A program made the translations under genes and the position numbers. Below, one piece after another: positions 1 to 64,000 of a stretch of 64,000 bases of DNA; the first letter of the stretch is position 1; every line of letters begins with the position of its first letter. The notes under the pieces were generated by a model. That model was given only the letters and a program-made list of their open reading frames with translations. It was not told the origin of the DNA and did no database searches. Location of the stretch: positions 832,001 through 896,000 of the forward strand of contig CAWCNY010000003.1 of assembly GCA_963797095.1 (NCBI GenBank), written 5' to 3'. Source of the stretch: an uncultured Chloroflexia bacterium (GTDB lineage Bacteria; Chloroflexota; Chloroflexia; QHBQ01; JADMIH01).

Positions 1-628
1 GCGCCAGTTGCTCGGCTGTAAAGCCCATCTCACGCAGAGCCTCTTCTCTCTGGCGAATCGTCCCACAACTCCCGATGGCCCCGATATATCGCGCCTCCGA
101 GTTGAGCGCGGCGGCGAGCGCGGGGTGGTCGAACTTCGGGTCGTGGGCCAGCACCACCACCGAACTGCTGGCGTCCAGCCCCAGCCTCTCCATCGCCTCA
201 TCGGGCCACTCGGCGAGCACTTCGTCCGCCACCGGGAACCGCTCTTTTGTAGCCAGCATGCCGCGCGCATCTATCACCGTGACGTGGTAGCCAAGCAGGC
301 GGCCAAGCGTATGCAGCGGTATGGCGATGTGCACCGCTCCCACTATGATCAGGCGCAGGGGCGGCGGGAAAGTCTCGATGAACACCTCCAGCGTCTCGCC
401 CCCTAATTCGTAGGAAAGCGTGCCGCTGCGCCCCTCAGCGAGCATGGAGAGAGCATCCTCGGCTATGCGAGTGTCAAGGTCGGGGTGGATGCTGCCCGTA
501 GTTTGCCTTTCCCCACCGCCCTCCACGAGCATCTTAGCCCCCATGTGGGGCGGCGTTAGCGCGGTAGAGAGGGCTACGGGCTTATTCGCCTTGACCAATT
601 CCATCAGCAGTGAATGGATCCCTGGCAT
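1..628 (-). CDS. XdhC/CoxI family Moco-insertion chaperone (Rossmann half), runs off window start
   Basis: Manual minus-strand translation from ATG 628: MPGIHSLLMELV...LRLIIVGAVHIAIPL...VTVIDAR...VVVLAHDPKFD...YIGAIGS, typical XdhC C-terminal motifs; not in the ORF track because it is truncated. Confidence 0.85.
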   Translation of the reverse strand, partial: MPGIHSLLMELVKANKPVALSTALTPPHMGAKMLVEGGGERQTTGSIHPDLDTRIAEDALSMLAEGRSGTLSYELGGETLEVFIETFPPPLRLIIVGAVHIAIPLHTLGRLLGYHVTVIDARGMLATKERFPVADEVLAEWPDEAMERLGLDASSSVVVLAHDPKFDHPALAAALNSEARYIGAIGSCGTIRQREEALREMGFTAEQLA

Positions 629-643
629 ATCTTTAGTTCCCAA

Positions 644-976
644 CTACCACTCTACCGGCTCCACCAGCACGCTGATAGTGCCGCCGCACGACAGGCCAAC
701 ATCGGTCAGCATATCGGCGGTAATGCCGTACTGCAGCAGCGCGGGCTTACCCGTCCGAAGCACGCGCAACGCCTCCTCCAGCACCGCACCCTCCACGCAA
801 CCCCCGCTCACCGAGCCTGCAAGCTCGCCCGCGTCGGACACCACCATCTTGGCCCCTTCATGCCTGGGAGCCGTGCCCACAACGCGCACAACTGTGGCGA
901 CCGCCACCTTCTTCCCCTCGGACCGCCACTGCTCGATCACGGGTAAAAGTTCGTTCTTCAATGTGTCAGTTTCCAT
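644..976 (-). CDS. XdhC/CoxI N-terminal domain protein (stand-alone)
   Basis: ATVVRVVGTAPR...GAKM...GSVSGGCVEG...GLSCGGTI motifs; AGGAG RBS. Confidence 0.9.
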   Translation of the reverse strand: METDTLKNELLPVIEQWRSEGKKVAVATVVRVVGTAPRHEGAKMVVSDAGELAGSVSGGCVEGAVLEEALRVLRTGKPALLQYGITADMLTDVGLSCGGTISVLVEPVEW

Positions 977-988
977 GTTCTAGCTCCT

Positions 989-1061
989 GGTAGTCGGTAG
1001 CCGGTAGCCGGTAGTCGGTAGCCGGAGGGCTATATACTCGCCACTCGTCACTCGTCACTCG
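989..1061. repeat. Composite heptamer tandem repeat (GGTAGYC)n + (ACTCGTC)n
   Basis: Directly visible; overlaps the coxE stop codon and ends at the RBS of the next gene. Confidence 0.9.
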
Positions 1062-2340
1062 ACACCCTCTGCCGACGGTCGGGCCGGGCATTCGCATCCA
1101 GGCTGCTCAACAACTGGGCCAAAGCCTGCAAGCTCGCCAGATCGTGCGCCGGTAGGAGGTGGTCCACATAGCGAATTGCCGTCACTATACCCCTCGTGAG
1201 CGGCTGGTAGCTCTGGCTGCCCATAAGAGGGTTGAGCCAGATCAGGCGGAAGGCCGTGCGCTGCAAACGGCCCATCTCGGCTGCGAGCAGGTCGGGGTCG
1301 CCCCTGTCCCAGCCATCGCTGATAATGCACACGATCGCGCCCTGTCCCAGCACTCGGCGCGCCCATTGCGTATTGAAAGCGTGTATCGCCTCGCCGATAC
1401 GTGTGCCTCCCGACCAGTCTACCACCTTCCGGCCCACCTGCGCCAGCGCCTGGTCAACGTCGCGCACGCGCAACTGGCGCGTCACTCTCGTGAGGCGGGT
1501 ACCGAACAAAAACACCTCCACGTGGCCCACTTCCCGCCTCACCGTATGCATGAAATAAAGGAGCGCGCGTGTGTACGAGGCCATCGAGCCGCTTATATCG
1601 CACAGCAGCACCAGTGGCCTCGCCCTGCGACGCGGCCCCTTCATGGCGAGGGTGTATGGCACACCTCCGGTGCGCATCGCACGCCGCATGGTGCGTGAAA
1701 CGTCGAGACGCGACCCACGTTTAGCCGCCGCCAGCCGTCGCGTACGTCGTTGGGCGGACGTCCAGTTCCACCCCGCCATAATCGCCCTCGCCGAGGCCAG
1801 CTCTTCCTCGCTGAATTTGGCGAAGTCGAGATGGCGCAGCCGCTCCTCCGCGCTGTACAGAAGGGCGCGTTCCAACCGCCTCTCCTCCTCCGCATCACCG
1901 TCCAGGCTCTCGTCCCCATCGTCCCCCATATCAACAAGCGTCACGCGCTCAACCGCCGGCAGGGTCCGCGAAGCAGCGGGTTGCCTGCCATTGTTAGCGG
2001 GTTGAATTCTGAGGGGTGGGTGCTGGGGTGTCCGCGGCTCTCGTTGCGAGCGGCTTTCGGAGGGAAGCACGAGATGGCGGTTCGGACCCCAGAATTGATG
2101 GTACGCCCGGTCGAAGCGTAGCAAATCTCCCTTGCACGAGCAGAGAGTAGCGCGCGCCGCGAAATATACGCTGTCGCGGTCGCTCAGACTGAGCATCGGC
2201 AAGGCACGCAGCAGGTCGCGTATCTGGCCGGGTTTGACCTCAACCCCATCGCGCCGCAGCACCCGCCCAAACGCTACCCACCTGCGGGCGAGTCTACCGC
2301 CTAATGCTGCTATCTGCTCGTTGTCAACCGCCGTTATCAT
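1048..2340 (-). CDS. coxE: VWA-domain CoxE-like protein
   Basis: LCDISGSM MIDAS motif, WSGGTRIG, IISDGWDRG, WLNPL; adjacent to cox genes. Confidence 0.9.
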   Translation of the reverse strand: MITAVDNEQIAALGGRLARRWVAFGRVLRRDGVEVKPGQIRDLLRALPMLSLSDRDSVYFAARATLCSCKGDLLRFDRAYHQFWGPNRHLVLPSESRSQREPRTPQHPPLRIQPANNGRQPAASRTLPAVERVTLVDMGDDGDESLDGDAEEERRLERALLYSAEERLRHLDFAKFSEEELASARAIMAGWNWTSAQRRTRRLAAAKRGSRLDVSRTMRRAMRTGGVPYTLAMKGPRRRARPLVLLCDISGSMASYTRALLYFMHTVRREVGHVEVFLFGTRLTRVTRQLRVRDVDQALAQVGRKVVDWSGGTRIGEAIHAFNTQWARRVLGQGAIVCIISDGWDRGDPDLLAAEMGRLQRTAFRLIWLNPLMGSQSYQPLTRGIVTAIRYVDHLLPAHDLASLQALAQLLSSLDANARPDRRQRVSSDE

Positions 2341-2470
2341 GGATCGGTGGTCAGTAGTCGGTACTTTGAACTATGAATTGGGAACCGGGAACCGGCAACT
2401 CTGCCTTACCCATTTTCATTATGCGCCAGAAACATGAAAATGGGAAGAGACAAACCTTTCTGTCTCCATC

Positions 2471-2499
2471 TTGACACGCACATGTGTGGGTGATACAAT
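2471..2499 (+). promoter_or_regulatory. sigma70-type promoter of coxMSL
   Basis: TTGACA-N17-TACAAT with TG extension; CACATGTG palindrome in the spacer. Confidence 0.7.
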
Positions 2500-2902
2500 C
2501 CTTCACACAGGCACTCTATCAGAACGAATATTGAGCATTGGTGCACCCCCGAAGCTGTGTTGAGCGGTTCCAGTAGTAAAACGATTCATATGCAGGGGTC
2601 TGGTTTCCCGGTCTCTGCGTTTGCTTTCTCGGATCACCGGCATCGTTTCACCCTCCCACAGCATCCAGCGCCACGTTAGCTGCAAACACTCTGGTGTTTG
2701 CGGTAAGCCAATGGTTCGATCCAGGTCAGAGACCCAAGCCCGCAATATTTCACAAGGGACGCCCTCACCGGTTCCTGGCCTGGTATATAGAGCACCTGCA
2801 GCGTAGAACCCGCCCCGGGATTCCTGGTTACCGGTCGTTCGCGGATGCCTGGCAACCAACAACTTAATTGACCACAATGAAGTGAAACTAAGGAGATCAT
2901 GG

Positions 2903-3778
2903 ATGATTCCACCTACGTTCGACTACATTGTACCCCAGTCCCTCTCTGAAGCGGTGGCGCTCCTGGAGCAAAACCCGGACGCCAAGGTGCTGGCCGGCGG
3001 CCACAGCCTCATCCCTTTGATGAAGTTCAGGTTGGCCACGCCCGCTTTGCTCGTTGATATCAATAAGATCGACGGGCTGGATTACATCCGCGAGGAGGAC
3101 GGCTGGCTCAAGATCGGCACGCTGGCCCGCGAGGTCGACCTCGACCGCTCCGACCTGGTGCGCGATAAATACCCACTCCTGGCCGATACGACCAGGATGA
3201 TCGCCGACCCGCTGGTGCGCAACCTGGCGACGGTGGGCGGCAACCTGGCCCACGCCGACCCCGCCAACGACCACCCGGCCACCATGCTAGCTTACGGCGC
3301 GCAGGTGGTGGCGGTGGGCCCCAACGGCGAGCGCGTTATCCCGATAGAGGGCTTCTTCGAAGGCCTCTTCCAGACCAGCCTCGCCCACGAAGAAGTGCTG
3401 ACCGAGATCCGCATCCCCGCCCCCAGGAGCCGCAGCGGCGGGGCCTACGTGAAGATCGAGCGCAAAGTCGGCGATTTCGCCACCGTCGCCGTCGCCGTGC
3501 AGCTAACCCTCGATGCAGACGGCAACTGCGAATCGGTAGGCATCGGCCTGACCAATGTCGGCGACACCCCCATCAAGGCCACCCAAGCCGAAAACGCGCT
3601 TAAGGGCAAACCCCTCACCGACGACGACGTGAAGCTGGCCGCGCAGCTGGCCGCCGAAGCCGCCGAGCCTGCGGGCGACCAGCGAGGCTCTGAAGAATAT
3701 AAGCGCGCCCTGATCAGGACGCTCACCGTCCGCGCCTTACGCATGGCCGCGGCACGGGCAACAGGACAAGGAGAGTAG
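2903..3778 (+). CDS. coxM: Aerobic CO dehydrogenase FAD subunit
   Basis: AGGHSLIPLMKFR, RNLATVGGNLAHADP; AGGAG RBS before ATG 2903. Confidence 0.95.
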   Translation: MIPPTFDYIVPQSLSEAVALLEQNPDAKVLAGGHSLIPLMKFRLATPALLVDINKIDGLDYIREEDGWLKIGTLAREVDLDRSDLVRDKYPLLADTTRMIADPLVRNLATVGGNLAHADPANDHPATMLAYGAQVVAVGPNGERVIPIEGFFEGLFQTSLAHEEVLTEIRIPAPRSRSGGAYVKIERKVGDFATVAVAVQLTLDADGNCESVGIGLTNVGDTPIKATQAENALKGKPLTDDDVKLAAQLAAEAAEPAGDQRGSEEYKRALIRTLTVRALRMAAARATGQGE

Positions 3779-3784
3779 GCCAGC

Positions 3785-4282
<498 letters not shown>

Positions 4283-4300
4283 AGAAAAGCGGAGGACTAT

Positions 4301-6649
4301 ATGACGGCAATTAACGGATTGGGGCACAGCCTCAAGCGAAAAGAGGACCCACGCTTCATTCAAGGCAAAGGTAATTACATCGACGATCTCAAGCTGCCGG
4401 GGATGCTGTACATGGATATCGTCCGCAGCCCCTACGCCCATGCCAGGATCACCAATATTAACAGTGAGAACGCGCTCAAAGTGCCGGGCGTGCTCGCCGT
4501 GATCACGGGCAAAGACCTGGACCACTACGGCCTGGCCTGGATGCCCACGCTGATGAGCGACAGGCAGATGGTGCTGCCAATTGACACTGTGAAGTACCAG
4601 TCGCAGGAGGTAGCAGCGGTGATCGCCACCAGCCGCTACGCGGCAGCCGATGGCGTGGCGGCGGTGGAAGTCGACTACGAGCCGCTGCCGGTGGTGGTGG
4701 ACCCGAAGAAGGCGCTTGAGCCGGGAGCCACCAAAGTACGCGATGACAAGGAGAGCAACCATATCTGGCACTGGGAGGTTGGCGACAAAGCGGCAACCGA
4801 CCAGGCCTTCGAGGAGGCCGAGGTCACGGTCAAGCAGGACATCTACATCCCGCGCATCCACGTCGCCTCTATCGAGACGTGCGGCTGCGTGGCAAGCTGG
4901 GACCCTATAGATGCCAGGCTCACGATGTACATGACGACCCAGGCCCCCCACGCTATCCGCACCGTCATAGCGCTGGTGGCCGGGCACCTGGGCCTCTCCG
5001 AGCAGAATATCCGCGTCATTTCGCCCGATATCGGTGGGGGCTTCGGCGGCAAAGTGCCCGTCTATCCTGGCTACGTGATCGCGATAGCGGCCTCAGTCCT
5101 TACGGGCAAGCCGGTCAAGTGGATCGAAGACCGCTCGGAGAACCTGCAAGCCGATTCATTCGCCCGCGACTACCATATCACCGCCGAAGTCGCAGGCAAG
5201 AAGGACGGCACGCTCACAGCCGTGCGCGTCAAGACGATTGCAGACCACGGCTACAGCGACGCTGCCGCCAACCCGTCCAAGTTCCCTGCCGGTCTCTTCC
5301 ACGTCTGCACAGGCTCCTACGGCTTCAAAAATGCCTTTGTAGAGGTGGACGGCGTGTATACCAACAAGCCGCCGGGAGGCGTTGCCTACAGGTGCTCGTT
5401 CCGTATCACCGAAGCCGTGCACACCATAGAAGTCATGGTCGACCGCATGGCCCACGAACTGGGCATGGACCCGGCGGAGTTCCGCGAAAAGAACTTCATC
5501 AAGCCGGAACAGTTCCCTTATGTAACTGCGCTGGGCTGGGAATACGACAGCGGCAACTACGGCGGGGCATTGCACAAGGCGATGGACATGATCGGCTACG
5601 AGGATCTGCGAAGAGAGCAGGCCGAGAAGCGCGAGCGCGGCGAGCTAATGGGGATCGGGATTTCATCGTTCACCGAGGCGGTGGGGGCCGGGCCTTCCCA
5701 CACCTTCGATATCCTCGGGCTGAAGATGTTCGATTCGGCTGAAATCCGTATCCACCCAACCGGCAAGGCCATTGCCCGCTTCGGCACAAAGTCGCAGGGC
5801 CAGGGACATGAGACGACCTACGCCCAGATCATCGCTCAAGAGTTGGGCATACCGGCCACCGACATCAGGGTAGAGGAAGGCGACACCGATACCGCCCCTT
5901 ATGGCCTGGGCACATACGCATCGAGAAGCACCCCCACGGCAGGCGCGGCAGGGGCGATGGCTGCCCGCAAGATCCGCGACAAAGCCAAGAAGATCGCCGC
6001 GCACCTGCTGGAGGCCGCCGAGGAAGATCTGGTGTGGGAGGAGAACAGGTTCTACGTGAAAGGTTCCCCCGAACACTCCAAGACGATCCAGGAGATCGCC
6101 TTCGCCGCCTACACCAACCACCCACAGGGGATGGAAGCAGGGCTTGAGGCCGTGTCATACTACGACCCGCCCAACCTCACCTATCCCTTCGGCTCGTACA
6201 TCTGCGTGGTGGACATAGACAGGGGCACCGGAGAGGTCAAGATCAGGCGCTTCGTGGCCGTGGACGACTGCGGCGTTCGCATCAACCCCATGATCGTTGA
6301 AGGCCAGATCCACGGCGGCCTGACGATGGGTATCGCGCCCACGCTATACGAGCAAATCACTTACGACGACGACGGCAACATGTACGGCGGCACGTTCATG
6401 GACTACCTCTTGCCGACCGCCGTCGAAACCCCGAAGTGGGAAGTGGGCGAGACGGTTACACCATGCCCGCACCACCCGCAGGGCGCGAAGGGCGTGGGCG
6501 AATCGGCCACCGTCGGCGCGCCCGCTGCCGTGGTAAACGCGGTGGTTGACGCCATGTGGCACCTCGGCGTGCGCAACATCGACATCCCCATGACCGCCCC
6601 CAAGGTATGGGCCCTCCTGAAAGAAAAGGGAGCAGCACTGGAGGAATGA
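4301..6649 (+). CDS. coxL: Form I aerobic CO dehydrogenase large (Mo-Cu) subunit
   Basis: Active-site loop VAYRCSFR (form I signature); M-S-L gene order. Confidence 0.96.
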
Positions 6650-6654
6650 GTTGT

Positions 6655-6719
6655 TAGTAGCCGGTAGTCGGAGTTCCAAGTTCCTGGTTCCGGCTACCGG
6701 CTACCGGCTACCGGCTACC
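6655..6719. repeat. Heptamer repeats (CCGGCTA)n with an inverted GTAGCCGG copy
   Basis: Visible between the coxL stop and the next ATG. Confidence 0.8.
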
Positions 6720-6720
6720 A

Positions 6721-7764
6721 ATGAACAACGATCTACTAGAGCGTGCCTCCGAGCTCAACCGCACAGGCGTAGCGTTCGCCCTGGCCACCGTAGTTCGCGC
6801 CGAGAAGCCGACCTCGGCCAAGCCCGGCGCGAACGCTATCATCACCGGCGACGGCTCACTCACCGGCTGGGTGGGGGGCAGTTGCACCGAGCACACGGTC
6901 CTCAGCCAGGCCCGCAAGGCCCTGCGCGACGGCCAGCCGCGCCTGGTGCGTATGTGCCCGCCCGAAAAGCTCGGCATCGCGCCTCAAGAGGGCGTGATCG
7001 AGGTGGTGCTCACCTGCGCCAGCGGAGGTACCCTGGAAGTGTACATCGAGCCGCACCTGCCCAGGCCGCAACTTGTGATCATCGGCCACCTGCCCGTTGC
7101 TTATGCTCTTGCCCGCCTCGGCTCAGGTCTCGGCTACGAGGTCAGCGTGATGGGCTTGGAGGTTTCGCCGGGCCACTTCGCCGGGGTCGATCACGTGAAG
7201 GTATTCGACGGCCTCGACTTTTCGCAGCTCAAGGCAATCCCCCAGACCCACATAGTCGTGGCGTCTCACGGCAACTACGACGAAGAGGGATTGCAATGGG
7301 CCCTCGCGAGCGATGCAACCTATATCGCGCTCGTCGCCAGCCGCAAGCGCGCCGAGAGCGTGGTGCAATACCTGCGCGAGGCAGGAGTGCCCACCGACCG
7401 CCTGGCCCACCTCAAGTTCCCTGCCGGCCTGGACATCGGCGCGGTTACGCCCGAAGAGATAGCCTTGAGCATCCTCGCCGAGATCGTGCAGGTGCGCCAT
7501 CAGAAACACGAACAGGAGCCGGGCGCCCAACGTGAGCACGCAATCGAGCGCCATGACTATCACGAGCACCACCAACACCATGAGCAGCAGGAACAGCCCG
7601 AACAGGACGAAGCCATCGACCCGGTATGCGGCATGACCGTGCAGATCGCCACCACCCGCTACAAATCAGACTACGCAGGCCAGACCTATTACTTTTGCGC
7701 ACCAGGCTGCAAACGGTCGTTCGACAAAGACCCGGACAAATACCTGGTGACGAGTGACGAGTGA
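6721..7764 (+). CDS. XdhC/CoxF family protein with His-rich linker and C-terminal YHS domain
   Basis: GWVGGSC, CASGG, PAGLDIGAVTPEEIALSILAEI; HDYHEHHQHHE linker; DPVCGM...YYFCAPGC. Confidence 0.9.
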   Translation: MNNDLLERASELNRTGVAFALATVVRAEKPTSAKPGANAIITGDGSLTGWVGGSCTEHTVLSQARKALRDGQPRLVRMCPPEKLGIAPQEGVIEVVLTCASGGTLEVYIEPHLPRPQLVIIGHLPVAYALARLGSGLGYEVSVMGLEVSPGHFAGVDHVKVFDGLDFSQLKAIPQTHIVVASHGNYDEEGLQWALASDATYIALVASRKRAESVVQYLREAGVPTDRLAHLKFPAGLDIGAVTPEEIALSILAEIVQVRHQKHEQEPGAQREHAIERHDYHEHHQHHEQQEQPEQDEAIDPVCGMTVQIATTRYKSDYAGQTYYFCAPGCKRSFDKDPDKYLVTSDE

Positions 7765-7884
7765 CGAGTGACGAGTGACGAGTGACGAGTAGCGAGTAGC
7801 GAGTATTTAGCCCGAAGATCCGACTACCGACTACCGACTACCGACTACCGGCAACTTGGAACTTGGAACTTGGAACTTGGAACC
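7747..7884. repeat. Composite heptamer array (GTGACGA)6-(GTAGCGA)2-(CCGACTA)4-(AACTTGG)4
   Basis: Directly visible; contains the stop codon of the XdhC-YHS gene. Confidence 0.92.
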
Positions 7885-7921
7885 AGCACCTAGCGTCCTT
7901 AGTCCGCCCACGGGAGGGGGA

Positions 7922-8368
7922 ATGCAACACTTTGAAGGCACAGTAAACATCAAGGCAACGCGGGCCGAGGTATGGGCGTTCCTCATGGACCCATACCGGG
8001 TCGGCCAGTGCATGCCGGGCGTAGAATCGGTTGAAGTCGAGGACGGCGACCGGAAGTTCCGCGCCGTCGCCGCTATCGGCTTTGGCACGGTCAAAGCGCG
8101 CTTCAAGGGCGACGCGGAATTTACCGAGATCGAAGAGCCGAACTGGGCAACGCTGAAGGCTCACGGCAACGCACCCGGCAGCGCTATGGATGTGGTGAGC
8201 CTGATGCAACTGTCCGACGGGCCGGATGGTACGATCGTGTTGAATTGGAGCGCCGACATAACCGTACTGGGCACATTGGCAAGCCTTGCCGCCCGCCTCA
8301 TGGGCGGCATCACAAAGAAGCTTTCCAACGAGTTTTTCAACTGTTTCAAGAAGAAGATCGAAGCGTAA
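7922..8368 (+). CDS. coxG: CoxG/SRPBCC family protein
   Basis: EVWAFLMDP...CMPG...GTLASLAARLM; GGAGG RBS before ATG 7922; cox context. Confidence 0.88.
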   Translation: MQHFEGTVNIKATRAEVWAFLMDPYRVGQCMPGVESVEVEDGDRKFRAVAAIGFGTVKARFKGDAEFTEIEEPNWATLKAHGNAPGSAMDVVSLMQLSDGPDGTIVLNWSADITVLGTLASLAARLMGGITKKLSNEFFNCFKKKIEA

Positions 8369-8374
8369 CATACT

Positions 8375-9370
8375 ATGAAGTTCGGGCCGGTGCCTCTCGA
8401 TGATGCCCTGGGCAAAATCCTCGGCCACAACATCGCCGGGCCTGACGGGCGGCGGGTAGTACGCAAAGGCAAAGCGCTCACGCAGGAACACCTGGACGCT
8501 CTGCGCACTATTGGCCGTACCCAGGTATATGTCGCGGCACTGGAACCGGGCGACCTGGACGAGGATACCGCCGCCCACCGCACCGCCGAGGCCATAATGG
8601 GCGGCGGCTTGCGCATGTCCGGGTCCAGCACGGGGCGGGTGAATGTGCAAGCGACGGTTTCAGGTGTGCTGCGCGTGGATGCGCAACGGCTGGCCCGCAT
8701 CAACGCCAGCGAGAGCGTGACCGTTGCTACGCGCACCTCAGACACCGCCGTGCGGCCCCGGCAAACCGTGGCAACGATCAAGATCATCCCATACGCCATT
8801 GAAGAACAGGTTATGCGCGAGGTAGAGGCAATAGCCGCAGACGGCCCCCTGCTGCGTGTCGACGAGATAGCGCCCCGGCCCGTCAGCCTGATCTACACCG
8901 GCTCACTTTCCGTTCGAGACAAGCTTGCCAGGGAGTTCGAGCCGCTGGTCGAGCGAGTGCAAGCCCTGGGCTCGCATATCGCCAACACCGACTACGTGTC
9001 GCTCGAAGACGAGAGGGCCGAGGCTGCCCTGGCCGAAACGCTGAACCGCCATCAGGCTGAGGGAGCGCGCCTGATCATTCTCGCAGGGGAAACAACCATC
9101 ATGGACCGCCACGACATAGTACCCCGCGCCGTAGAGCGCGCCGGGGGCCACGTGGAACGCCTGGGAGCGCCCGTAGACCCCGGCAATCTCTTCATGCTCG
9201 CCTACCTGGGCGACACGCCGGTCCTGGGCGCTCCCGGCTGCGCCCGCAGCCGCAAAACCAACATCACCGATTGGGCTTTGCCCCGCCTCCTAGCAGGAGA
9301 TCACCTCACCAACGCCGACATCATCGCCCTCGGACACGGTGGCCTGCTGGAAGACGCGACCGAAAGATAG
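8375..9370 (+). CDS. Molybdopterin-binding (MoeA-like) protein
   Basis: MKFGPVPL, TGRVN, GAPVDPGNL, GAPGCARS, LGHGGLL. Confidence 0.85.
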   Translation: MKFGPVPLDDALGKILGHNIAGPDGRRVVRKGKALTQEHLDALRTIGRTQVYVAALEPGDLDEDTAAHRTAEAIMGGGLRMSGSSTGRVNVQATVSGVLRVDAQRLARINASESVTVATRTSDTAVRPRQTVATIKIIPYAIEEQVMREVEAIAADGPLLRVDEIAPRPVSLIYTGSLSVRDKLAREFEPLVERVQALGSHIANTDYVSLEDERAEAALAETLNRHQAEGARLIILAGETTIMDRHDIVPRAVERAGGHVERLGAPVDPGNLFMLAYLGDTPVLGAPGCARSRKTNITDWALPRLLAGDHLTNADIIALGHGGLLEDATER

Positions 9371-9519
9371 CGCCCCATACTCCTCCACCGGGCAGTGTCT
9401 CCCAATCAAGCTCCAATCAAGCAATTCAGCCGTAGCCGCCCCGTACCAACAAATAATAAGCCCGCAACTGCCGCATAAACCCCATCTGATGTATAATCAG
9501 CAGCATTGGGGGGTAGTAT

Positions 9520-12207
9520 ATGGTTACTCCCGGCAGTAGCACGCCGGGCGCGCGGAACCTGCCCCGGCAGTTCACCAATTTCATAGGGCGTAAGCGCGAG
9601 ATAGAGCGCGCCTGCGACCTGCTCACAAGCGTTCCCTTGCTCACCCTCATAGGCCCCGGCGGGGTTGGCAAGACGCGCCTCGCCCTGCAAATAGCCGGCG
9701 AAGCGGCTGCCAGGTTTGAGCACGGGGTGCGCTGGGTGTCGCTCGCGCCCCTTACCGGCCCCGAGCAGGTCGTGCCCACAATCGCCGCGGCGCTTGGGGT
9801 CGAGGAGACCCCCAGCCAGACCTTGCTCGAGGGCGTCGCTGAGGCCCTGTCGGCCAGGGAAATGCTGCTCGTCCTCGACAACTTCGAACACCTTCTTGGG
9901 GCCGCGCAAGATATAGCTTACCTCCTCGCCTCGGCGCACCGCCTCACCCTGCTGGTGACAAGCCGTATGGCCCTGCACCTCTATGGCGAGCAAGAGTTCC
10001 CCGTGCCTCCAATGCAAACGCCCGCACCCAATCTCCCGGCAGCGACCAACGCCGCGAGTCTATCGGCCCTGGAGGAGTACGAAGCGGTGGCCCTCTTCGT
10101 GGCTCGTGCCAGGGCGGTCAGGCCCGATTTCGCTCTCACCGAGGGGAACGCCCCCGAGGTAGTCGAGATTTGCAGGCGGCTCGACTCGCTCCCTTTAGCA
10201 ATCGAGCTTGCCGCCGCGCGCTGCAAGGTGCTCTTGCCCCGCGCTATCCTCGCGAGGCTTGAGAGTGGGCTGGCGCTGCTGGCCGGCGGACCCACCAATC
10301 TCCCAACCCGCCAGCAAACACTGCGCAATACCATCGGGTGGAGCTACGACCTTCTGGACGAACAGGAAAAGAGGCTCTTCAGAGAGTTGTCGGTGTTCGT
10401 GGACGGCTCCACGCTCGAAGCCGTGGAGGCTGTGTGCCATTTCCAAGATCGAGGTACAGGCTCGCAAGCCGGTACCCCTCTTGCAAATCCGCCGTCCCTG
10501 GCCCCCCTTGACCTCGTGCAATCGCTGGCGGGCAAGAGCCTGGTGAGGATCGGCCGGGAGCCGGGCGAGGGAGGCGACGAGGCACAGAACGGCGATTACC
10601 GCGTCGCAATGCTTGAGACGATCCGCGAGTACGCCCGCGAGCAGCTGGACGAGGAGACAACCGGCCCGGCCCGGAAACTCGCCCTGGGCGAGCGGCACGC
10701 CGAATGCTATCTCCGGTTGGCCGAGGAAAGCCACAAGCACATGGGCGGGGCCGAGCAGGGGGCATGGCTGCGGCGATTGGAGGCCGACCACGGCAACCTG
10801 CGCTCCGCTCTGGTCTGGGCGCGTGACAATGGCCGCTGGGACCTCGGTCTGAAGCTGGCAGGCGCGCTTGGCCGCTTCTGGGACGTGCGCGGCCACTGGA
10901 GCGAAGGGCGCGAATGGCTCGCCATCATGCTCGCCGCGCACGGCGACGATGCAGACCCATCGCTGGCCAGGGCGCACCACGCCGCCGGTCAGCTTGCCCG
11001 CAGGCAGGGTGATTATGCTGAGGCCCGTGCCCACCTTCAGAGCAGTCTCGATTTTTACAGGGAGGCCGGGGACCGCCACGGAACAGCCGCCTCCTTGAAT
11101 ACGCTGGGATATGTCGTTTACACCCAATCCGATCTTAAGGAGACCGACAAGATCACCGATGAAGCCCTCGCCATATACAGGGAGATCCACGACAGGCCCG
11201 GCGAGGCGGATATGATCTCCCTTAAGGGCATGGTAGCTACCAGGCTGGTCGAGTTCGACCGGGCGCGCGCCCTCCTCGACCGGAGCTTGCGGATATATGA
11301 TGAACTCGGCGACCGATGGAGCGTGGCTAACGCCCTCAACAGCCTGGGGGTGGTGCTCTCTGTGCAAACAGGCCACTACTCAGCCGCCCGAAAGTTGTAC
11401 GAGCGCAGCCTGGCGATCTTCCGCGAGCTTGGCGAAAGGCGGGGCACCGCCCTCACGCTGAACGGGGTCGGAGAGGCCCTGCGCTCTGAAGGCGATTACG
11501 CTTCGGCAATGCGCTACTACGAGGAGAGCCTGGCGATCTACCGCGAGTTGGGCGACAAGTGGGGGATAGCCATGAGCCTGCACAACCAGGGTCATGCAAC
11601 CCTGCTCGAAGGCGACAGCACGCGCGCCGCAGCCCTCTTTCTGGACGGGCTACAACTTGACCGCGAAATCGGCAACATCAAGGGAGTATCAGAGTGCCTG
11701 GCCGGCCTGGCCGGGGTGGCTACGGCCAACAGGCAGGCGAGACGGGCGGCGTGGTTGATCGGCAAAGCGGAGGCCACATGCGCCGACACCGGCACCGAAT
11801 TTGACCCAACCGACCAGGCCGAGTTGGACCGGCATAGTGCAAAAGCCCGCGCCGCCCTCGGAGAGGCCACCTTCTCGGCTGCCCGCTCTGAGGGGCGCAA
11901 TCTCAGCCTGGACGAAGTGCTGGCCCTGGCAACAGCCGAGCCTGCACGCTCCCCAACGGCTGCATCCTCCGGCGCGTCCGCCACCCAAACCGGGAAGCCC
12001 GAACAGCCCCCTCACTCTGTGCTGACGCGGCGCGAGCTTGAGGTGCTGCGCCTGGTAGCCACCGGCCTCACCGATGCCCAGGTGGCCGAGCACCTCACCC
12101 TCAGCCCCCAGACTGTGCACGCCCACCTTCGCTCGGTCTACAGCAAGCTGAACCTCGCCAACCGCCTAGAAGCCACCCGCTACGCCATCGAGCACAAGCT
12201 TACCTGA
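9520..12207 (+). CDS. STAND ATPase-TPR-LuxR HTH transcriptional regulator
   Basis: GPGGVGKT, LLVLDNFE, LPLAIELAAAR, TPR repeats, LTRRELEVLRLVATGLT HTH. Confidence 0.93.
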   Translation: MVTPGSSTPGARNLPRQFTNFIGRKREIERACDLLTSVPLLTLIGPGGVGKTRLALQIAGEAAARFEHGVRWVSLAPLTGPEQVVPTIAAALGVEETPSQTLLEGVAEALSAREMLLVLDNFEHLLGAAQDIAYLLASAHRLTLLVTSRMALHLYGEQEFPVPPMQTPAPNLPAATNAASLSALEEYEAVALFVARARAVRPDFALTEGNAPEVVEICRRLDSLPLAIELAAARCKVLLPRAILARLESGLALLAGGPTNLPTRQQTLRNTIGWSYDLLDEQEKRLFRELSVFVDGSTLEAVEAVCHFQDRGTGSQAGTPLANPPSLAPLDLVQSLAGKSLVRIGREPGEGGDEAQNGDYRVAMLETIREYAREQLDEETTGPARKLALGERHAECYLRLAEESHKHMGGAEQGAWLRRLEADHGNLRSALVWARDNGRWDLGLKLAGALGRFWDVRGHWSEGREWLAIMLAAHGDDADPSLARAHHAAGQLARRQGDYAEARAHLQSSLDFYREAGDRHGTAASLNTLGYVVYTQSDLKETDKITDEALAIYREIHDRPGEADMISLKGMVATRLVEFDRARALLDRSLRIYDELGDRWSVANALNSLGVVLSVQTGHYSAARKLYERSLAIFRELGERRGTALTLNGVGEALRSEGDYASAMRYYEESLAIYRELGDKWGIAMSLHNQGHATLLEGDSTRAAALFLDGLQLDREIGNIKGVSECLAGLAGVATANRQARRAAWLIGKAEATCADTGTEFDPTDQAELDRHSAKARAALGEATFSAARSEGRNLSLDEVLALATAEPARSPTAASSGASATQTGKPEQPPHSVLTRRELEVLRLVATGLTDAQVAEHLTLSPQTVHAHLRSVYSKLNLANRLEATRYAIEHKLT

Positions 12208-12944
12208 CACACCACAAATGCAGCACTACGCAATAAGCAATTCAGAGTAGGCGCTACACACCATCACCTGATCCCCCGCGTGTGAATTGCATGACGGGAT
12301 GCCATAAAATCGCAACAGCACTTCGCGGGATCGATGGGGATTTCGCGTTTACTCACGAAGCAGTTCGCGATAGGGATTGGTTAGCTTCACTGGGCAGACT
12401 GTGCGCTCTCATTCCTGACTCTCTGTGTAAGATAGAGGAGAGTTCGGTGTTGGAGCTGACCCCTCAATTCTGTGGCTTGTTCTGGCTACATACCTCGTCC
12501 GCGTCTGAAGACGTCTTGGGAAAGCTTGCAGTCAATGCCCTCCGCACGGCTTGTCGCGTTGAGGGACTTCGGGCACTTCCCTTATATGGGTCAAAGAAGG
12601 CATGGATCGAATTGCTCCACCAGCGTCTGATCGATTATGCCTGTATCGCTGGAGCCGACGGCCCAAACGTTGTTGGTTGTGTAGCGTACCTTGAACATGG
12701 ATCTCCCCGTGAGAATGTGAATAAATGGTTACACCGGTAGTCTGGCAGCCAGGGAGGGGTCTGCGCGTCGGCAATCATGCTTATTGCTGCTTGGATATTG
12801 GAGGGTTGAGAGGCCACTAGCACGCAAGCAAATAAGCAATATAGCTGACGCGCCATAGGGTGGTGGTTGCTACAGTGTCAGTAAGCCAAAAGGCATCTGA
12901 TCCCCAAAAAGCGTATTGAGCCAACAATTGAAGGAGACAAGAAC

Positions 12945-14597
12945 GTGTTTCGCAAACTATCCATCCTCTCTCTGGCACTGGTAGCCGTTTTGCTGTCACT
13001 GCTAAGCCCTGGGCAGGGAGCCGGTGCGGCTGCCGGCCGCGCGTACGGCGCGAGCATGGGGGCGGCGGTGCTCGCTCCACCTCTCAGCCCCATCGGCACA
13101 GGCTTTACATATTCGGGACTGCTAGTAATCGGTGGCGCGCCTGCTGGAGGCCAGTATGACTTCACCTTGAAGCTGTTCGATGCCCTCTCAGCCGGGGTGC
13201 AGGTGGGCAGCACGATCAATATCGCTAATCAGGCGGTGATCGACGGGCACTACGACGTCCAACTCGACTTTGGCCCCTCGGCCTTCCAGGGCCAGGCGCG
13301 TTGGATCGAGATCGCCTACCGTCAGGCGGGTGGCGGTGCATATACCACGCTCACGCCGCGCCAGCCCGCATCGGTAGTTCCTTACGCCTTGAGCCTCTCG
13401 CCGGGAGCGGTTATCTCGGGCAACTCCGGTGCGGTCACTCAGGGCATACTGACGGTGCGGAACGAAAGCGTGGGCACAGCTCTGTATGGCAACAGTACCA
13501 GCGGGTACGGGCTATATGGCAGCAGCACCAGCGGCAAAGGAGTGTATGGTTCCAGTATAAGCAGCGACGGTGTCTATGGTTCCACCAGCAACAATCTCTC
13601 CGCAGGCGTGTTCGGCAGCAGCACATCGGGCACGGGTGTGAAGGGTACGAGCAGTGCCAGCTTTGGGGTGTACGGCTCGACATCGAGCGAGAATCCGTCC
13701 ATCGCGGGAGTGCTGGGCCAGTCCACCGGAACGGGTGGGGTGGGGGTAAAGGGCACGGCAAACTTCGGCTCAGGCACGGGGGTGTATGGCACCAGCAGTA
13801 CAGGCACGGGGGTACGCGGAGAGGCAACGACAAGTAGCGGTATGGGAGTGTGGGGTAGCGCACCTTCAAGCGGAGGCACCGGGGTATACGGCGAAGGGTA
13901 CTATGGCATTTTCGGCTACTCAGACTACAGAACCGGCAACGCCATATATGGCCTCAGCAATGGCAGCTCCAACTCCAAAGCAGTAGTCGGCGACAATTGG
14001 TCCGGGTACGGCGTATACGGTACGACATACAGCGGCATAGGCGTGTACGGCCAGGTGAGGACATATGGAGTTGGATATGCGGCCTACTTCCAGGGCAATG
14101 TGCACGTCAACGGCACCCTCTCCAAGAGTGCCGGGTCGTTCAAGATAGACGATCCGCTCGATCCTGAAAACAAATATCTATCTCACTCTTTCGTGGAATC
14201 TCCCGACATGATGAACGTGTACAACGGCAACGTCACCACCGACGGCAATGGCGGAGCGGTCGTGCAGCTCCCCGACTACTTTGAGGCGCTCAATCGCGAC
14301 TTCCGTTACCAGTTGACCGTAATGGGCCAGTTCGCCCAGGCCATAGTGTCGCAAAAGGTCAAGGACAATCGCTTCACGATCTTGACCGACAAGCCGAACG
14401 TGGAAGTGTCGTGGCAGGTGACCGGCATCCGCCAGGACCCCTATGCCGTAGCCCACCCCATAGAGGTTGAGGTGGAAAAGCCCAAGAGTGAGCGCGGTAC
14501 TTACCTGAACCCGCTGGAGTGGGGCCAGCCAGAGAGCAAGGGCCTCTACTACGAGCCTGAGCAGCTCGCCCAGCAGCCGCAGAGCGCGACTCGCTGA
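12945..14597 (+). CDS. Secreted Gly/Ser-rich GVYG-repeat (beta-solenoid, fibre-like) protein
   Basis: Signal peptide; many GVYG/GVxG repeats; C-terminal FKIDDPLDPENKYLSHSFVESP domain. Confidence 0.8.
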   Translation: MFRKLSILSLALVAVLLSLLSPGQGAGAAAGRAYGASMGAAVLAPPLSPIGTGFTYSGLLVIGGAPAGGQYDFTLKLFDALSAGVQVGSTINIANQAVIDGHYDVQLDFGPSAFQGQARWIEIAYRQAGGGAYTTLTPRQPASVVPYALSLSPGAVISGNSGAVTQGILTVRNESVGTALYGNSTSGYGLYGSSTSGKGVYGSSISSDGVYGSTSNNLSAGVFGSSTSGTGVKGTSSASFGVYGSTSSENPSIAGVLGQSTGTGGVGVKGTANFGSGTGVYGTSSTGTGVRGEATTSSGMGVWGSAPSSGGTGVYGEGYYGIFGYSDYRTGNAIYGLSNGSSNSKAVVGDNWSGYGVYGTTYSGIGVYGQVRTYGVGYAAYFQGNVHVNGTLSKSAGSFKIDDPLDPENKYLSHSFVESPDMMNVYNGNVTTDGNGGAVVQLPDYFEALNRDFRYQLTVMGQFAQAIVSQKVKDNRFTILTDKPNVEVSWQVTGIRQDPYAVAHPIEVEVEKPKSERGTYLNPLEWGQPESKGLYYEPEQLAQQPQSATR

Positions 14598-14640
14598 GCG
14601 GCGAGCGGCGAGCATGGCTTGATTCAGTACTCGGATCTCT

Positions 14641-17229
14641 CTACAGAATCAAGCCATGCTCGGTCGCATGGCGACTGGCGGCGGTGCGGGTGGTCACATC
14701 TAGCTTGCTGAAGATCCTGTAGATGTGCGTTTGCACGGTGCGCGGGCTGACGATCAGGCGAGAGGCTATCTCGTTGTTGGTGAGTCCTTCGGCGACCAGG
14801 CGGAGCACTTCAAGCTCGCGGGCCGATAATTGGTCGGTAGACGGCGCAAGGGGGACGGTGGGCACCGTCGCGGGCGGGGTGAGAGGAGGCGGCTTGGCTC
14901 CCGGTTGACCGAGTTCGGCAGCAGGCTCTTGCCGGAGGGCGAAGGCGATGCCCTGGTCCTCGGTCAGAGCCAGCCCCCGCTCCCAGGCCAGCGCGAAATC
15001 GACTTCCTTCATCCTGGCGCGCGCCTTCTCAAGGTTCCGCGCAGCTAGGTCTCGCTCGGCGGGCACCGGGCGGGCGCCTGACGCCTCCGTAAGTGCGCGC
15101 GCCGCGGCGGTGAGGGTGACCGCGCGGCTGAGCAGCCCACTGGCGAGCGCGATAGCGGCCAATCCTAGTAGCGACCTGGCCACGCCGAACCGGTTGCCAA
15201 GCTCCTGCGAAAGCTCCAGACTCCGTTGATAGTACGGCTCGGCAACGGCATAATTGCCCTGCATCGCTTCAGCCAGCCCGAGGTATACGCAGGAGAGCGC
15301 CAGGTCCTTCTTGTTGCCCACCTGCTCCGCCTGCAACTCTATCTCGCGCAGTAACGAGGTACCACGTGCGTAGTTGCCCGCGTGCACGAATGCCAACCCC
15401 AGGTTGATACCGCTGCCTATCGAAACGATGCTGCCTCTCAGATCGCCCACCATTTCCAGGCTCTCTTCGCCATACCTTACAGCCTTCTCGTAGTCGCCCT
15501 TGTACAGCGCCAGGAAGCATAGATTGCCGAGCAGAGCTGCCGCATTCTGGGCATGCCCTATCTCACGCCACACCGTCAGGCTCTCCTCGAATCTGGCGAG
15601 GGCGCGCGAGTAATCCTCCTGCTCGGCGGCGACTACGCCCAGGTTGCTGAACGCCTTCGCGCTACCCAGTTGATCGCCCATTGCCTGGAACAGCGCCAGG
15701 CTCTCCTCGCTGAAAAGGCGGGTGCGCTCGTAATCGTTCCGCGTCAGAGCCAGCCACCCGGCGTTGAACAGCAGGCTTGCCTTGATCTGGGCTGGTATAG
15801 ACACGCTTGAGGCCAGCACATCGTCAAGCCAGCGAGATCCCTCCACTAGATGGCCGCGCGCATACCAGTACCAGGCAAGGCCAACCCCAAAACGTGCTGC
15901 GATACCCGAGTTCTCGCCGTCAAGAGCCCACCGAAGGGCGGCGCGTATGTTATCGTACTCCGCGTCCAGGCGCGCAAGCCATTCCGCGATATTACGTCCC
16001 TGCGCGTAATTCTTCTGTGATTCTTCGGCAATAGCGAGGTAGTAGAGCGCGTGGGCGTGGCGCATGCCGTGGGCTCTCTCGCTGCCGAGGCTACCTTCCG
16101 CTTCGAGCTTTTCCAGGGCAAACTCGCGGATAGTTGAGAGCATCGTGAAGCGAGGCTCTCCGTCCATCTGGTCTCTCACGCGTAGCAGGCTCTGCGATAT
16201 CAGTGACTCCAGGATATTCTGAAGATGCAGATCTCTTCCTTCCCCATCCTCTACAACGCACACGGACCGGGCGGCCTCTAACGTGAAGCCGCCCGCGAAC
16301 ACCGATAGGTCGATGAAAACCTGGCGCTCGGCAGCGCCGAGCAGGTTGTAGCTCCAATCGATCGCGTTGCGGAGGGTCCGCTGCCTGGCTGGTAGATCCC
16401 GCGCCCCGCTCGAGAGCACCGGCAGTACTTTGTCCATGCGCGCCAATAGAGCCTGAGGAGAGAAAAGCCGCAGGCGCGCGGCCGCCAGCTCTATCGCCAG
16501 GGGCAGGCCATCCAGGCGGCGGCAAATCTCGGCTATGGTCGAACTATTCGCGGTCGCCAGCGAAAACCGAGGCTGTACCGCTTTACCCCGCGCCACGAAG
16601 AGTTGTATGGCCTCCGAGCGCGCCATCTCCTCCCCGGACACCTTGCCCGCGCCCGGCAACTCCAAAGGCGGTACCTGAAGCTCGTACTCACCATACAGTC
16701 GCAGCGCCGTGCGGCTTGTGACCATCAACTGCACGCCCGGCGCGTTGGCCAACAGGCCGGTAATCTCGGGCCCGGCATCGACCACTTGCTCGAAATTGTC
16801 GAGCAGGAGGAGCAAGTCCCTACTGCCCAGGTAGTCGGCCAGGGTGTCGTGCAGAGGTACCTTGCCGCTCTCTTTCAGGCCGAGAGTTGTCGCGATTGTG
16901 GGCACAACCAATGCAGCGTCGCTCAGAGCCGCCAGGCTGACATAAAATACACCCTGCTCAAAATCGGCGAGCAACTTTTCGCAGGCCCGAAATGCCACCC
17001 TGGTCTTGCCCACCCCGCCCGGGCCGGTGAGGGTGAGGATGCGTACGTTCTCATCCTTGACCAGCGCGCGAATCTCATGTACCAATTCTTCACGCCCGAT
17101 GAATGCCGTGAGTAGTGTGGGGAGGTTGGTGGGAGGCAGCCTGCTTCCTCCGGACCCACCCGGCGCGGCTCGCACGTTCGGGAAGGGGAGCGTCTTGTTG
17201 TCGCGATTCAGGTTGCCGGGTGACGACAT
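14641..17229 (-). CDS. STAND ATPase-TPR-LuxR HTH transcriptional regulator
   Basis: GPGGVGKT, LLLLDNFE, GLPLAIELAAAR, TPRs, LSARELEVLRLVAEG; start placed by similarity to the 9520 paralog. Confidence 0.92.
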   Translation of the reverse strand: MSSPGNLNRDNKTLPFPNVRAAPGGSGGSRLPPTNLPTLLTAFIGREELVHEIRALVKDENVRILTLTGPGGVGKTRVAFRACEKLLADFEQGVFYVSLAALSDAALVVPTIATTLGLKESGKVPLHDTLADYLGSRDLLLLLDNFEQVVDAGPEITGLLANAPGVQLMVTSRTALRLYGEYELQVPPLELPGAGKVSGEEMARSEAIQLFVARGKAVQPRFSLATANSSTIAEICRRLDGLPLAIELAAARLRLFSPQALLARMDKVLPVLSSGARDLPARQRTLRNAIDWSYNLLGAAERQVFIDLSVFAGGFTLEAARSVCVVEDGEGRDLHLQNILESLISQSLLRVRDQMDGEPRFTMLSTIREFALEKLEAEGSLGSERAHGMRHAHALYYLAIAEESQKNYAQGRNIAEWLARLDAEYDNIRAALRWALDGENSGIAARFGVGLAWYWYARGHLVEGSRWLDDVLASSVSIPAQIKASLLFNAGWLALTRNDYERTRLFSEESLALFQAMGDQLGSAKAFSNLGVVAAEQEDYSRALARFEESLTVWREIGHAQNAAALLGNLCFLALYKGDYEKAVRYGEESLEMVGDLRGSIVSIGSGINLGLAFVHAGNYARGTSLLREIELQAEQVGNKKDLALSCVYLGLAEAMQGNYAVAEPYYQRSLELSQELGNRFGVARSLLGLAAIALASGLLSRAVTLTAAARALTEASGARPVPAERDLAARNLEKARARMKEVDFALAWERGLALTEDQGIAFALRQEPAAELGQPGAKPPPLTPPATVPTVPLAPSTDQLSARELEVLRLVAEGLTNNEIASRLIVSPRTVQTHIYRIFSKLDVTTRTAASRHATEHGLIL

Positions 17230-17586
17230 GGGCAAATGACCCGTGGACTTTATCCGAGGGCGAGTGTTCTCCAATTCACTACGATGATAGTAAATAATCA
17301 GCAGGATCGCAATAGGGGCAGTGTTGCGGGAGTGACCAAGAGCGTTATGTTGAGCGGTTGGCAAGTCCCACTCCATCAGAGTCGTTCAGTTGTTGCAACA
17401 CTACCCTACCCGAATTAACCAATCGCAATTAACCAATTAACCCGTCGCCAACGGCAGAATTGACCATTCCTGCCGATGTCCGCGCGCCTCCGCTGAGCTA
17501 CGATGCCGGTGTGGTCAGTTATGAGGTCGTTCGACCTCACCCCGGCTAAATCAACAGAAACAAAGCTTAGAAACCAGGAGACGAAA

Positions 17587-18039
17587 ATGGAAGGCAAGAA
17601 GATGAGCAAGACTACAACACCTCAGCGGTGCTTTCGGCTATTTGCGGCGCTGTCTCTCGTAGCGATCGTGGCTGCGCTGGTATTCGCGGTGATGGTGGCT
17701 GCCAGCATCCCCTCAACGACAGCGCAGCACTCCGCCCATGGATCAAACAGACCGATGTCCATCTCGCCATCAACTGCTCAAGCTCAAATGGACATGGGGC
17801 TGCACAGCCTCACACTCTCCCACGTGGCGAGTACCGTGCACAACAATGCCAACAATGCCAACAATGCCAACAATGCCAACAATGCCAACAATGCCAACAA
17901 TGCCACCCCGGTCCAGGCCACCGCCAGTACGGCCAATGTCGAAGGCGCAACGCTGAAGATGGATGCCTCGACTTACCAACTCGGCGGACAACCTGCCGGG
18001 CAGCAGTTCTCTCAAAACACAAATCAGCCAGGGAGGTAA
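17587..18039 (+). CDS. Small membrane/secreted hypothetical protein with (NNA)7 tract
   Basis: AGGAG RBS, hydrophobic N-terminal helix, closely coupled to the next gene. Confidence 0.6.
   Translation: MEGKKMSKTTTPQRCFRLFAALSLVAIVAALVFAVMVAASIPSTTAQHSAHGSNRPMSISPSTAQAQMDMGLHSLTLSHVASTVHNNANNANNANNANNANNANNATPVQATASTANVEGATLKMDASTYQLGGQPAGQQFSQNTNQPGR
17842..17904 (+). repeat. (AACAATGCC)7 perfect 9-mer VNTR
   Basis: Directly visible, in frame. Confidence 0.95.
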
Positions 18040-18045
18040 CGAGAA

Positions 18046-21000
18046 ATGAAGATGCTCACCAAAACGGCATCGGCCGGGCGCGCTTTTAGATATGTGCGCA
18101 CAATCGCAATAACATCGACGGTTCTTTCAACAACCTTGCTCAGGATGGCGGGGATGGTAGATACAGGTCCCGGCCTGGCTTTTGCCGGATCGTTCGCCAG
18201 CACAGCGTTCGAGACGGTGTGGCAGAGGGCCGACAAGCCGGTGGCCGAGGGCCTTGCTGTGCGGAGTTGGCTCTGGGGCGAGCAGCCGGGAAAGGCCAGC
18301 TACGAGCCATACGCGCAGGGCACGCAGGGAGAGAGGATGGTCCAGTACTTCGACAAGAGCCGCATGGAGGTCAACCACCCGGATGGCAACACCCTCGATC
18401 CCTACTATGTGACCAACGGCTTACTGGTGGTGGAGATGATGGGCGGTGAGATACAGGTCGGTGATGCCCAGTTCGAGCCTGCCTCGCCCGCCGATGTACC
18501 GGTAGCAGGCGACCTCAATGACCCCGGCCAGACGGCACCCACATATGCGGCGATGGCAAACGTCGCCAGCCTGCACGGCGAGAACCGGGCAGATAAGCTC
18601 TCGCCCGGCACCCCAATCGTTGCAACCATCGACAGCACGGGCCACGCAAACCCGACTGGAGGGCCTACAGGACTGGCGCGGGCAGCCGAATACACCCCCG
18701 ACACCGGCCACAACATCCCCAATGTCTTCTGGAACTTCCTGAACAGCCAGGGGGCTGTATACGAGGGCGGCAAACAGGTAGAGGCAAAGCTGATGGATTG
18801 GGTCTACGTCATGGGCTACCCCATCACCGAGCCTTACTGGACGCACATCCGCGTCGGTGGGGCCGACCGGCTGGTGCTCGTGCAGGCGTTCCAGAGGCGC
18901 GTGCTCACCTACTCACCCAACAACCCGGACGGGTGGAAGGTGGAGATGGGCAACGTAGGCATGCACTACTACGCCTGGCGCTACGAGCAGGACACCACCG
19001 GCTTCGTCTTCGTCAACGGCGGATACATCGAGCCGCCGTATAGCGTGGAGAGGCAGGGAGCCGGCATCTTGATCAACGGCAGCATAGTGCAGTCCGCCAG
19101 TGTGAGCAGCGAAGCGCACGCTCCCGATCCGCCGCCCGCGCAGCCCAAAGACGCTTCGGACCTGGTGAGCATAGCGAGCTACAGGCTCTGGCAGCTACAC
19201 ATCGGCCTCGCCAAAGACCTCACCCCCCAAATACGTGCCGGGATCGTCAGCCTCATCAAGAGCTATCCTGTAGCGGCAGACGTCAGCGACGATGAAAGCG
19301 GGTTCCTCGTTACCGACAGCGCCGGCAGCCAGGCCGTGCTCATGGTCCCAACGGAGCCTGCTCCCGGCTCTGAGCAGGTAAACAAAGGATTGGCAGAGAT
19401 GGTTGGGGACTGGCGCGAAGTATTGCGATCCGGCGGAGCCCTGCTGGTATCGAGCGGCGTGAACATGGAAGTGCCCGCCGAGCATACAGAAGGCTTCCTT
19501 GGAGCGCTGGTTGCCGCTTACAATCTGGGTGAGGCCGACCGGCGCGCTAAACTCAACGATCTGATAGGTGCGCCTCCCATCGTGGCCGATCTGATGAGGG
19601 CGGGTGCGCCCCCGGCTAGCTTGCGCGCCAGGCTTCCACAGCCCCGACCTGAGGCGACGCCCATCCCCGCAGGGCTGTCCGCAAACAAGGGTGGAAGCGG
19701 TCTCTTCTCTCCACCTGCCCAGGGCGCGAACGCTCTTTCGGACACACCGAAGGCCGACAAAGCCTACATCTTCATGACCCTGGGCGGGTACGAGGAGCGG
19801 GAGCCTGTGCAAAAAGCAGCCAGGGACCAGGGATACCAGGTGATTTTCTATCCTAGCATTCGCTACCCTATGGGAAGCACCACGATCGATAACTTCCTGG
19901 CTACATCGGGCCAGGCAGCCATCCTGTATGTGGCAGCACATGGCAACGCGAGCGCACTGGCAATTGAGCAATATGCAACAAAAGCCCAGCGCGACGCTGC
20001 CTGGAAAGGATACCATGACCGCGGTATAGAAACATTGCGTGGAGAAGAACCATCCTCGGACGGGTTGGGCACTGATTACACCCTGAGCATCGGCGGCAAC
20101 CTGATTGAAGCCCGATGGCGAGACGCGAACACCATCGTTCAGATTTCCGCCTGTGATAGCGCGGGTCTCGCAAGCAACTTCAAAGCGCGAGAGTTCATCG
20201 GATACCCGGCGGCACTCTACGAGGACCAACTGGCGAAAGACAATTCGGAGTTTTGGGGCAGATTGGATGGCACACGCGACAACGGCCAAAAGCGTAACGT
20301 AGGTGATGCTTTCAACGGGTCTCTCCTTCAAAAGACAGGCTTCGTGCCCTACAGCCGGGCAAATGGCCGCACGGTGCTCTCGCCCAGCGTGGTGAGCTAT
20401 TCCCCCGCCAACGGCGCTCAGCTTCCGGTCGGCACCGAGGCGCGAGTAACCATCACCTTCGATACTCCAATGGACCCCCGTTGGCACCCACTGATAGTTT
20501 CCGGCTGCGGCATAAGTTACCTCACCTTCGCCAACTGGACAGACAACCACACCTACAGCTACGGCTTCATCCCGCAGGCAGCCGGACAGACCAGGCTCGG
20601 CGCGGTGGCGCACTTTGCCAGGTCGCTATCCAGCCAGAACTACTTTGCTACGAGCAGGTTCGGGGACCTGGATGGCAACACGAAACCTGTGGGAACCGAT
20701 CACGTCGGGGCCAACGGTGACAACTTCGAGTGGTCCGTAGGCTGCGTAGGGAGCACTATCCCTTCCACCTCCACACCACAGCCCACAGTCGCGCCCCCCT
20801 CTACAGCCACTCCTCAGCCCACGGTTACCCCTCCCTCTACGGCCACCTCCCAACCTACGTCCACTACACAGGCCACGGCCACCCCTGAAGCCACCTCCAC
20901 ACCAAGTGCCACCGCCAGTGCCACCGCGACCGCTACAGCTTCGCCTACCGCATCCCCGACCCCTTCCCCATCTCCCTCGCCCACCGCCACCTCCACCGCA

Positions 21001-21411
21001 ACCCCTATCCCGGCCACGGCCACCCCGCAGCCCACGGTAACAAGCCAGCCCTCAGCTACCTCTACGCCTGTGGGTTTCTTCAGAAGTATCTACCTCGACA
21101 TCTCCATCACCAACCCTATACTGCAAGTCACTTACTACCAGGTGCACTTCGCCGACCCCAACCTGGAGGAGCAGCGTGAGCTATACCAGTACTCCTGGGA
21201 GCTTATCTTCCCTCCCGAGGACCCATGCTCCAACGGGCACATCGACGTGAGCGAGTTGCCATGGCAGGCCCTCTGGCGCCACCCCTACTGCCAGCACAGC
21301 CCCGGCGAGCAGGTCAGAGTGACCGTTACTCGCAACGATCAGTCGGTGCAGATCACAGGCCCCGCTCTCGGCCCCGCGCAAGCCACACCCACGCCCCTAC
21401 CCACACCTTGA
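18046..21411 (+). CDS. Large secreted multidomain protein with Chloroflexota-type N-terminal surface domain, Ig-like region and P/T/S linker
   Basis: VQYFDKSRME...GYPITEPYW...VQAFQRRVLTY domain; long TAT/PT-rich tract; GGAGG RBS. Confidence 0.8.
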   Translation: MKMLTKTASAGRAFRYVRTIAITSTVLSTTLLRMAGMVDTGPGLAFAGSFASTAFETVWQRADKPVAEGLAVRSWLWGEQPGKASYEPYAQGTQGERMVQYFDKSRMEVNHPDGNTLDPYYVTNGLLVVEMMGGEIQVGDAQFEPASPADVPVAGDLNDPGQTAPTYAAMANVASLHGENRADKLSPGTPIVATIDSTGHANPTGGPTGLARAAEYTPDTGHNIPNVFWNFLNSQGAVYEGGKQVEAKLMDWVYVMGYPITEPYWTHIRVGGADRLVLVQAFQRRVLTYSPNNPDGWKVEMGNVGMHYYAWRYEQDTTGFVFVNGGYIEPPYSVERQGAGILINGSIVQSASVSSEAHAPDPPPAQPKDASDLVSIASYRLWQLHIGLAKDLTPQIRAGIVSLIKSYPVAADVSDDESGFLVTDSAGSQAVLMVPTEPAPGSEQVNKGLAEMVGDWREVLRSGGALLVSSGVNMEVPAEHTEGFLGALVAAYNLGEADRRAKLNDLIGAPPIVADLMRAGAPPASLRARLPQPRPEATPIPAGLSANKGGSGLFSPPAQGANALSDTPKADKAYIFMTLGGYEEREPVQKAARDQGYQVIFYPSIRYPMGSTTIDNFLATSGQAAILYVAAHGNASALAIEQYATKAQRDAAWKGYHDRGIETLRGEEPSSDGLGTDYTLSIGGNLIEARWRDANTIVQISACDSAGLASNFKAREFIGYPAALYEDQLAKDNSEFWGRLDGTRDNGQKRNVGDAFNGSLLQKTGFVPYSRANGRTVLSPSVVSYSPANGAQLPVGTEARVTITFDTPMDPRWHPLIVSGCGISYLTFANWTDNHTYSYGFIPQAAGQTRLGAVAHFARSLSSQNYFATSRFGDLDGNTKPVGTDHVGANGDNFEWSVGCVGSTIPSTSTPQPTVAPPSTATPQPTVTPPSTATSQPTSTTQATATPEATSTPSATASATATATASPTASPTPSPSPSPTATSTATPIPATATPQPTVTSQPSATSTPVGFFRSIYLDISITNPILQVTYYQVHFADPNLEEQRELYQYSWELIFPPEDPCSNGHIDVSELPWQALWRHPYCQHSPGEQVRVTVTRNDQSVQITGPALGPAQATPTPLPTP

Positions 21412-21427
21412 ACCCTGACCCACACGG

Positions 21428-21477
21428 ATAGAGCGACCGGAGACAGCCATTTTGTTCGCTGTCTCCGGTCGCTCTAT
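21428..21477. terminator. Bidirectional terminator-like hairpin
   Basis: Perfect 20-bp stem ATAGAGCGACCGGAGACAGC/GCTGTCTCCGGTCGCTCTAT between convergent genes. Confidence 0.8.
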
Positions 21478-21520
21478 AAAGTAGGAGTGGAGCGCGGGCG
21501 ACCTATGGCGGATAGGCCCG

Positions 21521-24037
21521 CTACTTCCCGACCGCTACCTCGCCCTGTGCGTTCGTCGTCAGATACAGCGAACCTTTGTCATCGCTCGTGAAACCACTGC
21601 CCGGTGCGACAGTGATCGTCTGGTTGCTGCCGGTCGCGACCACGCTCACCGAGTAAGCCGTATTTGGGGCCAGGTTCGCAAGCAGGTGCACAGTCGGCGC
21701 TGTCGGCACGACATAGCTGATCGTGCCGCTCACCGGCTGGCTCTCCGGCCCTGTTCCGAACAGCACTACATGGTTGGTGCCCGGCTCGCTCAACAGAACG
21801 CCTTGTACCTCGCCGCTAAGCACATTGCCGTCGGCTGCCGATATGCGCGTTGCGAGAGCTACCGTGCCGGGTGCATCGGCTGCGTCGAACACTGTGAGCC
21901 AGCGCTGATCGGTGGCCGGGGTACCGGGGCGCACTTCGAGGCGGTAAACCTTGTTGCTGTTGAAGACGTTCACCAGCGTGTTGGCGTGGTTATAGGGCAG
22001 CAAGGTAGTGACCGAGCCTGCGAACGTCGTACCCACATTCACGTCGAAACGATGCATCCCATTGGAGGGTGCGCCCACTTCCGCGGGCATGCCCGCAAAG
22101 TGGAACGCCATCCACTGGTCCGCGCCGGCATCCGACACTGCCGTGCGGTCGTAGAGCACGAAAAGGCGGGGGCGTAGGTAGATAACCTCGCGGGTCCATG
22201 CGCCAACGAGCGGGCTTGTGCCATCACCGGCCCGGCGGTACATGTCCTCAAGGTCGGTGCCGCGAATGTAGACATAGGGGCCGGCGTCTACGAGGAGGCC
22301 GATCCGGGTTTTCGTCTGATCGGGCTCGACGCCGGTCTGGCCGTAGCGATCGGCGCGAACGTAGAAGATATTAAAGAGGGTGCCGTTCCCCAGCGTCGGA
22401 TCCGTCTCGTTGCTGCCATAGAGGTCATCGTAGATCGGCTGTTCGAACGAGCTGCCTTCGTCGCCACCCGGTGTGTTGCGTAATAGGGCTCCGGTAGCAT
22501 TCGCCAGCAGCGGCTGGCCGCCACGTACAATAGCCAGGCTGCCCTGGTCGTAATATTGCTCGCCTGACCCTGGATAAGCTACGTAGGGACCTGAGGTGAA
22601 CGAACCCCAGACGGCATCGGTCTGCCAGCTTGAGCGCATTGCCACCGTTCCCATCCCCTGCGCCAGGTATGACAACGGCAGAGTCTTGAAATCCTGCTCT
22701 GGCGCGTCCTCGTCCCAGAAGAGGAAATCCTGCCACGGCATGCCCACCTCTCCCTGCAAATTGCGCACTTCTCGTGCGAAGCTGTGCACTATCGGCGCTG
22801 AGGGGTCGTTCCAGCTTGCAAGCACGCCTGCAAGCACGCTGTACAGGTAGCTGGGCGTTCGGGCCGGGTTATCCGATCCGTAGAGCGCGCCACGGTCGTC
22901 CAGCGATAGCCTGTTGGGCCAGCTGAAGTGGATCAGGTTCAAACCCACTTCCAGCGGGAAGTTGAATGGCGCTACCGAGTTGTGGACCAGATCGAGCCCT
23001 TTGGCGGTCCGCGCCGCGAGTGCCGGCCAGATCATGTTCTCCGTGGCAAGCGGCCCGTAGTTCCAACCTTCCGGCCAGCCGCCGCCGATCATGTGGTCTG
23101 CATAGTAAGGCTGGACCATCTGCAGGTGCATGCGCTGCAGCCAATCGTCCCATTGAGTTGGGGCCTGTGGATTATCACCCTCGGTGGCAAGCGCCGCCAG
23201 TGCCTTCGCTGCGTAATAACCGGCAAAGTAGTTGCCCATCGGGTAGTCGCGCTCAAAGCCGCCATCCTGCTGCGGGCCGTCGGGGCATATGCCGCCGTGC
23301 TCGAACCAGTCAATCCAGAGATTAAGAGCGGTGTACACCTTCGCACGCAGGGCAGGTGTCAGAGCATCATACAGCCAATCGTAGCCAAGCGCCATGCCAA
23401 TCCCGTAGTTGCGGATACCATAGCCGTCGTCGCGCAAAGGGCAAGCCCAGTGTGGCGAGCCTGGCGGGTCGGACATCTTATCCAGGATATCGGCACCCTT
23501 TGCCCCGTAGGATGGCGCCGTATCGGCGGCTACTGTCTTGGTGGTCTGGTAGCACAGACCCAGGTTTAATAACGGATGGAGGTAACCGTCGCCCTGGTAG
23601 CCCGCGCCAATGCTGCCGTTATCCGGGTAATTATTGCCGTCCGGGTACTCAACGCTGCCACCGAGATAAAGGTCGCACTGCTCCTTCAGCGTCGCCCACT
23701 CTATGTTGCCAGCAGTTGCTTTCTGGCGCAAGCGCCTCAGGGTTGCCTCATCAAGCAATATCCTGGGCCGGGCCGCGCCTATCGCCGGAGAGCTCGTGAT
23801 CCCCGCCGTCGGTGAGGCGCTTATCGAGCTGGTGGCAGTCGGCTCCAGACCCGAGGTTGCTGATGGTTCCGCGACCGGCATACTGCCAGAAGTCGGCAGC
23901 GGGGCCGGGGTTGAGGTGGGAGAGGAGAGGTCGCAAGCCACGAGACCCATCAACAGCCCGGCCAGAGAGATCGCGGACAATAACATGCTGAACTTTGAGC
24001 TTGACCGGGCTATGTTGTTCACGATTTGTCTTATCAT
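21521..24037 (-). CDS. Lipoprotein, heparinase II/III-like (alpha-toroid + beta-sandwich) putative polysaccharide lyase
   Basis: Lipobox LVAC, RPRILLD, GGGWPEGWNYG, AMRSSW, WTREVIYLRP; start uncertain. Confidence 0.65.
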   Translation of the reverse strand: MIRQIVNNIARSSSKFSMLLSAISLAGLLMGLVACDLSSPTSTPAPLPTSGSMPVAEPSATSGLEPTATSSISASPTAGITSSPAIGAARPRILLDEATLRRLRQKATAGNIEWATLKEQCDLYLGGSVEYPDGNNYPDNGSIGAGYQGDGYLHPLLNLGLCYQTTKTVAADTAPSYGAKGADILDKMSDPPGSPHWACPLRDDGYGIRNYGIGMALGYDWLYDALTPALRAKVYTALNLWIDWFEHGGICPDGPQQDGGFERDYPMGNYFAGYYAAKALAALATEGDNPQAPTQWDDWLQRMHLQMVQPYYADHMIGGGWPEGWNYGPLATENMIWPALAARTAKGLDLVHNSVAPFNFPLEVGLNLIHFSWPNRLSLDDRGALYGSDNPARTPSYLYSVLAGVLASWNDPSAPIVHSFAREVRNLQGEVGMPWQDFLFWDEDAPEQDFKTLPLSYLAQGMGTVAMRSSWQTDAVWGSFTSGPYVAYPGSGEQYYDQGSLAIVRGGQPLLANATGALLRNTPGGDEGSSFEQPIYDDLYGSNETDPTLGNGTLFNIFYVRADRYGQTGVEPDQTKTRIGLLVDAGPYVYIRGTDLEDMYRRAGDGTSPLVGAWTREVIYLRPRLFVLYDRTAVSDAGADQWMAFHFAGMPAEVGAPSNGMHRFDVNVGTTFAGSVTTLLPYNHANTLVNVFNSNKVYRLEVRPGTPATDQRWLTVFDAADAPGTVALATRISAADGNVLSGEVQGVLLSEPGTNHVVLFGTGPESQPVSGTISYVVPTAPTVHLLANLAPNTAYSVSVVATGSNQTITVAPGSGFTSDDKGSLYLTTNAQGEVAVGK

Positions 24038-24337
24038 GGAACACACCATCTGCATGTTGACACATGCTATGTGCGACCAGCCATGTGAAAACGTACAATC
24101 TGAGTGCAGCTTTGACACGCTGCTATCAGGATCTATAGCTTGGAGCTTGGTAGAGATAATACCATATGCCTCCGGCTCTATAGATATGTTTCGTCGGTGC
24201 GCCCCAGATGGTCTGCTTTACCCCTACACCTGCCACGCAACTGTTCAGCGATGACTTCGCCCATGAACGATCGCTCACTGTCCCATGAGCGAGCTCAAAA
24301 GTACTCTTGAGCCATCCTGCCCTGTACATTTACCTCA

Positions 24338-24366
24338 TTGACAGATCGCCATCCCCATGCTAGGAT
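24338..24366 (+). promoter_or_regulatory. sigma70-type promoter
   Basis: TTGACA-N17-TAGGAT with TG extension. Confidence 0.55.
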
Positions 24367-24453
24367 TGTCACGAACGAGCACAAATCTGTGGCTCGCATC
24401 TATTATTTCTGCATTGAAGCAAGCGAAGAAGCAAGCGAAGACGGAGACAAAAC

Positions 24454-25761
24454 ATGGCCGGTAAGAACGATAACCCGGTAACGGGCAGATCGGATGACGC
24501 CATCTATAGCCGAAGGCAATTCCTTCTCAACGCCGCGAAACTGGCCGGGGCCGCCATAGCTTATCCTCTCCTGTCAAGCCCGGTAGCAGCTGCCGCCCAA
24601 ACCGCAAGCAAATCGTCGCCCACCACGTCCAGGCCGGTTGGCCCGCATACGGTCGGCCTCTTGATGCCGGCCTCAAGCTACTATGCGGCCCTATCAAGCA
24701 GCTTCATAGCCGGTATGTCCCTCTCGTTCAGGCAGTTGGGCATGCCTGGGGTTGAGGTGGTCTCAGAAGATATAGGCTCAGGCTCGCACGATGTGTGGCA
24801 CAAGGTCGAGTTGATGATCCAATCAGGGGGCGTTGACGTGCTGGTCGGCATGGTAAATCCGAGCGTGGCTGCGACAATTCGCCCGCTGCTCGAAGGGTCC
24901 AACAAGGCGTTCATCGCCTCCGGTTTGGGCGAAAACGTGCCTCGCACCGGCGAATACAGCCCCAATATCCTGTACCATACAATGGATATGTGGCAGGCCA
25001 ACTGGGCGCTCGGCAATTGGGCCGCGCGCAACCTGGGCACCACCGCCGTGTCCGGCTCCTCTTTCTACGATAGCGGCTATGACACCGAATACGCGTTCCG
25101 CTGCGGCTTCGAAAGCGGCGGAGGGCAAATAGTAGCCGGCCTTATAACGCACCGCCCAGGCGACACCGGCGGCGTCGCGCCCCTGATCTCCCTGGTCAGG
25201 GACACCCATCCCGATCTGGTCTTTGCGGGCTACTGCGGCAACCTTGCCGTCGATCTGCTGAAAGCCTATTCAGGCGTCGGTCTATCGAGGTCCGTACCCC
25301 TCATCGGCACCGCTTATCTCACCGACCGCCAGGTGCTCGCTTCGACCGGCAATGCGGCGGCAGGGATCAGGACCGCCTTTTCCTGGTCCCGCACCCTCGA
25401 CACCCCCGAAAACCAGGCGTTCGTGGCTGCATACGAGAGCGCAACCGGCAAGAGAGCCGATCCTTTCTCGGTGCTTGGCTACGAAGCCGCCCAGATAATC
25501 GCCGCCATCACGGCTGGAAGGTCGCCGGTGGGGGCGCTGAGCACGGCCCAATTCACCGGCCCTCGCGGCAGAATCACCACAGACGGCCAGACCCATAGCA
25601 CCGTCGGGCCGGTCTACTTGCAGGAAGCCCAGAGGCGCGCCAACCTGATGCAGAACATGGTGGTAGAGCAATTGAAAGCTGCCGCCGAACAGGATGAGCA
25701 GATTGCCGCTCTTCAGGCCGCCAACAAGACCGGCTGGCTGAACACCTACCTCTGCGATTGA
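24454..25761 (+). CDS. Tat-exported branched-chain amino acid-type substrate-binding protein (orphan)
   Basis: SRRQFL Tat motif; PENQAFVAAY...LGYEAA...FTGPRG type I PBP motifs; C-terminal GWLNTYLC. Confidence 0.8.
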   Translation: MAGKNDNPVTGRSDDAIYSRRQFLLNAAKLAGAAIAYPLLSSPVAAAAQTASKSSPTTSRPVGPHTVGLLMPASSYYAALSSSFIAGMSLSFRQLGMPGVEVVSEDIGSGSHDVWHKVELMIQSGGVDVLVGMVNPSVAATIRPLLEGSNKAFIASGLGENVPRTGEYSPNILYHTMDMWQANWALGNWAARNLGTTAVSGSSFYDSGYDTEYAFRCGFESGGGQIVAGLITHRPGDTGGVAPLISLVRDTHPDLVFAGYCGNLAVDLLKAYSGVGLSRSVPLIGTAYLTDRQVLASTGNAAAGIRTAFSWSRTLDTPENQAFVAAYESATGKRADPFSVLGYEAAQIIAAITAGRSPVGALSTAQFTGPRGRITTDGQTHSTVGPVYLQEAQRRANLMQNMVVEQLKAAAEQDEQIAALQAANKTGWLNTYLCD

Positions 25762-25802
25762 GCCCTGGTCCTTCCTCTCATCGATCTTTATTGGGAGCGC
25801 TC

Positions 25803-26126
25803 ATGCTGGGGAGCTTTACCTCACAAACATTCAGCCCGCATGTGGGCGACACCTTTACACTCGCAGTAGAGGGTATGCCTCCGGTAGAGCTGCAATTGAT
25901 CTCCGTAACCGAGGTTGGCGCCCTCTCGTCCGGCAGGCCCGTAAGGGAGGCCCAGGACTACAATGGACGTGTACCTTTCTCACTTCTCTTCCGGGGCCAA
26001 CTCGATCTCTACCTGCCTCAGCAAATATATCACTTCGAACACGACCGGCTAGGCGCGATGGATATCTTCATAGTGCCAATAGGCCCCGACGCCCAGGGGA
26101 TGCGGTTCGAAGCCATCTTCGCCTGA
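25803..26126 (+). CDS. DUF6916-like protein
   Basis: FSLLFRG...LPQQIY.FEH..LG...IFIVPIG...FEAIF pattern. Confidence 0.75.
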   Translation: MLGSFTSQTFSPHVGDTFTLAVEGMPPVELQLISVTEVGALSSGRPVREAQDYNGRVPFSLLFRGQLDLYLPQQIYHFEHDRLGAMDIFIVPIGPDAQGMRFEAIFA

Positions 26127-26172
26127 GAGCAGACGAAACCCAACAAATAAGCAATAAGCAGCACGCAACAAC

Positions 26173-26212
26173 CACTCGTCACTCGTCACTCGCTACTCGT
26201 CACTCGCCACTC
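26173..26212. repeat. (CACTCGT)n heptamer repeat
   Basis: Overlaps the GNAT stop codon. Confidence 0.85.
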
Positions 26213-26662
26213 CATCAGATAATAAACCCCCACCTCTTCCACCGGCTTGAAGCCCAGGCGGTCGTATAGTCGCCTGGCCGGGTTGAAGCGTTCCACGTGG
26301 ATGCGCACCGGCTTGCCCGCCTCCCTCCCCTCCCCCAAAATGCGCGTTATGAGCCAGGTGCCTATGCCCCCATTGCGGTACTCCGGCAGCAGCGCGATAT
26401 CGACAATCCGTATCTCTTCCGGCCAGCGAGCTACATACAGGCGACCGGCGGCCCTGCCGTCTACCAGAATGATATCGCAGTTAGTGCCGGTGTAATGCTT
26501 CTGATAATAGTCGTGCTGGGCCGAAAACTGCTGTGCCAGGAACGCATCTTTCTGCGCGTCGTCCCAATCCACAAGTGCCAGTTCGGCCTCGCGCGTGCCC
26601 GCATACACTCGATAGAGAAAGGGCAGATCGTCAGATGTGATGGGGCGAAGCGTTATCTCCAT
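26186..26662 (-). CDS. GNAT N-acetyltransferase
   Basis: DIALLPEYRNGGIGT acetyl-CoA motif, NPARRLYDRLGF. Confidence 0.9.
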   Translation of the reverse strand: MEITLRPITSDDLPFLYRVYAGTREAELALVDWDDAQKDAFLAQQFSAQHDYYQKHYTGTNCDIILVDGRAAGRLYVARWPEEIRIVDIALLPEYRNGGIGTWLITRILGEGREAGKPVRIHVERFNPARRLYDRLGFKPVEEVGVYYLMEWRVTSSE

Positions 26663-26682
26663 ACATGGTTCAGGTGCACCCT

Positions 26683-26707
26683 GTAAGGGCGAGTCATGCC
26701 TCGCCTT
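26683..26707. repeat. GTAG-type REP-like palindrome (degenerate copy)
   Basis: GTAAGGGCGAGTCATGCCTCGCCTT, near-identical to 38960. Confidence 0.6.
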
Positions 26708-26751
26708 TTCAGGGCGTCTATAGAAGTGCGAATAGGGACTTTAACTCGACC

Positions 26752-27279
26752 TCAGGGGCGCGGCGGGAATACGCCTTGCATCGCGATGCAGAAGTTGAGC
26801 GTCAAATAAGGCTGCATGTTATTGTGCGGGAAACTGCTCCCCACGAACGGCAACGCCTGGGGAGACATCTGCACCAGGTTCTGGGTGCTGTTCTGCTGGT
26901 AGGCATTCGCGTACCTGGCAAGCGCGTGGTCGGCAGGACCGGGGCTGTCGCCGAGAGTATTGTTGCCTCTCTGGGTATGCGTATGGTTCGGCATCTCGGA
27001 GGTCAGCAGAGTTACCGTCTCGGACCCTCCGATCTCGCCCAGATCATGTATTGTCAGGCCGGGGCCGGGTTGGTTGCCGCCGATGTGCATTGGAACCGAA
27101 CCCTGGAGATTCGGCAAGCCGAAGTTGGACTTGCCGTTGCCTCCATACGTTGTGCCGAGCAACGAGAATAACGCGGTGTTCTGGCTTATCGGCAGTAGCT
27201 GGCCGTTGCAAAATGCCCAACCTCTGGGGGCGAAGTTGAATGGAAATATGCGTATCTCTGCAACGAATGGATCGGCCAT
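26752..27279 (-). CDS. Phage tail-collar domain (MdpB-like) protein 3
   Basis: FVAEIRIFPFNFAPRGWAFCNGQLL...GTTYGG; HTH; HNNMQPYLTLNFCI. Confidence 0.92.
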   Translation of the reverse strand: MADPFVAEIRIFPFNFAPRGWAFCNGQLLPISQNTALFSLLGTTYGGNGKSNFGLPNLQGSVPMHIGGNQPGPGLTIHDLGEIGGSETVTLLTSEMPNHTHTQRGNNTLGDSPGPADHALARYANAYQQNSTQNLVQMSPQALPFVGSSFPHNNMQPYLTLNFCIAMQGVFPPRP

Positions 27280-27289
27280 CAATTACCTC

Positions 27290-27811
27290 CTAAGACGGTG
27301 AGGGGTATACACCAAACAACGAGATGATAAAATTGAGGCCCAGGTACGGCTGGAAATTGCTGTGCGGCTGGCTGCCCCCTACCGGTGTGATGGCGGTGGC
27401 GGCCATATTTACCGTCGGCACATCCTCAAGATAGAGGTCTATACCCGCCGTGCGCGATTGGGCGAGTACGTTGCCCAGCGGGTCGGGGAGCGACCCCAAA
27501 TCCGCCGATGCGGTCAAAGGGTGAGTGTGGCTAGGTATCTGGTTGGTGGTGAGAGTTACCTCCTCAACCCCACCGTTCTGGCCGATTATGTAACTGTTAC
27601 CGCTGTCCGTGCCCATATGGATGGGCACGCGCCCTCGCAGATCGGGTAGCGCGAAAGTGCTCTGCCCATCGCCTCCGTATGTCGTGCCTATCAGGTTATA
27701 GAGGGTCTCGTATTCGGAGATTGGCAGCAGGCTACCGTCGCAAAACAACCATCCGGCGGGAGCAAAGTTGCCCGCGAATATCCGTATCTCACCGACAAAG
27801 GGCAATCCCAT
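27290..27811 (-). CDS. Phage tail-collar domain (MdpB-like) protein 2
   Basis: FVGEIRIFAGNFAPAGW...GTTYGGDG...LPDLRGR; HTH. Confidence 0.92.
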   Translation of the reverse strand: MGLPFVGEIRIFAGNFAPAGWLFCDGSLLPISEYETLYNLIGTTYGGDGQSTFALPDLRGRVPIHMGTDSGNSYIIGQNGGVEEVTLTTNQIPSHTHPLTASADLGSLPDPLGNVLAQSRTAGIDLYLEDVPTVNMAATAITPVGGSQPHSNFQPYLGLNFIISLFGVYPSPS

Positions 27812-27869
27812 CGATAGCTCCTCTCCTCTCTATCTTTACTGTCAGAATAGTACTCACACGATCCATCGT

Positions 27870-28379
27870 TTACGTCGGTGATGGGAAGATGCCCACCAGG
27901 GCGATGCAGAAATTGAGCGTCAAGAACGGCTGCACATTCAGGTGCGCCTGGCTTCCGCCGGCATTAGTCACCGAACCGGCCACCAGCGTGGTGAGGTTTT
28001 GAGCCGGGCCGTAAATGTTGTTCACGGTGCGCGCAAGGATGTTGCCCGACGGTGTGTTGGGCACGGGCGCGTTGCCGTCGCTGGCCGAGGCTTGCAGCGT
28101 GTGCGCGTGCTGAGGCATCTCGCTGGTCGTCAGAGTGTGGTTGACCTCTCCGGCCCTCTCACCCAATGTGTGACTTGAGCCGAAGTGGAGAGGCACGCGC
28201 CCCTGCAAATTGGGCAGGGCAAAGTTGGTCTGGCCGTTGCCCCCATACGTTGTACCGAGCAACGAAAATAGCGCCTGGTTCTGATTGATAGGCAGCAGTT
28301 GCCCGTTGCACAACGCCCAGTTTCGCGGGGCAAAATTAAAACTCACGATCCTGATCTCGCTTAGAAATGGCTCGGACAT
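27870..28379 (-). CDS. Phage tail-collar domain (MdpB-like) protein 1
   Basis: FLSEIRIVSFNFAPRNWALCNGQ...GTTYGG; HAH. Confidence 0.92.
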   Translation of the reverse strand: MSEPFLSEIRIVSFNFAPRNWALCNGQLLPINQNQALFSLLGTTYGGNGQTNFALPNLQGRVPLHFGSSHTLGERAGEVNHTLTTSEMPQHAHTLQASASDGNAPVPNTPSGNILARTVNNIYGPAQNLTTLVAGSVTNAGGSQAHLNVQPFLTLNFCIALVGIFPSPT

Positions 28380-28427
28380 GCGGACCCCCGTTGGAGAATA
28401 GTATTATTGAACCGGCATGCTCATGCT

Positions 28428-28456
28428 AGCATAAGTTATGTGTGCAGCCCTGTCAA
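28428..28456 (-). promoter_or_regulatory. sigma70-type promoter of the tail-collar operon
   Basis: TTGACA-N17-TATGCT on the minus strand. Confidence 0.6.
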
Positions 28457-28548
28457 GACCACGGGAAGCCAACTTCAGACAGGCTCAGCCCAGGGTTGAT
28501 ATAATGGTCCCAGACTACACCAACATAGATCAAAGACGCGATAGCTTT

Positions 28549-31233
28549 ATGGATTCCATTCTACTGGCAACCAAACTCCAGATTCCCCCGCAATCCTCTC
28601 ACGTGGTGCGGCGCACCCGCCTGGTCGATGCACTCGAACAAGCTGTCCCGCGCTACAAGGTGATCTTGCTCTCGGCTCCTGCCGGCTACGGCAAGACCAC
28701 CCTACTTTCACAATGGGCAACCACCAGCCGCTTCCCGGTGGCCTGGCTTTCTATCAGCGAGGAAGACAACGACCTGGATCGCTTCTTCCGCTACCTCCTG
28801 ACGGCCTGGGAGAAGATTCAGCCGGGCGTCAAAGAAAGCCGACTCGGCATCCTTTTGGGCGCGATGACCCCTGATAGCCGGGGGGTGCTATCGGCGTTCG
28901 TCAATCTCGCCAACGACCTCCCCGACCACGTCGTCTTTGTCCTCGACGATTACGATCTGATTGAAGACCCATCTATCCACCAGGCCCTGACCTTCCTGCT
29001 CGATCACCTCCCGCCAACCCTCCACTTCGTGCTGGCCGGGCGGGCCGGGCCGCCCCTCCCCCTCGCCCGCTACCGCGCACGCCATCAGTTGATCGAGCTC
29101 CGCAGCGAGGACCTCCAATTCGTGCAGGACGAAGCGGTCGATTTCCTCAACCAAATGATGGGGCTTGATCTTGCCCAGGATCAGGTAGCCAGGCTGCAAG
29201 TCCAGCTTGAAGGTTGGATCGCCGGTCTGCAATTGATGGCGCTGAGCCTCCAGCGCCATCGCCCGCAGGATGGTTCCAGGGAAACGGATAATCTCCTCGT
29301 TACCGGCAGACATCGCTTCGTCGCCGATTACCTCAGCGAGGACGTTCTCGCCCGCCTGCCGGGCGACATACGGCAATTCCTCCTTCAAACTGCTATCCTG
29401 GACGGGCTTTGCGGTTCGTTGTGCGACGCAGTCACCGAGAGCGGAGGCGGCCAGCAACTCCTTGAGCTATTGGAACGAGAGAACCTTTTCCTGGTGCCTC
29501 TGGACGACAACCGCGAGTGGTTCCGCTACCACAATCTCTTCGCCGACTTTCTCCGGCAAGAGCTTAACCGCCAAGACCCCGGCCAGGTAGCCGGCCTCCA
29601 TCGCCGGGCCGCGCGCTGGTACCTGGCTCACGATCTGCCCGATCAAGCCCTCCATCACGCGGTGGCAGCGACCGATCCAGGCATCGCGCTGCAAATATTC
29701 GACCTCTACATCAACGTGAAGCTGAATACAGGCCAGTTGCGCGTCGTCAAACGCTGGCTCAACTCCCTGCCGGAGAAATGGCTTTCCAAATACCCTGCGT
29801 TCGGCATCGCCCAGGCAGGCTTGCTGATCTTCACCGGCGCGTTCGACGCTTGCGTGCGTCGCATTGATGAAATAGAGCGAAGCCTGGAACCTGTAGAGAG
29901 CACACAAGCCCGACAGCAGTTGGCAAAGGTGAACGCCGTTCGCTGCGCCGTCGCGTGCATTCAAAACGACGTGGCGCAAGCAGAAACTTACGCGGACCTG
30001 GCCCTCCAGGACATATCTGAGGAGGACGATACCTCGCTGCACCTGGCCTACGGCGCGCTTGGCGACGCCTACCGCCGCACAGGACGCTGGGAAGAAGCCA
30101 GACGGTGCTACCTCAAGCTGCTCGCCCTCCCACCCAACCCTTCCTATCATTTTCACTCGGTGCACATATTCGGGGCCCTGGCCGACCTCGAATTGCGGCA
30201 AGGCCGCTTGCGCAATGCCGCCGCATACTGGAAAAAGGCCCTCGCAGGCATCCAGGAACGCCAATCGTGGGGCAATTTCCCTCTCCCCCTGCACGGCTGG
30301 GTACACATCCGGGTGGGCGAGATCCTGTACGAGTGGAACGAGTTGGCCGAGGCCGGCGAGCACCTGTCGCGTGGGTTGGAGCGAGCCGAACTGGGGGGCG
30401 ACGTGCAGGCCATGATCGCGGGCTACCTCCTTGCGGGTCGCCTCAAGCTGACCACAGGCGACCCGCAAGCGGCAGGTGATTACCTGGAGCGGGCGCGCGC
30501 CCTGGTAGACAACGCTCAGTTTCCAGGTTGGACCACCCGCTTCCAACGCTTTCAACTCGAGTTCTGGCTGACCCAGGATAGGCTCCGGGATGCTGTTGGT
30601 TGGGCCGGCGAAATGGCGCGAAGCGGCTCACCGGAAGGTCAGCAGAACGACGAGGAAACGCAGCTCGCGCTGGCACGCTTTTTGCTCGCCAGGGGTGACA
30701 GTACATCCCTTGAGCAGGTGTTGTCACTGCTCGCGCCCCTGGTCCGCGAAGCGGAAACATCCGGCAGGATGGGCATCCAGATCGAGGCCCTCGCCCTTCA
30801 CGCTCTCGCTCACTGGCGGTGCGGCGATCACGTAAGCGCCATGACCTCCCTCGAACGCGCCTTGCGCCTGGCCGAACCTGAAGGGTACATTCGCCTTTTC
30901 GTTGACCTGGGGCTTCCAGTGGCCCGGCTACTCCAGGAAGCCCGTTCCCGCGACGTAATGCCCGATTATGTCGAAACGCTGCTCGCGGCCTTCGGCGGCG
31001 ACCCGTCTTCAGCAACCTCCACACAGCAAGCGTTGCCTGAGCCGCTTTCCCCTCGCGAGCAAGAGGTCTTGCGACTGCTCGCCGCCGGCCTCACCAACCA
31101 CGAGATCGGTGAGAGCCTGGTCATTTCATCGGAAACGGCCAAGAAGCACGTCGGCAATATATGCGCCAAGCTCGGCGTCCGCAACCGCACCGAGGCCGTC
31201 GCCAGGGCCAGAGAGCTTAACCTGCTCAACTAG
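28549..31233 (+). CDS. MalT-like LuxR family regulator (STAND ATPase)
   Basis: LLATKLQIP, APAGYGKTT, LDDY, EGWIAGLQL, WFRYHNLF, C-terminal LuxR HTH. Confidence 0.93.
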   Translation: MDSILLATKLQIPPQSSHVVRRTRLVDALEQAVPRYKVILLSAPAGYGKTTLLSQWATTSRFPVAWLSISEEDNDLDRFFRYLLTAWEKIQPGVKESRLGILLGAMTPDSRGVLSAFVNLANDLPDHVVFVLDDYDLIEDPSIHQALTFLLDHLPPTLHFVLAGRAGPPLPLARYRARHQLIELRSEDLQFVQDEAVDFLNQMMGLDLAQDQVARLQVQLEGWIAGLQLMALSLQRHRPQDGSRETDNLLVTGRHRFVADYLSEDVLARLPGDIRQFLLQTAILDGLCGSLCDAVTESGGGQQLLELLERENLFLVPLDDNREWFRYHNLFADFLRQELNRQDPGQVAGLHRRAARWYLAHDLPDQALHHAVAATDPGIALQIFDLYINVKLNTGQLRVVKRWLNSLPEKWLSKYPAFGIAQAGLLIFTGAFDACVRRIDEIERSLEPVESTQARQQLAKVNAVRCAVACIQNDVAQAETYADLALQDISEEDDTSLHLAYGALGDAYRRTGRWEEARRCYLKLLALPPNPSYHFHSVHIFGALADLELRQGRLRNAAAYWKKALAGIQERQSWGNFPLPLHGWVHIRVGEILYEWNELAEAGEHLSRGLERAELGGDVQAMIAGYLLAGRLKLTTGDPQAAGDYLERARALVDNAQFPGWTTRFQRFQLEFWLTQDRLRDAVGWAGEMARSGSPEGQQNDEETQLALARFLLARGDSTSLEQVLSLLAPLVREAETSGRMGIQIEALALHALAHWRCGDHVSAMTSLERALRLAEPEGYIRLFVDLGLPVARLLQEARSRDVMPDYVETLLAAFGGDPSSATSTQQALPEPLSPREQEVLRLLAAGLTNHEIGESLVISSETAKKHVGNICAKLGVRNRTEAVARARELNLLN

Positions 31234-31413
31234 CCTCGCCGCTCCCCACACAATCAAGAATACCCATCCTCAGTACGCCATCCACCCCAGGCCGAGTACA
31301 ATACCCCACTCGAATGCCCCGTTTGGGGCATCATCTTTTCGCGCCGTCCATTTACACTCAGAATCAAGAATGTGCCCAATAGGGCCTCAATAGAACGAAA
31401 GGGAGTTGCAACT

Positions 31414-32655
31414 ATGGAAAGAATAGAAACTGTAATCGTTGGCGGCGGGCAAGCTGGACTGGCAACAAGCTACTATCTTACGCAAGCGGGGCACGAGCAC
31501 GTTGTTCTGGAGCGGGCAGCCCAGGCGGGCAACGCCTGGCGCAATGGCCGCTGGGATTCCTTCACGCTGGTCACTCCCAACTGGACCTTCAAGATGCCCG
31601 GCGCGGAGTACGACGGCCCCGACCGCGGTGCCTATATGCCGCGTGACGAGGTCGTCTCATACTTCGAACGCTACATCGAGCGCTTCCAGGTGCCAATACG
31701 CTACAACACGGGCGTGCTCTCCATCCAGCCGCTGGATGGCAAAGGCTACAGGGTCCAAACCAGTGACCGTGTGATAGACGCGGATAACGTGGTAATAGCC
31801 ACCGGCCTGGAGCAGTCGCCCAGGATCCCGCCGTTCGCCAGGAACATCTGGCCCGGCATTACTCAGATGCACAGCAGCGCATATCGCAATCCCCGGTCGC
31901 TCCCCTCCGGTGCGGTGCTGGTCGTCGGCAGCGCGCAATCGGGCTGCCAGATCGCCGAAGAGCTATATCTCGACGGCAGGCAAGTTTACCTCGCCACGGG
32001 AAGTGCGGGCCGAGCGCCTCGCCGCTATCGAGGCAAAGATACCTTCGAGTGGCTGATCCTGATACACTTCCTCGACATCACGCCCGACAAACTGCCCATG
32101 CCACGGGAGCATTTTGCGGCCCCGCATATCTCCGGCACAAAAGGCGGGCATACACTGAACCTGCACCGCTTCGCCCGCGACGGCGTGAAGCTCCTGGGCC
32201 ACCTGCGAGGTGCCGACAACAACAAGCTCACATTCGCGCCCGATCTGAAAGAGAACCTGGCGAAATCTGATGGGTTCGAGATGCAGGTTCGCAAAATGGT
32301 GGACGAATACATCCAGGCGAACGGCCTCGACTTGCCGCCGGACGAGCTACCTCAACTGCGCGACGGCTACGAGCAACCGATCATCGAAGAGCTTGATCTG
32401 GCGGAGGCAGGCATCAGCACCATCATCTGGGCCACCGGCTACACCTTCGACTTCAGCCTGGTGAAGCTCCCCGTCTGCGACGCGGATGGCTTCCCCATAC
32501 AGACGAGAGGCGTAACCAACTATGAGGGGCTTTACTTCGTAGGTATGCCCTGGATGCCCTCCCTGAAAACAGGCATCCTGGTGGGCGTTGGCGAATCCGC
32601 CCGGCACATCGCCTCCAACATAGTGGAGACCTACGCATACGCGAACAGGCGATAA
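31414..32655 (+). CDS. Flavin-containing monooxygenase / NAD(P)-FAD oxidoreductase
   Basis: VGGGQAGL, RWDSF, HSSAYRNP, VVGSAQSGCQIAEEL, IWATGY. Confidence 0.9.
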   Translation: MERIETVIVGGGQAGLATSYYLTQAGHEHVVLERAAQAGNAWRNGRWDSFTLVTPNWTFKMPGAEYDGPDRGAYMPRDEVVSYFERYIERFQVPIRYNTGVLSIQPLDGKGYRVQTSDRVIDADNVVIATGLEQSPRIPPFARNIWPGITQMHSSAYRNPRSLPSGAVLVVGSAQSGCQIAEELYLDGRQVYLATGSAGRAPRRYRGKDTFEWLILIHFLDITPDKLPMPREHFAAPHISGTKGGHTLNLHRFARDGVKLLGHLRGADNNKLTFAPDLKENLAKSDGFEMQVRKMVDEYIQANGLDLPPDELPQLRDGYEQPIIEELDLAEAGISTIIWATGYTFDFSLVKLPVCDADGFPIQTRGVTNYEGLYFVGMPWMPSLKTGILVGVGESARHIASNIVETYAYANRR

Positions 32656-32686
32656 GGCGGGTCACTTCAGCCACGAGGTAACAAAG

Positions 32687-33505
32687 CTACACAGAATAGA
32701 AATACCAGGGGATCCCCAGCAGGGCCTCACCGCCAAGCATCAACCCAAGCCCTATCAGAAACACGCCCAGCGGCACCACCAGCCGCCTGCCCCACGACGC
32801 GTTCTTCTCGGCCCACATCACCATCCCAAGCACCAGCATCCCGCCTATGCTACCCGCCACCCCAACGAGCATCAGCAGCATCATGGCCCAGCAGCACCCG
32901 ACGCACGCGATCCCCTCGCGCACCCCCAGCAGCAAGGGCCATCTTCGCCACCTTCGCTCGTCCTCCACAGGGGCAAGCGAAGGTGGCGAGCACACACTGT
33001 GTATGGACAGGCGCTTCAGGGGCATGAACTGGTAGATCCCGGCAAGAACCAGCGCCATCGGACCGATCAGGCCACTTGCTTCCAGCGCCAACCCGAACGC
33101 CTGGAGGAGAGCTTGCAGAGCCAGGTGCGCGCCAATGCCGAAGGCCGTCCACACCAATACATAACCACCAAGCAGCAGGAAGATCGATCTCGCACGCGCT
33201 CCGGGGCCAGCTATCGCACCGGAGAATCGCCCCACGAGGGGCAGCACAGTTGGCAGCATCATAGCCACCACCATAAGAGCCCAACCCCCGGCGAAAAACG
33301 CCAGCGCCAACACACCGCTCTCTTGCGTACCCGCCGGACCTGCTACTGACGCGTGCCCTGCGTGGCCCATAGAGTGCCCAAGGGGCGACTGCTCCAGCGC
33401 GAACAACGAGAGCCAAGCCGCTATTATCAACCCGACCAGTACGATCAGCACCGGCCTTTGTGCGATACTATTCAGCTGGATAGCTCTCAATTGCCTCAAT
33501 TGCAT
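32687..33505 (-). CDS. DUF2182 putative metal-binding membrane protein
   Basis: WALMVVAMMLP, YQFMPLK, CVGCCWAMM, EK motif. Confidence 0.85.
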   Translation of the reverse strand: MQLRQLRAIQLNSIAQRPVLIVLVGLIIAAWLSLFALEQSPLGHSMGHAGHASVAGPAGTQESGVLALAFFAGGWALMVVAMMLPTVLPLVGRFSGAIAGPGARARSIFLLLGGYVLVWTAFGIGAHLALQALLQAFGLALEASGLIGPMALVLAGIYQFMPLKRLSIHSVCSPPSLAPVEDERRWRRWPLLLGVREGIACVGCCWAMMLLMLVGVAGSIGGMLVLGMVMWAEKNASWGRRLVVPLGVFLIGLGLMLGGEALLGIPWYFYSV

Positions 33506-33567
33506 GGTACCTGCAACCTTTTCCCTATTATACCCGGGTACCCTGCATGACGGCTACAGCCACTCTC

Positions 33568-34620
33568 TCAGGCCGACGAGCGCGGGATGAAGTGGCAGGC
33601 GATCTTATGCTGCACCGGCTCGGTCTCGTATCCGTTCTCGCTGTGGTCGAGCAAATATTGCACCGCCCATTGGCCCATCTGGTAGTGCGGTAGCTCCATT
33701 GTCGAGAGCGGCGGGTAGAGCTGCGCCGCGATCAGCTCCAGGTTATCGAAGCCGATCACCGCCACGTCATCCGGGATCGACATTCCCAGCTTGCGCAGCG
33801 CATCGTACACGCCCATCGCCGTCAGATCGTTGAAGCAAAAGAGAGCGGTAGGCGGCTCCGCGAGGTGCATAAGCTCCATTGCGCAGCGATACCCGCCGCT
33901 GCTCTGGGTGGTCGCTCCATACTGGATAAGGCGGCTGTCGAATGGCACGTTGTAGGCTGCCAGCGCTCGCTTGTAACCCTCCAGGCGCTCCTGTTGCGCT
34001 GGCATGGGGTCCACATTGTTGATGAAACCGATCCGGCGGTGGCCTTTCTGCAGCAGCACCTCGGTGGCTGTCCTGGCACCCTGCACTTCGTCCGGCACCA
34101 CCGATGGCAGCGAGCGGTCATCCACGTAGCAGTCAAGCAGCACTACCGGTGCCTGAGAGATCGACTGCGGCGGGGTGACGCTGTGATGGAACATTGTCGA
34201 GTAAATGATCCCCTCGACCTGCCGCGCCAGCAGCATCTCGATAGCGTCGCGCTCGATCTTGCTGTTGCGGCCCGTATTGAACAGCAGCACCATCTTATCG
34301 TTGGCCCAGGCCGCATCCTGCGCCCCTTTGACACTCTTCCAGGCAAGGGGAGTCGACACGAGCTCGTCCGAGACAAATCCATCGGAGATGAAGCCGATGG
34401 TGTGAGAGCGCCGAGAAATAAGCCCGCGAGCCATCGCGTTAGGTCGCCAGTTCAGTTCCCTTATGGCTACCCACACGCGATCCTTGGTCTCCTGCGGGAT
34501 GCTGGTGTCCTGCACATCGTTCACGACGAACGACACAGTGGTTGGCGATACACCCGCCAGCCGGGCAACGTCCTGTATGGAAGGCTTCTTCAGCTTTGAG
34601 CGCCCCGGTTTGTCCGACAT
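33568..34620 (-). CDS. LacI family transcriptional regulator
   Basis: SIQDVARLAGVSPTTVSFV HTH, PNAMARGL hinge, FNDLTAMG, IGFDN. Confidence 0.95.
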   Translation of the reverse strand: MSDKPGRSKLKKPSIQDVARLAGVSPTTVSFVVNDVQDTSIPQETKDRVWVAIRELNWRPNAMARGLISRRSHTIGFISDGFVSDELVSTPLAWKSVKGAQDAAWANDKMVLLFNTGRNSKIERDAIEMLLARQVEGIIYSTMFHHSVTPPQSISQAPVVLLDCYVDDRSLPSVVPDEVQGARTATEVLLQKGHRRIGFINNVDPMPAQQERLEGYKRALAAYNVPFDSRLIQYGATTQSSGGYRCAMELMHLAEPPTALFCFNDLTAMGVYDALRKLGMSIPDDVAVIGFDNLELIAAQLYPPLSTMELPHYQMGQWAVQYLLDHSENGYETEPVQHKIACHFIPRSSA

Positions 34621-34716
34621 AACTATGTCTCAGGCGTGTCAGGAGGTCGGCCCGCAGGGCCTTCACGCCCACGCTGGCCTCAATCAATCTCCGTAACTAA
34701 CTGGTTTGAACTCGCT

Positions 34717-34745
34717 AGCATAGCTCTAGCACGCCGCTTTGTCAA
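34717..34745 (-). promoter_or_regulatory. sigma70-type promoter of the lacI-family gene
   Basis: TTGACA-N17-TATGCT on the minus strand. Confidence 0.6.
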
Positions 34746-34928
34746 GTAGGCTTAAGAGTGTAAATAGGGCTTATGCGTGCTAATTCGCTGCCCCTCGCTA
34801 GTGAAGTGGCCACGCACGAAGAGTTGCCCGCCCGAGCTACAGCTACAGCCCGGCTACGCATGCGAACCTGATCTCGTTGGCCGTTCTGATTTAGCATGCA
34901 TAAGCCCTAATTTACTCCTGATAACCTA

Positions 34929-34972
34929 TTGACAAGACACTCCTCTGGTAGTATCATCCTAAAACGATTTAC
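34929..34972 (+). promoter_or_regulatory. sigma70-type promoter plus LacI-type operator of the sugar ABC operon
   Basis: TTGACA-N17-TATCAT followed by TAAAACGATTTA (CG-centred LacI-like palindrome). Confidence 0.65.
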
Positions 34973-35510
34973 CAAACCCATCAGGGTCAACCCGTTGGTT
35001 GCAGGCGCAGTTGGGTAAGAGGGCTCTACCGTACTGCGACTTCCCTTGTTCGTGGTTGCTGAACGTTACCAGGATTGTCGCGTTGTGCCAGGCCATCTGC
35101 GTACCGGCCTATTGACGAGCCTGGTAGCACGATTCCGGCACACTACAGAGAAATAACGGTTGCGGCTGTCGCACACAGCGCACCTCCACTGGCAGCACTT
35201 GCGCATTATCGAATACAATACACGCTACCACGCGCGCGTGGCTCCATGCGGTCACCGTGCGGTTGTGGGCAGCCACCTTTCATAACTCATAGCCTGCCAA
35301 CCACCAACCCGAATATGTGGCCCTAACGCAACCCAAAAGGAGGTGATTCTCGGCGAAGCTCTCAAGCATTCTGCAAAACGCTTAGCCACGCCTGATTTCG
35401 CGATCTGCAACTGAACTATTCGACAGGCCGCCGCCCGGACGCGGCGCATTCATGGGCAAAGTCCGGGCCCAGTATTGTGCAACGTAGTAAGTTGAACAGG
35501 AGGAAAGTCA

Positions 35511-36902
35511 ATGAAGTCTACCAAGTATAGCTGGTTGGTAATCGTGATGATCTTTGCGACGCTCTTGCTGAGCGCCTGCGGCGGCGATGCTACCCCAACC
35601 ACGGGCACGGCAGCAAACCCCACCGATACAGCGGGCTCCGTACAGGCAGCCGCCACGGATACGCCTGCCGCAGCCGCAGTACCGACCGATACGCCCGCTG
35701 CGGCTGCCGCGGGACCGACCGATACGGTCGAACCAACCGCCGTCTCCCTGGGCGATCCGAGTACGGCCAAAACCACAATTACCATCTGGCACTCGTGGGC
35801 CTCTGACTATCTCAGCCCCAAAGAGGCCATTTTCGCCGCATATGTACAGCAGCACCCGGATGTTGCCATCAAGCTGCTCAATGTATCTGACATCAGCACA
35901 AAAGCCCAGAACGCCGTACCCGCTGGCGTCGGCCCCGATATCATCGCCTGGGTAGACGACCAGATCGGCTCGAACGCGCTGGTAGGCGTGATCGATCCGC
36001 TCGACGGCATAGATGGCATCGACCAGGATTACTTGAAAGCCAACTATCCGGAAGTGGCCGTCAACGCCATGACCTATGACGGCAAGATTTACGGCCTGCC
36101 CGAAACGATGGAGGCGATCACCTTCATCTACAACAAGAAGCTGATCTCCGAAGACCAGCTGCCCAAGACCACCACCGAGCTGAAGCAGAAGATGGCCGAT
36201 TACAACAACGCGAACGCCGGTATGTACTTCGCCGTGTGGGATCCCAACAACGCCTACTCCAACGCTCCCTGGTTCTACGGCGCTGGCGGTCAGTATGTGG
36301 ACGACCAGGGTAACGCTCACCTCAATTCTTCCCAGGCCCTCGCTACGGCCCAGTTCATACGCAGCCTGCAAGGCCTTATGCCCAAGGATATCGACGGCAA
36401 CACCGCGGACGCTCTGTTCAACGATGGCAAGGCAGCTATTGAGCTGACAGGCCCATGGCGCATCGCCGACCTGAAGAGCTCCGGCATGGACTTTGGGCTG
36501 GCTAAGATACCGATGGTTGACTTCGGTGACACCGGCCCGGCCCGCCCGTTCGTCGGCGTCAAGTGCCTCATGCTTGCCCACGGCAGCAAGAACGCCGACG
36601 TGGCCGCCGACATCATGAAGTTCTACACCTCCAGCGAGGAGTTGGAGACTATGGCCAAGGGCACAGGCGAGGTGCCGGCCGCCACCCAAGCCGCCAATGA
36701 CCTCAGCAGCAATCCGGTGGTGGCAGGTTTCAACGCCCAGGCAGTAGACGGCGTGCCCCTGCCCAACACCCCCTTCATGGGTGCCCTCTGGGACCCGGCG
36801 GCCAAGGCCTACTCGGCCCTCTGGTCCGGCACGGACGATCCCCAGACTATCATGACAGCATCTCAGCAAGCAGCGACCTCCGCTCTTGCGAAGATGAAGT
36901 AG
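35511..36902 (+). CDS. Maltose/maltodextrin ABC substrate-binding lipoprotein (MalE-like)
   Basis: Lipobox LSAC, GPDII, YGLP..ME, GPW, PFVGV, PLPNTPFM. Confidence 0.88.
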   Translation: MKSTKYSWLVIVMIFATLLLSACGGDATPTTGTAANPTDTAGSVQAAATDTPAAAAVPTDTPAAAAAGPTDTVEPTAVSLGDPSTAKTTITIWHSWASDYLSPKEAIFAAYVQQHPDVAIKLLNVSDISTKAQNAVPAGVGPDIIAWVDDQIGSNALVGVIDPLDGIDGIDQDYLKANYPEVAVNAMTYDGKIYGLPETMEAITFIYNKKLISEDQLPKTTTELKQKMADYNNANAGMYFAVWDPNNAYSNAPWFYGAGGQYVDDQGNAHLNSSQALATAQFIRSLQGLMPKDIDGNTADALFNDGKAAIELTGPWRIADLKSSGMDFGLAKIPMVDFGDTGPARPFVGVKCLMLAHGSKNADVAADIMKFYTSSEELETMAKGTGEVPAATQAANDLSSNPVVAGFNAQAVDGVPLPNTPFMGALWDPAAKAYSALWSGTDDPQTIMTASQQAATSALAKMK

Positions 36903-36912
36903 GTTGGTTATC

Positions 36913-36945
36913 GAAGGCAAGGATGCTGAACGCATCCTTGCCTTC
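36913..36945 (+). terminator. Intercistronic stem-loop after the binding-protein gene
   Basis: Perfect 14-bp stem GAAGGCAAGGATGC/GCATCCTTGCCTTC. Confidence 0.7.
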
Positions 36946-36989
36946 CCTCTCATTCACATCACCGACTGTCCAATTTCGGAGGTAATGTT

Positions 36990-38009
36990 ATGGCACGTGG
37001 CACTCCTGTTGTCGCTGCGGCGGTCGTAGCGCAAACGCAAGGCGTTAACCGCGAGAGGCGTAGGCTCTATACTATCTCCGCGGCCTACATCGGCCCTGCT
37101 ATGCTCGGGATCTTTATTTTCAGTGTCATCCCGATCCTCTACACCCTCTTCACCTCGTTCACCAACCGCAACACCTTCCATTTCCCGGCGGCCCCCGATT
37201 TATTCGGCCCCCCCAAGACTGGGGCTTACACATTTATTGGCCTACAAAACTATGCCACCCTTTTCTGGGACTCCACCACCAGCACCTTCAACACCGATAT
37301 TTTCTCGGTGCTGGCCAACACCGTCCTGTACGCCGTGGTGTGCGTGGGGCTCTTCTTCGCCGTTGGGCTTGGCCTGGCGCTCCTCCTGAGCAGCCCCTAT
37401 GTTAAGCTCACCAGCCTCTTCCGCACGCTGATCATCGTGCCCTGGGCCGCGCCCGCGGTGCTCACCGCCCCCATCTGGAGGTTCTTTTTCAACAGCAACT
37501 TCGGCCCTATCGACCAGATTTTGCGCTCGATAGGCGTCGCCAACCCCCCTAACTGGCTGAGCGATCCCATATGGGCCTGGATCGGCGTTGTGCTCGTGAA
37601 CCTCTGGCTGAGCTACCCCTTCTTCATGTTCGTCATCATGGGCGCCCTCACCACTGTGCCCGCCGACCTCTATGAAGCGGCTCGCATTGATGGCGCGGGC
37701 TGGTGGACCCAACTCTTCCGGATCACGCTGCCGATGATTCGTCCGGCGGTGGTCCCCGTTATCATTCTCAGCCTGATAACGACCTTCCAAATGTTCAACA
37801 CAGTGTGGATCATCACTGCCGGAGGACCGTTCACGGCCATAGGCAAACCCGGCACCACGGAGTTCGTAATGCTCTATTCGTACCATTACGGCATTCAGCA
37901 GAATAACTTCGGCCTGATGAGCGCCTTCGCCGTGGTCCTGTTCATCCTACTATTTGCGATTACTATGTTGAACCTGCGCCTGACCAGTGCAAACAAAGGA
38001 GTGTCATAG
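36990..38009 (+). CDS. Carbohydrate ABC permease (MalF-like)
   Basis: LYEAARIDGA EAA motif; TM helices. Confidence 0.92.
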   Translation: MARGTPVVAAAVVAQTQGVNRERRRLYTISAAYIGPAMLGIFIFSVIPILYTLFTSFTNRNTFHFPAAPDLFGPPKTGAYTFIGLQNYATLFWDSTTSTFNTDIFSVLANTVLYAVVCVGLFFAVGLGLALLLSSPYVKLTSLFRTLIIVPWAAPAVLTAPIWRFFFNSNFGPIDQILRSIGVANPPNWLSDPIWAWIGVVLVNLWLSYPFFMFVIMGALTTVPADLYEAARIDGAGWWTQLFRITLPMIRPAVVPVIILSLITTFQMFNTVWIITAGGPFTAIGKPGTTEFVMLYSYHYGIQQNNFGLMSAFAVVLFILLFAITMLNLRLTSANKGVS

Positions 38010-38010
38010 C

Positions 38011-38937
38011 ATGAGCAGCATCGAATCCACGCAAGCAGCAGCCAGGCCCACACCTACCCATTTAGCCAGCGTGCAAGCACAGGCTGATGCGCTACGGCGC
38101 AAGCAGCGCCAGCAGTTCGTCTGGAAAAGCATCCTGGCGCACATCGCCGTGGTGATCTTCCTGATCTTTGCGATCTTTCCGATCTACTTCCTTGTCACGG
38201 CTGCCTTCCGCCCCGGCCAGGGGTTGTACAGCACCAACCTTGAGCTGATCCCAAGCACCGTCACCCTCGACAACTTCGACTACATGCTCAACCACACTGC
38301 CATGCTCACCTGGCTGAAGAACAGCGTTATCGTGGCCAGCGCTACCACCGTGCTGAGCGTCTGCCTCGCCACCCCGGCCGCCTACGCCTTCTCGCGCTGG
38401 AACTTCCCCGGTCGGGGCGCGATCCTGAGCGTCATGCTTGCCCTACAGGCCTTCCCCGCGATCCTCGCCCTGATCGCCATCTTCGTTATCTTCAAAGAGT
38501 TCCACATGCTCGATACCCTGTGGGGGCTGGTGATCGCCTACGCCTCAGGAGGTCTCGTCTTCGCGATCTGGAACACCAAAGGCTACTTCGACACTATCCC
38601 AGTCGAGTTGGAGGAATCGGCCCGCGTGGATGGCGCGACCGCCACGCAAACCTTCCTGCGGGTTATCCTGCCTCTGGCCCGCCCCGTGATCGCCGTCACC
38701 GCCCTCCTCGGTTTCATGGCCGGGTGGGGCGAGTACATCACCGCTCAGACCGTGCTCTTCAACGAGGACAACTACACCTCGATGGTCGGCCTGATCGGCC
38801 TGCAAACGGACTACAGCAAACCGTGGGGCTGGTTTGCGGTTGGCGCGATTTTTGCTATGGTGCCTGTGATGGCCGTCTTCATGGCGCTCCAGAAGAACCT
38901 GGTTGGAGGGCTAACAGCGGGCGGCGTAAAAGGCTAA
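38011..38937 (+). CDS. Carbohydrate ABC permease (MalG-like)
   Basis: KGYFDTIPVELEESARVDGA; GLTAGGVKG. Confidence 0.92.
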   Translation: MSSIESTQAAARPTPTHLASVQAQADALRRKQRQQFVWKSILAHIAVVIFLIFAIFPIYFLVTAAFRPGQGLYSTNLELIPSTVTLDNFDYMLNHTAMLTWLKNSVIVASATTVLSVCLATPAAYAFSRWNFPGRGAILSVMLALQAFPAILALIAIFVIFKEFHMLDTLWGLVIAYASGGLVFAIWNTKGYFDTIPVELEESARVDGATATQTFLRVILPLARPVIAVTALLGFMAGWGEYITAQTVLFNEDNYTSMVGLIGLQTDYSKPWGWFAVGAIFAMVPVMAVFMALQKNLVGGLTAGGVKG

Positions 38938-38959
38938 ACCCAGGCCCAAAATCGTAGTT

Positions 38960-38984
38960 GTAGGGGCGAGGCATGCCTCGCCCT
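38960..38984. repeat. GTAG-type REP-like palindrome
   Basis: GTAGGGGCGAGGCATGCCTCGCCCT. Confidence 0.7.
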
Positions 38985-39053
38985 TTGCATGATCACCTGC
39001 TTTGAAATAAGCACCAACCCACAGCAGCAGACCCGGATAACCAGAGAGCATAA

Positions 39054-40544
39054 GTGAAGAACACCTCATTCCCCCCACGGCGCGGGCCGATCTCTATAAT
39101 TCTATTGCTAATGGCGCTGTTGCTCGCCATGTTGCTCGCCGCGTGCGATAGCTCCACCGCCACGCCCACTCTCGTTCCTGCGCCTCCCACCGCCACCTTA
39201 CCGCCCGTCGCGACGGTCCGACCATCCCCCACTTCCCCACCCGAGTTTGACCTGTTCCCAGGCGCTACGCCCACCGCCCCACCGGATAAAGCGGTCGCGC
39301 CACTGTGGGCGCGTGACGCCGTGCTCTACCAGATTTTCGTGCGCAACTTCACGCCCGAAGGCACCCTGGCGGCGGCCCAGAAGCGACTGCCCGACCTGAA
39401 AGATATGGGCATCAACCTTATATACCTGATGCCGATCCAGCCCACGGGCGAGGTGAATCGCAAAGGCAGCCTGGGCAGCCCTTACAGTATCGCCGACTAC
39501 TACGCCATCGACCCGGCCCAGGGCACCGAGGCCGACCTGAAAGCCTTCGTTGACGCCGCACACGGCCTGGGCATGAAAGTGATCATGGACCTGGTCGCCA
39601 ACCACACCGCCTGGGACAGCGTGCTGGCTAAAGAGCACCCCGACTGGTTCAAGCACGACGATGCGGGCAATTTCGTGTCGCCACAACCCGATTGGACCGA
39701 CGTGATCCAGATCGACCACAGCAAGCCTGAGGTGCTTCAATACTTCATCGACATGACCACCCACTACGTGCAGGCCGAGGGCATCGATGGCTTCCGCTGC
39801 GACTACAGCACGGGGGTTCCCCTCGAATTCTGGGAGGCATGGCGGGCCGCCCTCAAGAGGGTCAACCCCGATCTCTTCCTTCTCTCGGAGAACGACGACG
39901 CGTCCCTTACGAAGGCGTTTGACGCCACCTACGACCAGGGTCTCTATAAGGATGTCGTGCCTGCGGTGCTGGGCAACAACCCCCACCGCCTGATGATCGA
40001 CGCTGCCGCCAATTATGCCTCCAGCGGGCCGTACCTGCTGCAAACCCGCTTCTATGAAAACCACGACCACGACCGGGTGGCCGTCCCCTTCGAGCAGATG
40101 CCAATCGAGGCCCTGGAGGCCGCGAGCACCTACCTGCTGACCACCGATGGCATCCCCTTTATCGAAAACGGGCAGGAGGTTGGCATCACCCACACCATTT
40201 CCCTCTTCGATCCCGACCCTATCCAGTGGCAGCTTGGCAACCCCGACCTGCGCGAGCACTTCAAGAGCATCCTCGCCATCCGCAACGCCAACCCCGCCCT
40301 CCAACACGGCGACATAGTGGACGTTGGCACGATCGTGCCAGGTGTGGCTGCTTTCGTGCGCCGCACCGCCGACCAGCAGGTGCTGGTGGTGCTCAGCTTT
40401 GCCAAGGCCGACGCCCACGCGACGCTCGACCCCTCGCTGGCCCGGCACAAAGGCAAAGACCTCGTAACAGGAGATACGGTCGATCTGAGCGCCGGTCTCG
40501 ATATGACCCCCTGGTCATGGCGCATTATCGAGCTTCTTAAGTAA
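39054..40544 (+). CDS. GH13 alpha-amylase family lipoprotein
   Basis: Lipobox LAAC; DLVANH, DGFRCD, LLSE, ENHD catalytic regions. Confidence 0.9.
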   Translation: MKNTSFPPRRGPISIILLLMALLLAMLLAACDSSTATPTLVPAPPTATLPPVATVRPSPTSPPEFDLFPGATPTAPPDKAVAPLWARDAVLYQIFVRNFTPEGTLAAAQKRLPDLKDMGINLIYLMPIQPTGEVNRKGSLGSPYSIADYYAIDPAQGTEADLKAFVDAAHGLGMKVIMDLVANHTAWDSVLAKEHPDWFKHDDAGNFVSPQPDWTDVIQIDHSKPEVLQYFIDMTTHYVQAEGIDGFRCDYSTGVPLEFWEAWRAALKRVNPDLFLLSENDDASLTKAFDATYDQGLYKDVVPAVLGNNPHRLMIDAAANYASSGPYLLQTRFYENHDHDRVAVPFEQMPIEALEAASTYLLTTDGIPFIENGQEVGITHTISLFDPDPIQWQLGNPDLREHFKSILAIRNANPALQHGDIVDVGTIVPGVAAFVRRTADQQVLVVLSFAKADAHATLDPSLARHKGKDLVTGDTVDLSAGLDMTPWSWRIIELLK

Positions 40545-40589
40545 CATTCAGCTATTCAGCCTGCCCACCACAAACCAGGAGCGCCGCCA

Positions 40590-42392
40590 ATGAGCACCGG
40601 CAACCTCAGCCTCGAAGCCGCTCGCCGCCTGCGCGGCGGCAATCTGCCTCACGTCCCGCCACCCTCCTCCCCCATTTCCACACGGGTGCGCCTCACCCTC
40701 GATGCCCCTTCGGACGCTGCCCCTGAGGTCATCGTCACCGACCCGCGCCGCGAGCACGGCTGGAGGGTGGCCCTCTCGTGGAGCCAGGATCGATGGCTGG
40801 CAGACATCTTGCTACCGCAAGAGCCTACCGTGATCACCTACTATTTCGTATTGCGCGACGGCTCGACAATCCGCGAGCGCCATCAGGTCGAGGGGGAGGT
40901 CGAAATGCTCTACCGCGTCTGGGCGGAGCGCGATTTCCAGATCGCCGTGTACGATCCGAACAACACCGTGCCCTCCTGGCTCCCCGGCACCATCTTCTAC
41001 GAGATATTCCCCGATCGTTTCGCGAAGGGCGACCCCGGCACCGCTAAAGGCGTCGATGCCGAGGGGAACGAGGTTCCTTACATCGACTGGAACGAGCAGC
41101 CACACCACCCGCCCAGGGGCACCGATTTCTTCGGCGGAGACCTGCGCGGCGTCATCAACAAGCTCGACTACATAGCTGATCTGGGCATGACCTGCATCTA
41201 CTTCACCCCCATCTTCGCCTCCCCCAGCAACCACCGCTACGACGCCATAGATTACACCCTGATAGACCCGCGCCTCGGCACGGAAGACGACCTGCGTGAG
41301 CTGATCCGAGAAGCAGACAGGCGCGGCATCCGCGTGCTGCTGGACGGAGTCTTCAACCATTGCTCCGACCGCAGCGTCTACTTCAAGGAAGCCCAGCGCA
41401 GCAAAGAATCGCCCTATTACCGCTGGTTCGACTTTCTGCACTGGCCCGACAGGTGGGTCGGCTGGCTGGGCTCGCGCAACAGGCTCAGCATACCCGGCCT
41501 ACCCCACATGCCTGAGTTCGTCGAATGCCCGGAGGTCGAGCACTTCTTCTACGGCGAAGGGGGCATCGCCCAGCGCTGGCTGGCTCTCGGCACGGCGGGC
41601 TGGCGCACGGACGTCACACCATGGATCACCGACGAGTTCTGGAGGCGCTTCCGCCGGGCCGTGCGCCGCGCCCACCCCCAAGCCTACCTGGTGGCCGAGG
41701 ACTGGGCCAACGCCCCCCAGCGCCTGGTAGGCGACAGCTTCGACGCGGTCATGAACTATCGCTTCGGCTACAGCGTGCTCGGCTTCGCGAACGGCAAGTT
41801 GAGCCCCGCCGAACTTGACGACCGCCTCGAAACGCGCCGCCGCAACTCGCCGCCCGCTTCATTCCACGCCCAGATGAACATCCTCGGCTCGCATGACACG
41901 CCCCGCATCCTCAACAGGCTTGAGGGCCACAAAGAGCGCGTGATCTTCGCCGCTGCCCTCCAGATGGCCTACCCTGGCGCGCCCATGATCTACTACGGCG
42001 ACGAGGCAGGTATTGATGGCTCCTACGCCGAAGATGGCCGCCGCCCATACCCCTGGGGCCATGAAGACCTCGAACTCCTGGACTTCTACCGTACGGCTGC
42101 CAACGCCCGCCGCCACAGCCCCGCCCTCAGCAAGGGCGATGTTACTACCGCCTGGATCGACGACCTGGGCGGCTACGGCTTCGTACGCTCCTACGAGGGC
42201 GAGCGTGTGCTCGCCCTATTCAATAACGGCAGCCGCCCATTAATGGCCGCGATCCCGGTTGGCGCGGAGATCGAGGAAGGCGAATCGCCCGACCTCCTGT
42301 CGCACCTGCCCACCGCGCATGTAGCCGGCGGAGTGCTCCAGGCGACCATCCCACCCCTGGGCGCAGGCTGGTTCCAACTCTCAAAATCGTGA
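40590..42392 (+). CDS. GH13 cyclomaltodextrinase/neopullulanase-like glycosidase
   Basis: YEIFPDRF, GGDLRG, SNHRYD, DGVFNH, GWRTDV, GSHDT, YYGDEAG. Confidence 0.92.
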   Translation: MSTGNLSLEAARRLRGGNLPHVPPPSSPISTRVRLTLDAPSDAAPEVIVTDPRREHGWRVALSWSQDRWLADILLPQEPTVITYYFVLRDGSTIRERHQVEGEVEMLYRVWAERDFQIAVYDPNNTVPSWLPGTIFYEIFPDRFAKGDPGTAKGVDAEGNEVPYIDWNEQPHHPPRGTDFFGGDLRGVINKLDYIADLGMTCIYFTPIFASPSNHRYDAIDYTLIDPRLGTEDDLRELIREADRRGIRVLLDGVFNHCSDRSVYFKEAQRSKESPYYRWFDFLHWPDRWVGWLGSRNRLSIPGLPHMPEFVECPEVEHFFYGEGGIAQRWLALGTAGWRTDVTPWITDEFWRRFRRAVRRAHPQAYLVAEDWANAPQRLVGDSFDAVMNYRFGYSVLGFANGKLSPAELDDRLETRRRNSPPASFHAQMNILGSHDTPRILNRLEGHKERVIFAAALQMAYPGAPMIYYGDEAGIDGSYAEDGRRPYPWGHEDLELLDFYRTAANARRHSPALSKGDVTTAWIDDLGGYGFVRSYEGERVLALFNNGSRPLMAAIPVGAEIEEGESPDLLSHLPTAHVAGGVLQATIPPLGAGWFQLSKS

Positions 42393-42446
42393 CATCAAGG
42401 CTCACTGAGAGGCTTGCCGAACGGTTTTCAACTGAAGGAGAACAAC

Positions 42447-42779
42447 ATGGACGACATGAACGACAACCACAGCGCCGAATCACAAGAAGGACAACCCCAA
42501 GACAAACCTAAAGAAGACCTCCCCGCCGCCACCCTGATCGGGGCCAACATCGCAGGCATCAACGCCGGCCCCTGGGAGGGGGCAATTGCCGCGCCCGCGG
42601 CCAATGCTGCCGAGGAAGAAATCGAGCAGGCCAAAGGGGCTAGCGAAGAGGAAGAGGAAGAGGAAGACCTGGGCCCGATTGACGTGGACGCCCTCGCCCA
42701 ATTCGCGAGCGACGAAGAAAAGAGCCCCAACCAGGATATGCCCACAGGCCAGGGCGGCCCTGATCCGGCAAAAGGCTAG
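42447..42779 (+). CDS. Small acidic hypothetical protein
   Basis: AAGGAG RBS, poly-Glu, coding-like composition. Confidence 0.6.
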   Translation: MDDMNDNHSAESQEGQPQDKPKEDLPAATLIGANIAGINAGPWEGAIAAPAANAAEEEIEQAKGASEEEEEEEDLGPIDVDALAQFASDEEKSPNQDMPTGQGGPDPAKG

Positions 42780-42846
42780 CGCTCTATGTCCAGGAAGCGT
42801 CTGGCGCTTGGTGCGTAATCACAGCTACTAGGTCCTGGTCATATAT

Positions 42847-45800
42847 TCACGGCCGTGATCTTCCACTCCCTCCGCCACCAAAACTGCAGCCTGGAAAGAA
42901 AGAGTTAGCAACAATCTTGGAGGTCTGACCCCTGGTGGCGTTGTTGTTCGGCAGAAAGTAGGGCTTGTTGGTAGGCGGTACACACTCTCCGGCTGGTGGG
43001 GTGCTACATGCGTACCCTCCTAGCACGTTGTGTGAGTAAGCTGTCTCTACATACTCGTAGAATGTTGAGCCAACCGCCACGTCCTCGAATGTGTTGGTTG
43101 GTGGGTTCTTAAGCGTCCACCCCACAGCCTCCACAGCAGCCAGCACGTCTATCTTGGCTATCTGCCCTCTGGTAGCGTTGGAGTTGGGCCGGAAGTACGC
43201 TCGGTGCTCCTCGTCGCAAGGCTCTCCCACTCCACCGCACGCATATCCGCCTATGATCCCTCTGGAAGCCATCCTCTCCACATACTGGTAGAAGGTCGAG
43301 CCTATTGCAACATCCGTGAAGGTCTGGTTGGTATGTTCCTCAGAGAACCCCGCTGCCAGTGACACTATCTTGGATAGCTGCCCACGCGTGACGTTGGTTT
43401 GTGGGCGGAAGCAGGGATTACCCGTCTCGCACCCCTCCGAATATCCTGAAATGATACCCATACAAGCCATGCACTTGATGTAGTTGTAGAATGTCGAGCC
43501 TTCACGCACGTCCGTAAACTGGATCGCACAGGCGGTTGGCGTGGGCGTGCTGGTGATAGCAGGTATTGTAGGTGTACTGGTACCGGTCGCACTTTGGGTC
43601 CAGGTCGGAGTAGAGGTAAAAGCAGGTGTAGACGTAGACGTAGACGTAGACGTAAACGTGGCTGGGGCTGTGGGTGTTTGAGTAGGAGCGCTGGTCGCTG
43701 TTGTAGCCGAAGTGGGTACTTGGGTTGGAGAGGAAGTAATTGTAGGGGTGGTGCTTGTACACACATTTGAGTACCTCAGCACCAACGTCCCGCCCGGATC
43801 TTGATAGCCAACCGCCCATACATCCGTGGCGGATGCAACTGCGATGCCATGCAACCCATTACCCGCACTCCCTGGAGAAGGGCTGGAGGAGACTGACCAC
43901 GCGCTACCATCCCAGTGCAGGATCATGGTGCCGTAGACACTACTGCCCGTGTACTCACCCACAGCCCATATATCGGTCGCCGAAAGTGCATGCACACGAT
44001 GCAGGAAATTGTGCGTTACTCCTGGGCTGGGACTGGCGATAATCGTCCATACACTGCCATCCCAGTGCTCGACTAGGGTGCGATCCTGGTCACCGGAAAG
44101 TTCATCACCTTCGCCTACCGCCCATACGTCATCGCTCGCCACCGCGTCCACCCCCTCGAGCACGCTGGAATACCCTCCAAGGTTGGGGCTGGCCACAGCG
44201 TTCCACTGCGTCCCATCCCAGCGCATAGTAAGCGTTTGACCTGCACAACAACCCCCGTCATACGAAATACCGGCAGCCCACAAATCGTTCGACGCAATAG
44301 CCGCGACCCCAAGCAGCACGTTTTCATAATCCAAGGGGTTGGGGCTTGGCACCGTATTCCATTGGGTGCCGTCCCAGTGTATGGTGCCCGTAGCTACGAT
44401 ACCGCCTACCGCCCACACGTCGTTGCCCGAGATAGCCGCGACATCGGCAAGCGGTGGTGTTGTCTCAGGTGCAGCTACTATGCCCCAACTCGTCCCATCC
44501 CAATGCAATATCAGACCCTCCCCGTAGTCTACGATCAAGCCATGCTCTCCAACGGCCCATACGTCATTTGACGCCACGGCGGTAACCGCCCGCAGCACAT
44601 TAGTGTAGTCGGCTGTGTTAGGGCTGTCTATCGTGTTCCACTGAGCGCCGTCCCAATGAATGGTAAATGTATTATCCCCATTTAGGACCTCATAGTACCC
44701 GACAGCCCATATATCGTTCGGCGCGATCACGGCCACATCGGTTAGATTGTTAAAGGTTCCCTCATGATTTGGACTCGACACTACGCGCCAGCTAAGGCCG
44801 CAATCAGGTGTAGCTGTGGCGGGAATGACGGTAGGTGTTTGGCAATCTCCGCCATAATGTATGGTGAGCGTGTGCGTCCCGTTGATATCTTCGAATTCAC
44901 CGACGGCCCAGATATCTTGCCCATTCAGTGCGGCCACACCGAGCAATTGATTGGAGGTTGAGCCAGGCACATTGGGACTCGGAACTATTACCCACTGAGT
45001 GCCATCCCAATGCTCCACCAGGATACCAGATGAGCCGCCGCTCCCATCGTAACCTACAGCCCAGATATCTCCCGACGATACGGCGGAGAGGGATCGGAGG
45101 TCCTTGTTCGCATCATCGGGGCTTTCAACCTGGGACCATTGTGTACCATCCCAATGAATTACAAGGGCCTGGTGCGGGCTGGCCGTGTCTGAGTAATAGC
45201 CAACAGCCCAGGCGTCGTCTGCTGATATAGAGTCCACAGCATAAAGGTAGTTATGGTCGTCGCTTGTGCCGGGGGTGGGACTTGCGACATGGCTCCAAAT
45301 ACTGCCGTCCCAATGAAGGGTAGCAGTCAGATAGTTACTTTCTGTCCCACAGCAGTAGACGCCTACCGCCCACACATCCGCCGATCCTGAGGCTGACACC
45401 CCATACAGAATGCCCGCACTTTGCCCGAAGTCAGGGACAACCACATTGTTCCATTGCGAACCATCCCAATGTATCGTCAGGAAAGATTCATGACTTCCGT
45501 CCGAAGAAAAACCAACAGCCCACACATCGCTTGCTGAAATGGCTTTAACTGCCAAGAGTTGGTTCGCGTAGCTTCCAGGATTGGGGCTTGGTGTCCAACC
45601 CCAGGACGTGCCATCCCGGTGCAAAACGAGGGTCGAGCCACCCTGCAAACCGACTGCCCAGGCATCGTCGGCAGACAGAGCGCTCACTCCGCTTAGCAAG
45701 CCCGCCACTGAACCGGGAGTTATGGACCACTGAGTGCCATCCCAATGGTCTATGAGCGTGCCGCCATCGACGCCTGCGCCGTAACCTACGGCCCATACAT

Positions 45801-46062
45801 CGTCAGCCGACGTTGCAGTAACGGATTTCAGGTGATCATGGCTTGCAGTAAAATCGGGGCTGGGCACTATCGAGGCAGTGGGTGTACATGTGGCCAAAGG
45901 AATGATGTCATCGGTCCAAAGGCTTGACGAGCTGGCTTTGTTTACAGCTCCCACATCTGCCCCAGCGAGCGCCGTCCCCGCCATAACCCCATCTATAACG
46001 AATATTACGAGACAAAGAAACGCGAGCGGCTCATAGCCGCCATATTGCTTTCGATGATTCAT
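42847..46062 (-). CDS. SLH-domain surface protein with HWDG/DVWAVG repeats (probable beta-propellers)
   Basis: Signal peptide, repeated L..V.A.S..DVWAVG...HWDG..W units, T/P linker, three SLH repeats (FTDV...TRGQ). Confidence 0.88.
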   Translation of the reverse strand: MNHRKQYGGYEPLAFLCLVIFVIDGVMAGTALAGADVGAVNKASSSSLWTDDIIPLATCTPTASIVPSPDFTASHDHLKSVTATSADDVWAVGYGAGVDGGTLIDHWDGTQWSITPGSVAGLLSGVSALSADDAWAVGLQGGSTLVLHRDGTSWGWTPSPNPGSYANQLLAVKAISASDVWAVGFSSDGSHESFLTIHWDGSQWNNVVVPDFGQSAGILYGVSASGSADVWAVGVYCCGTESNYLTATLHWDGSIWSHVASPTPGTSDDHNYLYAVDSISADDAWAVGYYSDTASPHQALVIHWDGTQWSQVESPDDANKDLRSLSAVSSGDIWAVGYDGSGGSSGILVEHWDGTQWVIVPSPNVPGSTSNQLLGVAALNGQDIWAVGEFEDINGTHTLTIHYGGDCQTPTVIPATATPDCGLSWRVVSSPNHEGTFNNLTDVAVIAPNDIWAVGYYEVLNGDNTFTIHWDGAQWNTIDSPNTADYTNVLRAVTAVASNDVWAVGEHGLIVDYGEGLILHWDGTSWGIVAAPETTPPLADVAAISGNDVWAVGGIVATGTIHWDGTQWNTVPSPNPLDYENVLLGVAAIASNDLWAAGISYDGGCCAGQTLTMRWDGTQWNAVASPNLGGYSSVLEGVDAVASDDVWAVGEGDELSGDQDRTLVEHWDGSVWTIIASPSPGVTHNFLHRVHALSATDIWAVGEYTGSSVYGTMILHWDGSAWSVSSSPSPGSAGNGLHGIAVASATDVWAVGYQDPGGTLVLRYSNVCTSTTPTITSSPTQVPTSATTATSAPTQTPTAPATFTSTSTSTSTPAFTSTPTWTQSATGTSTPTIPAITSTPTPTACAIQFTDVREGSTFYNYIKCMACMGIISGYSEGCETGNPCFRPQTNVTRGQLSKIVSLAAGFSEEHTNQTFTDVAIGSTFYQYVERMASRGIIGGYACGGVGEPCDEEHRAYFRPNSNATRGQIAKIDVLAAVEAVGWTLKNPPTNTFEDVAVGSTFYEYVETAYSHNVLGGYACSTPPAGECVPPTNKPYFLPNNNATRGQTSKIVANSFFPGCSFGGGGSGRSRP

Positions 46063-46355
46063 AATCTTCTTCCCTAGCTCCCTTGCCAGAACGCATTACA
46101 GGACGCAAGTCATTGCTCGCCACTCGTCCTTGTAAGCACGCCATTAGAGCAGCCCTTATTGGGGCGGGTGGAAACCATAATCTCGTGGGCATTAAACCAC
46201 AAAAATATGTGATTAGCAACACATCCTGTCGAGTCTACGTGCCACATCCCCACATTGCTTTGTATACATACCTTCTGCACGTGAAATATCCTGCCAAGGG
46301 GTGTATAGTAAGGAGAACGTACTCGCATCTGAAAGGCGCACAAAGGAGAGCAACC

Positions 46356-47834
46356 ATGATAGCAGACGATGTACGAAGCTCCACACCAGACGCCCCCACA
46401 GGCCGGAACGAATACCCCTTCCTCGTAGCGGGCGAGTGGCGCACAGGCACTCCCTACACAGTGCGCTGCCCCTACGACGGCGAGCCGGTGGCAAAGGTGC
46501 ACCGCGCCGGGCCTGACGACCTGGAACAGGCCACCCAACCAGCGGTCAGCTCGTTCGCCACCACCCGCAAGATAGCCGCCCACCAGAGAGCCACCATCCT
46601 GCGCAAGGTGGCCGAAGCGATAGCAGCCGGCCAGGAAGAACTGGCCCGCACCATCGCCCTGGAAGCGGGCAAGCCTATCAAGCTGGCCCGTCTCGAAGTA
46701 AGCCGAGCGGTCGATGTGTTCGCGGTGGCCTCCGAAGAGGCGAGCCGCTTCCGGGACGAGCTATTGCATCTCGATGCCCTGCCGGGCGGCGAGAGGCGCG
46801 AGGCAATGGTCAAGCGCTTCCCGGTCGGCCCCGTGGCCGCCATCACCCCCTTCAACTTCCCCCTCCTCCTCTCGGCCCACAAGGTCGCCCCCGCAATCGC
46901 GGCGGGCTGCCCCCTGGTCCACAAACCCGCCTCCCAGACCCCCATCTCCGCCCTCAAGCTGGCCGAGATCGTGCTCGGCTGCGGCTGGCCCGTAGACGCC
47001 TTCAGCGTGCTGCCCCTGAGCAGCGCCGACGCCGCTCCCCTGGCCGAGGACGACCGCTTCAAGCTCCTCACCTTCACAGGCTCCCCAACGGTCGGCTGGG
47101 ACCTCAAGAAGCGCTCAGGGGCCAAGAAAGTCACCCTCGAACTTGGCGGCAACGCGGGCGTGATCGTCCACTCCGACGCCGACCTGGCCTATGCCGCCGA
47201 ACGCTGCTCAGCAGGCGGCTACTCCTACGCCGGGCAAAGCTGCATCAGCGTGCAGCGCATCTTCGTCCACCAGGACGTGTACGACCGCTTCCTCGCTGAG
47301 TTCGTGCCCAGGGTGCGCGCCCTCAAGGTGGGCCACCCCCTCGACGAAACCGCCGACCTCGCCTCCCTGATCACCGAGAGCGACGCCAAACGCGTGGGCG
47401 AGTGGCTGGATGAAGCGCGCTCCGCCGGGGCCGAGTGCCTGACGGGCGGCTCGTTCGAGCGCGGCGTCATGCAGCCGACCGTGGTAGCCAAAGCCGGGCC
47501 CGAGCTACGCATTAACCGCAACGAGGTCTTCGCGCCCCTGGTCACGGTCCAGCCCTACGCCGACTTCAACGAAGCGCTCAGCGCAGTCAACGACAGCAAG
47601 TACGGCTTGCAGGCTGGCCTCTTCACCAACGACGTTAAGCGCATTTTCCACGCTTACGATCAGCTTGAGGTGGGCGGCCTGATGGTCAACGAGATACCTA
47701 CCTGGCGCATCGACAGCATGCCCTACGGCGGCGTCAAGGCGTCGGGCTTCGGGCGCGAAGGCCTCAAGTACGCCATCGAAGAGATGACCGAGCCTAAGCT
47801 GATGGTGATCAACCTATACTCACCATCCAGTTAA
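46356..47834 (+). CDS. Aldehyde dehydrogenase
   Basis: ITPFNFP, FTGS, LELGGN, GQSCIS, EVFAP; AAGGAG RBS. Confidence 0.95.
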   Translation: MIADDVRSSTPDAPTGRNEYPFLVAGEWRTGTPYTVRCPYDGEPVAKVHRAGPDDLEQATQPAVSSFATTRKIAAHQRATILRKVAEAIAAGQEELARTIALEAGKPIKLARLEVSRAVDVFAVASEEASRFRDELLHLDALPGGERREAMVKRFPVGPVAAITPFNFPLLLSAHKVAPAIAAGCPLVHKPASQTPISALKLAEIVLGCGWPVDAFSVLPLSSADAAPLAEDDRFKLLTFTGSPTVGWDLKKRSGAKKVTLELGGNAGVIVHSDADLAYAAERCSAGGYSYAGQSCISVQRIFVHQDVYDRFLAEFVPRVRALKVGHPLDETADLASLITESDAKRVGEWLDEARSAGAECLTGGSFERGVMQPTVVAKAGPELRINRNEVFAPLVTVQPYADFNEALSAVNDSKYGLQAGLFTNDVKRIFHAYDQLEVGGLMVNEIPTWRIDSMPYGGVKASGFGREGLKYAIEEMTEPKLMVINLYSPSS

Positions 47835-48183
47835 TGCCGAACCTGTCCATAAGCCAGCCAACTTCGGCTCCCGACGGCTGGCTGGTCAGCGGCATCTTGA
47901 TCTTGCCTCCCTCGGCAAGGCCGTTGAAGATCTCGGTGAGCCGAGCTTTGTCCGTGCCTCCCACGGCGAGAGCCATGTTATCGCCCACCGTGGGAGGGAA
48001 GTTCGGATGGCCGTCCACGCCGATGATGAGCACCCCCGCCGCTTCGAGCCGCCAATAGACGATCCGATCCTCTGGACCCGTTTGCAGGTCGAGATTGCCA
48101 CCCAGCACTCTCTGATAAAACTCCATCGCCTCGCGGGCCTGCCCCTGAAAGTTGATATATGGGCTTACCTGAATATCGCGCAT
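47809..48183 (-). CDS. VOC/PhnB family protein
   Basis: PYINFQGQAREAMEFY, LAEGG..MPL, DRFGINWMV. Confidence 0.85.
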   Translation of the reverse strand: MRDIQVSPYINFQGQAREAMEFYQRVLGGNLDLQTGPEDRIVYWRLEAAGVLIIGVDGHPNFPPTVGDNMALAVGGTDKARLTEIFNGLAEGGKIKMPLTSQPSGAEVGWLMDRFGINWMVSIG

Positions 48184-48294
48184 TGTGTGTAGCTCCTCAA
48201 TCTATAATCTCTTGCCGGATCGAAATGCAGCCCTCCCAGGTTCCGAGGCGCTTTGCGCCTCTCCGTCTTACGTGCTGTGGGAGGAGCGCTCCCC

Positions 48295-48354
48295 GTCACA
48301 CGTGCCTGGTTTCGTCCGTCAATATTATGACGAAACATACCAAACAAATGTGAC
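48295..48354. promoter_or_regulatory. Two face-to-face ECF41-type promoters (GTCACA-N16-CGTC)
   Basis: Plus strand: 48295-48300/48317-48320; minus strand: 48354-48349/48332-48329. Confidence 0.7.
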
Positions 48355-48378
48355 TGGCAACTATGGGAGATATGACCA

Positions 48379-49293
48379 ATGCACGAGAGTGTGGACCAAC
48401 ACCAGTGGCTCGCCGAGCAATTCGAGGCCAACCGCTCCCGCCTGCGGGCCGTGGCCTACCGGATGCTCGGCTCTCTCAGCGAGGCCGACGACGCCGTGCA
48501 GGAGTCCTGGCTCCGTCTCAGCCGCGCCGGAACCGGCGAAGTCCAAAACCTGCCGGGCTGGCTGACGACGGTAGTGGCGCGGGTGTGCCTCGATATGCTC
48601 CGCTCGCGCAAGTCGCGCCGCGAAGAGCCTCTTGACGCGCACTTGCCCCGCATACCCGAGCCGATCGTGAGCCTGGTGGACCGCGAGGACGAGAGTGACC
48701 CTGAGCACCAGGTGTTGCTGGCCAACTCGGTCGGGCTGGCCCTCCTGGTGGTGCTCGAAGTGCTGGCCCCCGCCGAGCGGCTCGCCTTCGTGCTGCACGA
48801 TATGTTCGGCGTGCCTTTTGACGAGATCGCCCCCATCGTGGGGCGCTCCGCGACGGCGGCCAGGCAGCTCGCCAGCCGTGCCCGCCGCCGGGTGCGCGGC
48901 GCAGATGCCGTTCCCGATGCCGACCTCGCCCACCAGCGAAAAGTGGTCGATGCATTCCTCGCCGCCGCCCGTGGGGGCGACTTCGAGGCGCTGCTAGCGG
49001 TACTCGACCCCAACGTCCTCGTGCGTGCCGACCGTAGCGCAGGGCCGGCGGGCACGTACAGGGAAATACGCGGCGCGCAGGCCGTGGCGAAAGAGGCGCT
49101 CAGCTTCTCGCGCTTTGCCCCCTTCGCGCAGCCTGCCCTCGTAAACGGGGCGGCAGGCGTGGTGGCCTCTGCCAACGGGCGCATCTACTCGGTGATGGGC
49201 TTCACGATCAGGCAGGGTAAGATCGTCGAAATCGACATCCTCGCGGACCCCGACCGCCTTCGCCGTCTTGCCCTGGAGATCCTCAACGAGTGA
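48379..49293 (+). CDS. ECF41-like sigma factor with C-terminal SnoaL-like domain
   Basis: AYRMLGS..EADDAVQESWLR, IPEP linker, RQLASRARRRV, C-terminal ADPDRL. Confidence 0.9.
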   Translation: MHESVDQHQWLAEQFEANRSRLRAVAYRMLGSLSEADDAVQESWLRLSRAGTGEVQNLPGWLTTVVARVCLDMLRSRKSRREEPLDAHLPRIPEPIVSLVDREDESDPEHQVLLANSVGLALLVVLEVLAPAERLAFVLHDMFGVPFDEIAPIVGRSATAARQLASRARRRVRGADAVPDADLAHQRKVVDAFLAAARGGDFEALLAVLDPNVLVRADRSAGPAGTYREIRGAQAVAKEALSFSRFAPFAQPALVNGAAGVVASANGRIYSVMGFTIRQGKIVEIDILADPDRLRRLALEILNE

Positions 49294-49639
49294 TCCTCAC
49301 TATCCCTCTCGAACCCGATATCTTACTCTCGCTGCGGAAGCAAGTAGGAAGAGGGCAGCCAGCTGATTGGACGCAGAGAATTGACGGAAGAAGCGTGGCG
49401 CGTCATCGAGCTGCGGCTGCGCACTCCACGGGCTTCCAGGCATCCTCCTGTCTGCCGGGCAGGCTAACGGCTCGAGCAAGGATATTTTCGTGCGCTTGCA
49501 ATGTGCTATACTGGAGGTAAGGCGCCGGCTCAGATGGCCGGTGGGGTCTCATGTGAGGCAACGAGTCTGAGGATGGGTGCCGGACGAACGTAGGTAGCAC
49601 GCCTCCGTGCGAGGGCACAATTACAATAAGGAATACACC

Positions 49640-50044
49640 ATGAAGCGACCTGTTGGTGTCACCATCCTCGCGGTCATCGCCATCATCTATGGCATCTTCA
49701 GTCTGCTCCTAGCCTTCCTGGGAGTGATCGGGATAGGTCTTGAAGCCTCCGGTTTGGCTACTGCGGCTATCAAGTACGAAGTTGGGACCCTTGCATACGC
49801 GGCGATATCGGATGCCATCCTTGGCATCCTCTACCTCGTCTTCGGTATTGGCGCCTTCAGGCTGAAGGGCTGGGCCTGGACAACGGGCATCGTCGCGCTC
49901 GTGCTGGATGTTGTCCGGCACATTGTTGGGTACGTGATCTCGGGATTCGGTGCCTTCTCGATCATCACCGGCGTGATTGCCCTCCTGCTGATCTGGTATC
50001 TCTTCCGCCCGAACGTACGCGCCGCTTTCGGAGAGGCAGCCTAG
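49640..50044 (+). CDS. Four-TM membrane protein
   Basis: RPVGVTILA...LKGWAW...YLFRPNVRAAF. Confidence 0.75.
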   Translation: MKRPVGVTILAVIAIIYGIFSLLLAFLGVIGIGLEASGLATAAIKYEVGTLAYAAISDAILGILYLVFGIGAFRLKGWAWTTGIVALVLDVVRHIVGYVISGFGAFSIITGVIALLLIWYLFRPNVRAAFGEAA

Positions 50045-50235
50045 CCTCCTCATCTTGGCGGTGTACCACGCACATGCAGCAGCGCGGCGGACGTGGGCGA
50101 CCGCGGATGGGTCCCGAGCGCCCTGAGCGCTGCATCGAACGAGCCTGTCTTGTGAGCAGGCTTGCGTAGCTCTGCTTTACAATAGCAGGTAGGGCTATGT
50201 CAACGTTCGGAAATCGACATGGGAGGTATCCGACT

Positions 50236-50877
50236 ATGAGCCAAACCGCTCGTCCATCGACCCCCAGCCCCGTATGGGTGGCCATCCGTAAGTTTATCGT
50301 CGTCCTGGACGTAGTGGCGGGGGTGATCGTGGGGGCCCTGCTGGCATTAGTCACGGGCATTCTGCTGGTCGCCGCCCAGATCCATGCCATGCAAACGACA
50401 GTCAATGGCTGGAGTATCACCATGATCTGTGGCAAGGCCGGCAACGGTATCCTGGTGCGCGCCGCTTGCGCCCTGACCCTCCCCATGGTCAACCTGCCGG
50501 CAGAGGCGGTGTACTATACAACGACTGTGGATGGTGCCGATCATACGCTCACTGGAGCGCATGACTACCTTTTGCACTTCCCTCCGGGAGGGCTGCCGCC
50601 CAATAATGCCTTCTGGTCGCTGACCATGACCGACAGGGAGGGGCACCTGGTGGCCAATCCGTCCAACCGCTACAGCGTCGGCGACCGGTCGGGGCTGGTG
50701 CCCAATGCCGACGGCTCCATTGACATCTACATCCAGACCGCCGCCCCGGCCGATCACACGGCGAACTGGCTTCCGTCCCCGAGCGGGAACTTCAAGCTCT
50801 GGCTCCGCGTCTATCAGCCTGGCGAGGCCATCTTGAACGGCACGTACCAGGTGCCGCCTGTCGTGGAGGTGCAGTGA
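50236..50877 (+). CDS. DUF1214 domain protein with N-terminal TM helix
   Basis: EAVY, LPPNNAFWSLTM, DGSIDIYIQ, NWLP, LRVYQP. Confidence 0.85.
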   Translation: MSQTARPSTPSPVWVAIRKFIVVLDVVAGVIVGALLALVTGILLVAAQIHAMQTTVNGWSITMICGKAGNGILVRAACALTLPMVNLPAEAVYYTTTVDGADHTLTGAHDYLLHFPPGGLPPNNAFWSLTMTDREGHLVANPSNRYSVGDRSGLVPNADGSIDIYIQTAAPADHTANWLPSPSGNFKLWLRVYQPGEAILNGTYQVPPVVEVQ

Positions 50878-51572
50878 TGGCGAATGGGCACAACAACGAC
50901 ACGATAAGCCAGGAGAGCGCAACAGCGTCCACTTCCTCCACTTCCTCCACTTCCTCCCCGGCAGTCAAGGCCAGAAGCAGGTGGAAGGCCCACCCCCACC
51001 TGCTCATATTCGCCGTGACCGTCCTGGTGGTATGGGGAGTCGGCGCCTACGCTTGCACCTACTTCATTCCGCGTCTCTGGTACAACGGGGTGGAGAACGC
51101 CGTCCTCGACCACGGCCTCGGCGAAACGGGCTCCCCTGGCATTCCCATCAATACGCTCTATACGATGCCGACCCTTGCCACGCCCTCGCAATCCAACTCG
51201 TTGGAGAGCACAGGCAACCGCGACACGCTCTACACCGCTGGCTTGCTCGATTTGAGCACCGGACCGGAGGTGTTGCACGTACCGGACATGGCTGGCCGCT
51301 ACTACGCCGTCCAGTTTACCGACCCGTGGGGCACTGACTTCGCCTATGTGGGCCGGCGCACTACCGGGACACAGGCCGGTGACTATCTCATTACCGGGCT
51401 GGGCTGGAAGGGCACGGTGCCGGCCGGGATCACGCAGATCGTCTCGCCGGACAACACGGTGTTGCTGATCGGGCGCACGCTCGTAGAAAGTGACAGCGAC
51501 CTCGCCACCGCCTATGGGCTGGCGAAGCAGATACAGATAACCCCACTGAGTCAGTGGCAGCCCGGCCAATAG
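50877..51572 (+). CDS. DUF1254 domain protein with N-terminal TM helix
   Basis: NRDTLYT..LDLS..P.VL.VPDM.GRYY, YVGRRTTG, GRTLV. Confidence 0.85.
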   Translation: MANGHNNDTISQESATASTSSTSSTSSPAVKARSRWKAHPHLLIFAVTVLVVWGVGAYACTYFIPRLWYNGVENAVLDHGLGETGSPGIPINTLYTMPTLATPSQSNSLESTGNRDTLYTAGLLDLSTGPEVLHVPDMAGRYYAVQFTDPWGTDFAYVGRRTTGTQAGDYLITGLGWKGTVPAGITQIVSPDNTVLLIGRTLVESDSDLATAYGLAKQIQITPLSQWQPGQ

Positions 51573-51696
51573 CACGCCACCGGCATGGCGTCTCTCGCTG
51601 ACGCCGTATGAACTGCCTGAGGGCGTGTCCTAGGCTGGTCGCGTTTGGTCCTCGCCCACGCCTGAGAGGGGTGGAGTTATGAAACGCGCTCTCTCC

Positions 51697-51743
51697 CTCA
51701 AAAAGGCAAAATGGCGGCAGAACCGCCATTTTGCCTTTTTGAG
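51697..51743. terminator. Bidirectional intrinsic terminator
   Basis: CTCAAAAAGGCAAAATGGCGG-cagaa-CCGCCATTTTGCCTTTTTGAG between convergent genes. Confidence 0.88.
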
Positions 51744-51756
51744 AAAGCCCTTACTC

Positions 51757-53622
51757 TTACTTGAGTGTGTCGTTAGAGTCGTTTTGTGCGTCTGCGAGGG
51801 CGTCGTTGACACTCTTGGTGCCGGTGATCGCTGCCTGTAGGTCCTGGTAGATGATGTCGCGCACCTGCTGGTACGATCCCACTTTCGGCTCGGCGGCTGT
51901 GGCGTATTGCAGGTTATCGAACGAAGCCTTAAGGCGAGGCTCTTCGGTCCACGTATCCTTCAAGGCCTGGTTGTTCGCCGCCGATTTGTTCAGAGGGAGA
52001 TAGCCGCTGATCGCGGCCCAGCGCGCGCTCTGGTCGGGCGATGTAAACCACTTGACGAACGACCATGCCGCTTGCTCGCGCTCAGGCGTAGTCTTGTACA
52101 TCAGGATATTCCCGCCGTACAGCGTCGTCACGGGGGTGCTCACATCCGAGCCGTGCGGGATCACGGTGCCCGTCCAGTTGAAGTCGTAGTCGGGGTTGTC
52201 CTTCGGATAGTAGCTCTTGATGTAGGACACCGAGGTGCTGGACGATATGATGAAGGCGCACTTCTGGTTGGCAAAGTCGATCTCGTACTGGAACTTGCCC
52301 GGCTCGGTGGCGAGGAAGGACCCATCGTTCACCCCGTCGGCCAGCATCTGAAGCTGTGCCTGGGCCTGTGGGTTATTGAAGGTGAAGGTCAACTCCTTGG
52401 GGTCCATGATCGTGCCGCCACGGCTGTAGACGCCCGCTATGAACTCGGACGTGCCTGCCTCAAACTCGTAACCGTAGATCCCATCGTCGGGTTTGGCGAC
52501 TGCTTTGGAGTCGGCCACAAACTCGTCCCAGGTTGCGGGAGGCTTGTCGATGCCAGCTGCCTTCAGCAGGTCCGCGTTGTACCAGAGCATAGGCATGCTC
52601 TTGGTGAACGGGAAGCTCCACATCTTGTTGTCGAGGGCCGGGTACATATTGGTCTTGATGAAGGCCGGGAAGAAGTCGGCCAGTTGGCTGTCGGTGAAGC
52701 CGTTGGGGCTGTTCAGGAAGTCGTCGAACGGCACGCTGAGGCCAGAATTGACGAAACCGGGCAGCCAGTTCTCATAGCCAACCGTCAGGTCGGGCAGCTC
52801 CCCTCCCGCGCCCGCCGCCTGCACCGCCTTCAACAGGTCGTCGTAGTTGTTCTTGAACTCAGGTATGACCGTGATGCCTGGGTGAGTACTGTTGAACTCG
52901 TCCACCAGAGCGTTGAGAGCATCCTGGTTGGCGCGGCTCTGGGTGTGCCAGAAGTGGACCTCGACGTTGTTGAAGGTCTTGTACTTTTCCTTCGCCTGGA
53001 ATGTGCCAAGCTGGCTCAGAAGCACATCGTAGGGGGCATCGTTCTCAGGGTGAAGCTCGAACACCGCCCGCTCGAAATACTGCACTGTATAGGTCTTGCC
53101 ATCCAGGTCGCTCTTCTCCTGGAACTCGTCGGAGATTGGGTAGCCCTGCTGCGCCAGCCCTCCCTGGCTGTTCCAGTAGTCAAGGAACTTGCCGCCCACC
53201 GTGTGGCCCGTCTGGTCGAATTTCTGAGCGTTGGCATCGGTGTTCACCTTCTGGTCGGGAGCGCCGTCGGGGTATTTCGCCTTGTAGCGATAGGTGCCAA
53301 GCTGGCTTAGAAGCACGTCGTTCGGAGGCGTGTTCTCAGGGTGTTTCTCGAACACGGCCCTCTCGAAATACTGGACTGTGTACGACTTGCCATCCAGGTC
53401 CGACACCTCGTTGAACTCGTCGGAGATCGGGTAGCCCTGCTGCGCCAGCCCGCCGTGCTCCTGCCAGTAGGTGTAAAAAGCACCGCTGACCGTGTGGTCG
53501 GTCTCGGTAAAGAGATGGGAATCATCGGCTGCACGACTCGGCCTGGATGTCCCGCCGATCAAGCCCAATAGCGTCAGGACAATGACCAGGCTGGTCGTGA
53601 CTCGTAGCATATTGCGTTTCAT
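51757..53622 (-). CDS. UgpB-like ABC substrate-binding protein fused to two Chloroflexota surface repeats
   Basis: Sec signal without lipobox; 2x GGLAQQGYPISDEF...VQYFERAVFE; SBP motifs FWH, PMLWYN, PPATWDE, SGYLP. Confidence 0.85.
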   Translation of the reverse strand: MKRNMLRVTTSLVIVLTLLGLIGGTSRPSRAADDSHLFTETDHTVSGAFYTYWQEHGGLAQQGYPISDEFNEVSDLDGKSYTVQYFERAVFEKHPENTPPNDVLLSQLGTYRYKAKYPDGAPDQKVNTDANAQKFDQTGHTVGGKFLDYWNSQGGLAQQGYPISDEFQEKSDLDGKTYTVQYFERAVFELHPENDAPYDVLLSQLGTFQAKEKYKTFNNVEVHFWHTQSRANQDALNALVDEFNSTHPGITVIPEFKNNYDDLLKAVQAAGAGGELPDLTVGYENWLPGFVNSGLSVPFDDFLNSPNGFTDSQLADFFPAFIKTNMYPALDNKMWSFPFTKSMPMLWYNADLLKAAGIDKPPATWDEFVADSKAVAKPDDGIYGYEFEAGTSEFIAGVYSRGGTIMDPKELTFTFNNPQAQAQLQMLADGVNDGSFLATEPGKFQYEIDFANQKCAFIISSSTSVSYIKSYYPKDNPDYDFNWTGTVIPHGSDVSTPVTTLYGGNILMYKTTPEREQAAWSFVKWFTSPDQSARWAAISGYLPLNKSAANNQALKDTWTEEPRLKASFDNLQYATAAEPKVGSYQQVRDIIYQDLQAAITGTKSVNDALADAQNDSNDTLK

Positions 53623-53719
53623 CTTTGTTTGCTTCCTCCTCAATTTGAACTAACAAATAGTGGTTTCAGGTTGACCCTTGGTTCATGGCGGGGGTGTCCC
53701 AAGCGTTGTTTTCCTCCTT

Positions 53720-53793
53720 TCACGTATCACGTATCACGTATCACGTATCACGTATCACGTATCACGTATCACGTATCACGTATCACGTATCAC
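53720..53793. repeat. (TCACGTA)10.6 heptamer array
   Basis: Perfect tandem repeat starting a few bases after the permease stop codon. Confidence 0.95.
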
Positions 53794-53798
53794 AAACG

Positions 53799-54737
53799 TC
53801 AGCCGCGGATGCCACTGCGGGCTATGCCCTCCACGAAATAGCGTTGGGCCATGATATAGATCGCGACAATAGGGAGAGCAGTGAAGGCCGAGGCTGCCAT
53901 AAGCAGGTGCCAATCGGTGGGCCTATCGGCGGAAACGAAGTTGGAGAGACCAACCTGCACTACCTGCATATCGGGGTTCTGAATGACGATGAGAGGCCAT
54001 AGCAGCGCGTTCCAGCTTCCCACGAAGCTGAACAGCCCCGCGGTGATCAGGGCTGGCCGGGCAAGTGGCATGGCGATGCGCCACAGGTAGCGCAACCGCC
54101 CCGCCCCGTCCAGTTGCGCCGACTCCCAGAGGTCGCTGGGGAGCGAGGCGAAGAACTGGCGCAGGAGAAAGATGTTGAACGCGCTGGCGGTCCAGGGCAC
54201 GATGAGGGCGGGATATTGGTTGTACCAGTTCAGGTTCTTGACGATCACGAAGTTGGGTATATAGCCCGCCTCATACGGGATCATCATAGTGGCAAGGATC
54301 AGGATGAAGATGACGTTTTTGCCGGGGAAATCGATGGTGGCGAAGGCGTAGCCCGCCAGCACGGAGGTGATCAGCACGCCCAGCGTGACGGCGCTCGCCA
54401 CCAGTATGGTGTTGAGGAAATAGCGGGCAAAAGGCGCGCTATTCCACGCCTCAACGTAATTGCCGAACTGCCAGGAGGGGATCAGAGTTTTCCAGATCTC
54501 GGTGCCCGTCGGGTAGCCGGAGGCTTCCTGCAACGTCTTGAGCGAGGTGATTATCATCCATAAGAACGGGAATACCACCACGATAGCCCCGATGCTCAGG
54601 ATGACGTAGGTGAGCCAGTCGCCGCGCGGCGGCGCGCCACCTGCGTATTCCTCGCGCTCGCGAATCTCACGGGCGGTGCGGCCTCGCACCTCCAACTCTT
54701 CGGCCATATTGGTTGCGTTAGTGCCAATTGCTTCCAA
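53799..54737 (-). CDS. Carbohydrate ABC permease (UgpE-like)
   Basis: FLLRQFF...LWESAQLDGA; WNALLWPL; SGIRG. Confidence 0.9.
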   Translation of the reverse strand: MEAIGTNATNMAEELEVRGRTAREIREREEYAGGAPPRGDWLTYVILSIGAIVVVFPFLWMIITSLKTLQEASGYPTGTEIWKTLIPSWQFGNYVEAWNSAPFARYFLNTILVASAVTLGVLITSVLAGYAFATIDFPGKNVIFILILATMMIPYEAGYIPNFVIVKNLNWYNQYPALIVPWTASAFNIFLLRQFFASLPSDLWESAQLDGAGRLRYLWRIAMPLARPALITAGLFSFVGSWNALLWPLIVIQNPDMQVVQVGLSNFVSADRPTDWHLLMAASAFTALPIVAIYIMAQRYFVEGIARSGIRG

Positions 54738-54770
54738 AACCTTGATTGCCTCCGGAAAAAGTTAGTAGAC

Positions 54771-55814
54771 CTAATAATGCACGCGGCTGCCAAGCAGGCG
54801 TGTTTGCGCTACAGTGAGCACCAGTATCATCACGAAAAGTACAATCGCTATAGTGGAGGCGTAGCCGAGGCCGAGATTGCTGTAGGAGAAGGCAGCTTTG
54901 TAGAAGTAGAGTGTAAGCACAGATGTAGTGTTCTGTGGCCCTCCCGACCCGATCGGGATGCTCGTGCTGAATATCGGAGTGAACGATTGAAACGCGCCGA
55001 TAGTGCTGACGATCAGCAGGAAGTAGGTGGTGGGGCTGAGCAGGGGCCAGGTGATGTTGCGGAACGTTTGCCACGCCCCGGCTCCATCCACGCGGGCCGC
55101 CTCGTAAAGCTCGCGCGGGATGTTGTTGAGGCCCGCGAGGAAGACCACGCTGTTGAACCCAACCAGGCTCCAGACGGCCAGGGTGATGATCGTGACGAGG
55201 GAGAGGCTGGGGCCGGTCGCCCAGGCGGGCCAGACCGGCCCGTGGGGCGCGAATATAAGCTGGAATATACCCCTCGGTTCTTCGAGCCATCGCACGCTTC
55301 CCAGACCTACGCTGTTCAGGAGGGCATTGGCGAGGCCGCCGGGGGTCTTGCCCAGAGGAGAGCGAAAGATCCACTGCCACACCGTGCCAGCCACCACCAG
55401 GGAAGTGATGTAAGGGAGAAAATAGATGGTGCGGAAGAATGTGCGCCGCTTGGTTATGCGCTGCAACAGCAAGGCTATCACCAGTGAGATGCCCAGCCCG
55501 AAGATTATCGTGCCGCCCGCATACCAGAGCGTGTTGGCTAATGACTGCCAGAAAACACGGTCGTGTATCAGCCGGTCGTAATTTTGCCCACCGACATACC
55601 ATTGTGGCAGGGGCATCAGGCCCACTGGCACCGAAAATTTAAAGAAGCTCAGAAGCAGCGCGTAAATTATCGGGAAGAAGTGGAAGACGGCCAGTATGAC
55701 CACTGCCGGAAGTATAAAGATATATCCGGTTAGTGCCTCACGCAATCGTTTCGTGCTTCGTTTTTGCTTCGGTAGAGTGTCTCGCTGCGAGGTGGCAGAA
55801 TAGGGTATGTTCAT
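54771..55814 (-). CDS. Carbohydrate ABC permease (UgpA-like)
   Basis: ELYEAARVDGA...ITWPLLSPTT. Confidence 0.9.
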   Translation of the reverse strand: MNIPYSATSQRDTLPKQKRSTKRLREALTGYIFILPAVVILAVFHFFPIIYALLLSFFKFSVPVGLMPLPQWYVGGQNYDRLIHDRVFWQSLANTLWYAGGTIIFGLGISLVIALLLQRITKRRTFFRTIYFLPYITSLVVAGTVWQWIFRSPLGKTPGGLANALLNSVGLGSVRWLEEPRGIFQLIFAPHGPVWPAWATGPSLSLVTIITLAVWSLVGFNSVVFLAGLNNIPRELYEAARVDGAGAWQTFRNITWPLLSPTTYFLLIVSTIGAFQSFTPIFSTSIPIGSGGPQNTTSVLTLYFYKAAFSYSNLGLGYASTIAIVLFVMILVLTVAQTRLLGSRVHY

Positions 55815-56100
55815 AACAGAACAAGGGTCCTCAATTTTCCATGCCCCAAAGCATATCTTTCGGCCTTTTCCAGGGTATTATGGACTTGTTAACAGCGTGT
55901 TAACGATTTAAGTTAGACGTTTATTATAGTAATCGATCTGTTTGCCGTATCATACAGGCGAAAGTCCATAATTCGGGAATCCAGAGACCCAAAACCAACG
56001 ATACAGGTCTCTATTACCCTGGACGGCAGGCCCATTGACCGCATTTTGCAGGGTACACTCTAGCACAAGAGCACAAACCTGTCAATGAAACATCGGAATG

Positions 56101-57567
56101 GTAAGTGTTCAGACTTGAGGTGGAGCAATTTCCACTATATGCTATGGGCATGACTGTTGAAGAAGAAGTTGCCCAGCTGAGGGAAGAGAATAGGCAGCTA
56201 CGTGAACAGCTTGAGCAAGCATTGGCTGTGATTGCTCAACTACGTGCAGAACTGGACAAGTACAGAGAGAACAAGAGCAAACCACCTTCCTTCGTCAAGC
56301 CCAACAGTGCTAAACCCAAAGACAAAGCCCAAAAGCAGCCCCGCCGCAAACGAGCCAAAGACCAAAACGGTGCTCGTCGTCGGGAGCAAAACCCCCCCCA
56401 AACGATACAGCATACAGTGCAGCAGTGTCCCACCTGCGCCTACCCTCTGCAACACCCCCAAATCGCCCAGCGCCGTCAGGTGATAGAACTGCCTCCTCCC
56501 CTTCCTGTAGAAGTTACCGAGCACCAGTTGTACAAGAGTTGGTGCCCTCGTTGTGAGAAGTGGCATCAGGCGCACGTTGACCTGAGCACACAGGTAATCG
56601 GACAAAGCAGAATGGGAGTACGCATTGCCTCCCTCATAGCTTACCTACGTACCACATTGAGAATGCCGGTCCGCCTCATCAGGGAGTACCTGTTGAGCCT
56701 GCACAATCTGACCATCTCCACTGGAGAGATAGTGGAGTTGCTGCATCGAGTGGCAGGGGCTGAAAAGGTGCAAGCGGCTACCCAGTCAATCAAGGAACGG
56801 GTGAGAAAGAGTGCTATCGTGCATGGCGATGAAACAGGGTGGCGAGAAGGGGGACACAACGGCTACATCTGGTGCTTTTGTACACCCGATGGTGAGCGAT
56901 ACTACGAGTATGACCACTCACGAGCAGGGGCTGTAGTCAAACGGATACTCGGCTCAGAGTTCAAAGGCACCCTTGTGACCGACTTCTATGTAGCGTACAA
57001 CGACTTGCCATGTGAGCACCAACGCTGCTGGGTGCATCTGCTGAGAGACTTGCATAAGCTGAAAGAAGAGCACAAAGAGGGTCCGGATAACGAGGCAGTG
57101 CTGGGTTGGGCTGCTCAGTTACGCAAGCTGTACGACCAGGCTCAAAACGCCTTGAAAGGTAAGGGTCGTTGGGGACGATGGCCTCCCACCCAGCAACAAC
57201 GAGAAGTGCTCTACATAGAACTGGTTGAAGGTGTGGCACAACTGGCAGGGCGGTACTCAAATGCCAAAGAACATGGTGCTCACCCATGCCACACATTGTC
57301 CAAACGATTGATGCTGCACCAGGACAGCCTGTTTCAGTTCGTGCTACAAGAGGGCTTGTCGGCTGACAACAACCTGGCCGAGCGCTCGGTACGTCCTGTG
57401 GTGGTGATGCGTAAGGTATCAGGCGGCTCTCAATCCGAGCGCGGCTCACGCACTCGCATGACGTTGGCCTCCTTGTTTGGCACCTGGCGTGCTAAGGGTC
57501 TCAATCCCTTCTCAGAATGTATGCTCCTCTTGGTTCAACCCTCTACACCATTAGTCTGAACACTTAC
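56101..57567 (+). mobile_element. IS66 family insertion sequence (single-ORF, ISBst12-like), intact
   Basis: 15-bp perfect terminal IR GTAAGTGTTCAGACT; 8-bp TSD TCGGAATG at 56093-56100 and 57568-57575. Confidence 0.95.
56150..57559 (+). CDS. IS66 family DDE transposase
   Basis: Leucine zipper, CxxC zinc motifs, DETGW, QRCWVHLLR, DNNLAERSVRP. Confidence 0.95.
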   Translation: MTVEEEVAQLREENRQLREQLEQALAVIAQLRAELDKYRENKSKPPSFVKPNSAKPKDKAQKQPRRKRAKDQNGARRREQNPPQTIQHTVQQCPTCAYPLQHPQIAQRRQVIELPPPLPVEVTEHQLYKSWCPRCEKWHQAHVDLSTQVIGQSRMGVRIASLIAYLRTTLRMPVRLIREYLLSLHNLTISTGEIVELLHRVAGAEKVQAATQSIKERVRKSAIVHGDETGWREGGHNGYIWCFCTPDGERYYEYDHSRAGAVVKRILGSEFKGTLVTDFYVAYNDLPCEHQRCWVHLLRDLHKLKEEHKEGPDNEAVLGWAAQLRKLYDQAQNALKGKGRWGRWPPTQQQREVLYIELVEGVAQLAGRYSNAKEHGAHPCHTLSKRLMLHQDSLFQFVLQEGLSADNNLAERSVRPVVVMRKVSGGSQSERGSRTRMTLASLFGTWRAKGLNPFSECMLLLVQPSTPLV

Positions 57568-57579
57568 TCGGAATGTTCC

Positions 57580-57743
57580 CAGGGCAAACGCATCTAAGTC
57601 GGTTGGGGGCTGAGAAGCACCTTGAGGAGGTTTAGAGCCATGTAGCCCAACACCGAGAAGTTCTCGGCAGAGTGGTCTTTACGGGTGCGATTGTGGTCCT
57701 CTTGGAAAGCTACGTCCAGCACCCAGTACAACTTGTTCTCTAT
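57580..57743 (-). pseudogene. ISAs1 family transposase C-terminal fragment
   Basis: Manual translation IENKLYWVLDVAFQEDHNRTRKDHSAENFSVLGYMALNLLK; terminal GATGCGTTTGCCCTG. Confidence 0.8.
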
Positions 57744-57809
57744 GCTCCGAGGGATCTCCTTGCTCTGAGACCTGACACTCCCGGATCTGACACTTCCCTT
57801 TGCGACAGG

Positions 57810-58427
57810 TCACTTTGCGTCGAATACATCGCCAGCTCTCAGATCGAGATCGGCTAATAGTGCAGACGTTACCTGCTGGCCTCGGCGAAAGACACCGTGT
57901 TCGACGTAGGTTGTGCCATGCAATGTCAACACGGTGAAGGTTTCCTCCAGGGGGTTCACGATCCAGTATTCGCGGATCCCTGCCTCTGCGTATTCGCCAC
58001 GTTTGGTCTGAGTATCACGCTTTGGGTCGTCTGGGCTTACCACCTCGATGACCAGATCAGCACCCAGCCAAAAGGAGTCCTGGAAGCGAGAGTCGTTGCG
58101 ATCGAGCAATAGGAGAATATCTGGCTCGCGGTACTTACCGGGGCGGAGTTGTAACGGGAGTGCAGCGAACGCCACTATTCCCCCATACTGCTCCAGCAAT
58201 GTGTACAGCACCCGATAGAGAAACCCGATAATCAATTGATGCTTGCTGCTGGGCATTGGTAGGACCTCGAGAACACCGTCGGTAAACTCAATGAGCCGGT
58301 TGGTCTGCTCGCCTAACCGGATGTATTGCTGCTCAGTCCACAGCCCCTGGAGCGCACCAAGATCGATTTCAATCTGCTGATCGTCCGAGACCAGATGCAT
58401 ACCCGGAGCCACCCTACCCGTAACCAT
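57810..58427 (-). CDS. Uma2 family (PD-(D/E)xK) endonuclease
   Basis: EFTDG, HQ, REPD, DLVIEVVSP, K..EY..AGIREYWIVNP. Confidence 0.9.
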   Translation of the reverse strand: MVTGRVAPGMHLVSDDQQIEIDLGALQGLWTEQQYIRLGEQTNRLIEFTDGVLEVLPMPSSKHQLIIGFLYRVLYTLLEQYGGIVAFAALPLQLRPGKYREPDILLLLDRNDSRFQDSFWLGADLVIEVVSPDDPKRDTQTKRGEYAEAGIREYWIVNPLEETFTVLTLHGTTYVEHGVFRRGQQVTSALLADLDLRAGDVFDAK

Positions 58428-58546
58428 AATCGGATCCCCTTATCTGCTGTTTCGATTGTTACGATAGACAAGTTTGCTTCAGTATACTCGTCACAAGTGT
58501 GGCACACAACCTCAGCCGAAGCCGCAAATTCGGCATCCAAATATAA

Positions 58547-58740
58547 TGGGCTTCCCCTATGGAAGTAGCAGACAGGACCAGCAAGACCAACGATGCCACC
58601 GAGGAAAGTATACAGCCGAGAGTTAAAGCTGGGAGCTTTGCGATTGTGCGCCATTCAGCAATCGGGTACGTCAGTCCAGACGCATTCGAGAAGAGACATT
58701 TCGAATCGAATCGCGAGTCATTCGTATCGGGGCAAGCTCA
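58547..58740 (+). mobile_element. Internally deleted IS3-family remnant (MITE-like, 194 bp)
   Basis: TG...CA ends with imperfect IR; OrfA start MPPRKVYSRELKLGALRL joined to OrfB end RHSAIGYVSPDAFE. Confidence 0.7.
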
Positions 58741-58750
58741 CTAGGCCCCT

Positions 58751-58798
58751 TTGACAATCCTCTCCTCCCTGAGCTATAATCTAGACAGACTAGACAGC
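58751..58798 (+). promoter_or_regulatory. TA operon promoter and operator
   Basis: TTGACA-N18-TATAAT followed by the direct repeat CTAGACAG x2. Confidence 0.6.
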
Positions 58799-58818
58799 AC
58801 ACTGAAGGAGGAGTTATT

Positions 58819-59073
58819 ATGGTACGCCGCTGGCAGCTTCAGGAGGCTAAAAACCGGTTCAGCCAAGTCATCGAGGAGGCCCTGAAGGACGGACCGCAAC
58901 TTATTACCCGGCGCGGCGTTGAGACCGCGGTTGTTCTGTCGTTTGCAGATTATCGGAAGATGCTTCTTGGCCGCAAAAGGCTGTCCGAGTTCTTCCGGGA
59001 TTCCCCCCTCGCTGGCCTTGATCTCGATCTGAGGCGCGATACCAGCCCCGCACGTGACGGGGTTGCCTTGTGA
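58819..59073 (+). CDS. Phd/YefM family antitoxin
   Basis: WQLQEAKNRFSQVIE.A...GPQLITRRG; AGGAG RBS. Confidence 0.92.
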   Translation: MVRRWQLQEAKNRFSQVIEEALKDGPQLITRRGVETAVVLSFADYRKMLLGRKRLSEFFRDSPLAGLDLDLRRDTSPARDGVAL

Positions 59074-59074
59074 A

Positions 59075-59494
59075 GTGAAATACCTTCTTGATACCAACGT
59101 CATCTCGGAGCTTATTACCAGACAACCGAACCAGCAAGTAGTCCGGTGGATCGATACCTTGGACACGAACAGTGTCTACCTCAGCGTTATCACTATAGGT
59201 GAACTCCGCAAAGGTATTGAGAAGTTGGCGGACTCGCCGCGCAAGGATACCCTTAGTGCCTGGCTCACTGACGATCTGCTAGTTCGCTTTAGTGGTCGAG
59301 TGTTGCCTGTGGATGTAGATGTGATGCTGACTTGGGGCGAACTAACAGGGAGGTTGGAACGCGCCGGTCGGCCGCTCCCAGCTATCAACTCATTTATCTC
59401 TGCTCTCGCAATTCATCACAGATGTAGCTTGGTGACGCGCAACGAAGACGACTTCAAGGATACGGGTGTAACAGTCCTCAATCCATGGAAGTAG
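59075..59494 (+). CDS. vapC: VapC/PIN domain toxin
   Basis: YLLDTNVISE, SVITIGELRKG, LVTRNEDDF, NPW. Confidence 0.9.
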   Translation: MKYLLDTNVISELITRQPNQQVVRWIDTLDTNSVYLSVITIGELRKGIEKLADSPRKDTLSAWLTDDLLVRFSGRVLPVDVDVMLTWGELTGRLERAGRPLPAINSFISALAIHHRCSLVTRNEDDFKDTGVTVLNPWK

Positions 59495-59627
59495 CGAACC
59501 TTGTGCTGGCTACCCAACACATCCAGGCCCTGGGAATGTTCCCCAGAACACGTAATTGAGGCCTGAACGCTGCGGTGCTCTAGCGGTCTATATAGGGAGG
59601 GATATGTCGCTCACTGTGGGGGTTAGA

Positions 59628-59645
59628 TTTTTGTCGCGACAAAAA
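59628..59645. promoter_or_regulatory. Perfect 18-bp palindrome, candidate centromere-like (parS) site
   Basis: TTTTTGTCGCGACAAAAA about 30 bp downstream of the parB stop. Confidence 0.45.
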
Positions 59646-59675
59646 AATGCGCGACCTCCACGTGTAAAATGGGGG

Positions 59676-60812
59676 TCACCGCGCGCCCGGAACGTCGCCG
59701 CCGGGGTTCTCGATCTCTCTCTCCAACCCCAGCATAATAGCCAGCCTCCGGACCATGATCGTGATGGTGGCGAGGTCCAGCTTCTCTTCCATCGATAGCT
59801 CGGTGGTGCTGTCGATGCTGTCGGTGTAGTTCTGCAACAGGGCAGCGATGCGGGCCAACTTGCTCCTGCGCGCGCGCTGCTGGAAGCGCACCTCGACCCA
59901 GTCGCGCTTCGCTTCCTCCCTGCTGGATGTCTGCGTGGGCCTGTCGCGCTCGACCGGTATCTCTACGCCATCCACAAGCACAGTCTCGACGGGGGCCGCG
60001 CCTTTCCCCTCTCCCACCTCAGGCTCGCTGAGGGAGGTTGGCACAGGGGGCGCGCTTTCCTCCTGCGTGGCCTGCTCTGCCGCCCCGGCAACCGCCTTGC
60101 GCTCCTCCCGGATCTCTTTCACATAGGCGAGGATGTCGTCGGTGGTGATAGCGCCTCTCAGCAGGGAATCTATTATCATGGCGCGGTCCTGCTCGGATTC
60201 GACCCGCACCAGGTTGGCGACCGCCCGCAGGCTGTCGGGCTTCTGCTCGACCAGCGCCTGAATGTCGGGCGGGGCCTTGGCTACCCTCACCCTGTTGTAG
60301 ACATACCCAAGCTTCTTGCCCACCTCTTTGGCGATCTGCTCAAGCGTATAGCCCATCTCCTCCTGCATCAGCACGTAGATCTTGCCCTCTTCCAGGGGCG
60401 TGAGGTCCTCGCGCTGGATGTTCTCGGTGATGGCAAGCATCGCCATCTCCTCGTCGCTAAGCTCGCGCACGATCACCGGCAGCGAGGCGATCCCGACCAG
60501 CCGCGAGGCGTCCCTGCGCCTGTGCCCCGCCGTAAGCTGGTAGTGCCCGCGCTGCTCAGGGTGGGGCCGCGCCAGCAGCACGCCCTGGAAGCCCTGCCCC
60601 CTGATTACCGAGGCCAGTTCCTCAAGCGCCTCCGCGTTCACAGCAGCGCGGGGCTGGTAGGGGTTATCGAGCAGCCGCTCGATGGGGAGCGCGGTCGCCT
60701 GGCTGGCATCGGGCTGCCCACCGCCAAGGCTTGTCGTGAAGAGCCTGCTCATGTCCTTGCCAGGCGCATCGAGGTCCAATTCCACCGGTTTGAGATTTCG
60801 CTTGCGGGTCAT
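59676..60812 (-). CDS. parB: ParB/Spo0J family partition protein
   Basis: NPYQPR, AGHRR CTP motif, ENIQREDLTPLEE, HTH. Confidence 0.93.
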   Translation of the reverse strand: MTRKRNLKPVELDLDAPGKDMSRLFTTSLGGGQPDASQATALPIERLLDNPYQPRAAVNAEALEELASVIRGQGFQGVLLARPHPEQRGHYQLTAGHRRRDASRLVGIASLPVIVRELSDEEMAMLAITENIQREDLTPLEEGKIYVLMQEEMGYTLEQIAKEVGKKLGYVYNRVRVAKAPPDIQALVEQKPDSLRAVANLVRVESEQDRAMIIDSLLRGAITTDDILAYVKEIREERKAVAGAAEQATQEESAPPVPTSLSEPEVGEGKGAAPVETVLVDGVEIPVERDRPTQTSSREEAKRDWVEVRFQQRARRSKLARIAALLQNYTDSIDSTTELSMEEKLDLATITIMVRRLAIMLGLEREIENPGGDVPGAR

Positions 60813-60843
60813 CTTTGCTCCATCCTCCAACCCCATACTCGCA

Positions 60844-60897
60844 ACTCGTCACTCGTCACTCGTCACTCGTCACTCGTCACTCGTCACTCGTCACTCG
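60844..60897. repeat. (ACTCGTC)7.7 heptamer array
   Basis: Contains the stop codon of the antirepressor-like gene. Confidence 0.95.
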
Positions 60898-61816
60898 CCC
60901 CCGGCAGCAGCGACTGATACCACTCTTGCAGCCAGGACATAGCATCCGCGAACCGTTGCGCCGGAAGCTGCTTGTACGTAACGATCCCGTAGCGCTGGTA
61001 GAGGGCGGTGAAAACGCGCTGGTAGGGATTGCTCTCCTTCTGGTCGCGGCGCGCCATCTCGCCCGCGATGGCTTTCACCGCGAGGCTGATCTCGGCGGCC
61101 TGCTCAGGGGTGATCGCGCTCTTTCCGGCGGGCGCGGTGCGCTCTTCGAGGCGGTTGACGCGCTCAAGTATCTGCCCCACTACCGTGGCCGCCCTGTTCA
61201 TGCGAACGGTAAGTTGCTCAACCTCGGCATTGGTAAGCTGCTGTTGGCGTTCGAGGGCCATCTGCTCCTCGGCCAGTCGTACCAGCGCCAACCCCAATTC
61301 CCTGACGTGGGCCAGGGTGCCGATGTTCGGCTGAGCTAGGGCCTGGTTTGCGGTCGCCAGGGCCGTCAAGCCTGAGGCACCAGGCTGCCCATCGCCCCCA
61401 AATTCGAGCACGAACGCCTCGTACACCTTGCGCACCACCCACCGCTTGTAAGCGAGCAGTTTGTCTCGCAACTCAGCTTTGACTTTGTTTACCGTCACCC
61501 CCGACAGCCAGTAGGGCACAGTTTCGAGGCGCAGGAATTGCATGGTCTGCGTGCCGCCCCCATCCGTCTCTACCGCTATCTCGTGCAGGTCTTCCTGCAT
61601 GGCATCGTCGCGCTTGATGCGGCGCACCTGGGCCGCGCGATCCAGGCCCAGGCTCTCGCACAGGGCGCGCACGGGGAGGTAGATCGTGCCATCTTCAACG
61701 CGGGTTGCGAGCAATCGATCGCCAAGCACTTCGACCTGCCGTTGGTCCCTGACCACCAGCATGGCCGCCCCAAGCTGCTCTTGCCGGGCTTGCACTTCCT
61801 GTATGCCGTCTGCCAT
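60884..61816 (-). CDS. Phage antirepressor N-terminal domain protein with ORF6C-like C-terminus
   Basis: YLPVRALCESLGLDRAAQVRRIKRD, YWLSGV; C-terminal YQRVF..LYQRYGI.TYKQLP..RF..AMSWL; AGGAG RBS. Confidence 0.8.
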   Translation of the reverse strand: MADGIQEVQARQEQLGAAMLVVRDQRQVEVLGDRLLATRVEDGTIYLPVRALCESLGLDRAAQVRRIKRDDAMQEDLHEIAVETDGGGTQTMQFLRLETVPYWLSGVTVNKVKAELRDKLLAYKRWVVRKVYEAFVLEFGGDGQPGASGLTALATANQALAQPNIGTLAHVRELGLALVRLAEEQMALERQQQLTNAEVEQLTVRMNRAATVVGQILERVNRLEERTAPAGKSAITPEQAAEISLAVKAIAGEMARRDQKESNPYQRVFTALYQRYGIVTYKQLPAQRFADAMSWLQEWYQSLLPGASDE

Positions 61817-61851
61817 TAGCTTCTCTCCTGAGAGGGTATCGTGTGGGCGAT

Positions 61852-61874
61852 GGGGGTGCCATAATGGCACCCCC
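61852..61874. promoter_or_regulatory. Perfect inverted repeat GGGGGTGCCAT-A-ATGGCACCCCC
   Basis: Immediately after the parA stop codon. Confidence 0.5.
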
Positions 61875-61875
61875 T

Positions 61876-62976
61876 CTATGCCTCGATCTTGGCGGCCACT
61901 TCAGCGCCTTCCTCGTCCGCGGCCTGGACGAGAGCAGCGGCATCGCTCCCTACCAGCGCGTCTATGCGGTCCTGGGCGGGGCCGCCGATGACGTGCAGCA
62001 ACTCGGCGAGGAGGGCGCGGTAGGCGCGCGTGTGCTCGCTCCTGGGGTGCAGCGTCACCATCACCTGCCGCAGCATCGAGGCCTCCCCGAACTTGGTGCT
62101 CCGCTTGATGGTGGTCTTGAATGCGCGGATGTTGCGCTTCTGGAGGGCCTGGCGCAAAGTGCCTTCCATGGCCCGAGCGACGTTGGTGTTGGGCTGCACC
62201 ATCATCCCCACCGCCCCCGCCACCTGCAAGCGAGGATTGAACTCCTTGCGGGTCTCGTCAACGCGCTTCAGGAGGAGTTGTAGCCCCTTCAGCGATAGCA
62301 TCTCAAGCTCGGTCGGGATGAGGAGGTAATCGGCGGCGTAGAGGGCGTTGATGGTCAGGGAGGAGAGGTTGGGGCCGGGGTCCAGGATGATGTAGTCGTA
62401 GCTGGCGCGCACCCCTCTCATGCAGTTGGCTAGGCGGCTCCCCCAGTTGGGCTTGCCGCGCAGGTAGTCTTCGGCCTCGCTCGACACGATGTTGTTGGGG
62501 GCCAGGTCGGGGCCGAACGCCGTCTTGAGGATCACTTCCTCCAACTCGCGGTCCCCTAGCATGGCGTCATAAACGGTATGGGTCAAGCCCTCAGGGTTGT
62601 GCCCCAGCGACCATGTGAGGTGCCCCTGCGGGTCGAGGTCAACGACGAGCACGCGGCTCCCCAGCCCAGACAGCAGCACGGCAAGGTTGGCCGTGGCGGT
62701 GGTCTTGCCCACCCCACCCTTCTGGTTGACCAGCGCCAGCACCACGGCTCCCCGGTCGTGGTCGATCAGCATCCCGGCCAGGAACGCCTCCAGGTCCGAC
62801 TCATAAACCCGGTAGTGTCCGCCGGAGGTGGCGATGGCGGGCAGCACCCCCTCACGTATGTACTGGGCCACCGTGCCCGTGTGTACCCCCAGCCGCTCGG
62901 CCACCTCCGAGGTGCGCAGTAGCTTGCTGTGTTCCCGCTGGTCCCTGGCGTCCCGCCCATCTCGCGCATCTTTCAT
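61876..62976 (-). CDS. parA: ParA family ATPase with N-terminal excisionase/MerR-like HTH
   Basis: LLRTSEVAERLGVH HTH; NQKGGVGKTT; DLDPQG; ILDPGP. Confidence 0.93.
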   Translation of the reverse strand: MKDARDGRDARDQREHSKLLRTSEVAERLGVHTGTVAQYIREGVLPAIATSGGHYRVYESDLEAFLAGMLIDHDRGAVVLALVNQKGGVGKTTATANLAVLLSGLGSRVLVVDLDPQGHLTWSLGHNPEGLTHTVYDAMLGDRELEEVILKTAFGPDLAPNNIVSSEAEDYLRGKPNWGSRLANCMRGVRASYDYIILDPGPNLSSLTINALYAADYLLIPTELEMLSLKGLQLLLKRVDETRKEFNPRLQVAGAVGMMVQPNTNVARAMEGTLRQALQKRNIRAFKTTIKRSTKFGEASMLRQVMVTLHPRSEHTRAYRALLAELLHVIGGPAQDRIDALVGSDAAALVQAADEEGAEVAAKIEA

Positions 62977-63153
62977 AGCTGCAACCCTTTCCCCATAGGT
63001 CTGTGTTACGCTTCACGACGATTATTGCATTTCGTGCGTTGGAGGTACAAGATACCATAAAATCGCGAAAATGCAAGAAATATCCACATCCATCTTCTAA
63101 ATAAAGAGAGCGGGCTGCACAACCAGTCCGCTCCCTCTACTTTGATAAGGCCG

Positions 63154-64000
63154 CTATTGGACCAACCGTCTCAGGCAGGCGAAGAAATAGGCCATCTTGT
63201 TCGACAGACCGGATGCGCCGTGCTTGCCCTGGGCCTCCCTGGTGCTCCTCTTGGCGTTGTACATCATCTCAACGAACTGGTGTTCATCCAACGAGGATGA
63301 GCGCCACAGGCGAAGCGCCTGACCCGCGTTCGCGATCACATGCTGCTGGTCGCCTAGCTCGTATGAGAAGTCGGTTATCACCTGGGCGATGTAGTTGGAA
63401 TGCTCGCTGTGAGATCCGTTGCCGTTCGCTCCTTTTGAGAGGGAGGGCTGACTCAAATCATCTTCCTCATCCTTTTCTGGATGCTTTGCTTCTACTTCGT
63501 GTTCACTGAGCGTCGTAGGGGCCTCTAAACGCTTTGTCATGGGGCGCTGTGACGCCTCAGTTGCAGGGCCAGCAAACTGCGTGTCGCCTGGGTCTGTATA
63601 CTGCGCGGCATTGGGAGGTATATACCCTGTGTCACGCACCCCTCTATACTTCATGTCATCCTCTGCTCTATACTCCGTGACATTGGGGCCACTATACGGG
63701 CTGTCACGGGGGGTCATATACTCTATGTCACCCCCTATCTTATGAGCTTTTCCATTACGCCCATTTGTTGCGTGTGTGGCGCGTAGTTCCTCTTTAGTGG
63801 AGACCAGATCCGCTTGTCTGTCGTGTCTTTGCCTGGCGGCAAGGCTTCCCCTGCGCGGCCTGCGCTCCACTCTTGAGGCTAACCTTGGATCGTCGTTTGT
63901 GGGGCCGGTTGGATCCTCCGCAGGGTCTTCGGTGCGGGTTGCCTGCGGTGCGGCGGGGGGTTGGAGCAGCTTGCCGATCTCTTCGAGGAGAGGACTGAAG
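63154..64000 (-). CDS. Putative replication initiator (HTH Rep-like), N-terminus outside the window
   Basis: Frame open to the window edge (…FSPLLEEIGKLL…); upstream of parA; internal 24-bp repeats; C-terminal NKMAYFFACL domain. Confidence 0.55.
   Translation of the reverse strand, partial: FSPLLEEIGKLLQPPAAPQATRTEDPAEDPTGPTNDDPRLASRVERRPRRGSLAARQRHDRQADLVSTKEELRATHATNGRNGKAHKIGGDIEYMTPRDSPYSGPNVTEYRAEDDMKYRGVRDTGYIPPNAAQYTDPGDTQFAGPATEASQRPMTKRLEAPTTLSEHEVEAKHPEKDEEDDLSQPSLSKGANGNGSHSEHSNYIAQVITDFSYELGDQQHVIANAGQALRLWRSSSLDEHQFVEMMYNAKRSTREAQGKHGASGLSNKMAYFFACLRRLVQ
63578..63740. repeat. Degenerate 24-bp direct repeats (TGTCA...TATAC), iteron-like
   Basis: TATAC ends at 63601, 63625, 63649, 63673, 63697 and 63721. 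Confidence 0.8.

Follow-up and report, generated by a model that had tools for sequence, protein, structure and literature searches.

Three collar-protein genes of an uncultured Chloroflexia bacterium belong to a recurrent cellular cassette, best explained as derived from phage fibres

Six genes of the window (the whole 64,000-nucleotide stretch of DNA analysed here) are best explained as a single instance of a cellular cassette that is widespread and descends from phage fibres. They encode three small collar proteins (ColA, ColB and ColC), a GNAT acetyltransferase, a DUF6916 protein and a binding protein (SBP) with a twin-arginine signal. The reading that we prefer, with a probability of about 0.45, is that of a domesticated heterotrimeric fibre tip, exported folded and working with a giant adhesin. 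The gene set is common to many soil bacteria and was previously unstudied.

Genes and sequence features

The region comprises the following features:

24338..24366, + strand, sigma-70-like site before the SBP gene (TTGACA-17-TAGGAT with TG, 10 of 12; consensus match only)
24454..25761, + strand, twin-arginine-signal Peripla_BP_6 binding protein (SBP), 435 aa (PF13458, E 9e-42)
25803..26126, + strand, DUF6916 protein without signal, 107 aa from ATG 25803 (PF21880, E 1.8e-29)
26186..26662, - strand, GNAT acetyltransferase, 158 aa, downstream of the trio and on its strand (PF00583, E 5e-11)
26752..27282, - strand, colC, third collar paralog, 176 aa, SQNTALF, GQGPGLS type (PF07484, E 3.5e-28)
27290..27811, - strand, colB, second collar paralog, 173 aa, PISENE type (PF07484, E 3e-30)
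27870..28379, - strand, colA, first collar paralog, 169 aa, PINQNQALF type (PF07484, E 3e-28)
28428..28456, - strand, sigma-70-like site before colA (TTGACA-17-TATGCT, 10 of 12)
28438..31233, + strand, MalT-type STAND/LuxR regulator, divergent from colA (TPR_MalT, E 2e-56; GerE, E 5e-18)

The initial annotation had described three signal-less collar paralogs of ~170 residues sharing an HxH motif and a C-terminal motif, and this description holds, with three PF07484 matches in proteins of 169-176 aa. The HxH is placed alike in all three (H91/H93 in ColA numbering), and each chain ends in H.N.QP.L.LNF.I...G.[FY]P. Read from the sequence, the N-termini MSEPFLSEIR, MGLPFVGEIR and MMADPFVAEIR are devoid of a hydrophobic signal segment. 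Within the window, the two other collars are 48% and 56% identical to ColA, which displays in addition a weak Gp10_C match (E 2e-5, below cut-off). The conserved collar N-terminus reads M-[A/S/G]-[E/Q/D]-P-[F/Y]; among the rows starting at Met, the second position is occupied by A, S or G in 74/74 ColA, 72/72 ColB and 34/36 ColC sequences. Lysines average 1.05, 0.36 and 1.69 per protein in ColA, ColB and ColC, respectively, and Cys24 is conserved in the collars. The model of the ColA monomer is poor (pLDDT 47). Many close ColA homologs are named "microcystin-dependent protein" by one source.

The GNAT following the trio and the convergent DUF6916 and Tat binding protein, also proposed initially, are borne out by their PF00583, PF21880 and Peripla_BP_6 matches. 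The solved sequences nearest to the GNAT are N-alpha-acetyltransferases, with weak E-values (2e-4 to 9e-3) that reflect the acetyl-CoA core only, and the protein reaches 29.6 bits against the rimI model, the cut-off of which is 86.4. The DUF6916 reading frame is open from TTG 25758, overlapping the SBP gene; ATG 25803 is the more likely start, because GGGAG precedes it. DUF6916 is present as a sole copy in this genome and occurs in 5 of the 201 sampled genomes of this phylum. Its model (pLDDT 88) is a small split β-barrel whose top matches are of the YcgR-N/PilZ-N type (Z 9.0-7.7), the best of which barely exceeds the background of 7-8 quoted for the tool.

The trio had been credited with its own sigma70 promoter. 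Such a site lies ~49 nt upstream of the colA ATG, by consensus match only, and the region holds five sigma-70-like sites, compared to 2.0 ± 1.4 in shuffled sequences. The MalT-type protein matches NF003420 at E 5e-150, yet below the cut-off of that model, and tblastn (E 1e-5) retrieves no homolog of it in the 80 closest loci described below. It is a candidate local regulator, outside the conserved cassette.

Conservation across phyla

From 583 confirmed relatives in species genomes, the survey takes the best 80 loci, those closest to ColA. Owing to this choice, and because many of the loci are akin to one another, the counts given here are non-independent samples. Judged by record title, the loci span about eight phyla (Acidobacteriota, Chloroflexota, Pseudomonadota, Verrucomicrobiota, Actinomycetota, Bacteroidota, Gemmatimonadota, and Myxococcota). 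The order colA-colB-colC is kept in 75 of them; four of the five exceptions are cut by a contig end, and the last is B-A-C. The partners found among the 80 are the GNAT (76), DUF6916 (69, by HMM) and a giant Ig/β-helix surface protein (64). In the 56 loci flanked by 3 kb or more on each side, these numbers are 56, 51 and 52, all three partners occurring together in 49. The gene-neighbourhood analysis suggested at the outset thus reveals co-conservation of the trio order, GNAT and DUF6916. The cross-phylum recurrence stated in the initial annotation is likewise observed, and it comes with no assigned function: a literature search returned nothing on DUF6916 or PF21880.

In the paralog tree, clades A, B and C are perfectly separated, with supports of 0.98, 0.995 and 0.96, respectively. 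Collar identity is ~70% inside a clade, compared to 48-53% across clades, and 14 columns are fixed differently. Against orthologs from 73 loci, the window ColA shows 63-73% identity; for ColB and ColC, identity to orthologs is 56-71% and 59-75%, respectively. At the sequence level, the three collars represent anciently diverged orthologous groups that have been retained together.

The collar module is also found in longer chains. Among the 120 longer homologs listed, 40 harbor three collar modules and 43 harbor two. The order B-A-C is seen in 21 of the 40 three-module fusions, in 13 cases after a signal-peptide-like N-terminus, and a PEP-CTERM anchor ends 24 of the 120. Because of these signal peptides and anchors, the module is probably extracellular in these relatives.

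The giant surface protein

The giant partner possesses a conserved ~850-aa module made of an Ig-like (Big_9) domain and a right-handed β-helix. The module consensus shows parallel β-helix repeats, and PF13229 is matched by 5 of 16 members (best E 3e-7); the atlas look-alikes of the module, Big_9 and Beta_helix clusters at 0.87, are a lead only. The giants carry N-terminal signals together with SLH, DUF11, PKD or Calx-beta domains. In 25 loci, the stop codon of the giant gene lies at most about 500 bp, and mostly at most 100 bp, upstream of colA. The adhesin or surface role first put forward for the trio is consistent with this partnership.

In this genome, the gene for the giant partner is not adjacent to the trio: the homolog, with SLH anchors, lies 41 kb upstream, beyond the window, and tblastn of 74 giant partner proteins against the window returns no match. 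The partner is therefore neither the 12945 nor the 18046 protein, the nearby large proteins that the trio had been proposed to cap; by tblastn, neither these two nor the 865-aa neighbour of the SBP is a homolog of the giants.

The binding protein and the Tat link

The N-terminus of the SBP, ...YSRRQFLLNAAKLAGAAIAYPLL, carries a canonical twin-arginine motif (SRRQFL), and TatC is encoded in this genome. No permease or ATPase gene lies beside the SBP gene, whose neighbours are DUF6916 and an 865-aa protein without Pfam matches. Homologs of the SBP are found in the cassette in 10 of the 80 loci, nine of them labelled Chloroflexota, with 27-48% identity to the window protein. In six of these ten, a Tat-signal Peripla_BP_6 gene lies upstream of colA on the strand of the trio, directly before colA in five and before GNAT and DUF6916 in one (L029). 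Within Chloroflexota, the association of SBP and cassette takes three different forms, and none of the 13 flanking ORFs in four such loci is a transporter part. Membership of an orphan Tat binding protein in the system, as initially proposed, is in this way supported within Chloroflexota.

In other phyla, the SBP slot is occupied by other Tat-signal proteins. A strict twin-arginine ORF is present in 47 of the 80 cassette regions (mean length 7.3 kb). As controls, 300 8-kb windows drawn at random from this genome yielded such an ORF in 44 cases, and the density in the distant flanks of the 80 loci is 0.05 per 8 kb. The Tat-signal protein, a recurrent cassette component not previously described, is a Tat-DUF6916, a Tat-SBP or another type. 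By eye, 23 loci contain a further DUF6916 paralog that is preceded by a Tat signal (Pfam E 1e-9 to 6e-22 in the 14 scanned). The Tat-protein families are heterogeneous, and no common domain is detectable among them beyond DUF6916. About one third of the 80 loci are without a Tat-type ORF. In Mesorhizobium loci, the slot holds a signal-less ~440-aa protein with weak FG-GAP/Tectonin repeat matches (E about 0.01).

Proposed function and alternatives

The heterotrimer proposed in the initial annotation is still the best reading, because of the three co-kept clades, the single-chain fusions, a virophage precedent of experimentally proven 1:1:1 stoichiometry (see below) and the giant surface partner, which a surface role fits. 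ColA, ColB and ColC, one chain each, would assemble as a 1:1:1 needle resembling the distal tip of a long tail fibre, in which three HxH pairs may hold a metal ion on the needle axis. The GNAT would work in the cytoplasm, most likely on N-termini: removal of Met would leave Ala, Ser or Gly ends, and the collars are nearly lysine-free. The folded, signal-less trimer would then leave through the Tat pathway as passenger of a Tat-signal partner, as the gene neighbourhood suggests. In this genome, the partner would be the orphan binding protein, and DUF6916, with its PilZ-N-like small barrel, a putative adaptor; in the initial annotation, the GNAT had figured as a putative maturase and DUF6916 as a putative chaperone. 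Outside the cell, the tip and the giant β-helix/Ig protein may constitute an adhesion or glycan-recognition device.

Two alternatives are both unlikely. The trio, GNAT and signal-less DUF6916 might form a cytoplasmic station for assembly, quality control or modification of giant and Tat substrates, and not a surface structure. The lack of signal peptides in the collars, GNAT and DUF6916 of the window is consistent with such a station, as are the retention of Cys24 and the cytoplasmic location of acetyl-CoA, the substrate of GNATs. However, the homologous chains bearing signal peptides or PEP-CTERM anchors argue against it, and the nearest characterised relatives are external receptor-binding tips. 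The second concerns the SBP, which could be an ordinary solute-binding neighbour with its transporter genes elsewhere, the unit being reduced to trio, GNAT and DUF6916. The low frequency of its homologs and their modest identity speak for a mere neighbour, but the three arrangements, the six upstream positions on the strand of the trio, the flanks without permease or ATPase and the replacement by other Tat-signal proteins in other phyla speak for a member.

Less probable still is a trimer released for competition or protection, structurally independent of the giant, such as a lectin-like bacteriocin or a decoy masking phage receptors. The homology of the module to receptor-binding tips would suit this role, and the patchy cassette (exemplified by DUF6916) and the high cross-phylum identity of ColA fit the horizontal spread of an accessory trait. 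Against it, none of seven scanned proteins matches a known defence-system model, the sole PADLOC matches (E 4e-6 and 3e-5) being to the HTH of the MalT regulator, a shared DNA-binding domain; no recurrent lysis, immunity or toxin gene occurs among the 80 loci, and in 25 loci the giant gene ends a short distance upstream of colA. That the trio provides the tail fibres of a contractile injection system or prophage, with the cassette as part of that machine, is very improbable. Such a cluster does exist elsewhere in the genome, which is in part the situation that the initial annotation had named as refuting its reading: sheath (E 5e-20), gp25 (E 3e-26) and baseplate-J (E 5e-11) genes lie at 329.8-341.1 kb of contig C4, and Phage_capsid (HK97) has no match in the whole genome. 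Whole-genome searches with the sheath, baseplate-J and gp25 families give matches only on C4 and C2 and none on C3, the contig of the window, and tblastn with the genome's own three proteins finds nothing in the window, in line with the capsid, sheath and baseplate genes having been reported absent near the trio. Against a part in that machine, tblastn with these proteins detects no homolog in the 80 loci, four of the nine other cassette genomes searched give no sheath match at all (G013, G150, G201, G205), with matches below cut-off in two more, and the constant neighbours of the trio are the GNAT, DUF6916 and the giant adhesin-like protein.

Comparison with known systems

Signal-less subunits are known to be co-exported by Tat "hitchhiker" partners, as in HybO/HybC of E. 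coli hydrogenase-2 or in DmsA/DmsB. The cassette resembles these systems in that a folded, cofactor-loaded, signal-less protein would be encoded beside a twin-arginine-signal partner. In contrast, it contains no redox cofactor enzyme, and its passenger-carrier pairing is suggested by gene neighbourhood only.

Among phage fibres, the ColA profile matches the C-terminal half of 8kec_A (E 4e-8), which is the Anabaena myophage A-1(L) long tail fibre; the match covers the HxH region as well as the GGSQxH..QP motif at the C-terminus. The distal tips of long and short tail fibres, represented by this fibre and by T4 gp37, gp12 and gp10, share with the collars the succession of collar domain, HxH segment and, at the C-terminus, GGSQxH.N.QP motif. 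T4 gp12 reaches E 0.7 only with the same profile. In the T4 gp37 and gp12 structures, HxH pairs reportedly coordinate Fe or Zn along the axis of the trimer. In phages, the module is the last part of a long chain that forms homotrimeric fibres, whereas in the window it makes up a free-standing protein and is present as three diverged copies.

A small collar-domain protein of non-phage type is also encoded in the rhiABC(D) operon of Rhizobium: RhiB, classified under COG4675, "microcystin-dependent protein" (MdpB) (PMC13133039, PMC6969944). There, a single collar gene accompanies those of RhiA, RhiC and RhiD under RhiR/RhiI quorum sensing, and the operon includes no trio, GNAT or DUF6916.

A parallel in composition is virophage DSLV2, of the Aquatic Virophage 1 lineage. 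In this virophage, three consecutive collar proteins co-purify as a 1:1:1 heterotrimer of ~55 kDa on native PAGE (58.3 kDa theoretical), forming ~16 nm needles comparable with the T4 gp37 tip that bind cyanobacterial cells, LPS being the receptor suggested by docking (J Virol 2025, PMC12724248). By description, the two systems share three consecutive small PF07484 collar genes. The DSLV2 trio belongs to the virion, its genes lying next to those of the capsid, whereas the window-type trio is cellular: the 80 loci contain no virion genes, and its associates are a GNAT, DUF6916, Tat-signal proteins and a giant surface protein.

Gene content of the cassette

An ORF listing and Pfam scans of the window gave the following features around the three tail-collar paralogs colA, colB and colC (the "trio").

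24454-25761, + strand: SBP, a Tat-signal binding protein, 435 aa; Peripla_BP_6, 144.4 bits
Frame open from 25758, + strand: DUF6916; PF21880, 102.1 bits (cut-off 27), E 1.8e-29
26186-26662, - strand: GNAT, 158 aa; PF00583, 43.3 bits (cut-off 20.7)
26752-27282, - strand: colC, 176 aa; PF07484, 97.8 bits (gathering cut-off 24)
27290-27811, - strand: colB, 173 aa; PF07484, 104.3 bits (gathering cut-off 24)
27870-28379, - strand: colA, 169 aa; PF07484, 97.9 bits (gathering cut-off 24)
28438-31233, + strand: MalT-type STAND regulator, divergent from colA; AAA_16, TPR_MalT and GerE

The SBP and DUF6916 genes, on the + strand, converge on the trio and the GNAT gene of the - strand. The ATG at 25803, with GGGAG ahead of it, is the likelier start of DUF6916 than 25758. 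The other two collars share 48% and 56% identity with colA. All three possess the HxH motif and the C-terminal motif H.N.QP.L.LNF.I...G.[FY]P, and no signal peptide is found on any of the three window sequences. Every checkable point that the initial annotation made on the ~170-aa collars is borne out by the ORF listing, Pfam and the sequence, and the first two also agree with its placing of a GNAT after the trio and of a converging DUF6916 and twin-arginine binding protein. It had further proposed a promoter upstream of colA. A sigma-70-like site indeed lies 49 nt ahead of colA and another upstream of SBP, both being consensus matches only; the region holds 5 such sites, as compared with 2.0 +/- 1.4 in shuffles.

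Conservation of the cassette

A scan of species genomes (one genome per species) yielded at least 583 confirmed colA relatives, and ~3000 matching stretches are estimated. The locus set is formed by the best 80 of these at least 583 relatives. These are the closest ones and many are kin, so the counts characterise this cassette family and should not be taken as independent samples. Their record titles name Acidobacteriota, Chloroflexota, Alpha-, Beta- and Gammaproteobacteria, Verrucomicrobiota, Actinomycetota, Bacteroidota, Gemmatimonadota and Myxococcota, and cultivable Mesorhizobium and Sphingomonas strains are among the carriers. Counts were made by tblastn with the window proteins and, for DUF6916, with an HMM. 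The order colA-colB-colC is found in 75 of the 80 loci; four of the exceptions are cut by a contig end and one reads B-A-C. The GNAT is present in 76 loci, DUF6916 in 69, and a giant surface protein (see below) in 64, so that the recurrence of the gene set across phyla, stated in the initial annotation, is confirmed by gene neighbourhood. Among the 56 loci flanked by 3 kb or more on either side, these numbers amount to 56, 51 and 52, respectively, and 49 harbor all three. The MalT-type regulator is ruled out as a cassette member, with a homolog in 0/80 loci; the first ATG of its ORF is probably too early, as judged from family matches that start near residue 38-42.

In the window's own phylum, DUF6916 is patchy, occurring in 5 of 201 genomes sampled. 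Together with the 63-75% identity of the collars between phyla, this patchiness fits a horizontal spread of the cassette under strong purifying selection. Broken collars are seen in two loci: colB carries an in-frame stop in one (L023:6554-7054), and colB and colC are in pieces in the other (L070:6522-7641). Decay of the copies or faulty assembly of the metagenome-assembled genomes may account for this.

In soil-metagenome DNA, three runs of one study give small shares (0.06-0.16), and the listing of sequencing runs contains no RNA run. COG4675 proteins occur in a soil metaproteome (PMC5579227). The term "tail collar" was not found in the literature searched on tail collar and secretome. No paper on the cassette was found in the literature searched, which leaves subscription journals outside its coverage; as far as this literature extends, the cellular cassette is undescribed.

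The trio as a probable fibre tip

In a tree, 221 collar sequences fall into three clades and no more, each corresponding to one gene position (support 0.98, 0.995 and 0.96), with ~70% identity inside the clades and 48-53% between them. Forty-two columns are alike in all three clades, including the HxH, a further His and the C-terminal motif, and 14 columns are fixed differently between the clades. H91 and H93 (colA numbering) reach 90% conservation or more in each clade. An HxH conserved in all chains after the collar domain is a feature of trimeric fibre tips of the T4 gp37/gp12 type. A colA profile also hits the long tail fibre of Anabaena myophage A-1(L) (8kec) in its C-terminal half, with E 4e-8. 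A model of the colA monomer, built from a 74-row alignment, is poor (pLDDT 47, pTM 0.15).

The trio also resembles that of the DSLV2 virophage, being made of three consecutive, diverged collar genes of like length (169, 173 and 176 aa; 48-56% identical). In a 2025 report on DSLV2 (PMC12724248), the three consecutive collar proteins co-purify as a 1:1:1 complex of ~55 kDa, which forms 16-nm needles binding Synechococcus cells. Two observations bear on such a complex here: the trio genes are strictly kept together, and 40 of 120 longer colA homologs carry three collar modules in one chain (a further 43 carry two). Single-chain fusions are classical evidence that the fused parts form one unit. 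Twenty-one of the 40 three-module chains follow the order B-A-C, 13 of them behind a signal-peptide-like N-terminus. From gene linkage, fusions and the DSLV2 analogy, ColA, ColB and ColC probably form one heterotrimer, and the domesticated heterotrimeric tip of the initial annotation is probably right, on indirect support.

Three of the longer homologs (P0294, P0353 and P0361) possess three collar modules per chain, a signal at the N-terminus and a PEP-CTERM anchor at the C-terminus; judging from these signals, they may represent an exosortase-sorted form of the three-collar unit. These chains open with the C-terminal motif of a module, as if circularly permuted.

The giant surface partner

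Clustering of the ORFs from the 80 loci revealed the family of very large proteins counted above. In 25 loci, the giant gene shares the strand of the trio and precedes colA, its stop being at most ~500 bp (mostly at most 100 bp) away; elsewhere it stands after the cassette or is divergent from it. The giants harbor Big_3_5, Big_5, Big_9, cadherin-like, DUF11, PKD and Calx-beta domains and share a colinear module of ~850 aa, the consensus of which displays parallel beta-helix repeats. PF13229 matches 5 of 16 members of this module. Against PDB sequences, the module profile retrieves only beta-helix carbohydrate enzymes, and weakly (E ~0.03), and the module as a single sequence gives no match. 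Its look-alikes in the atlas are clusters with Big_9 and Beta_helix, a lead only.

The trio had been proposed to cap large secreted proteins encoded nearby, the 12945 and 18046 proteins being the ones named. This idea is not borne out: 74 giant partner proteins match nothing in the window, hence the 12945, 18046 and 21521 proteins are not this partner. The last two (18046-21411, + strand, 1121 aa; 21521-24118, - strand, 865 aa) have signal-like N-termini, and one of them has long Thr/Pro/Ser-rich linkers; they show no Pfam match at E 0.01 and no likeness to the giant partner. The genome's own giant homolog is located outside the window, 41 kb before the cassette on the same contig, C3 (C3:812631-817940, corresponding to L085:8632-13941, + strand), between a methyltransferase gene and a TetR/tautomerase region. 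It is a 1769-residue protein with a signal peptide, DUF11 repeats and two C-terminal SLH anchors; its copy of the ~850-aa module spans residues ~90-940, and it has 66% identity with the giant of the closest locus. Among the closest relatives, the giant gene stands next to the trio in divergent orientation.

Tat-signal members

The N-terminus of SBP (SRRQFLLNAAKLAGAAIAYPLL) carries SRRQFL, a canonical twin-arginine motif, ahead of a hydrophobic stretch, and the genome encodes TatC (E 2e-65). With its S/T-R-R-x-F-L motif and the Tat machinery at hand, SBP is a predicted Tat substrate. It had been described as an orphan, and it stands as one: no permease or ATPase adjoins it in the window, and in 4 related loci the 13 ORFs scanned around the binding-protein gene include no transporter part.

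In many loci, a twin-arginine signal is found on a gene between colC and GNAT or just before colA. By a strict motif scan, 47 of 80 cassette regions contain a twin-arginine ORF. Among 300 stretches of 8 kb drawn at random from this genome, 44 do, and the far flanks of the 80 loci have 0.05 per 8 kb; a recognisable Tat ORF is absent in about a third of the loci. The nature of the Tat-signal protein varies. A second DUF6916 paralog stands behind a Tat signal in 14 loci by Pfam, or 23 when the HMM table is inspected by eye. A Tat-signal Peripla_BP_6 protein occurs in 10/80 loci, 9 of them labelled Chloroflexota. In 6 loci its gene shares the strand of the trio and lies upstream of colA, directly before colA in 5 and before GNAT and DUF6916 in the sixth, L029. 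Xanthomonadales, Burkholderiales and Thermoanaerobaculia possess two Tat families of 200-250 aa, with no Pfam domain beyond the Tat-signal models and not detectably DUF6916 (E above 1). In five Mesorhizobium loci (L009, L014, L039, L060 and L061), a signal-less protein of ~440 aa sits between colC and GNAT, in the slot of the Tat-signal protein of other phyla; it might be a beta-propeller, given weak FG-GAP and Tectonin matches (E ~0.01).

DUF6916 and the GNAT

The model of DUF6916 (pLDDT 88) is a small split beta-barrel. A wide structural search ranks YcgR-N/PilZ-N type domains first, little above background: MrkH at Z 9.0 and PP4397, YcgR and MotI at Z 8.2-7.7, with 8-12% identity and against a background best Z of 7-8. 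Foldseek retrieves nothing from the PDB at E 0.001. The family is large, with 10,890 cluster representatives at E 0.001; no mention of DUF6916 or PF21880 was found in the literature searched.

The nearest solved sequences of the GNAT are N-alpha-acetyltransferases, matched through the acetyl-CoA core only (E 2e-4 and weaker), and it perhaps works like one of these. It is not RimI, scoring 29.6 bits against the TIGR01575 equivalog cut-off of 86.4. Residue 2 of the collars is Ala, Ser or Gly in 74/74 colA, 72/72 colB and 34/36 colC rows, inside an invariant M-x-[E/Q/D]-P-[F/Y]. Lysines are few, with raw counts averaging 1.05, 0.36 and 1.69 per ~170-aa collar in the ortholog alignments of colA (A2), colB (A4) and colC (A3). 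The residue-2 pattern and the scarcity of lysines designate the collar N-termini as a possible target of the GNAT. A toxin-antitoxin reading of the GNAT was dropped, as no small DNA-binding antitoxin gene lies alongside and DUF6916 is often on the opposite strand. Among PADLOC defence-system models, the six cassette proteins have no match at E 0.01; the sole two matches both concern the HTH region of the MalT-like protein.

Relation to phages and contractile injection systems

Tail-collar genes could belong to a prophage or serve as the fibre module of an extracellular contractile injection system (eCIS) encoded elsewhere in the genome, as the initial annotation had considered. Such a cluster does exist: another contig of this genome, C4, carries within ~11 kb (C4:329818-341114) a sheath (537-aa frame, E 5e-20), a gp25 (E 3e-26) and a baseplate-J protein (E 5e-11), which by these matches may represent an eCIS or a tailocin. 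The dependence of the trio on it did not hold. The cluster is on a different contig, homologs of its proteins are found in 0/80 loci, and a search of nine further cassette genomes gave no sheath match in four and matches below the cut-off only in two. The cassette is independent of a contractile machine. The trio as a virion part beside capsid genes is rejected as well, the whole genome giving no HK97 capsid match.

Trios are also met in viral collections. In a scan of IMG/VR, 9 of 42 loci possess three tandem collar-type genes (42-59% identity), with a GNAT in three of the nine and a giant ORF after the trio in one; a further locus (L093), truncated at its beginning, has two collar genes and a GNAT. 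From this gene content, the contigs probably carry either the same cassette or virophage-type trios. One 10.6-kb IMG/VR contig (L087:4486-7684) has six tandem collar genes, reading B-A-C then B-A-C by best match.

Proposed working and comparison with known systems

In some redox enzymes, signal-less subunits are exported as passengers of a partner that bears a Tat signal. A comparable route may be envisaged for the trio. The signal-less and probably metal-loaded trimer would, like all fibre tips, fold and intertwine before functioning, and the dedicated GNAT would block the N-termini of ColA, ColB and ColC. The folded trimer would then leave the cell as a passenger of its Tat-signal partner, the carrier being DUF6916 or the binding protein. 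Once exported, the tip would dock on the giant beta-helix/Ig adhesin and provide the cell with a phage-like receptor-binding device. The full reading, namely that bacteria of at least eight phyla possess a phage-derived but phage-independent, obligate ColA/B/C tip, GNAT-blocked, exported by Tat in a folded and metal-loaded state on a DUF6916 or binding-protein carrier and docked on the giant, is tentative and is given a probability of about one in four.

If true, an obligate tip exported by Tat would represent Tat cargo of a new class and amount to a new bacterial adhesion apparatus. Bacteria would re-use phage receptor-binding tips on their own surface, a function would be assigned to a large domain of unknown function, DUF6916, and the Tat pathway would gain a non-redox, fibrous passenger. 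The cassette is common and strongly conserved, and, its pieces being small, soluble and present in the cultivable strains, the hypothesis is directly testable.

Four elements are new here: a giant partner of beta-helix/Ig type, a member bearing a Tat signal (DUF6916 occurring in two forms), single-chain fusions that carry export signals, and the N-terminal and lysine pattern of the collars. The fibre tip built of collar domains is itself of a known kind, heterotrimeric in a virophage. The DSLV2 trio, however, is a virion part encoded beside capsid genes, whereas that of the window stands beside a GNAT, DUF6916, SBP and a regulator. As far as the literature searched shows, the cellular cassette is an undescribed variant of this kind.
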